Program-made: the position numbers and the translations under genes | Notes under the pieces: generated by a model | Told to the model about the DNA's origin: nothing | Seen by the model: the letters and a program-made list of their open reading frames with translations, nothing else | Databases searched by the model: none | NCBI RefSeq assembly: GCF_003334335.1 | Contig: NZ_QOWQ01000087.1 | Strand: one strand, 5' to 3' | DNA from: Escherichia coli | GTDB taxonomy: Bacteria; Pseudomonadota; Gammaproteobacteria; Enterobacterales; Enterobacteriaceae | Length of the DNA: 2,991 nucleotides | In this document: in pieces, positions 1 to 2,991 of the stretch | Layout of the letters: each line of letters begins with the position of its first letter | How positions within the stretch are numbered: position 1 is the first letter of the stretch

Positions 1-203
1 CTTGCTAAATCTTCCGTCGTGACATCAATGTGACCACGTAGTGACACGCCGTGACATGTCGTGACATTTCGTGACGCACTCACCAGAAGGTGGATATACA
101 CCGCCATCACTGTTGCGATTGGCTGTCCTGAGACCCTGGCAATGGTTCGCCATTTGGGATCATTTGGCATGTCATGCCACAATCTGAGCCAGGCATTAGC
201 CAT
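1..203 (-). CDS. 5' portion of a YdaU-like (DUF1376-type) phage replication-region protein; truncated by the left window edge
   Basis: Minus-strand frame is open from ATG at 203..201 to position 1 with no stop. GAGGTG Shine-Dalgarno lies 5 nt upstream of the ATG. Translation begins MANAWLRLWHDMPNDPKWRTIARVSGQPIATVMAVYIHLLVSASRNVTT..., whose Trp-rich N-terminus I recognise from memory as the Rac ydaU family; this is unverified. Position directly downstream of the ydaS/ydaT-like pair matches Rac gene order. Not in the supplied ORF track, presumably because it is partial. Confidence 0.55.
   Translation of the reverse strand, partial: MANAWLRLWHDMPNDPKWRTIARVSGQPIATVMAVYIHLLVSASRNVTTCHGVSLRGHIDVTTEDLA
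17..78. repeat. Six tandem direct repeats with core GTGAC(A) at 10-11 bp spacing, embedded in the 5' coding region of the YdaU-like gene
   Basis: GTGAC occurs at 19-23, 30-34, 41-45, 51-55, 61-65 and 71-75, giving spacings of 11, 11, 10, 10, 10 bp. Four copies are preceded by C and five followed by A or G. A period near 10.5 bp is not a multiple of 3, so the signal is at DNA level rather than a protein repeat. Confidence 0.8.
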
Positions 204-271
204 ACTCACCTCATCTGATACCGAACTTTACCCTCGAACATCCGGAAGAAATCCGGCATGAATATTGTTGG

Positions 272-697
272 TCAATGCACGACAACAGCATTACCAGGCT
301 GACCACCACTGTTAGTCAGGGTGCCCCAGGCGATCGCCGCTGCGACAAAATCATCCACATCTTTCACCAGCCGATCCCTCCGTTCGACGATCTCACGGTA
401 ATATTCAGAGCTGTGACTGCGCATACGGGCCACCAGCAGAGGCGGCATTGCCTTTTCGATCGCCGGTAACAGAGCCTGAATTTTTTCAACAGCATCAGGG
501 GTGTCTTTATCCAGCCAACGGAAAATTTTCTGGGTATTACGAGCCAGGGCTTCCGGATGGCTGTCGTCGTACAGTTCCGGGAACGTCATTCCCAGCTCGA
601 AATACGCTTTGGTAATTTTCGCAGCCGGTACTTTTTCGCCGTCCGGATGCGCCCAGACATTCATCGCCATGCGGATGTGTTCATGCTTGATTTTCAT
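272..697 (-). CDS. ydaT: YdaT-family protein (historically annotated as toxin YdaT; reported as a CII-like regulator in Rac-type prophages)
   Basis: 141-aa ORF. AGGAG lies 8 nt upstream of ATG at 697..695. N-terminus MKIKHEHI... and the length match YdaT as I recall it. Its start overlaps the 3' end of the upstream Cro-like gene by 17 nt, the typical ydaS-ydaT arrangement. Confidence 0.7.
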   Translation of the reverse strand: MKIKHEHIRMAMNVWAHPDGEKVPAAKITKAYFELGMTFPELYDDSHPEALARNTQKIFRWLDKDTPDAVEKIQALLPAIEKAMPPLLVARMRSHSSEYYREIVERRDRLVKDVDDFVAAAIAWGTLTNSGGQPGNAVVVH

Positions 698-962
698 GAA
701 TCAAGCTCCTAGAAAGTGGTTGTGTTAACGTTTTGGTATCTTCCAGCTCGGGCCAAATATTCATCCAATCAAAAGGCCTTAGTTGCTGACGTGTAACTTC
801 ACCATTACTGGCTCGCTCAATAAGGACACATAACGATGCCCCTAACACTTGACCTTTACTCAATGCTTTTCTTAGATAACCGATGCTGGTATCACACTCG
901 CATGCAAACATACGCTGTTCATCTGACGAAAGAGAATTGAGAAATATTCTTAATTCTTCCAT
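681..962 (-). CDS. Cro-like HTH regulator of the YdaS/COG4197 type, first gene of the rightward-equivalent early operon
   Basis: 93-aa ORF. AAGGAG (973..968, minus strand) lies 5 nt upstream of ATG at 962..960. The protein has a C-terminal motif ...QQLRPFDWMNIWPEL... that I associate with the YdaS/Cro-like family. It is divergent from the repressor gene across a 100-bp operator-bearing spacer. Confidence 0.75.
   Translation of the reverse strand: MEELRIFLNSLSSDEQRMFACECDTSIGYLRKALSKGQVLGASLCVLIERASNGEVTRQQLRPFDWMNIWPELEDTKTLTQPLSRSLIHENQA
686..705. promoter_or_regulatory. Perfect inverted repeat CTTGATT-N6-AATCAAG centred on the ydaT-like start codon; candidate protein-binding dyad
   Basis: Sequence cttgatt ttcatg aatcaag at 686-705 has 7-bp perfect arms and a 6-bp spacer. 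It overlaps the ydaT ATG (695-697, minus strand) and sits next to its RBS. I recall a TTGATT-N6-AATCAA site being reported for YdaT-type proteins, but this is from memory and unverified. Confidence 0.4.
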
Positions 963-1062
963 AGCTACTCCTTAGTAAACACAGCAAAGAATACCCGCAG
1001 GTAAACAAAAGTCAATACCCACAGGTTGTTTACCTTGCGGTAATCGCATCTATTATTTACCT
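963..1062. promoter_or_regulatory. Divergent promoter/operator region between the Cro-like and repressor genes, with three TACC-N4-GGTA-type operator sites
   Basis: Sites TACCCGCAGGTA (992-1003), TACCCACAGGTT (1016-1027) and TACCTTGCGGTA (1031-1042). Candidate minus-strand promoter for the Cro-like gene: -35 TTGACT (1015..1010), 16-bp spacer, -10 TATTCT (993..988). Candidate plus-strand promoter for the repressor: -35 around TTGTTTACC (1026-1034), -10 TATTAT (1051-1056) ending 6 nt before the ATG, with no SD, suggesting a leaderless transcript like lambda PRM. Promoter calls are by eye only. Confidence 0.5.
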
Positions 1063-1482
1063 ATGGACAAATATGAATTTAGACGACAGCAACTCATCAA
1101 AATTCGTGATGAGAAATGCGATGGTAAAGCGGTTAACGTGGCCAGAAAGATCGGGCGCGAGCCTTCTTATGTATCAAGAATGTTGTACCCAGAGGGGAAA
1201 AAGGGAAAAAAACGGATCGCTGATGATATGGTGGAGATTATCGAAGAGTCCTTTGGGTTACCCCGGGGATGGATGGATGGTATCGTTTCATCATCAACGA
1301 ACACAGCCTCCAGTTATGAAACAAGGGTTCTAACGCCACGACAACGTATTTTTTTAGATCTCTTAGACGAACTGCCAGAAAGTGAAGCGGATAAATTATT
1401 AAAAACTCTTGAAGAGAAAAAACAGTATTACAATATGATCTACGAAGAAATCCGTAAAAAGAAAGCACAAAACGCATCATAG
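1063..1482 (+). CDS. Prophage CI-type repressor (DicA/RacR-like); N-terminal HTH and C-terminal helical dimerisation-like region
   Basis: 139-aa ORF divergent from the Cro-like gene. The N-terminal half contains the phage-repressor motif ...GKKRIADDMVEIIEESFGLPRGWMDG.... The C-terminal ...LTPRQRIFLDLLDELPESEADKLL... resembles the C-terminus of E. coli DicA as I recall it. No SD precedes the ATG, consistent with a leaderless repressor mRNA. Confidence 0.8.
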   Translation: MDKYEFRRQQLIKIRDEKCDGKAVNVARKIGREPSYVSRMLYPEGKKGKKRIADDMVEIIEESFGLPRGWMDGIVSSSTNTASSYETRVLTPRQRIFLDLLDELPESEADKLLKTLEEKKQYYNMIYEEIRKKKAQNAS

Positions 1483-1524
1483 CTCACCAAACAACTAGTC
1501 ACCAGTTAAGACACCGCAAAAATT

Positions 1525-1561
1525 TACCCATAGGTATTTACTTTTTAAATACCTATGGGTA
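1525..1561. promoter_or_regulatory. Perfect 14-bp-arm palindrome carrying two operator-type sites; candidate operator of the downstream early-left promoter and/or bidirectional terminator after the repressor gene
   Basis: Arms 1526-1539 (acccataggtattt) and 1547-1560 (aaatacctatgggt) are exact reverse complements with a 7-nt loop (acttttt). Each arm contains a TACC-N4-GGTA site (1525-1536, 1550-1561) matching the motif found three times in the 963-1062 region. The stem is followed by a T-rich tract, atccttcttttc. Location 43 bp after the repressor stop and about 190 bp before the next ORF. Confidence 0.5.
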
Positions 1562-1746
1562 TCCTTCTTTTCATACCAACCCACCCCGCCCCACAGAATG
1601 CAGGGCAATACTTCGAGTTACCCGGCAGTGGTCAGGGGTTAAGTAGCCAGCCCGAGGCGTATGAACATGACGGCGGGAACACTTTGTATAACAGCGCAGC
1701 AGGTTTTTGTTCCGCTCCCCCGGCGTTAAGGGGAAATGAGGTCAAC

Positions 1747-1899
1747 ATGGATACTATCGATCTTGGCAACAGCGAATCTCTGGTATGCGGCGTGTTTCCC
1801 AACCAGGACGGCACGTTTACCGCGATGACGTATACCAAAAGTAAAACGTTTAAAACCGAAGCTGGCGCGCATCGCTGGTTAGCAAGAAACTCCGACTGA
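1747..1899 (+). CDS. Small 50-aa protein in the position of ydfA/ydaF in Qin/Rac
   Basis: GAGG (1738-1741) lies 5 nt upstream of ATG 1747. Product is MDTIDLGNSESLVCGVFPNQDGTFTAMTYTKSKTFKTEAGAHRWLARNSD. Size and position (first gene after the repressor, same strand, upstream of dicF) match ydfA/ydaF (about 51 aa); family assignment is from memory only. The 114-aa ORF in the track (1555..1899) is an RBS-less extension starting inside the palindrome. Confidence 0.5.
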   Translation: MDTIDLGNSESLVCGVFPNQDGTFTAMTYTKSKTFKTEAGAHRWLARNSD

Positions 1900-1910
1900 T
1901 GAGGTTGACG

Positions 1911-2312
1911 ATGGAATTTAAAGATTTACCAGTACCATTCCAGGAAATGGCATCTAATGTGGTTCGCTCTCAACTGGCGACTCTTGACCTGAGTACTGTA
2001 GAAAAGGAAACCATCGATACTATATCCGGTAACGTGCGTCGTGCCTTTATAGGTCTGTATGAAGAGAAGCGCCTATTCGGCGGACAGAATTCGACTGAAA
2101 ACAAGAATCAAGCAAATGATGAGAAGCTGAAACACATTATCGCCTTACTTTTGGAAGACGCAAAACGTCTACAGCAACTGGAACCAAATGCAGGCACAGA
2201 GGCCCGCATTTGGATTGCCATGAAATCACTCAAATGTGAAAGCAGTGATTATTTCAAAACAACAATTAAAACTACTCAACTTTCGGGAGAGCTACTGAAG
2301 AAATTGCCATAA
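1911..2312 (+). CDS. Hypothetical 133-aa early-operon protein; occupies the span that E. coli K-12 Qin annotates as ydfB plus ydfC
   Basis: GAGG (1901-1904) lies 6 nt upstream of ATG 1911. An alternative in-frame ATG at 1899 overlaps the upstream stop (TGATG) but has no SD. The ORF is uninterrupted to TAA at 2310-2312. No family recognised. Confidence 0.5.
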   Translation: MEFKDLPVPFQEMASNVVRSQLATLDLSTVEKETIDTISGNVRRAFIGLYEEKRLFGGQNSTENKNQANDEKLKHIIALLLEDAKRLQQLEPNAGTEARIWIAMKSLKCESSDYFKTTIKTTQLSGELLKKLP

Positions 2313-2551
2313 GAGCATGGTCTTTCTCTTGTTCTGCAAGATGAGCATTAATACCTGCTATGGTTTTTTCAAATTTATCTATCTGTTGAATAACAACTTC
2401 GCGGTATACGTTTGTATTTGTACCACCAAGCGCAGCCGTTAATGCAGAAAGCATATTTAGTATCATATCAGTGCGATATGAAAAGAATCCTGATAGCTTC
2501 ATCTTGTTTTTCAATAATAGATTGCAGGGCCTCAATTTGCTTTTTATCCAT
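2272..2551 (-). CDS. Antisense ORF with a strong RBS but an interrupted reading frame: either a 27-aa upstream ORF (2468..2551) coupled to a 64-aa ORF (2272..2466), or a frameshifted gene of about 90 aa
   Basis: Minus strand: GGAGG, 5 nt, ATG (2551..2549). Frame A gives MDKKQIEALQSIIEKQDEAIRILFISH then TGA (2470..2468). One nt later ATG (2466..2464) opens the +1 frame, MILNMLSALTAALGGTNTNVYREVVIQQIDKFEKTIAGINAHLAEQEKDHALMAISSVALPKVE, ending at 2272. The track's 94-aa ORF uses GTG at 2556, which abuts the SD with no spacer. The 3' end overlaps the convergent 1911..2312 ORF by 41 nt, which lowers confidence. Confidence 0.3.
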
Positions 2552-2556
2552 TTCAC

Positions 2557-2885
2557 CCTCCTGAGGGTTGGTAATTAAGGAGTTCTCCACGGGTCAGGTG
2601 GAGTGCGTGCGCCGGACACGGGTGAGCATCCGGCACTGACAGTTTACTGAAAAGGATATATCCCTGAAAAGTCAGGGCATAACACGAAAGCGCCCGGCGA
2701 AGTTAGTCTCTCTGTATAGGTCGTCATTAAATTTTCGTCGACCGCGCGCTTCCGGTTGTGGCACTCCGCGAAATGGCGCGGCGGTAAGTATGGCGGGGTT
2801 ATTCCTTCCCCGTTGAGGACACCGGGTTGTCAGGTTGACCATACGCTTAAGTGACAACCCCGCTGCAACGCCCTCTGTTATCAAT
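2557..2885 (+). other. GC-rich, highly structured non-coding stretch upstream of dicF; probable processed precursor region of the dicB-operon transcript
   Basis: No credible ORF on either strand. Sharp rise in GC content after 2557. Hairpins: gccgga/tccggc (2611-2616 with 2630-2635), ccctga-aaag-tcaggg (2662-2677), ccgcgc/gcgcgg (2742-2747 with 2776-2781), and ggttgtca/tgacaacc (2825-2832 with 2853-2860) with an alternative partner gcggggtt at 2793-2800. In K-12 DicF is excised from a long precursor by RNase E and RNase III. Confidence 0.4.
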
Positions 2886-2938
2886 TTTCTGGTGACGTTT
2901 GGCGGTATCAGTTTTACTCCGTGACTGCTCTGCCACCC
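2886..2938 (+). ncRNA. dicF: DicF small RNA homologue (prophage-encoded ftsZ-targeting sRNA), with its T-run immediately downstream
   Basis: Sequence tttctggtgacgtttggcggtatcagttttactccgtgactgctctgccaccc matches the 53-nt E. coli K-12 DicF as I remember it at 52 of 53 positions (K-12 ...ctgccgccc, here ...ctgccaccc), followed by ttttt. Genomic context fits the Qin order dicA - ydfABC - dicF - dicB: a repressor and small ORFs upstream on the same strand. Confidence 0.7.
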
Positions 2939-2991
2939 TTTTTAAAGTGAATTTTGTGATGCGGTGAATGCGGCTATGCGCACGCGGAACA

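Follow-up and report, generated by a model that had tools for sequence, protein, structure and literature searches.

Placing a replication origin inside the gene for its own initiator is textbook knowledge for phage lambda, and is not conceptually new. The lambda origin also has a palindrome, and its iteron unit is ~19 bp long. In Bacillus phage SPP1, which encodes the replisome organiser G38P, oriL lies inside gene 38, and there direct repeats stand beside an AT-rich region. Short repeats in more than one place are familiar as well, since satellite phage P4 alpha has type I iterons in both ori and crr, and the plasmids P1, F and R6K each have two iteron sets. The iterons and AT-rich tract of lambda occupy the middle of gene O, and the iterons number four in lambda and six in Stx phages, whose O protein gains 13 residues (PMC7466680). 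A related protein architecture has been described as DopC/DopE in Cellvibrionales and Oceanospirillales, where an O-like protein that ends in a DnaT domain precedes a P-like protein. DopC carries an HTH_36 N-domain, and its authors found neither iteron-like repeats nor an origin at the locus (PMC5509034).

In this study, we analysed a stretch of 2,991 nucleotides of Escherichia coli DNA, hereafter the window, which is 100% identical to positions 1193953-1196943 (reverse strand) of E. coli JE86-ST05 (NZ_AP022815.1). Codons 1-67 of an initiator gene occupy window positions 1..203 on the minus strand, and the gene continues past the left edge. In the extended locus (L001), where window position n corresponds to L001 6000+n, the full gene spans L001 5166-6203 on the minus strand and encodes 345 aa (WP_046623286.1). 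Judging from sequence comparisons, the repeats in this gene are probably initiator-binding iterons that form part of a bipartite prophage replication origin lying within the initiator gene itself. What is distinctive here is that the direct repeats are short and helically phased, that they form two arrays, and that one of these arrays lies within sequence coding for a folded domain. We found no published description of this iteron, origin or family, in a search that left subscription journals largely outside its reach, so that an older account could exist.

The host element is a lambdoid prophage of ~50 kb situated between yccA/tusE and a tRNA-Ser gene. Upstream of the initiator gene, the window carries a ydaT-like gene (272-697) and a cro-like gene (681-962), both on the minus strand, and a DicA-like repressor gene on the plus strand (1063-1482). 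As in lambda, the initiator gene stands in an early operon after cro and cII-position genes. A sigma-70-like promoter, TTGACT-16-TATTCT, at 988..1015 on the minus strand (L001 7015-6988) is a consensus match only and faces the cro-like gene; it is the probable source of an early transcript through the cro-like, ydaT-like and initiator genes, and hence across the arrays. Between the repressor and cro-like genes, in the region of their divergent promoters, a 20-nt inverted repeat with 80% complementarity (989-1008 / 1026-1045, CCGCAGGTAAACAA / TTGTTTACCTTGCGG) overlaps both promoter-like matches and looks like an immunity operator. An inverted repeat with perfect 16-nt arms around a 5-nt loop (TACCCATAGGTATTTA...TAAATACCTATGGGTA) lies at 1525-1561, 43 nt past the repressor stop codon, where it may act as a terminator or as a site for a protein. 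Further to the right, the antisense sRNA DicF is encoded on the plus strand at 2887-2938 (Rfam RF00039, 70.1 bits against a gathering score of 48); dicB follows immediately past the right edge of the window, and ydfA-like genes stand beside DicF in the prophage gene order.

The initiator has a winged-helix N-domain that is joined, through a basic helix and then a linker, to a DnaT-like C-domain. It matches a PHROG annotated as 'replication initiation protein'. Its winged-helix domain is closest to the DnaD N-terminal domain and to a plasmid initiator, and no sequence relatives of this domain were found in the PDB. The C-domain matches the DnaT domain of Pfam (PF17948, E = 1.7e-16, aa 201-266), and DnaT chains in the PDB match the initiator with E-values down to 6.7e-21. 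Because the NCBIfam DnaT match falls under its equivalog cut-off, it is only the domain that is shared with DnaT. When the whole initiator was scanned against Pfam at E <= 10, the DnaT domain alone was returned, with no Phage_rep_O or HTH_36 match for the N-domain, and the SPP1 G38P profile (PF09681) gave no match. Some database records label homologues as 'replisome organiser'. The name 'YdaU-like', used in the initial annotation, suits the C-terminal half of the protein, which resembles YdaU of Rac-SA53, but does not suit the part encoded in the window. Near the start of the gene, a palindrome with two 7-nt arms around a single base (TGGCATGTCATGCCA, window 165-179) overlies the near-invariant WHDMP codons; among homologues, the Asp wobble base is C in 95%, and the His wobble base is split 60/40.

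Directly 3' of the initiator gene lies a helicase loader or helicase gene. At this locus it is a P-like loader of 153 aa (L001 4712-5173; PHROG 109, E = 4.5e-54), whereas Ralstonia phage Firinga has a DnaB-type helicase gene there and pAEv1818 has a downstream gene annotated as 'replicative helicase'. The P-like loader aligns to positions 74-236 of the 236-position PHROG 109 profile, and PHROG 15931 covers initiator and loader as though they were fused. The combination of a DnaT C-domain with a P-like partner is shared with DopC/DopE, but the N-domain here is a different one and the iterons are prominent. The module looks like a phage-borne, origin-competent version of the DopC/DopE C-terminal architecture.

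The first putative iteron array (array 1, window 18..76, taken on the minus strand with the gene) comprises six direct copies of CGTGAC(A) on the plus strand, read as GTCACG on the gene strand. On the plus strand, GTGAC begins at positions 19, 30, 41, 51, 61 and 71, with spacings of 11, 11, 10, 10 and 10 nt. The initial annotation had reported six phased GTGAC repeats at 17-78, and both its coordinates and its spacing of 10-11 nt are correct. The array also exceeds chance. In the whole window, counting both strands, GTGAC occurs 11 times against 4.97 expected, and six of these copies are packed into 57 nt. When copies of any one 5-mer are chained at 10/11-nt spacing, the longest chain in the window has six members, compared with a maximum of three in 2000 dinucleotide-preserving shuffles. 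Tandem Repeats Finder also detects an array here, of period 10, at 41-75.

Array 1 occupies gene offset 128-185 and encodes initiator residues ~43-62 (SASRNVTTCHGVSLRGHIDVTT), most of them in a loop or hairpin of lower confidence (aa ~44-62) between helices 29-45 and 63-70. It had been proposed that the repeat period is out of step with the codons, and indeed the copies fall in all three reading frames: on the gene strand, copies 1-3 read gcG-TCA-Cga (ASR), GTC-ACg (VT) and tGT-CAC (CH), and copies 4-6 read gtG-TCA-Cta (VSL), gGT-CAC (GH) and GTC-ACg (VT). Of the unit originally given, GTGAC(A), the pentamer stands, but the core is one base longer (CGTGAC, or GTCACG on the gene strand), because the flanking G is also fixed. 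This core G at +5 is kept in 88-91% of 179 motif copies, while the A after GTGAC is a preference only. There is indeed a palindrome, GACATGTC, at 53-60, which is simply the junction of two adjacent units (GTGAC-ATGTC-GTGAC).

Most homologues have four copies in array 1, and the six copies seen here are due to a 21-nt insertion at ~41..61 (minus strand), which adds two repeat units and seven codons, TCHGVSL, so that RNVTRGH becomes RNVT[TCHGVSL]RGH. The same expansion is found in prophages of E. albertii and Morganella morganii, and two other loci (L105 and L106) also have six copies, with other spacers. Around 33 nt 3' of array 1, a single inverted core is found at L001 5986-5990 (window -14 to -10). 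It reads GAC-GTG-ACA (DVT) on the gene strand, and the wobble G of its Val codon is fixed in all 17 homologues that have Val at this position. A candidate DnaA box near window 89-100, with two mismatches by eye, is not kept in homologues and was dropped.

A second array of five CGTGAC copies (array 2, L001 5749-5794, window -251 to -206) follows 229 nt deeper in the gene, in the same orientation as array 1, and in it GTGAC begins at L001 5749, 5759, 5770, 5780 and 5790. Arrays 1 and 2 are the sole two GTGAC clusters in ~63 kb spanning the whole prophage, and no further copy of the origin, in the style of SPP1 oriR, was found in these ~63 kb. Directly past array 2, the gene strand reads GACAGATAAAGATACAGATACAGAATTAAA. 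Here a purine-rich (AGATAA/AGATAC)n tract of ~30 nt (L001 ~5720-5748) adjoins the array and is followed by a GC-rich palindrome, CGCGCATGCGCG (L001 ~5693-5706). Array 2 and the purine tract together code for the interdomain linker. Of the 30-nt windows within 2.1-2.4 kb, the one at the purine tract has the lowest stability in 13 of 13 loci, by ~3-6 standard deviations, and this low-stability tract adjoins array 2 and not array 1. Read along the gene strand, the order is thus array 1, ~225 nt of sequence coding for the winged helix and basic helix, array 2, purine tract, palindrome, DnaT-like C-domain and P-like loader.

This anatomy resembles that of the lambda origin in several respects. The elements lie inside the initiator gene, and iterons, a low-stability tract coding for a linker and a palindrome follow each other in the same order. 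In both cases, the N-domain and the iterons make up one specificity module, and the C-domain is paired with a P-type loader encoded directly downstream. The variation in copy number between four and six, by which Stx O gains 13 aa and the initiator here 7 aa, is a further likeness. However, the N-domain does not belong to the lambda O family and the C-domain is DnaT-like. The cores are asymmetric direct repeats of ~6-7 bp, one per helical turn, instead of units of ~19 bp, and they form two arrays ~230 bp apart, the first of which lies in sequence coding for the folded N-domain and not for a linker. With SPP1 G38P, the locus may share a DnaD-like winged-helix N-domain and, as we predict here, initiator binding to repeats in its own gene beside an AT-rich region. 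It is also reminiscent of P4 and the iteron plasmids, where short asymmetric repeats about one helical turn apart form two clusters for one initiator (binding again being predicted here), but those systems have their clusters between genes or kilobases apart and use initiators of other families, whereas here both clusters lie in one reading frame.

Both arrays are retained in homologues from ~25 beta- and gammaproteobacterial species, with array 1 ~128 nt from the ATG. Using one genome per species, we recovered 41 loci in a homologue scan, and those with roughly 56-85% aa identity all have GTCAC arrays at offsets ~128 and ~370-480. Hosts of array-bearing prophages include Bordetella, Chromobacterium, Aquitalea, Rahnella, Pseudomonas, Stenotrophomonas, Serratia, Gilvimarinus, Morganella and Erwinia, and phages of E. 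coli, Pseudomonas and Aeromonas have both arrays at the same offsets and on the same strand. Among close relatives (viral contigs at 91-100% identity), array 2 varies between four and six copies. The distances from array 1 to array 2 across loci are 209, 227, 229, 239, 247 and 319 nt, and because they vary, we make no claim of helical phasing between the arrays. An initiator homologue without arrays is encoded in a Pantoea sp. (L115, 2501-3200); past aa ~105 it has GIY-YIG-type-like sequence (YYVYFVV...YVGISSN), assigned by eye, and this tail may be an insertion or a replaced C-terminus.

Conservation of the repeats extends to bases that the protein does not require. In an alignment of 20 homologues with pairwise nucleotide identities of 63-87%, third-codon positions within the motif have a mean entropy of 0.11 bit, with the major base present in 98% of sequences (n = 7). 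Third-codon positions outside the motif, taken from conserved amino-acid columns, have an entropy of 1.33 bit (n = 53; Mann-Whitney p = 2e-5). The initial annotation had named decay of the repeats at synonymous sites in homologous genes as evidence that would speak against a DNA signal. The result is the opposite, with synonymous sites frozen in the motif and saturated elsewhere. These patterns indicate that the array repeats are a signal selected, and strongly selected, at the level of DNA.

In more distant relatives, the layout is conserved while the motif follows the protein lineage, as is evident from the occurrence of other motifs at the same two positions. One distant subfamily lacks GTCAC and has CGAACGC instead, with a period of 10, in three copies at the array-1 position and two to six (mostly three to five) at the array-2 position, and its variation is limited to the spacer wobble base. 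Members of this class are found in Janthinobacterium, Variovorax, Sphingobium, Collimonas, Acidovorax, Rhodoferax and an uncultured podovirus. Firinga, whose initiator has 39% identity, carries a third motif, GCAACG(C), with four to five copies and then four at the same two positions. The three motif classes track three initiator protein lineages. A purine tract follows array 2 in all classes, as (AGATAA)n, (AGATAC)n, (AGAGAA)n or (GAA)n, and is retained in genes of up to 68% GC and in differing reading frames, so that it encodes, for example, DKDKD, LDKIREE, DRLDKRR or PQIREEE.

The initiator gene is itself a mosaic. Its N-half, including both arrays (L001 ~5725-6203), forms one module, with nucleotide identities of 83% to E. 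coli phages Evi and Tritos, 68% to Pseudomonas phages and 64% to an Aeromonas phage. The C-half is common to ydaU of Rac-SA53, PPompW and TL-2011b, whose N-domains differ. The junction (L001 ~5722-5746) falls on the conserved purine tract. This tract is also common to otherwise unrelated N-domain modules, such as that of Rac-SA53 ydaU, and it may serve as a recombination joint between N- and C-halves. Other N-domains on the same C-domain have their own repeats ahead of the same junction. Repeats of their own also lie within the genes of other initiator types that occupy this genomic slot: the initiator gene of PPompW (L130 ~2050-2250) has six ACCCAAA copies, and an HTH-type gene in E2348/69 (L128 ~2510-2570) has four TTGACCCGTCAA copies with a 15-bp period. 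The E2348/69 prophage closely matches the window in YdaT (91% aa identity), cro (99%) and repressor (100%), but its replication gene is different, and the region of that gene has no GTGAC or GTCAC. Moreover, a YdaT homologue is absent at most array-bearing loci. By linkage, the arrays thus go with the initiator N-domain rather than with the immunity genes or those at the cII position.

The locus combines the features that characterise an origin of the lambda-ori kind, namely at least three repeats in the initiator gene, an easily melted tract, a downstream loader, and repeats that are selected as DNA and co-vary with the specificity domain of the initiator. The proposal that the repeats are iterons or origin elements superimposed on coding sequence had been made from the first array, and is now supported by the second array, the purine tract, the palindrome, the frozen synonymous sites and the co-variation of motif and initiator. 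From this anatomy we infer the following course of events. Array 1 would be the promoter-proximal half of a two-part iteron set, providing sites for the initiator encoded there. Initiator molecules would bind along one face of each array in a head-to-tail row, one to every helical turn, and the resulting complex would stress and then open the adjoining purine tract. Host DnaB would then be recruited by the DnaT-like C-domain together with the P-like protein. The transcript of the early promoter would cross the element, as happens at lambda ori.

Alternatively, array 1 could be a control element bound by the initiator, with array 2 and the purine tract acting as the origin proper, a division of labour that we regard as possible but doubtful. 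Such an element might work by initiator titration or handcuffing, or by blocking transcription or translation of the gene's own 5' region in a negative feedback. Plasmids with two iteron sets use one of them for control, as in titration or handcuffing in P1 or F. Consistent with this, array 1 is ~230 bp from the low-stability tract that array 2 abuts, and it is preceded by the early promoter and by 128 nt of the initiator's own coding sequence. However, conservation is just as strict for array 1 as for array 2 in all three iteron classes, which points to an indispensable role, and in Stx phages two extra distal iterons are reported to be necessary for efficient replication (PMC7466680). The two roles of array 1, as origin component and as control element, do not exclude each other.

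The initiator is the predicted binder of the arrays on grounds of linkage. In principle, the arrays could instead be bound by a host factor, by the P-like protein, or by a protein with which another element, for defence or exclusion, targets this replication module. We consider this very unlikely. The motif switches together with the initiator N-domain lineage across Enterobacterales, Pseudomonas, Burkholderiales and Sphingomonadales, and a host factor would not be expected to change its specificity together with a phage protein. Nor is the downstream partner a constant, since it may be a P-like protein, a DnaB-type helicase or the product of a gene annotated as 'replicative helicase'.

An even less probable reading is the one that the initial annotation had offered as its alternative, a plus-strand antisense promoter of the pRE/paQ kind directed back towards the repressor. 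In such a promoter, GTGACA would serve as -35-like elements or as phased sites for a YdaT/CII-like protein. At the CII sites of lambda, direct repeats recur every 10 bp within a coding region, GTGACA agrees with TTGACA at five of six positions, and the upstream ydaT-like gene matches PHROG 163, 'CII-like transcriptional activator'. Nevertheless, no sigma-70-like promoter match was found on the plus strand in window 1-200, and the only plus-strand promoter-like match in the initiator gene is weak and lies within array 2. The same YdaT, cro and repressor occur in E2348/69 beside a replication gene without GTGAC or GTCAC, and array-bearing loci of other genera mostly lack a YdaT homologue. The presence of four to six copies, with a second array of three to six, is also unlike the two half-sites of a CII promoter. 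Given the linkage seen in E2348/69 and the lack of a plus-strand promoter-like site near the array, we reject the antisense promoter. Finally, although the encoded residues ASRNVTRGH..VT are themselves conserved, the chance that the repeats are a by-product of a repeated peptide or of coincidence is negligible, and this reading is rejected, because the motif recurs every 10-11 nt and is read in all three frames, its third positions at four-fold and two-fold degenerate codons are fixed, against saturation outside it, it reappears in an otherwise variable linker, and the shuffles rule out chance.

If the repeats are the iterons of an origin bound by the initiator, the part of the protein that reads them is of interest. 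The residues that separate the iteron classes are confined to the array-1 loop, the linker encoded by array 2 and the basic helix at aa ~117-124, and no class-discriminating residues were found in the canonical recognition helix. Motif and loop are paired as GTCACG with ASRNVTRGH, CGAACGC with ASNATERGRT, and GCAACGC with ASTATQGNADATRGN. It is conceivable, although we think it unlikely, that the array-1 loop (aa ~44-62) helps to recognise the iterons, in which case the site and its reader would reside in the same bases and would switch together. The loop differs between classes because the DNA motif differs, and cause and effect are therefore inseparable in these pairs. If true, such a self-referential loop would be a built-in source of new, mutually incompatible replicon specificities.

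The module is widespread. Of 5426 complete E. coli genomes, 721 carry it, among them O157:H7 strains with several copies, and it also occurs throughout Gamma- and Betaproteobacteria, in temperate phages as well as prophages. As for use as a plasmid replicon, only eleven records in PLSDB match, mostly apparent prophages in large replicons or circular phage genomes, and they tell little on this point. If confirmed, the arrangement locates the replication origin of a widespread prophage replication module, and the signature of two phased arrays, purine tract and palindrome would allow origins to be annotated for this initiator family. It would also be a case of dual coding in which an array of DNA sites, predicted to be bound by protein, is held fixed within sequence that encodes a folded domain. 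The three motif classes offer material for studying how initiator and iteron specificities change jointly. Moreover, the proposed origin predicts replicon incompatibility between co-resident prophages that carry iterons of the same class.

Follow-up and report, generated by a model that had tools for sequence, protein, structure and literature searches.

A probable lambda-type immunity region in an Escherichia coli prophage, built as a modular patchwork and carrying a folded RNA upstream of DicF

The 2,991-nucleotide stretch of Escherichia coli DNA analysed here (the window) is very probably the immunity (early control) region of a lambdoid prophage, most likely a lambda-type bistable switch built as a modular patchwork. 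It is 100% identical to a segment of an apparently complete lambdoid prophage adjoining yccA in E. coli JE86-ST05. The minus strand carries genes for a replication initiator, YdaT and Cro, and the plus strand those for a repressor, YdfA, a 133-aa ORF and DicF; all features of the gene order described in the initial annotation are present in the sequence. The features are as follows.

3-203, minus: N-terminus (first 67 codons) of a replication initiator, whose gene runs off the window
19-75: six GTGAC repeats inside the initiator gene, spaced by 11, 11, 10, 10 and 10 bp
272-697, minus: YdaT-family protein, 141 aa (phrog_163, "CII-like activator")
681-962, minus: Cro-like repressor of the YdaS family, 93 aa (phrog_35)
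687-704: exact match to the YdaT operator OM, TTGATT-N6-AATCAA, at the cro/ydaT junction
988-1056: OR-like region between the divergent cro and repressor genes, with three TACC-N4-GGTA operators (992-1003; 1016-1027, one mismatch; 1031-1042)
-35 at 1015-1010 and -10 at 993-988, minus: predicted leftward cro promoter (promoter scan)
-35 at 1029-1034 and -10 ending at 1056, plus: predicted rightward repressor promoter (promoter scan)
1063-1482, plus: prophage repressor, 139 aa, a domain chimera (phrog_5736)
1525-1561: OL-like region, a perfect 16-bp inverted repeat with two operators (1525-1536 and 1550-1561)
-35 TTTACT at 1537-1542 and -10 TATCCT at 1560-1565: putative PL-like promoter, overlapped by both OL operators
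1569-1746, plus: leader of the early-left (dicBF-type) operon, Rac-like at 1572-1734 and Qin-like from 1709 onward
1747-1899, plus: ydfA/ydaF-like small protein, DUF1391, 50 aa (phrog_751; RefSeq annotation)
1911-2312, plus: accessory ORF, 133 aa (phrog_1363, a function-unknown family)
2272-2551, minus: convergent accessory gene, 92 aa when intact (phrog_18692)
2566-2763, plus: upstream part of the untranslated region before dicF; Qin similarity resumes at 2566
2764-2863, plus: structured RNA element of five helices, about 100 nt, supported by covariation
2887-2938, plus: DicF small RNA with its intrinsic terminator (Rfam RF00039)

According to the source genome annotation the lambdoid gene order around the window is complete from int to terminase, and the leftward operon includes ydfA, the accessory ORFs, DicF, dicB, ydfD, exo, xis, and int. 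The host prophage is far more complete than Rac and Qin, as the initial annotation had supposed in calling the element a more intact relative of the K-12 cryptic prophages. This completeness bears on the reading in which the window is a decaying remnant, its genes and operators being relics in a defective prophage from which the host maintains DicF and DicB only. The 92-aa gene is indeed frameshifted: a homopolymer run, of T on the minus strand and of A on the plus strand (at about 2483-2486), is one base too long, and two ORF fragments match consecutive parts of phrog_18692, while the gene is intact in E2348/69 and B19695. The rest of the prophage contains several further pseudogenes, the terminator of the DicF allele is weakened, and the K-12 relatives are cryptic. 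Nevertheless decay is an unlikely explanation, since the core switch genes are all intact, the structural, lysis, replication, and integration gene set is full, and sequenced phages of like layout exist (Tritos, vB_Eco 606R7). Moreover, the three other genomes that were annotated encode a repressor with 100% identity (WP_000362153.1), and among the matches listed 16 of 17 viral contigs encode one with 99-100% identity. Of 5426 complete genomes, 822 contain the immunity cassette, in nearly every case at 95% identity or more.

The repressor consists of a CI-type DNA-binding domain (residues 1-86, 65% identical to residues 1-86 of mEp043 CI) and a DicA/Tritos-CI-type C-terminal domain (residues 87-139). 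Overall the protein is 39% identical to phage Tritos CI, with good conservation in the C-terminal domain. Its initial description as DicA-like holds for the last 46 aa only (33% identity to DicA); the NCBIfam DicA model scored 24.5 bits (cutoff 101), the Pfam search of the 139-aa protein gave no match, and comparison with RacR gave no similarity. The S24 self-cleavage domain was not found in the 139-aa repressor, whereas mEp043 CI has Peptidase_S24 in place of the DicA-type C-terminal domain; therefore induction probably proceeds via an antirepressor and not by RecA-stimulated cleavage. Within the 43 kb examined no antirepressor or Rem homologue was found. Homology to the annotated mEp043 CI, the position of the gene, and co-variation with the operators suggest that the repressor binds DNA.

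The Cro-like protein is 71% identical to Cro (gp51) of mEp043 and weakly matches the PDB Cro entries 8C7K and 8CO2 ("antirepressor protein Cro", E 1e-9). In the whole window the palindrome TACC-N4-GGTA occurs at six sites against 0.7 expected by chance, five of them forming the two clusters. The OR operators overlap the predicted divergent promoters, and the repressor ATG at 1063 implies a leaderless mRNA. Phage mEp043 (NC_019706), which is viable, has the identical motif with equal spacing at three OR sites and at a two-site cluster sitting at its annotated putative PL, with which the OL-like region aligns. The PL-like promoter, identified by eye and by alignment to mEp043, agrees with 8 of 12 consensus positions, and the inverted repeat at 1525-1561 could alternatively or also be the terminator of the repressor gene, possibly a terminator alone. 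In a lysogen the repressor would act at the three OR-analogue and two OL-analogue sites and silence both operons, the rightward one comprising cro, ydaT, and replication genes, while Cro would serve as counter-repressor in lytic development. Unlike the window, mEp043 has a lambda-type CII instead of YdaT and an N gene instead of the ydfA...DicF arm.

In the leftward leader, positions 1572-1734 are 87% identical to Rac and the Qin-like part is 90% identical to Qin; the predicted RNA fold of the leader is not significant (z = +0.73). The YdfA-like protein is 90% identical to Qin YdfA and 82% to Rac YdaF. As a marker of Qin descent the ydfA-like gene was rejected, since Rac has ydaF and leader positions 1572-1734 are Rac-like, not Qin-like. 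The 133-aa ORF, initially taken to span ydfB and ydfC, proved unrelated to them: it shows no similarity to YdfB or YdfC, belongs to a different PHROG family, and follows ydfB and ydfC in tandem in strains B19695 and O157:H7 Z1826 (L005, L007). Because it is an extra accessory gene and not an unsplit ydfB-ydfC, it is uninformative on the ancestral state of these genes. It is built from two parts, the first of about 178 bp occurring in 1445 genomes and the full cassette in 124.

Mosaicism had been claimed in the initial annotation as a Rac arm joined to a Qin arm. Sharp breakpoints were confirmed at about 341/342 versus E2348/69, at 703/704 and 1568/1569 versus phage 606R7, at 1892/1911 versus B19695, and at 2565/2566 versus Qin, while the two-arm model was not. 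The orf133/orf92 cassette was present in 124 of the 5426 complete genomes and the whole arrangement in 57. Assortment was followed in 98 DicF-bearing viral contigs, a non-random and partly redundant sample taken among the first 120 matches to the exact 38-nt DicF core. In these contigs five repressor/immunity types lay upstream of dicF, each with every mix of accessory cassettes, and a YdaT gene stood beside cro in all five; RacR/YdaS-type immunity preceded ydfA...dicF in 9 of the 98. Window-, DicA-, RacR-, and Tritos-type repressors each kept their own cro wherever both genes were detected, and the S24-type repressor was seen with two cro types among the matches listed.

These observations weigh on the proposal that the window is a hybrid of two parents, in which one arm, of Rac type, supplied cro/ydaT/ydaU and the other, of Qin type, the stretch from dicA to dicF with the ancestral unsplit ydfB-ydfC kept. 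Several likenesses speak for it. On the Rac side, YdaT is related to Rac YdaT at 31% identity over the full length (E 4e-13) and Cro shares phrog_35 with YdaS, to which it aligns over 28 aa only (54% identity), so that this part of the initial comparison was correct. On the Qin side, ydfA and the dicF region (2566-2991, the DicF leader and DicF, 92.5% DNA identity) are about 90% identical to Qin, and the last 46 aa of the repressor resemble DicA. The hybrid is nevertheless quite improbable: similarity to YdaU and RacR is absent, the 133-aa ORF is a separate gene, the repressor binds DNA through a domain of mEp043 type, to judge by homology, and has operators to match, and the five immunity types are freely combined with the dicF arm. 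Moreover, Rac has on its repressor side the DUF1391 gene and the similar leader, and Qin ydfX is a truncated YdaT-family gene (phrog_163). YdaT as a Rac marker was accordingly rejected, given ydfX and its presence in all five immunity types. Qin is like the window in having dicB and ydfD downstream and a short repressor without S24 and with the DicA C-terminal domain. It differs in the DNA-binding domain of that repressor, in its operators, in its Cro (DicC, phrog_409) and in having ydfB and ydfC where the window has orf133 and orf92, and its leader lacks a Rac-like segment of about 137 nt that the window has; Rac has kilR and lacks DicF and dicB. The combination of modules is ordinary modular assortment and not a hybrid of two K-12 parents. 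Neither Rac nor Qin is the nearest kin of the control genes, which is CP-933P for YdaT and mEp043 for Cro, the operators, and the N-terminal domain of the repressor.

The YdaT protein is about 93% identical to CP-933P YdaT (PDB 8BT1, E 7e-83), the differences lying mostly in the last approximately 20 residues of otherwise nearly identical proteins. Prophage CP-933P (Sp12) of E. coli O157:H7 has PaaR2 and YdaS-YdaT in a CI and Cro-CII-replication layout like that of the window (PMC8630535, PMC9986795), the CI, Cro, and CII roles being assigned to PaaR2, YdaS, and YdaT (PMC8630535), and its YdaT is a non-toxic, DNA-binding tetramer equivalent to CII (PMC8630535, PMC9986795). In both elements a division-inhibitor operon lies on the repressor side, while the window repressor is not PaaR2 and is not followed by the paaA2-parE2 toxin-antitoxin pair. 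The OM motif has the sequence and position footprinted for CP-933P YdaT (PMC9986795) and probably marks a PRE-like establishment promoter region. By analogy with these studies (PMC9986795, PMC8630535) YdaT would be the functional equivalent of lambda CII, which would bind TTGATT-N6-AATCAA at the cro/ydaT junction and activate an establishment promoter directed back towards the repressor gene. That the cro-like gene and ydaT form a YdaS/YdaT toxin-antitoxin pair and not lysis-lysogeny regulators, as the RefSeq name "toxin YdaT family protein" and the toxicity of ectopically expressed Rac YdaS and YdaT (PMC5700377, PMC5700373) might suggest, is hardly credible in view of the non-toxic CP-933P homologue, the conserved operator, and the cro and cII type gene context.

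Beyond ydaT, the initiator gene encodes 345 aa at full length in the source genome and is followed by a lambda P-like gene. Its product combines a replisome-organizer-type N-terminus with a DnaT-like domain (phrog_15931, phrog_1408; NCBIfam DnaT domain) and is 88-90% identical to its counterparts in phage vB_EcoM-606R7 and strain B19695. Similarity to YdaU, assumed in the initial annotation, was not found (E 0.13); the gene corresponds to lambda O and Rac ydaU in position and is not homologous to ydaU. The GTGAC repeats are probably origin iterons; a cluster of equal size arose in none of 2000 shuffles, and five more copies form a second array in the same gene, about 270 bp deeper inside it (L001 19749-19790).

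At the other end, DicF matched RF00039 with 70.1 bits (E 1e-14; gathering score 48); in the source genome the next gene downstream, after 188 bp, is dicB. The allele A2935, found in 3 of 125 copies, places a C-A mismatch in the terminator stem, with a predicted hairpin energy of -12.4 versus -15.9 kcal/mol. The leftward transcript would contain a long untranslated region with the conserved structured RNA and then DicF. Mean per-column conservation at 2561-2740 is 77-91%, below that of the following block. The structured element at 2764-2863, an incidental discovery, occurs in one copy per locus, is also present in P1, P7, cdtI, 2H10, and F1055, and gave no Rfam family. It matches in position the body of a 190-nt species published as "long DicF" (10.1101/2023.04.14.536235). 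Also published there are the bistability of DicA/DicC, control by an antirepressor, and the processing of DicF by RNase III/E (10.1101/2023.04.14.536235); such RNA processing may also occur in the strain that carries the window.

The element can be compared with HK022 put. Both are cis-encoded structured RNAs within a repressor-controlled early operon, both lie 5' of an intrinsic terminator needing readthrough to downstream genes, and the N gene is absent from the phage group of the element, as in HK022; in P1 the element begins about 45 nt past the Pban start site. However, no sequence similarity to put was found, the element has about 100 nt and five helices against about 70 nt and two stems, and, unlike put, it is separated from the promoter by about 1.2 kb in the dicF prophages.

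Taken together, the region appears to consist of at least six exchangeable modules from a common lambdoid phage pool, with exchange reaching down to protein domains. As a lysis-lysogeny control region it is ordinary, and its one less ordinary feature is the folded conserved RNA just upstream of DicF.

All 2991 bases of the window are found with 100% identity in JE86-ST05 (NZ_AP022815.1) and in three other genomes, and the host element is a lambdoid prophage whose integration adjoins yccA. According to RefSeq annotation, the prophage genes on one side of the window are int, xis, exonuclease, DUF1482 (ydfD) and dicB, and those on the other side are the replication initiator, P, Q, lysis genes and terminase. 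The window itself includes the following features:

3-203, minus strand, N-terminus of the replication initiator, running past the window edge
272-697, minus strand, YdaT family gene
681-962, minus strand, Cro-like gene
1063-1482, plus strand, 139-aa repressor
1747-1899, plus strand, ydfA-like gene (DUF1391)
1911-2312, plus strand, 133-aa ORF (orf133)
2272-2551, minus strand, disrupted gene (orf92)
2887-2938, plus strand, DicF (Rfam 70.1 bits, gathering score 48)

The initial annotation described this set as a Rac-type cro/ydaT/ydaU arm joined to a Qin-type repressor-to-dicF arm, and when each feature was compared with Rac and Qin both the gene-set observation and the two-arm reading were upheld in part. 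On the minus-strand side the Rac likeness holds for YdaT and for the YdaS-family Cro. The window YdaT shares 31% identity over 141 aa with Rac YdaT (E 4e-13) and 36% over 83 aa with Qin YdfX; all three proteins belong to phrog_163, YdfX included, and thus the family is not Rac-specific. Cro and Rac YdaS are both assigned to phrog_35 (8e-22 and 1e-27), their pairwise alignment being just 28 aa long (54%), while Qin DicC is a member of phrog_409. The replication gene was rejected as ydaU-like (DUF1376), since BLASTP over the full length gave E 0.13 and the N-terminal PHROG families differ.

On the plus-strand side the likeness to Qin stands for ydfA and the dicF region and does not extend to the repressor, which is not DicA, or to ydfB and ydfC, which are absent. 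YdfA, encoded by the first gene of the operon, is 90% identical in amino acids to Qin YdfA and 82% to Rac YdaF; DNA 2566-2991 is 92.5% identical in nucleotides to Qin and has no match in Rac, and in the source-genome locus dicB and the DUF1482 gene are located 3' of DicF. DNA 1709-1892 is 90% identical to Qin, with Rac matching partly (1743-1880, 83%). The repressor aligns with DicA at residues 89-134 alone (33%), reaches 24.5 bits with the NCBIfam DicA model, whose cutoff is 101, and gives no Pfam HTH_3 match; tblastn of the repressor against the Rac region gave no match either, and RacR falls outside phrog_5736, the family of the repressor. The early-left leader has a first segment of ~160 nt (1572-1734) which matches the leader 5' of Rac ydaG at 87% identity and is absent from Qin. 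This segment opens C-rich and G-poor, begins exactly at the immunity-cassette boundary and has no significant fold; for RNA structure in the PL leader as a whole (1566-1750) no support was obtained (z = +0.73).

The proposal that orf133 spans the two small K-12 genes ydfB and ydfC was not borne out. No match was found between orf133 and Rac YdaG or Qin YdfB or YdfC, and the PHROG families are different (1363 for orf133, 2061 and 1744 for ydfB/ydfC). Moreover, the three genes stand in tandem elsewhere: the order is ydfA-ydfB-ydfC-orf133-orf92 in B19695, and in O157:H7 Z1826 ydfA-ydfB-ydfC is followed by a 124-aa orf133 variant. Therefore orf133 is an additional gene and not an unsplit ydfB-ydfC. 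Its PHROG matches fall into two parts, residues 1-64 and residues 69-117, with counterparts in distinct smaller proteins of phages, and its DNA is modular as well, the first ~178 bp being present in 1445 genomes and the full cassette in just 124. Solved-structure and Pfam searches with orf133 gave nothing significant. The convergent gene orf92 (92 aa, phrog_18692) is frameshifted in the window, where a homopolymer run at ~2483-2486 is longer by a base; the gene is intact in E2348/69 and B19695, and RefSeq annotates just a 76-aa downstream fragment in the window. PADLOC defence-system models gave no meaningful matches to orf133, orf92, the repressor or ydfA.

Several further details concern the two ends of the window. 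Six GTGAC copies with spacings of 11, 11, 10, 10 and 10 bp, that is, about one helical turn, occupy positions 19-75 within the initiator gene; five more copies form another array ~270 bp deeper in this gene (19749-19790 of the source-genome locus), with two inverted copies between the arrays. A cluster of such size did not appear in 2000 shuffles, and the arrays are probably origin iterons. At the other end the DicF match covers positions 1-52 of 52 of the RF00039 model, terminator hairpin included, with one non-canonical pair. DicF carries the A2935 allele, in which G is replaced by A on the 3' side of the terminator stem, giving a C-A mismatch; it is a minority allele (3 of 125 DicF copies surveyed), and as the predicted hairpin energy changes from -15.9 to -12.4 kcal/mol it might raise read-through into dicB. 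A stretch 97% identical to window 2876-2991, comprising DicF and its 3' flank, is also present at 249906-250021 of the 254-kb jumbo Aeromonas phage AP1 (MT713136.1), which suggests either a recent transfer or an assembly contaminant.

The mosaic character of the region is confirmed by sharp breakpoints, while its origin is free modular assortment in one phage gene pool and not the joining of Rac to Qin. E2348/69 matches 342-2991 at 97.3% and has a different replication module. Phage vB_EcoM-606R7 shares 1-703, 1569-1892 and 2566-2991 with the window and carries a different cro and repressor; the immunity cassette 704-1568 thus moves as a unit. In B19695 ydfB and ydfC are inserted between 1892 and 1911, and similarity to Qin picks up again at 2566. 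The modules also differ in frequency: of 5426 complete E. coli genomes, 822 carry the immunity cassette, 124 the full orf133/orf92 cassette, 1445 the first ~178 bp of the latter, and 57 the arrangement as a whole.

The same picture was obtained with 120 IMG/VR contigs retrieved by the exact DicF core among the matches listed, a sample that is non-random and partly redundant. The repressor was identifiable in 98 of the 120 and belonged to five types: DicA (30), S24-type (28), window-type (17), Tritos-type (14) and RacR (9). The window-type repressor was accompanied by the window-type cro in all 17 contigs, the DicA, RacR and Tritos types each had their own cro wherever cro was detected, and the S24-type occurred with two cro types. 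A YdaT-family gene was located alongside all five repressor types in these 98 contigs, and ydfB, ydfC, orf133 and orf92 formed many combinations inside each type. According to these data Rac and Qin are two degraded members of a common lambdoid pool, and the region is an uncharacterised immunity specificity, new within a well-known kind of system.

The repressor of this specificity is composed of two parts. Its residues 1-86 are 65% identical to CI of the viable lambdoid phage mEp043, a 228-aa protein with Peptidase_S24 (PF00717), and the window Cro is 71% identical to mEp043 gp51. The C-terminal ~50 residues are common to DicA (33%) and the 139-aa CI of phage Tritos. No Pfam family and no Peptidase_S24 match were assigned to the 139-aa protein, and a solved-structure search gave nothing significant. 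Thus, with an mEp043-type N-terminal part and a DicA/Tritos-type end, the repressor is a domain chimera without a self-cleavage module.

The probable operators are TACC-N4-GGTA sites at 992, 1016 (one mismatch), 1031, 1525 and 1550. A motif scan revealed six sites where 0.7 would be expected, a number that none of the shuffles attained; the sixth, at 603 with one mismatch, is probably due to chance. The three sites from 992 to 1031 coincide in part with the divergent sigma-70 promoters predicted for cro and the repressor, and since the rightward -10 ends 6 nt 5' of the repressor ATG the mRNA is predicted to be leaderless. The lambda cI mRNA transcribed from PRM is leaderless too. The sites at 1525 and 1550 together form a perfect 16-bp inverted repeat 3' of the repressor gene and align with the operator pair at the putative PL annotated in mEp043. 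Both mEp043 and the window possess the same motif in a 3 + 2 layout (OR + PL) with spacings of 24-25 and 15 bp, and this independent co-occurrence of the protein domain and the DNA motif in mEp043 is the main support for the assignment of repressor and operators, from which binding of the repressor to the TACC-N4-GGTA sites is inferred.

YdaT of the window is near-identical, apart from the last ~20 residues, to YdaT of CP-933P (PDB 8BT1, E 7e-83), which is a CII equivalent binding TTGATT-N6-AATCAA at the ydaS/ydaT junction (PMC9986795, PMC8630535). An exact TTGATTTTCATGAATCAA is present at 687-704, across the ydaT start codon. The YdaT gene follows cro, the operator lies at the cro/ydaT junction, and the initiator and P genes come next, which is the CII-type layout.

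The homologies and the layout predict a lambda-type switch, in which the repressor, bound at OR and OL, would silence the cro-ydaT-replication and the ydfA...DicF-dicB...int operons, Cro would oppose the repressor, and YdaT would set up repression. DicA and the Gifsy repressors, which are short and S24-less, are inactivated by antirepressors (10.1101/2023.04.14.536235), and by analogy the 139-aa repressor should be inactivated likewise; no Rem-type antirepressor homologue was found in the 43 kb of prophage region examined.

Upstream of DicF a further conserved feature was identified. In a comparison of 84 unique dicF loci the stretch ~2741-2890 varies as little as the DicF sequence, its conservation averaging 0.95-1.00 per column; farther upstream the value is 0.77-0.91. 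The block 2755-2877 is present without Qin-type DicF in phages cdtI and 2H10, Stx2c phages and Salmonella phage F1055 (82-89%), and also in P1, P7 and SJ46 (78-82%). In both P1 and P7 the copy directly follows the C1-controlled Pban promoter; that of P1 begins ~45 nt past it and bears no annotation other than "dicF-like region". The copies of the element, a structured RNA of ~100 nt at window 2764-2863, are exemplified by the following:

1999-2096 of locus L130, phage P1
2010-2109 of locus L131, phage cdtI
1510-1613 of locus L133, Salmonella phage F1055

The consensus fold of the element consists of five helices in ~100 nt, and a second collection scan provided 97 distinct variants. In the MAFFT alignment, to which no model was fitted, 92.7% of cells are paired, falling to 37-53% with the 3' partners slid, and eight pairs are compensatory against 2.1 ± 1.2 in shuffled alignments, none of 500 shuffles reaching eight. 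The model-fitted alignment of 97 matches, which leans towards the model, gives 96.6% pairing and 12 of 25 pairs compensatory against 3.0 ± 1.2 shuffled. The middle hairpin, which has a pyrimidine-rich loop, retains its shape although its stem occurs in at least 7 different sequences. Indels in the loops have lengths not divisible by three and thus speak against coding. The thermodynamic fold of the whole dicF untranslated region (2560-2945) has z = -1.8, and the structure is clear from the comparative data only. No family of Rfam 15 matches the element in any phage examined, and its sequence strings were not found in a literature search.

Downstream of the element the sequence falls into at least 12 classes (loci L004, L131, L222, L130, L217, L133, L237, L174, L228, L244, L147 and L190), DicF being one of them. 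In 11 of 12 classes the element is followed within 40-125 nt by a short, variable segment that closes with a strong intrinsic terminator. The segments vary in their 5' part, often have a GGCGG/CCGCC-type terminator stem, and all open with an A/C-rich, ACAAC-like linker. The Rfam DicF model recognises the Qin-type class only, and the downstream segments resemble variant sRNAs of one family that take the DicF position and differ in their seeds. In Shigella phage 75/02 Stx (~1500-1613 of its locus, L134) a DicF-like sRNA with a terminator stands ahead of the kil gene; this phage keeps only the 3' quarter of the element, the recombination breakpoint apparently being inside it, and therefore the intact element is not obligatory.

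The 190-nt DicF species of K-12 has a 5' end produced by RNase III cutting, after which RNase E frees the 53-nt form (10.1101/2023.04.14.536235). A 190-nt RNA ending with the last base of DicF (2938) would begin at ~2749, the 5' edge of the conserved block, and owing to this coincidence the element is most simply the body of the known 190-nt DicF. The upstream flank 2730-2764 and the post-DicF sequence 2939-2991 form a predicted duplex of -20 kcal/mol, a candidate RNase III stem. A broader view, which we hold tentatively and regard as rather doubtful, is that the element is a conserved 5' domain, with a function of its own, of undescribed modular phage RNAs of ~180-230 nt, the 190-nt DicF being the founding member.

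As to its role, the element may be a processing or stability domain, a cis antiterminator or a separate regulator. From its position, it might allow RNA polymerase in N-less phages to continue past the terminator of the sRNA and transcribe dicB...int (ban in the case of P1); alternatively, it might guide the successive action of RNase III and RNase E by which the sRNA is freed. Homology to HK022 put was rejected in the absence of sequence or structure similarity: putL/putR have two stems in ~70 nt, unlike the five helices of the element, and in the HK022 early region nhmmer gave E >= 0.6 and the covariance model no match. The cdtI-type sRNA, which has CACAACA, is not AgvB, as no AgvB match was obtained in an Rfam scan of the cdtI, F1055, P1 and P7 loci; AgvB is situated downstream of PR' (PMC4104026). 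The Pas sRNAs of a 2026 preprint belong to the late region and are unrelated.

It is a textbook fact that lambdoid immunity regions are modular mosaics. For this reason, and because variable dicBF contexts were reported earlier (PMC5069750), the main finding is of little weight. Its value is in annotation: YdaT is to be annotated as a CII equivalent rather than a toxin, and the "hypothetical" 139-aa protein as the probable prophage repressor of an immunity type present in ~15% of complete E. coli genomes, with EPEC E2348/69 and some O157:H7 strains among its carriers. For this immunity type a predicted, testable operator and promoter map is now provided. The repressors also indicate evolution by domain swapping, one DNA-binding domain being combined with either an S24 cleavage or a DicA-type domain, which implies changed prophage induction. 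The RNA element upstream of DicF is the sole feature that might repay further work. It could explain the existence of the 190-nt DicF species and the transcription or processing around DicF-type sRNAs in many prophages and P1.

Follow-up and report, generated by a model that had tools for sequence, protein, structure and literature searches.

In the Escherichia coli prophage DNA examined here (2,991 nucleotides of contig NZ_QOWQ01000087.1, referred to as the window), a perfect TTGATT-N6-AATCAA dyad sits on the start codon of a ydaT-like gene. This position raises the question of whether the dyad serves ydaT itself, through autoregulation or through control of its translation or transcription as proposed in the first-pass annotation, or whether its overlap with the start codon has another origin.

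The dyad and its genetic context

The core of the dyad (687–704) matches the YdaT operator consensus at 12/12 positions, with 0 mismatches. It reads TTGATTCATGAAAATCAA on the gene strand, and is contained in the plus-strand sequence TCATGCTTGATTTTCATGAATCAAGCTCCT at 681–710. The 7-bp arms described in the first-pass annotation (686–692 and 699–705) were confirmed, and a repeat finder extended them to a true length of 8 bp, giving a palindrome at 685–706 with arms GCTTGATT (685–692) and AATCAAGC (699–706) around a 6-nt spacer. The outer GC pair of these arms is specific to the cro module of the window, as the outer bases differ between modules. Read on the minus strand, the ydaS/ydaT junction is AGGAG-C-TTGATT-CATGAA-AATCAA-G, in which the ydaT-like ATG (697..695) lies inside the spacer and the Shine-Dalgarno sequence AGGAG (706..710, minus strand) lies 8 nt before the ATG and adjoins the outer end of the left arm. 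The dyad is thus indeed placed on the start codon and ribosome binding site, as originally noted. None of 200 dinucleotide-preserving shuffles contained a perfect dyad, the analytic chance expectation (~2991/4^12) is roughly 2e-4, and 687–704 is the sole perfect site both in the window and in 21 kb of surrounding prophage.

Other candidate sites were tried and rejected. The only other match within 2 mismatches in the window, GTGATTATTTCAAAACAA at 2245–2262, is at chance level as a second YdaT site (11 of 200 shuffles gave at least two such matches) and lacks a –10 element at the conserved offset described below. On the cro side, no YdaT site matching at 8/12 positions or more was found within 100 nt of the dyad, and a lone AATCAA at 767–772 is without a partner half-site. 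A search of the 21 kb of prophage for extra sites of the lambda PI/PaQ type returned only the symmetric CTGATTcacgcgAATCAG, whose 10/12 match is again at chance level; it is located outside the window, within a DUF1627 gene (L001 7331–7348), and no –10-like hexamer accompanies it at that offset.

The ydaT-like gene (272..697, minus strand; ORF list) encodes a CII analogue of 141 aa with an N-terminal POU-type helix-turn-helix domain and a tetramerisation helix. This protein matches the crystallised CP-933P YdaT (PDB 8bt1, E=7e-83) as well as PDB 3c4r (E=2e-76), and differs from 8bt1 by a single substitution (I73/M) across residues 2–118, a span that takes in the DNA-binding domain (residues 1–96). 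It carries the invariant Arg60 and Trp61 and is named 'toxin YdaT family protein' in RefSeq. Its earlier assignment as a CII-like member of the YdaT family is supported by the 8bt1 match together with a match to the Pfam family YdaT_toxin (PF06254). Upstream lies a ydaS/cro-like gene (681..962, minus strand; 93 aa), a RefSeq 'transcriptional regulator' with a weak match to Pfam YdaS_toxin (PF15943, E=1.4e-5), which overlaps ydaT by 17 nt, translates the whole dyad as LIHENQ and ends at a stop codon at 683..681. NCBIfam returned no family match for either YdaT or YdaS. The divergent repressor-like gene (1063..1482, plus strand; 139 aa) occupies the position equivalent to that of paaR2 and racR, and its product yielded no Pfam match and a weak, sub-threshold similarity to the DicA C-terminus in NCBIfam.

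A lambdoid prophage of E. coli JE86-ST05 matches the window at 100% identity; it is integrated beside yccA, and its genes include an integrase, dicB, Q, RusA and O/P-like replication genes. DNA similar to the ydaS-ydaT region is present in 3065 of 5426 complete E. coli genomes. Several other features of the window were observed in passing. A PRM-like promoter (TTTACC-16-TATTAT; 1029–1056, plus strand) stops 7 nt short of the repressor ATG (1063) and would yield a leaderless repressor mRNA, as reported for lambda cI and PaaR2, and a divergent PR-like promoter (TTGACT-16-TATTCT) is found at 1015..988. Directly after the repressor gene, a palindrome with perfect 16-bp arms (TACCCATAGGTATTTA/TAAATACCTATGGGTA, 1525–1561) has an ACCC-N3-AGGTA motif in common with imperfect inverted repeats of the ydaS-repressor intergenic region (989–1045), and these repeats probably serve the 139-aa repressor, the cro-like protein or both as operators of the OL and OR type. 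A DicF sRNA gene (2887–2938, plus strand; Rfam RF00039, full-length, 70.1 bits, E=1e-14) lies upstream of the prophage dicB. Finally, at least 4–5 copies of (C)GTGACA(T), recurring every 10 nt except for one 22-nt gap, occur at 16–77, inside the 5′ part of an O/DnaT-like replication gene on the minus strand; these could be iteron-like origin or protein-binding repeats.

Published YdaT operators and conservation of the dyad

The first-pass annotation had put forward TTGATT-N6-AATCAA as the recognition sequence of a YdaT-type protein, and the literature bears this out. EMSA, DNase I footprinting, ITC and native mass spectrometry established that YdaT of CP-933P, a cryptic prophage of E. coli O157:H7, binds a 25-bp region containing 5′-TTGATTN6AATCAA-3′ (O_M) at the ydaS/ydaT junction (Prolic-Kalinsek et al. 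2023, PMC9986795). The same study describes two weak sites flanking O_M (O_L and O_R), reports that at higher YdaT concentrations the footprint widens to about 95 nt and includes O_L inside ydaT, states that O_M covers an alternative transcription start, and terms YdaT a 'repressor' (PMC9986795). In the Rac prophage of E. coli K-12, the YdaT-box is ATGATTCATGAAAATCAA, whose spacer likewise contains the ydaT ATG (Wons et al. 2025, PMC11879457), and the YdaT proteins of Rac and CP-933P cross-bind each other's boxes (PMC11879457). With CP-933P YdaT footprinted at this junction and the Rac box holding the ydaT ATG, the suggestion that the dyad is a self-binding site likewise holds.

With regard to function, YdaT turns on an otherwise silent reverse promoter, PRE933P, in CP-933P (Jurenas et al. 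2021, PMC8630535). Because the 120-bp PRE933P reporter extends only from 18 nt before to 84 nt after the dyad, as placed by the reporter primers (PMC8630535), the YdaT-dependent promoter must adjoin the dyad. In Rac, reverse transcription and racR expression are activated up to 29-fold in a manner that depends on the box, and mutating it abolishes the ~29-fold YdaT-dependent activation of reverse transcription toward racR while hardly altering ydaT expression (PMC11879457). The YdaT-dependent Rac promoter was assigned by Wons et al. to PracR4, a BProm-predicted TTGACG/TACGCT pair with a 21-nt spacer located ~190 bp from the box (PMC11879457).

The O_M oligonucleotide (supplementary oligonucleotides of PMC9986795) agrees with 681–704 of the window over its nt 1–24, without any difference, and an O_L equivalent identical to the published oligonucleotide CCGGATGCGCCCAGACATTCATCGCC is found at 643..668, inside the ydaT coding sequence. 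The O_R oligonucleotide has no counterpart in the window, owing to the different cro module. An E. coli locus (L008) with paaR2-like, relB and parE genes, which carries the published oligonucleotides exactly, stood in for CP-933P; the published O_LM oligonucleotide contains one T more than the genome and therefore matches inexactly, but becomes an exact match to L008 when that T is removed. Experiments on relatives of the window have demonstrated that a near-identical protein binds this very sequence and that YdaT activates reverse transcription.

Across the family, GATTCATGAAAATCA is invariant in 88 loci, comprising 80 viral contigs (selected for YdaT of at least 87% identity and representing 21 distinct upstream contexts) and 8 E. 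coli loci with differing cro-like and repressor modules, in which similarity ends a few bases upstream of GATTCATGAAAATCA. Among the 80 viral contigs the left arm reads TTGATT (36), ATGATT (35), GGGATT (6) or GTGATT (3), with the spacer and right arm invariant, and it is kept beside many unrelated cro tails and in different reading frames. The two outermost left-arm bases co-vary with the cro module (TT/AT/GG/GT). A mosaic boundary was also seen at ~702–709, where megablast alignments to many E. coli prophages with other cro/repressor modules end.

Eight distant loci were then drawn from phage genomes in which homologues had been found by tblastn. Klebsiella phage Kp4882-1, whose YdaT is 33% identical and begins with MEIK, carries CTGATTgatggaAATCAA, which is placed as in the window but differs in its spacer. 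In Pectobacterium phage ZF40 (CTGATTatcaagAATCAA) and Stenotrophomonas phage BUCT708 (CTGATTacgcttAATCAA) the dyad lies in non-coding DNA, 36 and 41 nt upstream of the start codon, respectively, and mEp237 (10/12 match) and HK639 (9/12 match) carry a dyad 48 nt inside the annotated gene. An 11/12 match within ±300 nt was found in 5/8 distant loci, compared with ~1e-3 expected per locus. In mEp237 (L093 568–585) and HK639 (L096 547–564), the dyad and its –10-like partner are located inside the CII-like ORFs, at an in-frame ATG (M17), and the annotated CII-like starts in these two phages may be too far upstream.

The first-pass annotation had also allowed that the dyad might simply be forced by conserved coding sequence at the gene junction. 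The non-coding dyads of ZF40 and BUCT708, together with the altered spacer of Kp4882-1, lead us to reject such a coding constraint, and this comparison of sequences marks the dyad as a cis element conserved in the YdaT family and not a by-product of coding.

A candidate reverse promoter at fixed spacing

The antisense (plus strand) sequence beyond the dyad was compared among 96 loci, grouped into 19 clusters at <70% ungapped identity. In all 19 clusters, whose cro-side sequences are unrelated, the antisense strand carries a TAnnnT hexamer starting 21–23 nt past the dyad; at other offsets the background frequency is 0.01 per position (binomial P ~1e-29, or ~1e-27 after correction for the choice of offset, the 19 clusters being phylogenetically not fully independent). 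The hexamers at this offset include TACAAT in CP-933P, TATGAT in Rac, TATCAT in Kp4882-1, TACGCT in ZF40 and TAACGT in the window. An extended –10 TG accompanies the hexamer in 7 clusters, exclusively where the hexamer matches TATAAT at four or fewer positions; among such hexamers with C or T as the fifth base it is present in 7 of 10, and the hexamers matching at 5/6 positions (TACAAT, TATGAT, TATCAT) all lack it.

In the window, the predicted extended –10 of the YdaT-dependent, PRE-like promoter is TG-T-TAACGT at 723–731 (plus strand), with the TG at 723–724 and TAACGT, which matches the –10 consensus at only 3/6 positions, at 726–731. The 19-cluster antisense comparison, window included, showed no –35 consensus at the PRE-like promoters. 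A generic sigma-70 scan found no promoter around the dyad and returned only the divergent PR-like/PRM-like pair in the 963–1062 intergenic region, a result that is expected for an activator-dependent promoter. From the sequence, we infer a start site near 738, ~7 nt past the hexamer. Given such a start, the centre of the dyad (695.5) would fall at about –42, and the proximal half-site would span roughly –39 to –34. A site centred near –42, over the –35 region, is the geometry of a class II activator.

The distance from the dyad to the ydaT start codon varies among relatives (–7, –36, –41, +48), whereas the distance from the dyad to the hexamer is constant. This suggests that the dyad belongs to a PRE-type promoter and overlaps the start codon only incidentally, and bears directly on the proposal that the dyad autoregulates ydaT or otherwise controls it: relatives keep the antisense –10 spacing and not the start-codon overlap, YdaT activates PRE933P in CP-933P, and mutation of the Rac box leaves ydaT expression unchanged but abolishes reverse activation toward racR. 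That proposal is therefore not supported.

We consider it highly probable that the dyad is YdaT's own high-affinity operator, from which the protein activates an adjacent reverse PRE-like promoter directed toward the repressor gene. Under this model, YdaT would be made from the PR-like transcript, after ydaS, and the YdaT tetramer would bind the inverted repeat via two POU-type helix-turn-helix domains. As the dyad would overlie the –35 region of a weak plus-strand promoter (extended –10 at 723–731, start at ~738), bound YdaT would most likely recruit or stabilise RNA polymerase there. The resulting transcript would run antisense through the cro-like ydaS and, ~325 nt on, reach the repressor-like gene at 1063, its presumed target; transcription of this gene would then tip the switch toward lysogeny (the repressed state), in the way CII acts at lambda PRE. 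Inferred in this model are where the –10 and the start lie, the class-II-like geometry, and operation in the window's prophage, whose cro and repressor modules are unlike those of CP-933P and Rac.

A different reading is that YdaT, bound over its own start codon, blocks RNA polymerase arriving from the PR-like promoter or otherwise lowers ydaT transcription. The dyad does cover the ydaT ATG and adjoin its Shine-Dalgarno sequence, and the 'repressor' label, as well as the ~95-nt footprint reaching O_L at higher YdaT concentrations (PMC9986795), an O_L that the window has kept, would fit such direct autoregulation. However, ydaT expression hardly changed in the Rac experiments (PMC11879457), the dyads of ZF40 and BUCT708 lie 36–41 nt upstream of the start while keeping the antisense –10 spacing, and it is the promoter geometry rather than the start-codon overlap that is conserved. 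Direct autoregulation is therefore unlikely, and if YdaT does lower ydaT expression, it more likely does so indirectly, via convergent PRE-like transcription. Acting instead at the level of the mRNA, the dyad could form a hairpin with an 8-bp stem and the AUG in its loop (GCUUGAUU/AAUCAAGC), restricting independent initiation at ydaT and coupling its translation to the ribosomes that finish ydaS: these would terminate 14 nt downstream of the AUG, inside ydaT, and would melt the stem, which in the module of the window has a predicted centroid energy of –9.2 kcal/mol. This strong stem is nevertheless confined to the window's module. Predicted folding energies of the corresponding sequences reach just –4 to –6 kcal/mol in CP-933P, Rac, the GGGATT variants and Kp4882-1, with only Kp4882-1 retaining a dyad stem (5 bp) and the others adopting different pairings; the 66-nt context is no stabler than its shuffles (z = –0.9); and the dyads of ZF40 and BUCT708 exclude the start codon. 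We thus rejected the hairpin as a conserved feature, regard it as an improbable explanation of the dyad, and see it at most as a secondary, module-specific effect.

The dyad might also carry no regulatory meaning of its own, being forced by the ydaT and ydaS frames (MKIK / LIHENQ) or marking a patch where cro/cII modules recombine. Indeed, its right arm corresponds to ydaT codons 2–4 (K-I-K) within an MKIKHEHI stretch that is kept even in the 33%-identical Rac YdaT, and megablast homology breaks in or beside the dyad, at ~702–709, with the outer left-arm bases following the cro module. Against this stand the left arm retained beside unrelated cro tails in different frames, the non-coding dyads of distant phages, the Kp4882-1 dyad with its different spacer and MEIK N-terminus, the 11/12 matches in five of the eight distant loci where ~1e-3 per locus was expected, and the direct binding and mutational evidence already published (PMC9986795, PMC11879457). 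As a sole explanation this by-product reading is refuted, and we hold it to be extremely improbable.

Returning to the preferred reading, an operator that activates an adjacent reverse promoter, the published promoter positions do not all fit such adjacent geometry, with PracR4 lying ~190 bp away and O_M reported over an alternative start. In Rac, the TATGAT hexamer (L002 1652–1657) is found 21 nt from the YdaT-box and PracR4 at L002 1456–1488. Because the Rac reporter also held the proximal TATGAT, the Rac data do not separate a TATGAT promoter from PracR4. The fixed spacing suggests that the Rac model of 'activation from a distance' be re-examined, and argues for an adjacent PRE-type promoter in Rac. 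We lean, with some reservation, toward the view that the YdaT promoter adjoins its box throughout the family, Rac included, with a –10 starting 21–23 nt beyond a dyad centred near –42 and YdaT acting as a class-II-type activator at a genuine counterpart of PRE, and that the window dyad might double as an mRNA hairpin around the ydaT AUG.

This spacing, fixed in all 19 unrelated cro contexts and in five genera, offers a simple, testable promoter model for the CII analogues of the YdaT type. This model would explain why the site overlaps the start codon of its own activator, and the spacing rule lets annotators mark PRE-like promoters in lambdoid prophages that carry ydaT.

Comparison with CP-933P, Rac and lambda

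The window dyad is an already known element, another copy of the CP-933P O_M and the Rac YdaT-box, and the fixed family-wide spacing between dyad and –10-like hexamer, as seen in the sequence comparison, would be the only, mildly new result. The likeness to CP-933P O_M comprises the dyad and its ydaT-side flank (681–704 and 643–668), a near-identical YdaT, and the position at the ydaS/ydaT junction. The two loci differ in their cro-side sequence from base 705 onward, in the O_R that the window lacks, and in their hexamers (TG-T-TAACGT in the window, TACAAT in CP-933P). Moreover, the repressor of the window is an unrelated 139-aa protein and not PaaR2, and no paaA2-parE2 toxin-antitoxin pair is present.

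With the Rac YdaT-box, the window shares the spacer CATGAA with the ydaT ATG, the right arm, and the activating role for reverse transcription toward the repressor. However, the Rac left arm is ATGATT (an 11/12 match), and Rac YdaT is only 33% identical to that of the window. Rac YdaT sites are also found in the racR-ydaS intergenic region and at host rcsA, whereas nothing comparable stands out in the window. The activated promoter was placed by the Rac authors ~190 bp away, although TATGAT lies 21 nt from the Rac box.

The comparison with lambda CII at PRE concerns layout. Lambda CII recognises the direct repeat TTGC-N6-TTGC. In lambda, as in the model proposed here, the activator is encoded just downstream of cro, and its site at the cro/cII junction lies over the –35 region of a weak leftward promoter whose transcript runs antisense to cro and expresses the repressor. 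However, CII binds its direct repeat as an asymmetric tetramer, whereas YdaT binds an inverted repeat as a 222-symmetric tetramer, and the window protein matches YdaT structures and not CII. YdaT has been described as not structurally related to CII (PMC9986795), although a similar architecture and recognition helix have also been argued (PMC11879457). Because of its inverted repeat and the POU-type fold of its activator, the window element resembles lambda CII-PRE in its way of working yet falls outside the CII-PRE system.

Follow-up and report, generated by a model that had tools for sequence, protein, structure and literature searches.

A TACC-N4-GGTA dyad as the probable operator shared by the immunity promoters and the dicB-type operon of a Qin-like Escherichia coli prophage

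A 12-bp dyad, TACC-N4-GGTA, recurs in both intergenic regions that flank the repressor gene of an Escherichia coli prophage, and this raises the question of which protein reads it and which genes are controlled through it. The DNA analysed here, a stretch of 2,991 nt to which we refer as the window, is 100% identical to a prophage integrated beside yccA in E. coli JE86-ST05 and constitutes a Qin-like prophage, in which a Qin-type early-left operon lies behind a different immunity module. An earlier note on this DNA had proposed that a single repressor acts through the dyad on both the cro/repressor switch and the downstream dicF-containing operon, in analogy with DicA at its two operator regions.

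The genes follow the order replication gene, ydaT, cro, repressor, ydfA, a 133-aa ORF and DicF, with dicB, an exonuclease and an integrase beyond the window (Table 1). The Cro protein is 71% identical to that of phage mEp043 over 73 aa and shows distant matches to the solved Cro/YdaS structures 8c7k and 8co2. The YdaT operator OM is found where this site has been footprinted in CP-933P, beside a PRE-type promoter (PMC9986795). Two further features of the locus may be recorded here. Within the early-left operon, ahead of DicF, an antisense ORF on the minus strand (2272-2502; PHROG 18692, hypothetical in RefSeq) runs convergently into the 133-aa ORF at the latter's 3' end. At the other end of the window, six GTGAC(A) repeats phased at 10-11 bp (18-76; TRF: 41-75, period 10, 3.5 copies) are found within the 5' portion of the minus-strand gene for the replication initiator (DnaT-like/O-like) and may represent origin iterons.

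Table 1. Features of the immunity region and early-left operon, in coordinates of the window.
Feature	Position	Strand	Description
ydaT (CII analogue)	272..697	-	close match to PDB 8bt1 (crystallised CP-933P protein), E = 1e-82
cro (YdaS family, 93 aa)	681..962	-	PHROG 35
YdaT operator OM, TTGATTTTCATGAATCAA	687-704		exact TTGATT-N6-AATCAA; spans the end of cro and the start of ydaT
PR-like promoter (cro)	988..1015	-	-35 TTGACT 1015-1010, 16-bp spacer, -10 TATTCT 993-988
OR1, TACCCGCAGGTA	992..1003		exact; overlaps PR spacer and first two -10 bases
OR2, TACCCACAGGTT	1016..1027		one mismatch; weaker, degenerate right half
PRM-like promoter (repressor)	1029..1056	+	-35 TTTACC, 16-bp spacer, -10 TATTAT
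OR3, TACCTTGCGGTA	1031..1042		exact; overlaps PRM -35 and spacer
repressor (CI analogue, 139 aa)	1063..1482	+	
OL2, TACCCATAGGTA	1525..1536		exact; abuts PL -35 on its upstream side
OL2/OL1 hairpin, then TCCTTCTTTTC	1525..1572	+	perfect 16-bp stem, 5-nt loop; terminator-like in scan
PL-like promoter, early-left operon (dicBp equivalent)	1537..1565	+	-35 TTTACT 1537-1542, 17-bp spacer, -10 TATCCT 1560-1565
OL1, TACCTATGGGTA	1550..1561		exact; fills PL spacer and first two -10 bases
early-left (dicB-type) operon under PL	1747..2938	+	RefSeq annotation of the identical locus; PHROGs
ydfA	1747-1899	+	
133-aa ORF	1911-2312	+	
DicF sRNA	2887-2938	+	Rfam, 70 bits

In the whole window, exact copies of TACCNNNNGGTA start at 992, 1031, 1525 and 1550, and a single-mismatch copy occupies 1016-1027. 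These are the five positions given in the earlier note, and they are confined, as it had stated, to the two regulatory intergenic regions (963-1062 and 1483-1746). Dinucleotide-preserving shuffling of the window (200 replicates) yielded a mean of 0.02 exact copies and no replicate with four; the analytic expectation, 2991/65536 = 0.046, agrees with the previous rough estimate of about 0.05 per 3 kb. For matches with one mismatch or none the chance mean was 0.70, and the further one-mismatch match at 603-614, inside ydaT, is accordingly at chance level. Its interpretation as a distal operator, of which mEp043 has one at a similar offset, was rejected, the neighbouring genes being non-homologous and the count that of chance. 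The copies at 1525 and 1550 form the two arms of one palindrome and, given the palindromic nature of the motif, were treated as a single independent event; the resulting three independent exact matches and one near match are far beyond chance. The fuller consensus can be written as t-T-TACC-Y-R-Y-R-GGTA-A-a. Judged from the sequence, these dyads are almost certainly operators of a lambda-style prophage switch.

The 100-bp divergent region (963-1062) contains three of the sites together with two predicted promoters, the composition of a lambdoid divergent switch. The promoter scan of this region returned exactly these two promoters, PR and PRM, each matching the consensus at 9 of 12 positions, with predicted starts near 981 and at or near the A of the repressor ATG (1063), respectively. 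OR1 lies 71 bp from this ATG (61-73 bp before the start in relatives), and its variation within the lineage is limited to the central four bases. OR2, separated by 24 bp from OR1 and by 15 bp from OR3, is placed between the -35 elements of PR and PRM, its centre at about -41.5 from the predicted PRM start; each of the 10 diverse loci compared has at this position a site with the same degenerate right half, a feature to be expected if the site is filled cooperatively. OR3 lies 32 bp from the ATG (21-33 bp in relatives) and is weakened by the substitution G1039A in 18 of 80 close relatives. No Shine-Dalgarno sequence was detected before the repressor ATG (1051-1065), the -10 hexamer of PRM is 6 nt from the ATG, and relatives, distant ones included, also have a -10-like hexamer 6-7 nt ahead of their ATG. 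This makes a leaderless repressor mRNA probable, such as has been reported for lambda cI and PaaR2 (PMC8630535). One additional candidate, TACCTATGGACA at 1058-1069, has a good left half-site and two mismatches on the right, and overlaps the repressor ATG as well as the start predicted for its transcript. As it is conserved no further than the close lineage, it was rejected as a fourth OR site and is unlikely to be a genuine operator.

Downstream of the repressor gene, OL2 and OL1 are spaced by 25 bp and bracket the early-left promoter, so that the second operator cluster of a lambdoid switch is also present, in an arrangement that is kept in relatives. The PL-like promoter, with a predicted start near 1572, matches the consensus at 8 of 12 positions, below the threshold of the promoter scan, and was assigned by positional homology to stronger promoters in relatives, e.g. 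TAGACA-17-TATATT in mEp043. The segment 1543-1566 is 75% complementary to 987-1010, which indicates that PL and PR are built to one layout. The predicted transcript would begin with a leader of ~175 nt (1572-1746) up to ydfA, which is unrelated to the Qin leader until ~1700 and for which no Rfam family was matched.

The candidate reader of these sites is labelled 'hypothetical protein' in RefSeq. A Pfam search with the repressor gave no match and a PDB sequence search only insignificant matches to Z-alpha, and its fold was taken from a predicted model, in which it adopts a classical HTH of the lambda/434-type N-terminal class. At the family level it corresponds to PHROG 5736, 'transcriptional regulator' (E = 6e-70). 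Over residues 1-72 it shares 76% identity with the CI of the lambdoid phage mEp043, residues 32-46 and 48-56 being identical in both proteins with one change, K47S, between them. Across 14 representative relatives the domain shows 66-85% identity and the conserved REPSYVSRMLY...KKRIADDM region is present; the recognition region REPSYVSRMLY is nearly invariant across the repressor family. Three parts can be distinguished in the protein: an HTH domain of the mEp043-CI type (residues 1-74), a disordered linker (76-87) and a DicA-like helical tail (89-138). The tail (residues 89-134) is 33% identical to the DicA C-terminus (E = 2e-7; BLASTP, with only the tail aligned), and the NCBIfam DicA model NF007257 reaches 24.5 bits against a cut-off of 101, with only residues 86-136 matching, so that the whole protein falls outside that family. 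Neither Pfam nor the alignment revealed a C-terminal S24 (LexA-like) autocleavage domain, the feature that would mark an SOS-inducible repressor. In the alignment, relatives have PF00717 where this protein has its DicA-like tail, and in hundreds of database relatives the DNA-binding domain is fused to an S24/LexA-type peptidase domain. Because the tail replaces the peptidase domain, RecA should not cleave the repressor. The protein thus has the composition of a natural chimera between an HTH domain of the mEp043-CI type and a tail of the DicA type.

Of 5,426 complete E. coli genomes, 822 (~15%) carry the immunity module (960-1600). The repressor gene contains a homopolymer run (G4-A5-G3-A7, 1194-1211), and in database proteins P0010-P0019 a +1-frame ORF with its start at 1073 continues into the main frame close to the run, an indication that frameshifted repressor alleles exist; none was found among 80 viral-contig loci.

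The comparison across relatives was decisive for the operator reading. Diverse relatives were fetched singly through their S24-type or short repressors, while a scan of viral contigs gave only near-identical E. coli prophages. The motif occurs at equivalent positions in eleven diverse relatives, which range from Salmonella to Mannheimia and Xanthomonas phages. In mEp043 it is found 72, 47 and 32 bp before the cI start, the middle site having the same GGTT ending, with two more copies, 25 bp apart, before N. The E. coli phage CharmingMan shows the same pattern as mEp043, which is repeated in Salmonella, Pantoea, Edwardsiella, Yersinia, Serratia and Klebsiella prophages and in one metagenomic contig. 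Relatives with a homologous DNA-binding domain and Cro thus share the dyad and the OR offsets, and usually an OL pair spaced by 25-26 bp (9 of the 10 diverse loci compared, plus the Mannheimia phage). Among 49 sites from 10 loci, TACC is present in all 49, the two G positions are kept in 49 and 48, the T in 45 and the A in 39; Y-R-Y-R predominates at the four central positions, with a preference for T and A in the flanks. TACC-N4-GGTA is also kept where the domain has diverged further, namely in Mannheimia phage 587AP2 (domain 45% identical; locus L098, 2386-2438 and 4246-4283) and Xanthomonas phage Rb1 (50% identical; locus L099, 2378 and 3983). The central operator bases of the AT-rich Mannheimia phage are A/T and not YRYR.

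When 80 near-identical E. coli loci were compared, it was the four central bases that carried the substitutions, and hardly any copies occurred outside the two regions. Loci and controls together, 152 kb, contain 45 exact copies, 43 of them at OR or OL and 2 elsewhere, where ~2.3 would be expected by chance. The motif search across related prophages that had been suggested with the original proposal therefore recovers the same dyad at equivalent OR and OL positions in diverse relatives, and the outcome that was to refute it, a motif common at non-regulatory positions, is absent from these 152 kb. The sites, their positions relative to the predicted promoters and their conservation together with the protein domain are matters of observation. 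No TACC-N4-GGTA was found in a heteroimmune Qin-type prophage of the same genome or in K-12 Qin itself; both have the layout operator, -35, operator, -10, each with its own operators. The heteroimmune Qin-like prophage (L097 40700-43200; NZ_AP022815, ~2.04 Mb) combines a DicA-like repressor with the same ydfA-dicB operon, and its PL carries TTGAGTTTTCTCAA-type operators.

Taken together, the five dyads are very probably the operators of a lambdoid immunity switch, bound by dimers of the 139-aa repressor. Regarding binding, cooperativity, activation and the order of occupancy, we infer the following course. Repressor dimers would bind the dyads via an XRE/lambda-type HTH whose recognition region is REPSYVSRMLY. 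Occupation of OR1 and OR2 would block the leftward cro-ydaT promoter, while repressor bound at OR2, at about -41.5 of its own PRM, would probably stimulate this promoter. Lambda CI activates PRM from about the -41.5 position. OR3, on the -35 element of PRM, would shut the promoter at high levels of repressor or Cro. OL2 and OL1, which bracket the -35 element and cover the spacer and the -10, would keep the ydfA-DicF-dicB operon, with its toxic division inhibitors, silent. The homologous Cro is presumed to be the second ligand of the repressor's operators, occupying the same sites in the opposite order, and YdaT would act at OM as the CII analogue. Several features of the locus do not favour the operator switch: the weak consensus match of PL, the terminator-like appearance of the single palindrome into which OL2 and OL1 combine, and the spacing between OR2 and OR3, which places the two sites on opposite faces, unlike in lambda. 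The idea of one repressor acting at both the cro/repressor and the dicF-operon promoters is nonetheless supported, the sites overlapping -35 or -10 elements of three promoters and the dyad being kept in relatives.

The palindrome at OL might serve a second function in addition to repressor binding. We regard as possible, though tentative, that the OL2/OL1 pair constitutes at once an operator pair and an intrinsic terminator (a t_imm equivalent), stopping PRM transcripts before the dicB operon. The palindrome is perfect over 37 bp (16 + 5 + 16 nt), and its RNA hairpin, with a folding energy of -23.7 kcal/mol (z = -7) and UCCUUCUUUUC directly 3', has the stem and U-rich tail that the scan scored as terminator-like. 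It starts 43 nt past the repressor stop codon (1482), with no other terminator found between this codon and OL. As the repressor gene and the dicB operon lie on the same strand, insulation would make sense, and the separate GC-rich terminator that mEp043 carries before its OL leads one to expect some insulation here as well. Furthermore, the stem is preserved in the commonest variant, A1532G, by way of a G-U pair, and the compensating change T1554C is found in some loci. However, any two adjacent palindromic operator copies can pair, and the operator pairs of most relatives do fold (-12 to -25 kcal/mol) with no terminator role implied, so that hairpin potential alone proves little. In addition, the stem is AT-rich (5 GC pairs), the U tract is interrupted by C residues, and K-12 Qin has no hairpin between dicA and dicBp.

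A different objection concerns the identity of the reader, since the comparison cannot tell repressor from Cro, the two being inherited together. It is improbable that the sites have a reader other than the 139-aa protein, be it Cro alone, YdaT or a host factor, despite the fact that Cro co-occurs with them as faithfully as the repressor domain and that the repressor has no Pfam HTH match. YdaT has its own footprinted operator, which is present in the window; a host factor is made unlikely by the fact that the motif accompanies the phage module in three bacterial orders; and the model of the repressor is a classical HTH. Moreover, a Klebsiella remnant in which no cro was called upstream of the repressor keeps the sites both by the repressor gene and before the N gene.

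Even less probable, in our view, is that the palindrome at 1525-1561 is a terminator and nothing else, its likeness to OR being coincidental and the repressor having no control of the downstream operon. The terminator-like shape and the lack of independence between the two downstream copies would fit such a coincidence, but a hairpin arm needs no internal TACC-N4-GGTA dyad. A pair of sites spaced by 25-26 bp lies ahead of the early-left genes in six enterobacterial prophages as well as in mEp043, CharmingMan and the Mannheimia phage; their stems are imperfect, and the terminator of mEp043 is separate and upstream. The -35 and -10 elements also share the register of PR. Finally, an origin of the copies by chance or base-composition bias, for which only the chance-level match at 603 could be cited, is refuted by the comparative data, no shuffle having reached the observed count and the positions being conserved across distant taxa, and its probability is negligible.

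Under the operator-switch reading, a 'hypothetical protein' without a Pfam family gains a putative function, a target sequence and a regulon, and the probable silencer of the division inhibitors DicF and DicB in carrier strains can be named. An operator consensus is defined for a repressor family of Enterobacterales, Pasteurellales and Xanthomonadales, from which it can be predicted which phages and prophages should be homoimmune. The joining of the same DNA-binding domain to an SOS-sensing peptidase or to a DicA-type tail constitutes a natural exchange of modules among phage repressors. A broader picture can be advanced as a conjecture that is rather less likely to hold than to fail as a whole: one HTH module, reading TACC-YRYR-GGTA through REPSYVSRMLY, would be common to the SOS-cleavable CI of active phages such as mEp043 and to a non-cleavable repressor with a DicA tail, the resident prophage would thereby confer SOS-proof immunity against phages of mEp043 immunity or block their induction, and the OL pair would have been recruited as a terminator insulating the toxic dicB operon. 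New are the recognition sequence, which like the repressor family itself appears to be undescribed, the functional assignment of a widespread 'hypothetical protein', and the swap of domains between S24 and DicA-type tails; the design itself is textbook and conceptually adds nothing to the lambda, DicA and PaaR2 models. Our literature search, which did not extend to subscription journals, found no published description of a TACC-N4-GGTA operator or of the mEp043 operators, and no binding, footprint or reporter data for the repressor, Cro or their relatives.

As in lambda, repressor and cro are divergent, three dyad operators overlap PR and PRM, the predicted DNA-binding fold is an HTH, OR1 and OR2 are 24 bp apart with OR2 near -42 of PRM, the repressor mRNA is probably leaderless, and a second operator cluster is found at PL on the far side of the repressor gene. 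Unlike in lambda, the operator core is 12 bp instead of 17 bp, the 15 bp between OR2 and OR3 place neighbouring dimers on opposite faces, OL has two sites instead of three and lies ~0.55 kb from OR instead of 2.4 kb, the repressor lacks the S24 autocleavage domain, a YdaS-type protein serves as Cro and YdaT as the CII analogue.

With the Qin DicA/DicC system the locus shares its downstream operon (ydfA...DicF, dicB), the PL layout of dicBp (operator, -35, operator, -10), and a short repressor without a RecA cleavage site, the C-terminal tails being homologous; for DicA, repression of both promoters, dicBp included, has been established by experiment (PMC10448788). The DNA-binding domain and the operators are in contrast unrelated, as are Cro and DicC, and a direct search rejected the sites as DicA-type operators, the Qin regulatory regions having different repeats. 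The analogy with DicA originally drawn extends further, to the tail of the protein, residues 89-134 being homologous to the DicA C-terminus; the closest relative by sequence is mEp043 CI/Cro and not DicA/DicC.

The PaaR2/YdaS/YdaT system of CP-933P (E. coli O157:H7) has a nearly identical YdaT and OM operator, a Cro of the YdaS family and a non-S24, leaderless repressor, and PaaR2 and YdaS have been shown by EMSA, footprints and reporters to act at OR and at a PL-like promoter (PMC8630535). Its operators are GTTTAGTAA-type repeats, which do not recur here, a single one-mismatch GTTTAGTAA match being at chance level, and the sites were accordingly rejected as PaaR2-type operators; nor were paaA2-parE2 toxin-antitoxin ORFs found after the repressor. 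Salmonella phage SPC32H Rep (PDB 5d50) shows a weak sequence relationship to the repressor, and no antirepressor was identified in the prophage. The closest relative by sequence is the mEp043 CI/Cro module (PHROG 5736), which differs in the S24 (LexA-like) C-terminal domain of its CI, in its lambda-type CII, in the N gene that follows OL and in the separate terminator before OL, and which agrees with the present locus in operator consensus, number and spacing, in the offsets of the sites and in the pair at PL.

Follow-up and report, generated by a model that had tools for sequence, protein, structure and literature searches.

The mRNA that phage lambda produces from PRM for its repressor gene cI is known to be leaderless. 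Further examples come from the prophages of E. coli. In dRNA-seq of E. coli K-12, five leaderless mRNAs were recorded in all, and three of these belong to the prophage repressors dicA, racR and ymfK (PMC4681348). For racR, the leaderless nature of the transcript from the strongest promoter, PracR3 (-10 element GAGAAT), was established by primer extension and by mutagenesis of the -10 element (PMC9638921). PaaR2, encoded by the cryptic prophage CP-933P of E. coli O157:H7, is likewise leaderless: transcription from its ATG was established by 5' RACE, translation from the same codon by N-terminal sequencing together with mass spectrometry, and its gene lies opposite ydaS-ydaT across an intergenic region of 97 bp (PMC8630535). 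The locus compared here with these systems encodes a short repressor divergently from a cro/ydaS-like gene. Its sequence suggests, with a probability of roughly 0.8, that the repressor mRNA begins at the start codon, ATG 1063, and is leaderless in the manner of lambda PRM.

The window, that is, the whole stretch of DNA analysed (2991 bp), is the immunity region of a lambdoid E. coli prophage. It is 100% identical to part of a chromosomal prophage in the E. coli strains JE86-ST05, JE86-ST02, UCPROB-001 and UCPROB-002, and a prophage of the enteropathogenic (EPEC) strain E2348/69 shares 97% identity with it over 89% of the window length. In E2348/69 (L222 1122-1242, corresponding to window 955-1075), the repressor and the junction between its promoter and ATG are both identical to those of the window; the cro-side -35 element is altered from TTGACT to TTGGTT by two substitutions, and E2348/69 may have a weaker lytic promoter as a result. 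The minus strand of the locus carries a replication O/P pair, the YdaT-family gene and a small 'transcriptional regulator', and the plus strand carries the repressor gene, a DUF1391 gene, more small ORFs and dicB, with an exonuclease and an integrase more distant on the plus-strand side. Several pseudogenes are present in the surrounding prophage. This gene order resembles the Rac and Qin regions of K-12, in which ydaS/ydaT or dicC stand on one side of the repressor and DUF1391, dicF and dicB on the other. In the full locus, the DicF gene lies 5' of dicB, the same order as in the Qin prophage. The region 3' of paaR2 differs, being occupied by the paaA2-parE2 toxin-antitoxin genes where the window's element has the DUF1391 gene, DicF and dicB. 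The features of the window are listed in Table 1.

Table 1. Features of the immunity region, with positions in the window and centres of the predicted operators counted from 1063 (for lambda, from the PRM start)
Feature	Position	Strand	Basis or remark
YdaT-family (CII-like) gene, 141 aa	272..697	-	phrog_163, CII-like activator, E 5e-47 (PHROGs)
cro/ydaS-like regulator gene, 93 aa	681..962	-	phrog_35, repressor/Cro-type (PHROGs)
GGAG Shine-Dalgarno of cro/ydaS-like gene	968..971	-	-8.6 kcal/mol; 5 nt before ATG 962-960
PR-like promoter of cro/ydaS-like operon (predicted): TTGACT (1015-1010), 16 bp, TATTCT (993-988)	988..1015	-	consensus scan
Operator 1, TACCCGCAGGTA	992..1003		centre -65.5 (lambda OR1 -66, annotated record); overlaps cro-side -10 and spacer; conserved in relatives
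Operator 2, TACCCACAGGTT	1016..1027		centre -41.5 (lambda OR2 -42); between both -35 elements; conserved in relatives
-35 element TTTACC, repressor (PRM-like) promoter (predicted)	1029..1034	+	consensus scan; overlaps left half of operator 3
Operator 3, TACCTTGCGGTA	1031..1042		centre -26.5 (lambda OR3 -19); overlaps repressor -35 and spacer
-10 element TATTAT, repressor promoter (predicted)	1051..1056	+	direct reading, consensus scan, weight matrix
ATG start codon, A1063 = predicted +1	1063..1065	+	seven bases past last -10 base
Repressor gene, 139 aa, WP_000362153.1	1063..1482	+	phrog_5736, transcriptional regulator, E 6e-70 (PHROGs); Xre-type helix-turn-helix N-terminal domain
Two more operator copies	1525-1536, 1550-1561		downstream of repressor gene
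DicF small RNA gene	2887-2938	+	Rfam RF00039, 70.1 bits vs gathering score 48

The repressor is annotated at NCBI only as 'hypothetical protein'. Some of its homologues are named 'putative phage repressor protein CI' by their sources. Its N-terminal ~75 residues recur at 50-80% identity at the N-terminus of many LexA/S24-family repressors of 220-240 aa from Salmonella, Klebsiella, Pantoea, Edwardsiella and Yersinia. The cI protein of the plaque-forming lambdoid phage mEp043 has an N-terminal domain 76% identical to that of the window's repressor. Relatives with the same N-terminal domain carry PF00717; for the window's repressor, the Pfam search returned no match and no S24 peptidase autocleavage domain, and a PDB sequence search gave only chance-level matches. 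Its C-terminal 50 residues (86-136) match the DicA family model (E 1.9e-5), and over its full length the protein scores 24.5 bits with the NCBIfam DicA model NF007257, below the curated cut-off of 101. In the AlphaFold model (pLDDT 85.6), N-terminal helices at 3-63 are followed by a linker that is disordered at 76-87 and by a helical hairpin at the C-terminus (92-137). The best Foldseek matches, at a borderline E of 1.4e-3, are PDB 5d50, the Rep repressor of a Salmonella temperate phage, and Xre-type helix-turn-helix proteins. The layout of DicA and PaaR2 is present, with a helix-turn-helix N-terminal domain followed by a helical C-terminus that contains an LTxxQ..LL..F..LPE motif. The repressor is a non-cleavable protein of the DicA/PaaR2 style that bears an mEp043-type DNA-binding domain.

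PaaR2 is a distant homologue of this protein (23% identity over 90 aa, pairwise BLAST E 5e-9) and shares its short, non-cleavable build, with a helix-turn-helix domain and a helical C-terminus. The paaR2 sequence was located via a published primer; its promoter, PRM933P, reads GATAAT-TACCAC-ATG, with a gap of 6 nt as in the window, and the intergenic regions are of similar size (100 bp in the window). The operators differ, as those of PaaR2 are GTTTAGTAA repeats, so that the immunity specificity differs from that of the window. The N-terminal DNA-binding domains of RacR (Rac), DicA (Qin) and YmfK/CohE (e14) show no sequence relationship to that of the window's repressor. For racR, 8 nt separate the PracR3 -10 element from the ATG, compared with 6 nt here, and two additional promoters are leadered.

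Upstream of the repressor gene, the sequence reads TTTACC, a 16-bp spacer, TATTAT, TTACCT (1057-1062) and ATG 1063. The -10 element ends six bases before the ATG, which places A1063 at the canonical +1. The combination of TTTACC and TATTAT has nine of the twelve consensus bases and is the sole promoter-like site that the consensus scan finds on the plus strand of the intergenic region. In a simple position weight matrix applied to the 60 nt upstream of the ATG, TATTAT scores 6.66 bits and the runner-up hexamer 3.72 bits. The preliminary description had named TATTAT as the best -10 candidate, with a transcription start at the ATG or a few nt from it, and the direct reading, the consensus scan and the weight matrix all return the same hexamer. 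When the predicted mRNA is folded at minimum energy, none of its first 26 nt is paired.

Promoter-like matches are not enriched in the window as such (3 vs 4.7 expected). The signal is the placement and conservation of the match, not the match itself. When the 100-bp intergenic region was shuffled with dinucleotides preserved, 11 of 5000 shuffles matched the promoter score with a -10 element 5-8 nt from the ATG. Geometry of the leaderless type occurs at one of the 117 ATG triplets on both strands of the window, namely ATG 1063. Both chance tests oppose the reading in which the promoter match is a coincidence and the gene is silent or the decaying remnant of a defective prophage. Some features of the locus would suit such a remnant, among them the pseudogenes of the surrounding prophage, the frameshifted copies of the repressor in E. 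coli (e.g. P0010) and the 'hypothetical protein' annotation. Set against them, over 60 viral contigs encode the 139-aa protein without any change, its 90% identity cluster has 543 member sequences, and operators and promoter are kept across genera, including in the plaque-forming mEp043. A silent or decaying gene is therefore regarded as very improbable.

The frameshifted alleles of the repressor that circulate in E. coli are probably inactive (P0010, P0013-P0017, P0019). These copies are called from ATG 1073 (window 1073-1333, plus strand, in another frame), and the normal frame is regained after ~40 residues.

The absence of a Shine-Dalgarno sequence before ATG 1063, also put forward in the preliminary description, is confirmed by duplex energies. 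The best duplex between the 20 nt upstream of the repressor and the 16S anti-Shine-Dalgarno has +1.9 kcal/mol, which amounts to no pairing, and no other gene among the 36 intact CDSs in the 27-kb locus has so weak an anti-Shine-Dalgarno energy. The GGAG of the cro-like gene served as the internal control for this test.

The start codon itself is well supported at the sequence level. ATG 1063 is the earliest possible start past an in-frame stop, with no other start in frame upstream, and the NCBI annotation pipeline, PGAP, selects the same codon. Leaderless translation in E. coli strongly needs AUG. The start codon is ATG in the window and in 93/93 relatives with 110 nt or more of upstream sequence. 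Across 32 aligned homologues, M1 never varies and D2, K3, Y4, E5, R7 and R8 hardly do, and the upstream extensions seen in a few homologues have no sequence in common. The downstream candidates Met40 and Met56 were rejected, as the predicted helix-turn-helix (helices 23-30 and 34-40) would be lost.

In many relatives (L096, L144-L166 and others), the -10 element reads TAAAATG and lies ~13 nt before the repressor ATG. This motif supplies an in-frame ATG three codons upstream that is used by gene callers, as in MRA-MDKYE... These observations bear on the possibility that translation begins at another codon, whether Met40, Met56 or a non-canonical codon upstream, on an mRNA with a leader. Gene callers do lengthen some relatives by 3-9 codons upstream; beyond this, no specific support for another start codon was found. 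The lengthened forms stem from the ATG within the -10 hexamer TAAAATG, and residues 1-8 (MDKYExRR) are conserved where the extensions of the relatives are not. ATG 1063 is moreover the first start past the in-frame stop, and a start at Met40 costs the predicted helix-turn-helix. Initiation elsewhere than at ATG 1063 is the least probable of the readings considered. If the mRNA is leaderless, the N-terminal extensions in relatives are probably annotation artefacts.

Conservation was assessed in relatives of the window. A first scan of viral contigs, over the full alignment, returned only matches 99-100% identical to the window's repressor, which were unusable for covariation. Relatives were gathered by exact-protein look-ups and by another scan that took an S24-type relative as its lead, giving 93 loci with the same DNA-binding domain, of which 72 had distinct upstream regions and 70 were kept after exclusions. 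The excluded loci, L091 and L093, are Klebsiella and Kluyvera remnants beside a host gene that are missing the standard operator layout. The 70 upstream regions place the single best -10 match of the 60 nt before the ATG at 6-7 nt from it in 57 cases, compared with ~4% expected by position; in most of the other 13, the hexamer near the ATG ranks as the second-best -10 match.

For a finer comparison, 69 sequences, related by descent and not phylogenetically independent, were aligned with TTTACC in operator 3 as the anchor. All 69 have their ATG 34, 35 or 36 nt from TTTACC, which corresponds to gaps of 6, 7 or 8 nt between the -10 hexamer and the ATG. Counted from the first T of TTTACC, positions 11-15 (GGTAA, part of operator 3) are 88-100% conserved, positions 16-22 are variable (0.04-0.7 bit), and positions 23-28 read T(.97) A(.97) a a A(.87) T(.86), i.e. 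TAnnAT. The bases between this hexamer and the ATG are variable and almost uninformative. From operator 3 to the ATG, the only conserved bases in the 69 relatives are those of the TAnnAT hexamer, 16 bp past TTTACC. The conservation extends over considerable divergence, as the stretch from promoter to ATG sorts the relatives into 13 sequence clusters with more than 30% difference between them. RNA polymerase prefers to initiate at a purine preceded by a pyrimidine, and the presence of a pyrimidine at -1 of the ATG in 64/69 relatives fits this preference. Since the gap is 7-8 nt in most relatives, some family members may have a leader of 1-2 nt.

Shine-Dalgarno strength before the repressor in the relatives averages -2.3 kcal/mol, and the cro-like gene has the stronger Shine-Dalgarno in 13/13 loci with an annotated cro-like gene. 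In a group of relatives (L203-L207), GAGGG or GGAGG abuts the -10 hexamer 14-19 nt upstream of the ATG, with anti-Shine-Dalgarno energies down to -10.6 kcal/mol. These motifs lie outside the canonical Shine-Dalgarno range and upstream of the predicted transcription start; they might act on longer or read-through transcripts.

The repressor and cro-like genes diverge from a 100-bp intergenic region with back-to-back predicted promoters at 1029-1056 on the plus strand and 1015-988 on the minus strand. The motif TACC-N4-GGTA, with one mismatch allowed, occurs six times in the window compared with 0.7 expected, and none of 200 shuffles reaches six. In addition to the putative operators in Table 1, the sixth match lies at 603, within the YdaT-family gene. 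Downstream of the repressor, at 1525-1561, the operator copies TACCCATAGGTA and TACCTATGGGTA form a perfect palindrome with a 16-bp stem, followed by a T-run. This palindrome scores as an intrinsic terminator on both strands and is probably OL combined with the terminator of the repressor gene. The same segment contains TTTACC-16-TTAAAT (1523-1550), which could be a weak PL-like promoter.

An operator-like sequence with two mismatches, TACCTATGGACA, at 1058-1069, covers both the ATG and the predicted transcription start; over its first 9 nt it does not differ from the operator copy at 1550-1558. This site was rejected as a fourth operator, as the count of such matches is not above chance (19 vs 9.2 expected) and it is absent from other lineages. 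Separately, the operator 3 region at 1033-1044, CCTTGCGGTAAT, matches lambda OR3, CCTTGCGGTGAT (L099, ~757-768), at 11/12 positions. This resemblance is probably a coincidence, the DNA-binding domains of the two repressors being unrelated.

The comparison with lambda is close at the level of the circuit. In both systems, the repressor and cro genes diverge ~100 bp apart, a tripartite operator covers back-to-back promoters, the repressor lacks a Shine-Dalgarno and cro has a strong one, and extra operators lie beyond the repressor gene. The promoter-ATG junctions, TAGATT-TAACGT-ATG in lambda and TATTAT-TTACCT-ATG in the window, share a gap of 6 nt. The differences concern the components. Unlike lambda CI, the window's protein belongs to another family, has no S24/LexA domain and ends in a DicA-like C-terminus; the operators are 12-bp TACC-N4-GGTA sites in the window and 17 bp long in lambda, and the CII analogue of the window is of the YdaT type. 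The operator layout expected from the preliminary description is found, with three intergenic and two downstream TACC-N4-GGTA sites and the centres of operators 1 and 2 near those of lambda. Its statement that the locus mirrors lambda cI expressed from PRM holds for circuit architecture, the first two operator centres and the 6-nt gap, and does not extend to the protein family, which is not of the CI/LexA type.

A further counterpart of the junction is offered by mEp043 cI, which has TTACC-N4-GGTAA operators and the promoter TTTACC-16-TAGAAT with a 6-nt gap to the ATG, as in the window. The proteins differ at the C-terminus: mEp043 cI and the related S24-type repressors have an S24 peptidase and are presumably RecA/SOS-inducible, where the window's protein has DicA-like helices. 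The same ~75-aa domain (MDKYE...) is thus found fused either to an S24 peptidase or to a DicA-like helical C-terminus (proteins P0031-P0116; L097 1501-2187). This represents a clear case of swapping of the repressor C-terminal domain with retention of operators and promoter. A search for a cI or operator mutation that would distinguish mEp043 from its clear-plaque derivative c-1 revealed no difference over 3.2 kb, and literature searches for transcription start site maps of E2348/69 and for regulation of mEp043 yielded nothing usable.

Leaderless expression from a maintenance promoter, as originally suggested for this repressor, draws inferential support from the promoter geometry, the missing Shine-Dalgarno and the conservation in 69 relatives. 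In the proposed mechanism, the gene would encode the immunity repressor and would be transcribed in the lysogen from a sigma-70 promoter formed by TTTACC, the 16-bp spacer and TATTAT. RNA polymerase would start at A1063 or within one base of it, giving an mRNA with AUG at its very 5' end and without a Shine-Dalgarno leader. This 5'-terminal AUG would be bound directly by a ribosome already loaded with initiator tRNA. We infer both the exact 5' end and the leaderless mode of translation. By analogy with lambda, the divergent cro/ydaS-ydaT promoter would be silenced when the repressor occupies operators 1 and 2. Operator 2 lies at the position from which lambda CI activates PRM and may have an activating role, and occupation of operator 3, over the -35 element, would lead to negative autoregulation at high repressor levels.

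A leadered transcript has to be considered alongside this mechanism. In lambda, PRE acts beside PRM during establishment and is no substitute for PRM in the lysogen. It could be argued that the window's repressor is expressed mainly from a longer mRNA, started at an upstream PRE-like promoter activated by YdaT/CII within the cro/ydaT region or at a weaker intergenic promoter as in racR, and that ribosomes initiate internally without a Shine-Dalgarno, for instance through S1 on the AU-rich stretch 1041-1062. A YdaT/CII-like protein is indeed encoded in the window, A+T reaches ~68% in the 22 nt before the ATG, two of the three racR promoters are leadered, and PRE in lambda and in CP-933P yields a long cI or paaR2 transcript (PMC8630535). 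The intergenic region has no other promoter-like site on the plus strand, and selection in the relatives keeps the -10 hexamer 6-8 nt from the ATG and no element resembling a ribosome-binding site. A leadered mRNA as the main source of repressor is accordingly judged unlikely. By analogy with lambda and CP-933P, a second, leadered transcript activated by CII/YdaT likely also exists during establishment, and extra leadered promoters could be present for the window's repressor, since racR has two. A leadered transcript is more likely an addition to the leaderless mRNA than an alternative to it.

A broader reading concerns the origin of the junction. The -35 element is half of operator 3, the -10 element is fixed 16 bp further on, and the ATG follows 6-8 nt later, which would leave no room for a leader. 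Leaderlessness might then be an ancestral, hard-wired trait of a mobile cassette of operators, promoter and DNA-binding domain that recombines onto S24 or DicA-like C-termini, and in the window's own lineage TACCTATGGACA could allow initiation to be blocked by the repressor itself. This proposal is speculative and rather doubtful.

Read as leaderless, the window's repressor is a further case of a well-described class, one that a specialist would expect, and the result opens no new question. It would fix the true start codon of a protein now annotated as 'hypothetical', and flags the N-terminal extensions of its relatives as probable gene-calling artefacts. Additionally, the 69 relatives provide natural variants of one predicted leaderless promoter/start junction, which may be used to study how the distance from -10 element to AUG (6-8 nt) affects translation. 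The pattern of leaderless repressors in E. coli phages and prophages, represented by lambda cI, RacR, DicA, YmfK and PaaR2, would in this way be extended to another widespread immunity type, found in the model EPEC strain E2348/69 and in many viral contigs.

Follow-up and report, generated by a model that had tools for sequence, protein, structure and literature searches.

A perfect palindrome behind the repressor gene of a lambdoid Escherichia coli prophage as the probable left operator-promoter of a dicF-dicB operon

The 37-bp palindrome that follows the repressor gene in the window (the whole 2991-nucleotide stretch of Escherichia coli DNA analysed here) probably represents the left operator-promoter (OL/PL, the equivalent of dicBp) of a lambdoid prophage immunity region. 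Repressor dimers supplied by the adjacent 139-aa gene would occupy the two sites OL2 and OL1 carried by the arms of the palindrome, and two such dimers, 25 bp apart, would occlude both the −35 and the −10 hexamer and thereby exclude RNA polymerase. The promoter within the palindrome is predicted to start the ydfA-dicF-dicB-exo-xis-int operon near position 1573; a preliminary description of this DNA had treated the palindrome as a combined operator and terminator and had missed that the dicF-operon promoter itself is embedded in it. The element was previously unannotated and belongs to a well-known kind (lambdoid OL/PL, dicBp of Qin, PL of mEp043), its design being an ordinary one for lambda-like phages. 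The features on which this assignment is based are collected in Table 1.

Table 1. Positions of genes, promoter elements and putative operators in the window
Feature	Position	Strand	Remarks
cII-like/YdaT-family gene	272..697	−	Second gene in the rightward (PR-like) operon; phrog_163 'CII-like transcriptional activator', E = 5e-47; RefSeq 'toxin YdaT family protein'
cro/DicC-like regulator gene	681..962	−	Divergent from the repressor gene; phrog_35 (transcription regulation), E = 8e-22; RefSeq 'transcriptional regulator'
PR-like promoter of the cro-like gene (predicted)	988..1015	−	TTGACT, 16-nt spacer, TATTCT; scan 9/12
OR1-like operator (putative), TACCCGCAGGTA	992..1003	.	Exact motif match; position kept in Salmonella, Serratia, Yersinia and mEp043
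OR2-like operator (putative), TACCCACAGGTT	1016..1027	.	One mismatch; adjoins the −35 of the PR-like promoter
PRM-like promoter of the repressor gene (predicted)	1029..1056	+	TTTACC, 16-nt spacer, TATTAT; scan 9/12
OR3-like operator (putative), TACCTTGCGGTA	1031..1042	.	Overlaps the −35 of the repressor promoter
Repressor gene, 139 aa	1063..1482	+	N-terminal cI-type HTH; C-terminal DicA-type helical domain; no S24 peptidase domain
Palindrome	1525..1561	.	OL2 + −35 + OL1, including the first 2 nt of the −10
Operator OL2 (putative), TACCCATAGGTA	1525..1536	.	Directly abuts the −35; position as in L016, L017, L012 and mEp043
−35 hexamer of PL/dicBp-equivalent promoter (predicted), TTTACT	1537..1542	+	Conserved position
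Operator OL1 (putative), TACCTATGGGTA	1550..1561	.	Within the spacer; 2-nt overlap with the −10
−10 hexamer (predicted), TATCCT	1560..1565	+	17-nt spacer to the −35; TATATT or TACACT in relatives, at the same place relative to the operator
T-rich segment, TCCTTCTTTTC	1562..1572	+	Candidate U-tract of read-through RNA; also the promoter's −10/discriminator region
Conserved 5′ leader of the early-left operon	1573..1746	+	Common to immunity types Rac, Qin-like and LexA-type
ydfA-like gene (DUF1391), first of the operon	1747..1899	+	RefSeq annotation; phrog_751
DicF small RNA	2887..2938	+	Rfam RF00039, 70.1 bits against a gathering score of 48

A prophage present in several E. coli genomes shows 100% identity to the window, and one of EPEC E2348/69 shows 97%. 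The gene order in the source genome comprises Q, the replication gene P, a DnaT-like/O-like gene and the YdaT/cII-like and cro-like genes (the last two leftward in window coordinates), continued rightward by the repressor gene, ydfA, a hypothetical gene, DicF, dicB (∼190 nt beyond DicF), a DUF1482 gene and the exonuclease, xis-like and integrase genes. From the succession repressor, element, ydfA, dicF, dicB, exo, xis and int, the operon can be recognised as the early-left (PL) operon of a lambdoid prophage, and the palindrome, which separates this operon from the transcription unit of the repressor, occupies the place of OL/PL in lambda and of dicBp in Qin. The proposed presence of dicF in the downstream operon was confirmed by the RF00039 match on the same strand; both at gathering and at permissive thresholds DicF was the only Rfam family recovered from the window, with the palindrome giving only meaningless sub-threshold matches to miRNA hairpins. 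The element would control a copy of dicF and dicB, both inhibitors of cell division.

The inverted repeat is formed by two 16-nt arms, TACCCATAGGTATTTA and TAAATACCTATGGGTA, which are 100% complementary and enclose a 5-nt loop, CTTTT; the limits of the palindrome had thus been placed correctly in the preliminary description, whereas the 14-bp stem and 7-nt loop ascribed to it were not borne out. It starts 43 nt past the repressor stop codon (1480–1482), in accordance with the earlier statement that the hairpin lies just downstream of this gene, and 186 nt upstream of ydfA. The predicted RNA fold has a free energy of −22.5 kcal/mol (z = −7.9 against dinucleotide shuffles, none of 200 shuffles being as stable), and the fold of the complementary strand is equally stable. 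A perfect 16-bp hairpin in 3 kb of DNA is far beyond chance.

Each arm of the palindrome holds one copy of a 12-bp motif, TACC-N4-GGTA (TACCCATAGGTA and TACCTATGGGTA). The earlier view of the arms as inverted copies of an operator was supported by the enrichment of this motif, with the amendment that each arm is a complete 12-bp site and not a half-site. When up to one mismatch was allowed, the window yielded six matches to the motif TACCNNNNGGTA, where 0.70 would be expected, and no shuffle out of 200 attained this number; five of the six fall within two regulatory regions, namely the region between the divergent genes (starting at 992, 1016 and 1031) and the palindrome arms (1525 and 1550). 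OL2 and OL1 are separated by 25 bp from centre to centre, and the placement of OL1 is identical to that of OR1 relative to the PR-like promoter. A further, degenerate copy of the motif was noticed at 1058–1069.

The same motif was present at both the OR and the OL positions in Salmonella loci L016 and L017–19, in Serratia locus L012 and in phage mEp043 (L103), and it was seen at OR in Yersinia loci L013–15, where OL was not located. All of these loci encode repressors that share their N-terminal domain with the repressor of the window, and in L016, L017–19, L012 and mEp043 a pair of motif copies 25–26 bp apart heads the early-left operon. Six loci representing four further immunity types contained no exact TACC-N4-GGTA, these motif-free comparison loci being K-12 Qin, Rac, the L004/L011 type, the LexA-type and the RelBE-carrying type. 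The motif thus tracks the DNA-binding domain of the repressor across loci, a co-variation seen in five genera or phages, and behaves as an operator should. Taken with the enrichment, this strongly supports an operator role of the palindrome arms, from which we infer binding by the cognate repressor.

The repressor (WP_000362153.1, 'hypothetical protein' in RefSeq) matched phrog_5736, 'transcriptional regulator', with E = 6e-70; it had no match in Pfam, and a sequence search against the PDB gave nothing significant. Over its first ∼75–88 residues it shares 65–80% identity with the N-terminal domains of numerous prophage repressors of the S24-peptidase (LexA) family, found in Salmonella, Yersinia, Klebsiella, Pantoea and Edwardsiella; the cI of the functional phage mEp043 is among them. 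Residues 86–136, on the other hand, match the C-terminus of DicA (NF007257, E = 1.9e-5; 24.5 bits against a curated cutoff of 101), and the last 50 residues are almost identical with the L004 repressor's C-terminal domain, L004 belonging to another immunity type. The protein is not DicA proper, as it fails the full-length NF007257 cutoff and has an overall identity to K-12 DicA of 18%. In its AlphaFold model (pLDDT 82.7) a helical HTH domain is connected by a disordered linker to a tail of two helices, and the top Foldseek matches were Rep of phage SPC32H (5d50/5d4z, the best fold match) and Xre-type HTH proteins, all of them weak (E above 0.001). The repressor is thus a domain chimera which shows the recombination of a cI-type DNA-binding domain with a DicA-type non-cleavable tail.

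Repressors controlled by antirepressors, such as SPC32H Rep, the Gifsy repressors and DicA, which is inactivated by the antirepressor Rem (PMC10448788), likewise combine an N-terminal HTH with a helical C-terminal domain and have no cleavage site. Their identity to the repressor of the window is, however, only ∼17–22%, and none of the prophage's genes was identified as an antirepressor.

The candidate PL hexamers, TTTACT and TATCCT with a 17-nt spacer, score 8/12 (4/6 + 4/6) and were not called by a generic promoter scan with a threshold of 9/12. Their placement is nevertheless the same as in the relatives (Table 2): the window, L016, L017, L012 and mEp043 share an identical geometry, with an upstream site, the −35, a spacer of 17–18 nt containing the second site, and the −10 in this order. 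The hexamers of the relatives are better matched (TTGACC/TATATT) than those of the window, and in mEp043 the corresponding stretch was annotated by its depositors as 'putative PL'. The PR-like promoter shares this geometry with the promoter of the palindrome, as the site at 1016–1027 abuts TTGACT and that at 992–1003 occupies the spacer and extends 2 nt into TATTCT. By virtue of the symmetry, the minus strand of the palindrome carries an equally good mirror promoter, TTTAAA and TAAATT separated by 17 nt. The repressor mRNA is probably leaderless, its predicted start being the ATG at 1063.

Table 2. Arrangement of sites and promoter hexamers ahead of the early-left operon in five loci, aligned on the first site
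Locus	Upstream site (site 2)	−35	Spacer holding site 1	−10
Window	TACCCATAGGTA	TTTACT	TTTTAAATACCTATGGG	TATCCT
Salmonella L017	TACCCACAGGTA	TTTACT	TTAATGATTACCTGTAGG	TATATT
Serratia L012	TACCTGTGGGTA	TTGACC	GTAATGTGTACCTATAGG	TATATT
Salmonella L016	TACCCGTGGGTA	TTTACA	AAAAACAATACCCATGGG	TACACT
mEp043	TACCTATAGGTA	TAGACA	ACTGCTTTACCTGTAGG	TATATT

In thousands of E. coli prophages with other immunity types, similarity to the window sets in only at position 1569–1577, and the Rac, Qin-like, LexA-type and RelBE-type loci each possess a clear promoter of their own that ends 8–14 nt before the shared CCCACCCCGC. This homology boundary, together with the type-specific promoters just upstream of it, places the predicted start of the operon transcript near A1573. 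Judged from these alignments, the DNA upstream of ∼1573 is immunity-specific and that downstream of it is the shared leader. In this leader no covariation was found, the sequence being too conserved, and a comparison with HK022-type phages revealed no similarity at blastn sensitivity. With a start near 1573, the hairpin would be absent from the operon's own transcript and thus could form only in read-through RNA originating from the repressor gene.

The arrangement resembles the OL/PL region of lambda in its position behind the repressor transcription unit and ahead of an early-left operon ending in exo-xis-int, in operators that share their motif with OR, in the spacing of adjacent sites (∼24–25 bp), in the overlap of one site with the −10 while another abuts the −35, and in a repressor mRNA that is probably leaderless, as from PRM. 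In lambda, in contrast, OL comprises three 17-bp sites and a distinct intrinsic terminator, T_IMM, follows rexB, whereas the window has two 12-bp sites, no rex genes, no separate terminator and a repressor without the S24 self-cleavage domain. Among lambdoid phages, an OL limited to two repressor sites is already known from 933W (PMC3317979), which differs in its 15-bp operator and its repressor specificity. The comparison with 933W was prompted by the record of mEp043, which likens its cI to that of 933W; the 933W operators were rejected as instances of the motif described here, being a different 15-bp site.

The Qin prophage of K-12 shares with the window the ydfA...dicF-dicB operon, the sequences of leader and ydfA, a short non-cleavable repressor with a homologous C-terminal domain, and the divergent cro-like gene. 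In Qin, DicA has been shown experimentally to repress dicBp, by 22-fold, and both intergenic regions carry predicted operators that overlap the promoter (PMC10448788). The DNA-binding domain is different in Qin, however, with sites of the TGTTAG type and no TACC-N4-GGTA; these sites form no long hairpin, and a separate AU-rich hairpin lies over the dicA stop codon. Phage mEp043 (Aguilavirus) is similar in its operators TACCTATAGGTA and TACCTGTAGGTA, in their 25-bp spacing, in the site/−35/site/−10 order and in the N-terminal domain of its cI (65% identical). It differs in having a cI with an S24 peptidase domain, a separate and strong terminator, AGCCCGCAAAGCGGGCTTTTTT, ahead of OL, an operon headed by N and nutL, and an operator-pair hairpin with a 13-nt loop and no stem extension.

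The preliminary description had further proposed that the palindrome acts as an intrinsic-terminator-like hairpin, so that a single element would both repress and insulate the dicF operon. The operator half of this proposal agrees with the motif enrichment, the co-variation with the DNA-binding domain and the promoter geometry; of the terminator half, only the stable hairpin held. The tail TCCTTCTTTTC is T-rich and is kept in 81 of 86 related loci, but two C residues directly behind its first T interrupt the U-tract UCCUUCUUUU, and its tail score is 1.97, against 3.8–4.4 for three dedicated terminators of sister phages. By a d'Aubenton-Carafa-type discriminant (d'Aubenton-Carafa, 1990), with weight placed on the comparison with sister-phage terminators rather than on the absolute score, the palindrome reached −24, compared with +28, +21 and −0.3 for the dedicated terminators and −25 for the OL pair of mEp043. 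The latter pair thus scores like the palindrome, yet mEp043 has a strong terminator of its own upstream of OL. Furthermore, the stem is unusually long and A+U-rich, only 5–6 of its 16 pairs being G-C, and a generic terminator scan of the window returned three matches against 3.1 expected in shuffles. In part, the T richness behind OL1 stems from the −10 hexamer. Among the experimental transcript 3′ ends in the one EPEC E2348/69 data set that was checked (TRS/RNAtag-seq, PMC10687069), no coordinate near 1,433,3xx–1,433,5xx was found.

Insulation of the operon from repressor-gene transcription is a real need, since DicB and DicF are toxic (PMC10448788). It would more likely be provided by a roadblock of bound repressor, by Rho acting on untranslated C-rich RNA, or by both, with the hairpin and its imperfect U-tract making a modest contribution; in read-through RNA the hairpin would be at best a weak accessory terminator, a pause site or a 3′-end stabiliser. 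The account that we tentatively prefer, though at somewhat less than even confidence, is that the operators give rise to the hairpin as a by-product and that insulation is achieved by repressor bound at OL2/OL1, Rho-dependent termination, or both. The inverted symmetry can largely be explained by the sites themselves, because each is near-palindromic with a core alternating between pyrimidine and purine, so that any two of them are nearly complementary and pair by default. Indeed, the OL pairs of all relatives, both those that follow the repressor gene and those that do not, fold as 12–14-bp hairpins (−14 to −24 kcal/mol), and the perfect palindrome is a minority haplotype (see below). The untranslated RNA is rich in C and poor in G (C making up 31% and G 10% of 1483–1524; 18 C versus 2 G over 1560–1599), although an excess of C over G is a loose indicator of a Rho-loading site, and both Rho action and the roadblock are themselves conjectural. 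What operator and promoter needs leave unexplained in the window's hairpin is a stem longer by 4 bp (ATTTA/TAAAT) and a loop of 5 nt instead of 10–14 nt, along with an A-tract before the stem and a T-rich run after it, both missing in the relatives.

These surplus features would be compatible with a dual function, in which the operator-promoter would at the same time be an effective intrinsic terminator that ends the repressor mRNA at ∼1568–1571 and replaces a separate terminator of the T_IMM type. We regard this as unlikely, but several observations speak for it. Besides the stability of the fold and the difference between the 16-bp stem and 5-nt loop of this lineage and the 12–14 bp and 10–14 nt of its relatives, the palindrome is the only hairpin between repressor gene and promoter in this immunity type (in the 43 + 37 nt that follow the stop codon). 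At the same position mEp043, L005 and L012 carry terminators of the textbook type, significant hairpins are found in L004 and Qin, and lambda has T_IMM (bioRxiv 10.1101/2021.04.19.439022); in addition, read-through into dicF/dicB would be toxic (PMC10448788). Against an effective terminator stand the U-tract broken by CC at positions 2–3, the low tail and discriminant scores, the scarcity of G-C pairs and the chance-level terminator scan, as well as Salmonella L016, in which repressor gene and OL are just as close and the T-rich tail is missing. In a lysogen, moreover, repressor bound at OL2 would be expected to stall polymerase before the hairpin is transcribed.

More doubtful still is the fullest form of such an economy, a trifunctional 37-bp element that would serve as two-site operator, as early-left promoter and as intrinsic terminator or 3′ stabiliser of the leaderless repressor mRNA in place of a T_IMM-type terminator, with read-through into dicF/dicB set by operator occupancy through roadblock and hairpin combined. 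An operator that doubles as terminator would, if true, be a neat economy of design and would leave the view of phage switches unchanged. Finally, a plain bidirectional terminator devoid of any operator role, its resemblance to the control-region motif being coincidental, is highly improbable: a terminator-like pattern was called on both strands and an A-tract and a T-tract flank the stem, but nothing obvious converges on the minus strand, and the motif enrichment, the co-variation with the DNA-binding domain and the promoter geometry kept across genera all contradict it.

Among 86 loci of this immunity type, 13 haplotypes of hairpin and tail were distinguished. A single G:T mismatch (G·U in the plus-strand RNA) is present in 61 loci, the perfect hairpin of the window in 11, and a G-C at the same pair in three. 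The substitution A1561G, within the −10 hexamer, also exists as a natural variant. The stem substitutions fall into eight types, all transitions, six of which keep plus-strand pairing while two give C·A mismatches. Such pairing-neutral changes, including the A-U/G·U/G-C series, would be in line with a terminator hairpin; the 6:2 split is not significant, however, as half of all transitions preserve pairing by chance, and the series falls on positions 5 and 8 of the operator, which are variable in other sites as well, so that operator drift explains it equally well. With so little stem variation, and with its confounding with operator symmetry, constraint on the RNA and constraint on the operator are not separable in these 86 loci.

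The element was detected in 699 of 5426 complete E. coli genomes (∼13%), the exact 61-nt version of the window in 12 of the 699, and it almost always occurs once per genome (1–2 copies, median 1). A dispersed-repeat or REP-like element was rejected on the basis of this copy number and of the prophage setting, which was found wherever the context was examined. Carriers of this immunity type include EPEC E2348/69 and several STEC lineages, and the putative operator TACC-N4-GGTA, the three predicted promoters and the module boundary provide a map for studies of DicF/DicB expression or of prophage induction.

Comparison of the immunity region among related prophages revealed a mosaic organization. 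As seen when the window is set against loci L010 and L011, one and the same immunity module (repressor plus operators) can be joined at ∼1573 to different early-left operons. In some strains, the operon that follows is of the Rac type (ydaF, sieB), and in others it is the ydfA-dicF-dicB operon. As judged from the sequences, this operon swap illustrates recombination exactly at the predicted transcript start.

The early-left operon has a 5′ leader of ∼105–170 nt that is near-invariant among prophages whose repressors are unrelated (Rac, Qin-like, LexA-type and Salmonella), and in an Actinobacillus phage it is still 79% identical. It has a C-rich 5′ end and is predicted to adopt a multi-stem fold, for which no covariation was found; the leader had no match in Rfam and contains no annotated ORF. 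It might represent a regulatory or antitermination-type RNA of these N-less prophages.

Features of the window and their positions (L-numbers denote compared prophage loci; L004 is of another immunity type, L016 is from Salmonella)
Feature	Position	Strand	Remarks
GTGAC(A/G)Y repeats, five to six	16–77 (at 19, 41, 51, 61, 71)		spacing ∼10 bp
PRM-like −10, TATTAT	1051–1056	+	6 nt upstream of the repressor ATG (1063)
Degenerate operator copy, TACCTATGGACA	1058–1069		overlaps the repressor start
5′ leader of the early-left operon	1573–1746 (conservation peak 1580–1680)	+	also in L007 (1500–1668), L004, L005, L006 and L016
133-aa gene in the dicF operon	1911–2312	+	
Small ORF, phrog_18692, unknown function	2272–2556	−	converges on the 133-aa gene

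Natural variants were detected in both elements of the promoter predicted within the palindrome. In two different backgrounds, L010 (E. coli 30EVA2) and L087, the −10 sequence TATCCT has lost its key A and reads TGTCCT, and the −35 sequence TTTACT is changed twice to TTTGCT and once to TCTACT (L026, L038 and L025). These changes may be promoter-down mutations that silence a toxic operon in decaying prophages. Owing to the symmetry of the palindrome, the minus strand of 1525–1572 also shows a promoter-like mirror image (TTTAAA, 17 nt, TAAATT; 8/12) which, if used, would face back into the repressor gene in antisense orientation. As this arrangement is not conserved in relatives, e.g. phage mEp043, it is probably a by-product.

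The repressor, annotated simply as ‘hypothetical protein’ and without a match in a Pfam search, is by its sequence a domain chimera. Its N-terminal HTH domain exhibits 65–80% identity to S24-peptidase cI repressors, including that of mEp043, and its C-terminal domain is common to DicA and near-identical in L004. Since no cleavage domain is present in the protein, its control probably depends on an antirepressor, as that of DicA does on Rem. Because of the short distance between the PRM-like −10 and the repressor ATG, together with the absence of a Shine-Dalgarno sequence before this ATG, the repressor mRNA is probably leaderless, like the lambda cI mRNA transcribed from PRM. Frameshifted repressor genes, read from an alternative ATG at 1073, occur with intact operators in some E. 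coli genomes (L020–L022; proteins P0010 and P0019), which likely harbour decaying prophages.

Further downstream, the minus-strand ORF overlaps the 3′ end of the 133-aa gene by ∼40 nt, and its transcripts would proceed antisense across the dicF operon towards the palindrome. At the other end of the window, the GTGAC(A/G)Y array, which also includes a related GTGACCA at position 30, lies within the DnaT-like/O-like replication gene, towards its 5′ end. The motif occurs six times in the whole window, compared with 1.24 expected, the sixth copy being located at 2892. By their sequence and arrangement the repeats look like putative origin iterons, and their location within an O-like gene resembles that of the lambda ori inside gene O.

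Follow-up and report, generated by a model that had tools for sequence, protein, structure and literature searches.

Organization of the early-left region

The window, by which is meant the whole 2991-nt stretch of Escherichia coli DNA that was analysed, belongs to a Qin-like lambdoid prophage, of which it covers the immunity and early-left region, as judged from the annotation of the identical stretch in strain JE86-ST05 and from the list of open reading frames (ORFs). The features are collected in Table 1. According to the JE86-ST05 annotation, dicB is located just outside the window, past DicF.

The feature under study is a minus-strand reading frame with a strong start signal and an early interruption. 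As described in the first-pass annotation, the start signal consists of GGAGG (2561-2557), five nucleotides (GTGAA) and ATG (2551-2549). The frame closes after 27 codons, which encode MDKKQIEALQSIIEKQDEAIRILFISH, at a TGA stop codon (2470-2468), and a second frame opens at ATG 2466-2464, 1 nt past the TGA, and continues for 64 codons to a TAG stop codon (2274-2272). The same annotation had pointed to a minus-strand TTTT run (AAAA on the plus strand) at positions 2481-2484 and to an overlap with the convergent 133-aa ORF (1911-2312, plus strand); the run is present as described, and the overlap is exactly 41 nt (2272-2312).

Table 1. Features of the window, with the evidence for each
Feature	Position in window	Strand	Evidence
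YdaT-family gene	272-697	-	JE86-ST05 annotation and ORF list
cro-like regulator	681-962	-	JE86-ST05 annotation and ORF list
139-aa repressor-side gene	1063-1482	+	JE86-ST05 annotation and ORF list
DUF1391/ydfA-like gene	1747-1899	+	JE86-ST05 annotation and ORF list
133-aa convergent partner ORF, PHROG 1363 (unknown function)	1911-2312	+	ORF list, annotation and PHROGs
Disrupted allele of PHROG 18692, a prophage gene of 92 codons when intact (RefSeq WP_000358771.1)	2272-2551	-	One-T deletion and PHROGs
C-terminal fragment, 64 codons; start ATG 2466 is Met29 of the intact protein	2272-2466	-	Translation
N-terminal fragment, 27 codons and TGA; codons 1-23 as in the intact protein	2468-2551	-	Translation
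Run of four T (plus-strand A4), site of the +1 insertion; three T when intact	2481-2484	-	Pairwise alignment
Shine-Dalgarno (SD) sequence GGAGG, 5 nt ahead of ATG	2557-2561	-	Sequence and 19 leaders
Leader hairpin A: CTCCAC, 7-nt loop, GTGGAG (6 bp)	2585-2603	-	MFE fold and covariation
Leader hairpin B: stem of 11 bp, loop of 6 nt; the ORF mRNA is predicted to start with it	2609-2636	-	Fold
Candidate sigma-70 promoter: -35 TTTTCA (2665-2670), 18-nt spacer, -10 TAAACT (2641-2646)	2641-2670	-	8/12 consensus; weak, putative
DicF sRNA gene	2887-2938	+	Rfam RF00039, 70.1 bits, E 1e-14

Several other features of the window were observed. Positions 1517-1553, just 3' of the repressor-side gene, hold an extended and perfect inverted repeat (ACCCATAGGTATTTA-cttt(t)-TAAATACCTATGGGT) that is flanked by T-rich sequence on either strand, a possible operator or bidirectional terminator before the early-left genes. 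Within a DnaT-like replication gene, six close-set GTGAC(A) repeats at positions 18-66 (cgtGACATcaatGTGACcacgtaGTGACAcgccGTGACAtgtcGTGACAtttcGTGACg) look like the iterons of a prophage origin. Additionally, the DicF copy has a G to A change at position 2934 (CTGCCACCC, vs CTGCCGCCC in K-12 and in strain O17_K12a), in the 3' stem/terminator part, and its Rfam score is 70.1 bits, lower than that of the O17_K12a copy (76.7 bits).

The interrupted frame is a disrupted allele of a conserved prophage gene

A megablast search with positions 2230-2620 returned a full-length match in E. coli O17_K12a that is shorter by one base. In the pairwise alignment, the sole indel is the length of the T run, which has four bases in the window (hereafter T4) and three in O17_K12a (T3), and the nucleotide identity to intact alleles is 97-98%. 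In the T3 version the SD sequence and ATG are unchanged and are followed by one 92-codon ORF. The window sequence, when repaired, likewise encodes 92 aa, and the length of 90 aa given earlier for the fused protein is thus corrected. Annotated copies of the intact allele, under the accession WP_000358771.1, exist in O17_K12a and in the enteropathogenic (EPEC) strain E2348/69 (E2348C_RS07385).

A homologue search with the repaired protein recovered a family whose members are encoded in a single frame. The 92-aa protein matches PHROG 18692 with an E value of 5.9e-63, its residues 1-92 aligning to profile positions 1-92. Salmonella homologues have 93 aa and share 72-74% identity, while distant relatives have 90-93 aa and share 33-44% identity. 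These homologues have an uninterrupted frame of about 90-93 codons, whereas the T4 run brings the frame in the window to an end after 27; the window sequence is thus a disrupted allele of PHROG 18692 and not an intact member. Compared with PHROG 18692/WP_000358771.1, the window has the locus, the SD sequence and the ATG in common, and differs by the extra T and by the substitutions K45N and P65A.

In the PGAP annotation, the T4 allele is called as a 76-aa coding sequence that begins at ATG 2502, in the frame of the C-terminal fragment, and is given no pseudogene flag. In genomes identical to the window this product is WP_225380399.1, which is N-terminally truncated. Since a 76-aa coding sequence is called and is not flagged as a pseudogene, the truncated T4 product may have residual function.

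The differences between the E. coli and Salmonella genes at codon positions 1, 2 and 3 number 20, 11 and 32, respectively. The dN/dS ratio for this comparison is 0.245 over the whole gene; for codons 1-24, which are 5' of the T run, it is 0.27. These codons are under purifying selection, which identifies the 27-codon ORF as the N-terminal part of the 92-aa protein. Met29, the residue at which the second frame starts, is Ile or Leu in distant homologues and is thus not a conserved start.

These observations bear on a functional two-cistron design, in which a 27-codon leader peptide would be translationally coupled, through UGAuAUG, to the 64-codon ORF. Termination-reinitiation at a stop-start spacing of 1 nt is established in bacteria, the stop and start codons here are separated by exactly this distance, and the SD sequence of the upstream ORF is very strong. 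However, the arrangement is confined to the minority T4 allele, and the other copies and all distant homologues encode a single protein. With most copies and all distant homologues in a single frame, a coupled pair is unsupported, as is a programmed frameshift. In addition, the N-terminal 24 codons are selected as part of the whole protein, the second start codon is unconserved as Met in distant relatives, and no SD sequence was found ahead of ATG 2466 by sequence inspection. A two-cistron design is therefore very unlikely.

The 92-aa protein has no match in Pfam-A (even at E <= 10), NCBIfam or PADLOC, and the sole annotation for it in PHROGs is 'unknown function'. A sequence profile search of the PDB returned nothing usable (best E 0.36), a tblastn search of 50,697 deposited phage genomes gave no match to the protein, and a literature search found no paper that mentions WP_000358771. 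An AF2 model of moderate confidence (pLDDT 72, pTM 0.46) consists of three helices (residues 3-41, 48-59 and 69-84), for which a Foldseek search of the PDB and BFVD returned nothing at E <= 0.001. The protein has no predicted transmembrane segment, and its maximum Kyte-Doolittle average over 19 residues is 0.93. As modelled, the 92-aa protein is soluble and all-helical. A membrane protein of the SieB or holin type was also considered, and is ruled out by hydropathy.

Distribution of the T3 and T4 alleles

If the extra T were a sequencing or assembly error, then the true sequence would be T3 and the gene would be intact in this strain. A single base in a homopolymer is the commonest kind of assembly error, and most copies have T3. 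When 5426 complete E. coli genomes were searched with 80 nt of sequence that had the run at its centre, 126 gave a match, of which five match T4 exactly and about 121 carry T3 (among the matches listed, all 57 non-identical rows are one base shorter). Similarly, a search of IMG/VR with a four-sequence alignment identified the gene at 50 loci, with an intact T3 frame at 45, T4 at four, and divergence after codon 67 at one.

However, the run is only 3-4 bases long, and the distribution of T4 argues against an error. The entire 2991-nt window is 100% identical in four complete genomes from two projects (JE86-ST05, JE86-ST02, UCPROB-001 and UCPROB-002), of which JE86-ST02 and JE86-ST05 originate from Japan. 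The identical 76-aa truncated product is also annotated in SW070917, from Galapagos wastewater, in which the adjoining repressor gene differs. The five complete genomes with T4 are from at least three unrelated origins, and four IMG/VR contigs also carry it. Additionally, T4 is present on two haplotypes. That of the window has the private substitutions A135T (K45N) and C193G (P65A), which occur in no T3 copy, while the second has the synonymous substitution C78T. Its recurrence in isolates of unrelated origin, together with the linked private substitutions, marks T4 as an inherited mutation and not a read error. It is extremely unlikely that the gene is intact in this strain, and T4 is a real, heritable and circulating mutation.

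The substitutions K45N and P65A would fit relaxed selection after the frameshift, two changes being too few to serve as proof. Other disrupted alleles of the gene occur in E. coli and Salmonella (P0009, P0013, P0014/P0016, P0007 and P0008), and these include a frameshift at an A6 run (window ~2362-2367), truncations and C-terminal replacements. The gene has been lost repeatedly and independently, which is typical of cryptic prophage genes.

The convergent neighbour and the dicBF operon

The overlap of 41 nt between the antisense ORF and its convergent partner recurs in other contexts. In the window it spans positions 2272-2312 and the partner has 133 aa; in a Salmonella locus (L003) it spans positions 4242-4282 and the partner has 71 aa; and in a P2-like element (L009) it spans positions 489-529 and the partner is a 214-aa HTH protein. 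The final ~20 residues of these neighbours are alike (..QLSGELLKKLP, ..HLSEALLKKCT and ..QIPEELLIRCS). The likeness of the partner tails across contexts indicates that different early genes enter the cassette and end at a TAA located opposite a conserved Leu codon on the other strand.

An ORF that is antisense to a known polycistronic transcript, that overlaps a convergent ORF whose tail peptide is alike in three contexts, and that has no known function or domain might not be a gene at all, its conservation being due to the opposite strand, where the constraint would come from the dicBF precursor RNA or from the end of the partner ORF. In contrast to this expectation, the partner overlap accounts for only 41 of 279 nt, and both the 20/11/32 codon-position pattern and the dN/dS ratio of 0.245 are those of the ORF itself. 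The match to the PHROG profile is full-length, and the spacing between SD sequence and ATG is conserved. Furthermore, homologues of 90-93 aa persist without an overlapping partner, beside integrases or cI-type repressor genes, and since these relatives are conserved, constraint on the opposite strand does not explain the conservation. That the ORF is not a gene is therefore extremely improbable.

The first-pass annotation had placed the ORF antisense to the DicF precursor transcript and had noted no annotated gene at this position in K-12, and both statements hold. In K-12, DicF is processed from a polycistronic precursor transcribed from dicBp (PMC10448788), and by homology the ORF is opposite this precursor. 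In K-12 Qin, ydfC ends and the homology to the window starts at ~2566, just 5' of the SD sequence; the region upstream of dicF is present, and the 133-aa gene and the antisense ORF are both absent. The absence of the whole cassette from K-12 Qin thus accounts for the lack of an annotated gene at the K-12 locus. It was also proposed that expression of the ORF would interfere with the dicB-operon RNA, which is plausible.

A conserved and structured leader precedes the gene

Conservation of the ~90-nt leader 5' of the ATG (minus strand, within 2552-2670), which includes a CUCC motif, exceeds that of the ORF, and the leader is still present in relatives with a protein identity of only 40-44%. The SD sequence and ATG are retained in Salmonella (GGAGGGTAAAATG) and in the relatives with 33-44% identity, which places the start signal beyond chance, and a check of their conservation across 19 diverse leaders gave the same result.

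Folding of the leader in the sense of the ORF gives a minimum free energy (MFE) of -37.8 kcal/mol (z = -3.89), whereas the opposite strand has z = -0.25. In an alignment of the 19 diverse leaders, 95% of the cells pair and six pairs are doubly changed, and none of 500 shuffles matches this. Hairpin A has compensatory double changes in three of its six pairs across relatives. Hairpin B shows covariation in L013 and L011, and three of its G.U pairs are possible in the ORF sense only. In total, G.U pairs fill 60 cells in the ORF sense vs 5 in the opposite sense, although most of these come from three invariant pairs, and Salmonella and one cargo-less variant have leader changes that pair on the plus strand only. 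The comparison favours hairpins that would act in the ORF sense, and is not decisive. In a search for the leader among known RNA families, Rfam returned DicF alone at the gathering threshold and chance-level matches at E <= 5 over positions 2500-2900.

The candidate promoter upstream of the hairpins agrees with the consensus at 8 of 12 positions by our own scan, and falls below threshold in a promoter-prediction scan. In Salmonella, L009, L011, L145 and L182, hairpin B is preceded at a distance of 4-7 nt by a -10-like TAnnnT motif. No intrinsic terminator was found on either strand over positions 1900-2991, including 3' of the ORF.

A plus-strand hairpin, CCCTGA-AAAG-TCAGGG, was also observed at positions 2662-2679. 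Its start resembles that of lambda boxB (GCCCTGAAAAAGGGC). On the opposite strand this hairpin holds the putative minus-strand -35 element; it is conserved in Salmonella and replaced in L009.

Variable cargo behind the common leader

The sequences that follow the leader were surveyed in 80 IMG/VR loci with the leader core (L064-L143), together with the further loci L181 and L185. The common leader, SD sequence and ATG are followed by this ORF, by a 91-aa distant homologue of it (hhalign probability 96%), by members of PHROGs 7249, 2605 and 10348, or by further small ORFs of 63-96 aa; the leader of K-12 Qin is an example without cargo. Besides this ORF, the leader and SD sequence precede at least five small-ORF families, with the mosaic junction at the start codon. 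L181 has two leader-cargo units in tandem on one contig. The leader was also found in 22 of 50,697 deposited phage genomes. For instance, the isolated phage Evi has the leader and a 77-aa antisense cargo ORF, adjoining kil and an exonuclease gene.

One tentative reading, to which we give rather less than even weight, is that a portable platform composed of a weak promoter, the two-hairpin leader, a CUCC motif, the SD sequence and the ATG marks a polymorphic cargo slot, in which at least six unrelated families of 63-96 aa would be swapped antisense in the dicBF/kil operon of Qin- and Rac-like prophages. As part of the same doubtful reading, and by analogy to P22 sieB and sas, the convergent DicF precursor would pair with the leader and so switch off or alter cargo expression on induction or superinfection, and the cargo would consist of undescribed prophage-expressed exclusion or host-modulating factors. 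To our knowledge, a conserved leader with a variable-cargo slot has not been described before.

Comparison with known systems

The position of the ORF resembles that of sieB in the Rac prophage of K-12, which runs antisense to the early-left operon, directly following the DUF1391 gene ydaF (the ydfA homologue) and preceding kilS and kilR. This slot and orientation match those of the ORF in the window, in JE86 and in E2348/69. However, SieB and the present protein are without sequence or domain likeness (no match in Pfam-A at E <= 10 or in PADLOC), and the leader proximal to Rac sieB is different and lacks the two-hairpin element. SieB is also larger, at ~160-190 aa, and membrane-associated, in contrast to the 92 aa and predicted solubility here. 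The antisense RNA sas of phage P22 was reportedly traced to the PL transcript by Ranade and Poteete in 1993. The translation of P22 sieB is controlled by sas (PMC12197685).

The annotated Rac sRNA KilS (L184 3906-4003, K-12) sits where Qin has DicF. The region of its 5' end (CAACCGGAGGCGCACTCC) and the sequence GCGCCTTCGTGTTGTGCCC are shared both with the Salmonella leader region and with the window at positions ~2700-2760 (CCGGTTGTGGCACTCC and GCGCTTTCGTGTTATGCCC). The shared sequence suggests a possible common ancestry of the KilS and DicF sRNA-precursor regions.

A location antisense to lytic genes, combined with a promoter of its own, is typical of a prophage accessory locus, for example STMMW_20121 of ST64B (Owen et al. 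2020, PMC7067206). The present gene is similar to such 'moron' genes in that it is small and antisense, has its own leader and putative promoter, is mosaic in distribution and shares its slot with variable cargo. It differs in that no terminator was found and in that the promoter is a prediction. Judging from position and architecture, the intact gene most likely encodes a prophage-expressed accessory protein that would be opposed by convergent early-left transcription.

A programmed +1 frameshift that would yield the 92-aa protein from the T4 allele was also considered. The slip site of prfB is CUU_U. The T4 sequence (AGG AUU CUU UUC) shares CUU_U and the frame-restoring +1 shift with prfB and has AGG 3 nt upstream, and slippage of the peptidyl-tRNA-Leu from CUU to UUU would allow UCA UAU CGC to be read as in the wild type (...L S Y R...). 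Nevertheless, the chance of this is close to nil: in contrast to prfB (CUU UGA C) the A-site codon is UUC (Phe), neither a stop nor a rare codon, the SD-like stimulator is merely AGG and weak, the shift is an unconserved minority mutation with most alleles in frame, and the downstream frame is altered at conserved residues.

Interpretation and significance

Three readings of the interruption had been offered at the outset: a coupled pair of ORFs, a +1 frameshift that was either programmed or mutational, and a sequencing error. Of these the mutational frameshift is supported, the coupled pair and the programmed frameshift are unsupported, and the sequencing error is very unlikely. The interrupted frame is ordinary gene decay and not a special translation mechanism.

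Overall, the window very probably carries a T4 pseudogenised allele of a genuine prophage gene, an explanation that includes the following steps of reinitiation and accessory-gene expression. The extra T in the T3 run shifts the frame after codon 23, such that ribosomes starting at ATG 2551 terminate after 27 codons in the T4 allele. The 64-aa C-terminal fragment may then be produced by termination-reinitiation at UGAuAUG, which would be accidental. The intact gene is probably an independently transcribed accessory ('moron') gene, which would be read from the weak promoter at ~2641-2670 with a ~90-nt 5' leader that contains the two hairpins. Because of its antisense position inside the dicBF operon, its expression would be tied to repression of that operon: the ORF would be on when the early-left (dicBF) operon is repressed, and would be opposed by convergent transcription on induction.

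The interrupted frame is of minor weight in itself. What the window carries here is an annotated hypothetical gene in decayed form, the recognition of which averts a false recoding or leader-peptide lead. More useful is the structured leader and SD sequence that drives varied small proteins antisense to the DicF/DicB operon, at the position occupied by sieB in Rac. If the small proteins are indeed accessory products expressed by the prophage, phage exclusion and host modulation are candidate roles for them, and the convergent layout could change the output of DicF and DicB in the numerous pathogenic E. coli with prophages of this type.

Follow-up and report, generated by a model that had tools for sequence, protein, structure and literature searches.

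A predicted pseudoknotted RNA upstream of dicF in Qin-like prophages recurs in the ban-operon leader of phage P1

Introduction

In phage HK022, the put RNA suppresses termination in cis via the beta-prime zinc-binding domain. In Bacillus, the EAR (eps-associated RNA), said to have been described by Irnov and Winkler in 2010, reportedly is a processive antiterminator that lies inside an operon. The C4 and CI antisense RNAs of phages P1, P7 and P4 are excised from leaders of early or immunity operons and have a cloverleaf-like fold. The putL and putR transcripts of HK022 are cis-acting antiterminators whose action is independent of the sequence of the terminator (PMC9378689).

The small RNA DicF is described as a 190-nt species with an RNase III-dependent 5' end and a 53-nt species with an RNase E-dependent 5' end (PMC10448788). 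In the DicF literature searched, the 190-nt species (Faubladier 1990; Ragunathan 2023, PMC10448788) is regarded as an intermediate of processing. That literature mentions neither a conserved fold nor a pseudoknot, nor an occurrence of the element in P1 and in phages that lack DicF.

Few prophage products of E. coli K-12 have been studied as closely as DicF and DicB, and P1 too is a classic phage. Nonetheless, the conserved fold described here, which lies beside DicF and in the P1 ban leader, has no counterpart in Rfam 15 or in the papers searched.

Results

Genomic setting

We analysed a stretch of 2,991 nucleotides of E. coli DNA (hereafter the window), the sequence of which is found unchanged in chromosomal prophages of E. 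coli. The RefSeq annotation and PHROGs matches indicate that the window lies in the early-left (dicB) operon and the immunity region of a Qin-like lambdoid prophage. According to the same two sources, a replication gene, the ydaT gene and then a cro-like regulator lie on the - strand. A repressor-like gene occupies 1063-1482 on the + strand, followed by ydfA (1747-1899) and a gene of 133 aa (1911-2312). The DicF sRNA with its own intrinsic terminator is located at 2887-2938 on the + strand (Rfam RF00039, 70.1 bits against a gathering score of 48, E = 1e-14), and dicB lies just past the end of the window. The interval under study, 2557-2885, is an untranslated spacer of this operon and a mosaic of separable modules, called modules A and B below. 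DicF falls outside the interval, and its terminator is the stop signal that follows module B here.

In K-12-type Qin, ydfC and dicB are separated by 567 untranslated nt, most of which are these same 320 nt; the gap carries no annotation. At least part of the 329-nt interval was found in 4429 of the 5426 complete E. coli genomes, often in multiple copies. The longest open reading frame within the interval (70 aa, 2672-2884, - strand) had no PHROGs match. The initial annotation had set a GC-rich interval against AT-rich flanks. With 54.7% G+C in the interval, this description holds for the left flank (2227-2556; 35.5%) but not for the right flank (2886-2991; 49.1%); the window as a whole has 46.1%.

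The left border of the interval overlaps the start of a gene on the opposite strand. Two - strand reading frames, 2468-2590 and 2272-2556, match residues 1-23 and 22-92 of phrog_18692, a 92-residue family of unknown function (E = 1.9e-10 and 7e-45, respectively). The gene runs from 2551 to 2272 on the - strand, antisense to the dicB operon, and its start signals lie at 2549-2563, with the ribosome-binding site AGGAGG at 2557-2562 and the ATG at 2551-2549. In the window it is frameshifted near 2470-2500, and its RefSeq annotation covers the 3' part only (2272-2502). The promoter of this antisense gene should lie in the left part of 2557-2885, on the - strand.

Two further repeat families were seen elsewhere in the window. 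The motif TACCYNYAGGTW has seven matches over both strands, against 0.23 expected, at four sites (992-1027 and 1525-1561); two of these sites lie between the divergent regulator genes and two form an inverted pair at 1525-1561. On these grounds, the 16-bp 'bidirectional terminator' that had been called at 1525-1561 probably represents the left operator and promoter of the early-left operon. The replication (DnaT-like) gene contains, at 16-74, four to five repeats with GTGACA at 10-bp spacing, which look like origin iterons, comparable to those in the lambda O gene.

Module A and the putative RNase III helix

BLAST searches of E. coli genomes and phages found 2566-2760 (module A) and 2755-2877 (module B) independently of each other. 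Hence, the 329 nt do not form the single unit for which they had been taken.

Module A (about 2566-2754, + strand) consists of small hairpins and one long irregular helix, and itself occurs in several mosaic versions. Sequence and folds place a hairpin CUCCAC/GUGGAG at 2585-2603 (+ strand), in a 5' part that has three unrelated versions among the homologues. The RNAalifold consensus of 37 sequences contains, also on the + strand, a hairpin GCCGGA/UCCGGC at 2611-2634 with an invariant stem and a variable loop, a hairpin CCCUGA-AAAG-UCAGGG at 2662-2677, and a long irregular stem-loop at 2678-2760 in which 2678-2700 pair with 2738-2760. The module A stems are nearly invariant, so that covariation evidence for module A is lacking; a variant of the hairpin at 2662-2677, CUCUGA...UCAGAG, noted by eye in the 37-sequence alignment, is compensatory. 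The first 9 nt of the same hairpin (CCCUGAAAAGUCAGGG) are shared with lambda boxB. A boxB-like identity was rejected, as stem and loop differ and neither a boxA nor an N gene was seen.

The long helix, with about 20 bp arranged as runs of 6+2+6+3+3, has a hypervariable tip (2701-2737). Counting back from the DicF terminator by the published 190 nt (PMC10448788) places the RNase III end at about 2750-2754. This position falls in the 3' strand of the long helix, and only 1-5 nt separate it from module B and its closing helix P0. From this geometry and the published length, the helix 2678-2700/2738-2760 is the probable RNase III substrate that gives the 190-nt DicF species. A helix of about 20 bp that contains the 5' end of this species is what the predicted structure offers, with the end placed by length. 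The 190-nt species consists of module B, a linker and DicF, and module B makes up its 5' two-thirds.

Fold and covariation of module B

Module B (2755-2869, about 115 nt, + strand) is predicted to fold into a four-way junction with a loop-to-junction pseudoknot, built from the helices P0, P1, P1a, P2 and P3 and the pseudoknot PK, all on the + strand. The closing helix P0 (GUUGUGG/CUGCAAC, 2755-2761 with 2863-2869) is paired in 93% of the alignment cells; U-G alternates with U-A and G-U with G-C, and the helix is weak in phage P1-type copies. Helix P1 (CCGCG/CGCGG, 2766-2770 with 2777-2781, loop AAAUGG) is paired in 98.5% of the cells and has one-sided changes only. P1a (CGGU/ACCG, 2782-2785 with 2821-2824), which encloses P2 and the 5' strand of the pseudoknot, is paired in all cells (100%) and shows U-A to C-G in three P7-type sequences. 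P2 is a variable hairpin (GGGG/CCCC, 2795-2798 with 2808-2811); three of its four pairs changed on both sides (GC, CG, UA and AU), and the stem is retained while the loop varies in length and sequence. Five of the seven pairs of P3 (GUUGUCA/UGACAAC, 2826-2832 with 2852-2858) changed on both sides, with UUGU/ACAA replaced by UAAC/GUUA in the Izhakiella type (L116) and U-A by C-G in phage P1 types. The 19-nt loop of P3 is nearly invariant, and the helix may extend to 2824/2860. Finally, the pseudoknot joins GUAUGG (2788-2793) to CCAUAC in the P3 loop (2839-2844); it is paired in 100% of the cells, with U-A changed to C-G in three distinct P1-type rows and to U-G in two rows.

The first alignments of module B held four and then eight sequences (P1, P7, cdtI, F1055, pPE4), in which compensatory changes were already present. 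Further copies were obtained by a pattern scan of viral contigs, by a scan of one genome per species for 100,044 species, and by BLAST of plasmids; the P3 loop was partly fixed by the search pattern of the viral-contig scan. In the alignment of 65 distinct sequences fitted to a covariance model, 97.0% of the cells were paired and 12 of the 33 pairs changed on both sides; these changes reflect few independent events, the effective sequence number is 1.5, and the hosts are all Enterobacterales. None of 500 shuffles was as good, and controls with slid partners gave 1-5 pairs changed on both sides. An alignment of 60 sequences made with MAFFT gave a similar result (96.3% of the cells paired and both partners changed in 10 pairs, a result equalled by 0 of 500 shuffles). 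The compensatory changes affect five of the six helices, including the pseudoknot, and extend across copies from phage P1, lambdoid phages, Citrobacter, Trabulsiella and Izhakiella. A comparative alignment in search of such changes had been proposed in the initial annotation, and module B is where they were found. The same annotation had allowed that the structure might be explained entirely by known RNase III and RNase E sites; the covariation of module B goes beyond those sites. Judged by these compensatory changes, module B is an independently conserved pseudoknotted RNA. With the covariance model R1, module B of the window scores 151.1 bits and that of K-12-type Qin 150.9, compared with 107 for the P7 copy and 99 for the P1 copy.

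The folding energy is less telling. On the + strand the interval has a z-score of -1.70 (4 of 100 shuffles as good); taken separately, 2755-2869 has -1.8 and 2557-2754 has +0.27. Contrary to the initial annotation, which had called it stably structured, the interval is thus not exceptionally stable. The z-score of the - strand is better (-3.09). We nevertheless take the + strand as the RNA strand and rejected the - strand as the functional strand of module B, because the conserved helices contain many + strand G-U pairs.

These data bear on the idea that module B has no function and is a conserved joint at which modules of mosaic phages meet, or a sequence that spread recently, with incidental structure. 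High identity among the E. coli copies, the narrow range of hosts and the unexceptional folding energy would all agree with this idea. It leaves unaccounted for, however, the compensatory changes in all helices except helix P1, seen in several genera, and the retention of the P2 stem next to a loop that is free to vary. We consider it very unlikely.

Alternative pairings

Mutually exclusive hairpins had been proposed within the interval, with two 8-nt segments competing for one target. Both complementarities are exact: GCGGGGTT at 2793-2800 can pair with AACCCCGC at 2856-2863, and GGTTGTCA at 2825-2832 with TGACAACC at 2852-2859. The shared target exists too, but at 2852-2863 instead of 2853-2865. 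Three perfect 8-mer pairings were counted against 0.79 expected (at least three in 10% of the shuffles), and the overlapping arrangement of alternative pairings arose in 0.5% of 1000 dinucleotide shuffles. One of the two hairpins (2825-2832 with 2852-2859) is helix P3, which is conserved and carries compensatory changes. Its rival (2793-2800 with 2856-2863) is not conserved: 82.5% of its cells are paired, which reflects a run of G opposite a run of C and was equalled by 286 of 500 shuffles, there is zero compensatory change, and the pairing is broken in P1-type and several lambdoid variants. The 5' segment of this rejected pairing (2793-2800) is taken up by P2 and the pseudoknot.

If pairing of either 2793-2800 or 2825-2832 with 2852-2863 decided read-through, as in a riboswitch or attenuator, such a device would make use of both exact complementarities and of their rarely encountered overlap. 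Moreover, the multi-helix junction, the pseudoknot and the invariant unpaired bases give module B the look of an aptamer. Against this, the pairing 2793-2800/2856-2863 lacks covariation and is lost in the P1 types, and the competing segments lie within the conserved fold, at least 38 nt before the terminator stem. The terminators differ widely, with no conserved complementarity between module B and terminator, and no Rfam riboswitch model matched module B. The attenuator- or riboswitch-like switch of the initial annotation is in our view highly improbable.

Searches for known families

Rfam 15 was scanned with permissive thresholds for matches to the window, to 2740-2885 and to the P1 leader, which yielded DicF and chance-level matches only. 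The DicF model had its sole match at 2887-2938, with none within 2557-2885 and none in P1. The best Rfam match to module B was mascRNA, a tRNA-like RNA, whose 14.3 bits (E = 1.5) fall far below its gathering score of 42.5 and are at chance level. ARAGORN reported 0 tRNA or tmRNA genes, and with E values of up to 10 allowed, the Rfam model of C4 matched neither the window nor the P1 leader. In the literature searched on DicF, the P1 ban operon and put, the fold of module B is not described. Module B matches no family of Rfam 15 and, judged by these searches, appears to be a new RNA family. One segment, GGCGGTAAGTATG, resembles the ops consensus of RfaH only after one base is deleted.

Distribution and genomic position

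Module B alone is common to P1/P7, cdtI, Stx2c phages, Salmonella F1055 and pPE4, and the flanks are unrelated. The scan of the 100,044 species genomes indicates a narrow host range, the Enterobacterales. In the ban-operon leader of P1 and P7, some 45 nt separate the C1-controlled P1ban promoter from the start of module B, which is followed by a plain strong terminator, by tRNA-Asn and tRNA-Thr, and at a greater distance by ban; promoter and terminator are about 190 nt apart in P1. The copies in cdtI and Ayreon precede all genes of the early-left operon and are found about 280 nt downstream of a strong pL-like promoter, which agrees with the consensus at 11 of 12 positions. Neither phage has an annotated N gene, a statement that concerns annotation only, and R1 found no second copy of module B, as an analogue of putR, in the whole cdtI genome. 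In the Qin types, module B comes after ydfABC or their analogues and before dicF-dicB. In all cases it is sense to a repressor-controlled early operon, with genes of that operon past the terminator.

Several records deserve comment as to their source. Phage vB_Apl-pPE4 (L006, about 2606-2760) combines an E. coli-type DicA/YdaT immunity region with module B and a tandem duplicated DicF-like unit, and its recorded host, Actinobacillus, is doubtful. Four short contigs from metagenome bins (L142, L143, L145 and L146), assigned to Collinsella, Bacillota and Lachnospiraceae, carry identical or near-identical E. coli prophage or P1 sequence and are probably bin contamination. Hits in Butyricicoccus (L137) and Streptosporangiaceae (L140) were discarded as chance matches to the pattern.

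Linkers and terminators behind module B

A single-stranded linker at 2870-2886 (+ strand) connects module B to DicF, with the start of the DicF model at 2887; according to PMC10448788, this 5' end depends on RNase E. Read by eye, all 49 distinct downstream flanks contain a G+C-rich hairpin with a U run that starts 7-57 nt past module B. A scripted terminator criterion recovered 39 of the 49, and scored the remaining ten flanks on a later, more stable structure. The units of linker and terminator fall into at least four unrelated types (DicF, UGCUGUGUGUAGUCUU, CCCAUGUUGAUUACC and P1), of which the P1 unit is a plain terminator. Module B is much better conserved than the linkers and terminators after it. 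At the level of sequence, these units suggest a family of DicF-like sRNAs that have different seeds and share one upstream domain.

Directly after the terminator behind module B, Ayreon (L133, 4675-4762) has a long inverted repeat, ACAAAACAGAGAAG...CTTCTCTGTTTTGT, which encloses about 50 nt. The same repeat occurs in the cdtI, F1055, L021 and L116 types, just before the first early-left gene, and may be a second processing or regulatory hairpin.

The exchange of units behind a constant domain could mean that module B is a passive scaffold, which protects the long form and presents the linker to RNase E, without action on the polymerase and without a partner. Two lines of evidence would fit. 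Module B is combined with at least four DicF-like linker-terminator units that have different seed regions, and, according to PMC10448788, the 190-nt species builds up when RNase E is not active and the 53-nt DicF requires RNase E. For such a role, however, any stable hairpin would suffice, which leaves the pseudoknot, the invariant loop bases and the conservation between P1 and lambdoid phages unexplained, and in P1 the unit to be presented is only a terminator. Hence, we regard a mere scaffold as unlikely.

Discussion

Our preferred reading, which we hold tentatively and would not call probable, is that module B acts in cis on RNA polymerase and sets the read-through of the adjacent terminator, by analogy with HK022 put or Bacillus EAR. 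Module B would modify the elongating polymerase, put- or EAR-like in action but a member of neither family. Some polymerases would then pass the terminator into dicB/kil and the recombination genes, or in P1 into the tRNAs and ban, and others would stop and release the small RNA. In the Qin types, the 5' strand of P0 would first be held in the RNase III helix, as GUUGUG (2755-2760) can pair either with CAUAAC (2678-2683) of that putative helix or with 2864-2869 in P0. Since GUUGUG belongs to both, the predicted structures imply that module B would close fully only once the RNase III helix has been cut or melted.

Several observations point in this direction. The terminators behind module B share no sequence, which makes a pairing-based attenuator unlikely and favours an action for which the sequence of the terminator is immaterial. 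Module B is better conserved than what lies downstream, and its invariant bases in loop and junction are shared by P1 and lambdoid copies, which argues for a conserved partner rather than a passive hairpin; the sequence comparisons suggest that this partner is probably recognised in a sequence-specific manner. Furthermore, PMC10448788 describes read-through transcripts from DicF into dicB-ydfD in K-12 and reports that no internal promoter was found. As operon genes lie past the terminator and a search in K-12 gave no internal promoter, read-through must occur. According to the same study, the terminated ydfABC-dicF transcript is dominant in K-12 and the read-through form is seen only with RNase E inactivated (PMC10448788), so that any antitermination would be partial. 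Against an action in cis speak the lack of similarity to put, the single copy per genome and the low diversity of module B. In addition, its proximity to the terminator fits equally well with an sRNA gene that ends at that terminator.

The last point leads to another explanation, namely that module B is a stable non-coding RNA acting in trans on a conserved host protein or RNA, for instance as a tRNA-like decoy. It would be released by RNase III at the 5' side and an RNase E cut at the 3' side, or in P1 be transcribed straight from P1ban, and the terminator would mark the end of its gene. The compact, cloverleaf-like pseudoknotted fold with a 7-bp closing stem and invariant loops would suit such an RNA, as would a level of conservation far above that of the linkers and terminators. 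Furthermore, module B is closely bracketed by the two processing ends, that of RNase III at about 2750-2754 and that of RNase E at 2886/2887, and the span from promoter to terminator in P1 is again about 190 nt. However, no RNA of about 115-135 nt is on record, and the published blots were probed for DicF (PMC10448788); ARAGORN and Rfam gave no tRNA-like assignment above chance level (mascRNA included); and a free-standing gene need not always precede the protein genes of an operon. We find a stable RNA of this kind rather unlikely. If it nonetheless existed, it would be a widespread phage RNA with a host target.

Returning to an action in cis on the polymerase, a more specific version, which we consider somewhat doubtful, is that module B represents a class of cis-acting RNA unrelated to put and EAR that binds E. 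coli RNA polymerase and lets early transcripts pass DicF-type and later terminators. Such binding would explain expression past the leader terminator in lambdoid prophages without N and in the ban operon of P1. Control of read-through by module B would likewise explain how the toxic dicB/kil genes and the tRNA-ban genes of P1 are expressed past a strong leader terminator, and it would add a third, unrelated type of antiterminator RNA.

Compared with known RNAs, module B shares with tRNA a four-way junction, a 7-bp closing stem and a tertiary pairing between loop and junction, and in P1 it lies upstream of tRNA genes. It differs from tRNA in helix lengths and linkers and has no recognisable T loop or anticodon loop, in line with the ARAGORN result. 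With the C4 and CI RNAs it has in common an origin in an operon leader and a cloverleaf-like fold, but it does not match the C4 model of Rfam, and target sites complementary to module B were not identified. The P1 record (NC_005856) contains a 'dicF-like region' at 68791-68892 that overlaps the 3' half of module B and the P1 terminator. This label is a note on similarity; the conserved part is module B and not DicF, and P1 has its own linker and terminator.

Like EAR, module B is pseudoknotted, about 120 nt long and located between genes within an operon, not only at the start of one. In contrast to EAR, it occurs in another phylum and has no Rfam match, and its antitermination is putative. 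A common origin with put was rejected, as R1 had no match in the put regions of HK022 at E up to 10. A 9-mer common to put and module B (GCGCGGCGG) has different structural roles in the two RNAs and is taken as chance. Moreover, put consists of two stem-loops of about 73 nt, in contrast to the pseudoknotted four-way junction of about 115 nt that makes up module B, and HK022 has both putL and putR, whereas module B occurs once per genome and in the left operon only. What module B shares with put is that it is a folded RNA in the early operon of lambdoid phages without N, as judged by annotation, and that in P1, cdtI and Ayreon it lies downstream of a repressor-controlled promoter and ahead of terminators. 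The two RNAs would also share an action that is independent of terminator sequence, which for module B is a proposal.

Follow-up and report, generated by a model that had tools for sequence, protein, structure and literature searches.

What does a single unexpected base mean in a small-RNA gene that is in every other respect ordinary, and how did it get there? The gene is dicF, which lies close to the end of a 2,991-nt stretch of Escherichia coli DNA (hereafter the window, by which we mean the whole stretch analysed). DicF, a small RNA of prophages that has been studied in detail, prevents cells from dividing and affects virulence genes in pathogenic E. coli. Positions 2887–2938 (+) are a full-length match to the Rfam family RF00039 (model positions 1–52 of 52; 70.1 bits against a gathering score of 48 bits; E = 1e-14), the sole Rfam match above threshold in the window, and the 53-nt gene as defined in K-12 begins one T earlier, at 2886. 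Inside dicF, alignment with the K-12 Qin locus (L002) reveals a lone difference, an A for G at 2935, the next differences between the two sequences falling downstream of the gene at 2962 and 2976–2977. When the sequence is laid on the Rfam consensus structure, 10 of the 11 consensus pairs are standard, and the sole exception is the pair between model positions C17 and A49, which are C2903 and A2935 of the window. The initial annotation, which took a K-12 sequence as its reference, had described this as a DicF homologue at 2886–2938 with one G-to-A change in its 3' stem that creates a C/A mismatch in the pairing with GGCGG (2901–2905). That description holds in every part, and the reference sequence used is indeed that of K-12 dicF. 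Model score, structure, prophage context and predicted complementarity to ftsZ all agree on membership in the DicF family, and window 2886–2938 is a genuine, ordinary DicF gene and no new kind of element.

The layout of the gene follows that of its K-12 counterpart closely. The 5' region (2886–2900, +) is single-stranded in both the Rfam consensus and our folds and carries the canonical seed UUUCUGGUGACGUUU, unchanged from K-12; the 5' end of DicF is its xylR pairing region (PMC5069750). Next comes the 5' arm of the outer terminator stem, GGCGGUA (2901–2907, +), delimited from the Rfam structure and pair counts, with C2903 facing the changed base. An inner helix of 4 bp (2909–2912 with 2924–2927) closes an 11-nt loop (2913–2923), and this whole element (2909–2927, +) is the same as in K-12; the loop, which contains the anti-Shine-Dalgarno motif ACUCC, is a predicted partner of the ftsZ ribosome-binding site. 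The 3' arm of the outer stem, UGCCACC (2931–2937, +), is placed by the Rfam structure, the alignment and the fold, and holds the A2935 that replaces the K-12 G. The U tract of the intrinsic terminator, TTTTT at 2939–2943 (+), can be read directly from the sequence. The likeness to the K-12 Qin DicF (RF00039) therefore extends over 52 of 53 bases and takes in the seed, the loop, the U tract, the predicted pairing with the ftsZ ribosome-binding site and the operon position upstream of dicB; what differs is G49A and a hairpin that is predicted to be weaker.

The surroundings are those of a prophage immunity region. The window is 100% identical to positions 1193953–1196943 (minus strand) of the chromosome of E. 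coli JE86-ST05 (NZ_AP022815.1), as well as to three related assemblies, and the JE86-ST05 copy belongs to a lambdoid prophage integrated beside yccA. According to RefSeq annotation and open reading frames, the window begins with the start only of a DnaT-like replication gene (−), followed by a YdaT-family gene (272–697, −), a cro-like regulator (681–962, −) and a repressor-like gene (1063–1482, +). Upstream of dicF in its operon lie a ydfA-like DUF1391 gene (1747–1899, +) and a hypothetical gene (1911–2312, +), both taken from the annotation of NZ_AP022815.1. RefSeq places the start of dicB 187 nt after dicF, 135 nt beyond the end of the window, and past that end dicB is accompanied by a DUF1482 gene, an exonuclease gene and an integrase. 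The order ydfA-like gene, hypothetical gene, dicF, dicB is the same layout as that of the ydfABC-dicF-dicB operon of the K-12 Qin prophage, whereas the prophage itself is a different mosaic from Qin, beside yccA and with its own repressor, cro and integrase.

The motif TACC-N4-GGTA occurs six times in the window against 0.7 expected, a count that none of 200 shuffles reached. Three of the sites (992–1003, 1016–1027 and 1031–1042, together spanning 992–1042) lie between the divergent cro-like and repressor-like genes, and two more (1525–1536 and 1550–1561) are contained in a feature at 1525–1561 that forms a perfect 16-bp palindrome a short way before the ydfA-like gene. These sites look like prophage repressor operators in an arrangement resembling that of OR and OL/dicBp, and the palindrome is likely to be the repressor operator of the promoter that drives dicF, by analogy with the control of dicBp by DicA (PMC10448788). 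T-rich stretches also follow the palindrome on both strands, and our scan makes a terminator-like call there in both directions, such that the element may serve both as the end of the repressor-gene transcript and as an operator.

Several other features of the region deserve mention. Three copies of GTCGTGACAT/GCCGTGACAT lie at 16–67 within the 5' end of the DnaT-like replication gene (−), with more GTGAC words nearby, and resemble the origin iterons found inside a lambda O-type gene. A 94-aa reading frame at 2272–2556 (−) overlaps the 3' end of the 1911–2312 gene, and a shortened form of this frame is listed in RefSeq as a hypothetical protein (14272–14502 of the window locus, L001). The spacer between dicF and dicB has a match to Rfam STnc100 below the gathering score of 47, at 36.8 bits in L001 (14936–15158, which is window 2936 onward and mostly past the window end) and at 32.7 bits in L137 (2397–2600, −). 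In some prophages (L003, 3622–4590; L186, 3623–4591) a gene for a Rha-family regulator interrupts the beginning of dicB, leaving an 84-nt dicB fragment that is followed by a second, intact dicB. Finally, dicF is annotated as a feature in none of the listed matching RefSeq genomes of E. coli, K-12 derivatives included; the record of phage Tritos (OV696610.1) does annotate DicF.

Much of what this gene would be expected to do can be taken from K-12, where RNase E makes the 5' end of the 53-nt DicF (PMC10448788), the roughly 53-nt species results from that cleavage together with termination and is Hfq-dependent (PMC10448788; PMC5069750), and a 1,146-nt ydfABC-dicF transcript has been seen alongside a longer one that reads through into dicB (PMC10448788). 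Antisense action on ftsZ has been proven experimentally for the K-12 allele (PMC5069750). By analogy, a promoter under repressor control, ahead of the ydfA-like gene, would drive the dicF of the window. RNase E would cut the operon transcript to give DicF its 5' end, and the 3' end of DicF would form at its own hairpin and U tract with some read-through into dicB; with Hfq, the product would then pair with ftsZ and other mRNAs.

How common is the A at position 49? With a 57-nt query, dicF was found in 3988 of 5426 complete E. coli genomes, and the exact window allele in nine of those 3988 carriers (0.2%) as well as in four IMG/VR contigs; among 3978 matching records, 3055 have the K-12 allele exactly. 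The nine genomes have origins that include Japan, Switzerland, China and Ecuador (both the mainland and the Galápagos), and the label O157:H7 appears in none of their nine records. Carriers outside the clonal-looking JE86/UCPROB group have it in prophages that differ in their cro, repressor, replication and integrase genes, and overall the allele is present in at least six distinct prophage backgrounds. Because it recurs in different backgrounds in this way, the A49 allele is real and circulating. JE86-ST05 has three places that match the 57-nt query, much like the multi-copy dicF of enterohaemorrhagic strains, in which several lambdoid prophages per genome give four copies in Sakai and 86-24 (PMC7873438; PMC5069750). 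In the collection of sequenced phages, only canonical dicF was found (mEp460, Tritos, PPompW and others), with no hybrid and no close second-lineage copy.

That position 49 is a paired position is borne out by natural variation. We gathered dicF copies from IMG/VR by three pattern scans and reduced the matches listed to 21 distinct alleles, a sample that is pattern-drawn since the scan patterns fix parts of the dicF sequence. Among these, the pair 17–49 is C–G in 13 alleles, U–A in five, U–G in one and unpaired in two, namely the C/A allele of the window and a C/U allele; the five U–A alleles all come from one lineage and count as one compensatory event rather than five. Across the same 21 alleles from the matches listed, 99.1% of stem cells on the Rfam structure are standard pairs, and stem changes elsewhere stay paired, with G–U at 16–50 and 18–48 and with the U–G at 20–46 becoming either C–G or U–A. 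Pair 17–49 is thus supported by covariation. The proposal that position 2935 belongs to a stem, which the initial annotation had left to such an analysis, is therefore upheld in the alleles listed. A scan of one-genome-per-species contigs for TTTGGNGGNATCAGNTTTACTC returned seven stretches where about two chance matches are expected, of which one is a real dicF (the same allele as L125) and six are from unrelated taxa; as E. coli is not among the seven, the scan provides no cross-species covariation. Two further alleles have weak stems of their own: the C/U allele (L013, L084) is a second mismatch allele at pair 17–49 with a stem of −12.0 kcal/mol, and a double-wobble allele, GGUGG with CUGCC (L055, L176–L180), folds at −11.1 kcal/mol.

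The U–A alleles lead to a second form of DicF. Of the IMG/VR matches listed, 43 loci lack G at position 49, and 37 of these have one sequence in common, CCAUGUGUAGUCUUUGGUGGCAUCAGUUCUACUCCGUGACUGCUCUGCCACCC. This second lineage is present in 207 of the 5426 complete E. coli genomes (~4%). Its 5' region is CCAUGUGUAGUC and its stem GGUGGC/GCCACC with the compensated pair U17–A49; relative to canonical DicF the first 12 nt differ, as do positions 17 (U), 20 (C), 28 (C) and 49 (A), and the C at 20 forms a C20–G46 pair. Against the Rfam DicF model it reaches 61.1 bits, all its pairs being standard, and its hairpin is predicted to fold in the same register as that of K-12 at −15.8 versus −15.9 kcal/mol. 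The second lineage has a 14-nt gap immediately ahead of the mature 5' end, at the place of GCCCTCTGTTATCA in canonical dicF, and it occupies the same slot, between the ydfA-like gene and dicB; examples are L137 2591–2642 (−) and L186 3501–3558, with 35 other IMG/VR loci alike. From model position 29 to the 3' end, A49 included, it is identical to the dicF of the window, in some loci for at least 1.6 kb downstream as well, and it is distinguished from it by the other 5' 12 nt and by U17 and C20, which give it a fully paired stem. This form may be processed differently at its 5' end and may act on other targets than canonical DicF. The lineage appears to be new and undescribed, as a literature search, which did not take in the main EHEC dicF study, returned no description either of it or of the window allele. 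With a canonical seed, neither the compensated U17/A49 nor the U17/G49 single change was encountered among the 5426 complete genomes.

With both lineages in view, the origin of the A can be addressed. We consider the odd base to be the scar of a recombination between two DicF lineages, left in a functional-looking prophage dicF, and would give this reading a probability of about 85%; it appears to be new. Within the gene, the window allele is canonical at model positions 1–12, 17, 20 and 28 and of the second lineage at 49. From −110 to +30 relative to dicF, the window matches canonical loci without a difference and is distant from those of the second lineage. In the upstream direction, canonical loci match best once hybrids are set aside, differing for the first time 169 nt away, and second-lineage loci mismatch at once. 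On the other side, going outward from model position 28, the window locus (L001) is identical to the second-lineage locus L163 over all 1600 nt compared; in the best canonical loci, the first mismatch is at position 49 itself and three mismatches accumulate within 61–86 nt. The 140-nt downstream haplotype of the window is shared by 12 of 35 second-lineage loci and by none of 111 canonical loci among the matches listed. The corresponding downstream type, again among the matches listed, is found in 7 of 10 hybrids, 22 of 36 second-lineage loci and one of 119 canonical-G loci, which over the loci listed gives Fisher p values of 9e-9 for hybrid versus canonical and 0.72 for hybrid versus second lineage, although these values overstate the evidence in that loci from related strains are not independent.

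Another hybrid has the same construction, as L003 diverges from the second-lineage locus L186 as far as position 28, after which the two have about two differences across 1270 nt. The reciprocal product, a second-lineage 5' part joined to G49 and thus having a U17–G49 wobble (−15.4 kcal/mol), is present in two IMG/VR loci and in no complete E. coli genome searched. As canonical markers extend up to 2914 and the second-lineage state begins at 2935, the junction is placed in window 2915–2934 (+), 20 nt common to both lineages, on the basis of markers 17, 20, 28 and 49 and of the flank identities; the latter also point to 2935–2991 (+) as the start of a second-lineage-derived segment that runs beyond the window through dicB. 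The canonical lineage with C17–G49 and the second lineage with U17–A49 occupy one slot in mosaic prophages, and in the course of events we propose, a crossover in the 20 shared bases between model positions 28 and 49 would join a canonical 5' part (C17) to a second-lineage 3' part (A49), so that the chimera would inherit half of each co-adapted pair and with it an uncompensated C/A mismatch. Of the possibilities raised in the initial annotation, that of a variant from a different DicF copy was the closer one, and needs to be amended in that the second lineage would have contributed the gene's 3' portion together with 1.6 kb or more of downstream sequence, through recombination inside the gene.

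It could be argued that a G-to-A transition simply arose de novo in a canonical dicF and agrees with the second-lineage base by coincidence. Transitions are the commonest mutations, the C/U49 allele shows that position 49 can mutate alone, and canonical G49 genes that already have the same downstream haplotype do exist, if at low frequency (99.0% for JNE132847 and two more, 98% for the UTAK-1 type). Nevertheless, such an origin requires three things to agree by chance, namely the base, the site and the linkage to a flank identical to the second lineage for at least 1.6 kb; on the rare background that combines canonical upstream with this downstream sequence, an A is present in 7 of 12 full-length matches of at least 98% identity, and both parents and the reciprocal product exist. 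We therefore regard a de novo origin as unlikely, and A49 is most likely no fresh point mutation.

What would the mismatch do to the RNA? By nearest-neighbour folding, the K-12 hairpin has an energy of −15.9 kcal/mol, and the window hairpin is predicted to fold best at −12.4 kcal/mol after a two-base shift of register (UGGCGG with CUGCCA), which leaves CCC between the stem and the U tract; in the unshifted register, where it has a 1x1 internal loop, it is predicted at −10.5 kcal/mol. The folds thus support a weaker stem, and the effects on termination, stability and Hfq-dependent function that the initial annotation had considered possible are predictions. Counted from its base, the terminator stem has the mismatch at its third pair, and we infer a loss of about 3.5–5.4 kcal/mol for this hairpin, which serves as terminator and as Hfq-binding element. 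In intrinsic terminators and Hfq-binding small RNAs, a mismatch near the stem base should cut termination and the amount of correctly ended RNA and raise read-through, and a protonated A+·C wobble could make the real stem stronger than predicted. A simple consensus terminator scan calls the dicF hairpin in neither the window nor K-12, as its loop and inner helix exceed the limits of the scan, which hence cannot compare the two alleles. The changed base is also predicted to bear on target pairing: the duplex with ftsZ positions −29 to +25 is predicted at −33.2 kcal/mol for the window allele versus −38.5 for the K-12 allele, the prediction joins G49 to ftsZ C-26 within a terminal 4-bp helix, and the predicted net cofold energies with ftsZ are −14.2 kcal/mol for K-12, −11.5 for the window allele and −9.1 for the second lineage. 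Taken together, these models suggest that termination efficiency and DicF yield are probably lower and read-through into dicB greater, with function not abolished, because the 5' seed and loop are unchanged from K-12, complementarity to ftsZ is intact and equally weak natural alleles exist. Indeed, a stem as weak as this one may be fully adequate, given the double-wobble allele and its −11.1 kcal/mol.

An altered balance of this kind could in principle be what maintains the mismatch, with selection acting on a leakier dicF terminator that raises expression of dicB and later genes, or on a 3' region opened to targets. In keeping with such a benefit, K-12 transcripts reach dicB by reading through dicF (PMC10448788), six or more prophage backgrounds, sampled in several countries, have retained the allele, and the 3' arm of the allele is predicted to be more open. 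Its occurrence in 0.2% of dicF-bearing genomes, however, reveals no spread beyond that of a neutral or slightly harmful allele produced by recombination, the two parental hairpins are both near −15.8 kcal/mol, which argues for selection on a strong stem, and predicted binding to ftsZ drops rather than rises. Maintenance by selection is in our opinion improbable.

Still less credible is the notion that the C/A allele is no hybrid at all and instead an intermediate on the way from C–G to U–A, ancestral to the second lineage. The change from C–G to U–A must pass through either C/A or U–G, and both states are found in nature. An old form, though, should have diverged from both lineages, whereas on one side of the junction the window is identical to canonical loci of today and on the other, where 1600 nt contain 0 mismatches, to second-lineage loci of today, and its allele is without the remaining second-lineage markers (1–12, 20 and 28); on account of these flank identities and missing markers we reject this very unlikely alternative. 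A sequencing or assembly error has almost no chance of being the cause and is likewise rejected, as the same 57-nt allele occurs with differing flanks in nine complete genomes from independent projects and in four IMG/VR contigs, and nothing was found in its favour.

Recombination between the two DicF lineages thus remains our preferred account, and it is tempting to place it in a wider frame. The arrangement might represent a natural 'hybrid incompatibility' in which two matched lineages of equal hairpin energy are brought together by mosaic recombination to yield a rare mismatched chimera, and in which the second lineage would regulate other targets while keeping its ftsZ-binding loop; we put this forward tentatively, as something rather less than an even prospect.

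The allele itself adds no new mechanism, and it belongs to an ordinary gene; what sets it apart is that it is rare and chimeric, with a mildly interesting history. It does provide a clean natural example of how the stem pairs of a small RNA co-evolve and of how prophage recombination can break them, the broken form staying rare (0.2% of carriers) and both matched forms keeping the same hairpin stability. Nature also supplies a set of mutants at this one pair, C–G, U–A, U–G, C/A and C/U, with which terminator strength could be tested against DicF yield and read-through into dicB. Beyond the single base, the second lineage points to a form of DicF, carried by ~4% of complete E. coli genomes, with a possibly different regulon.
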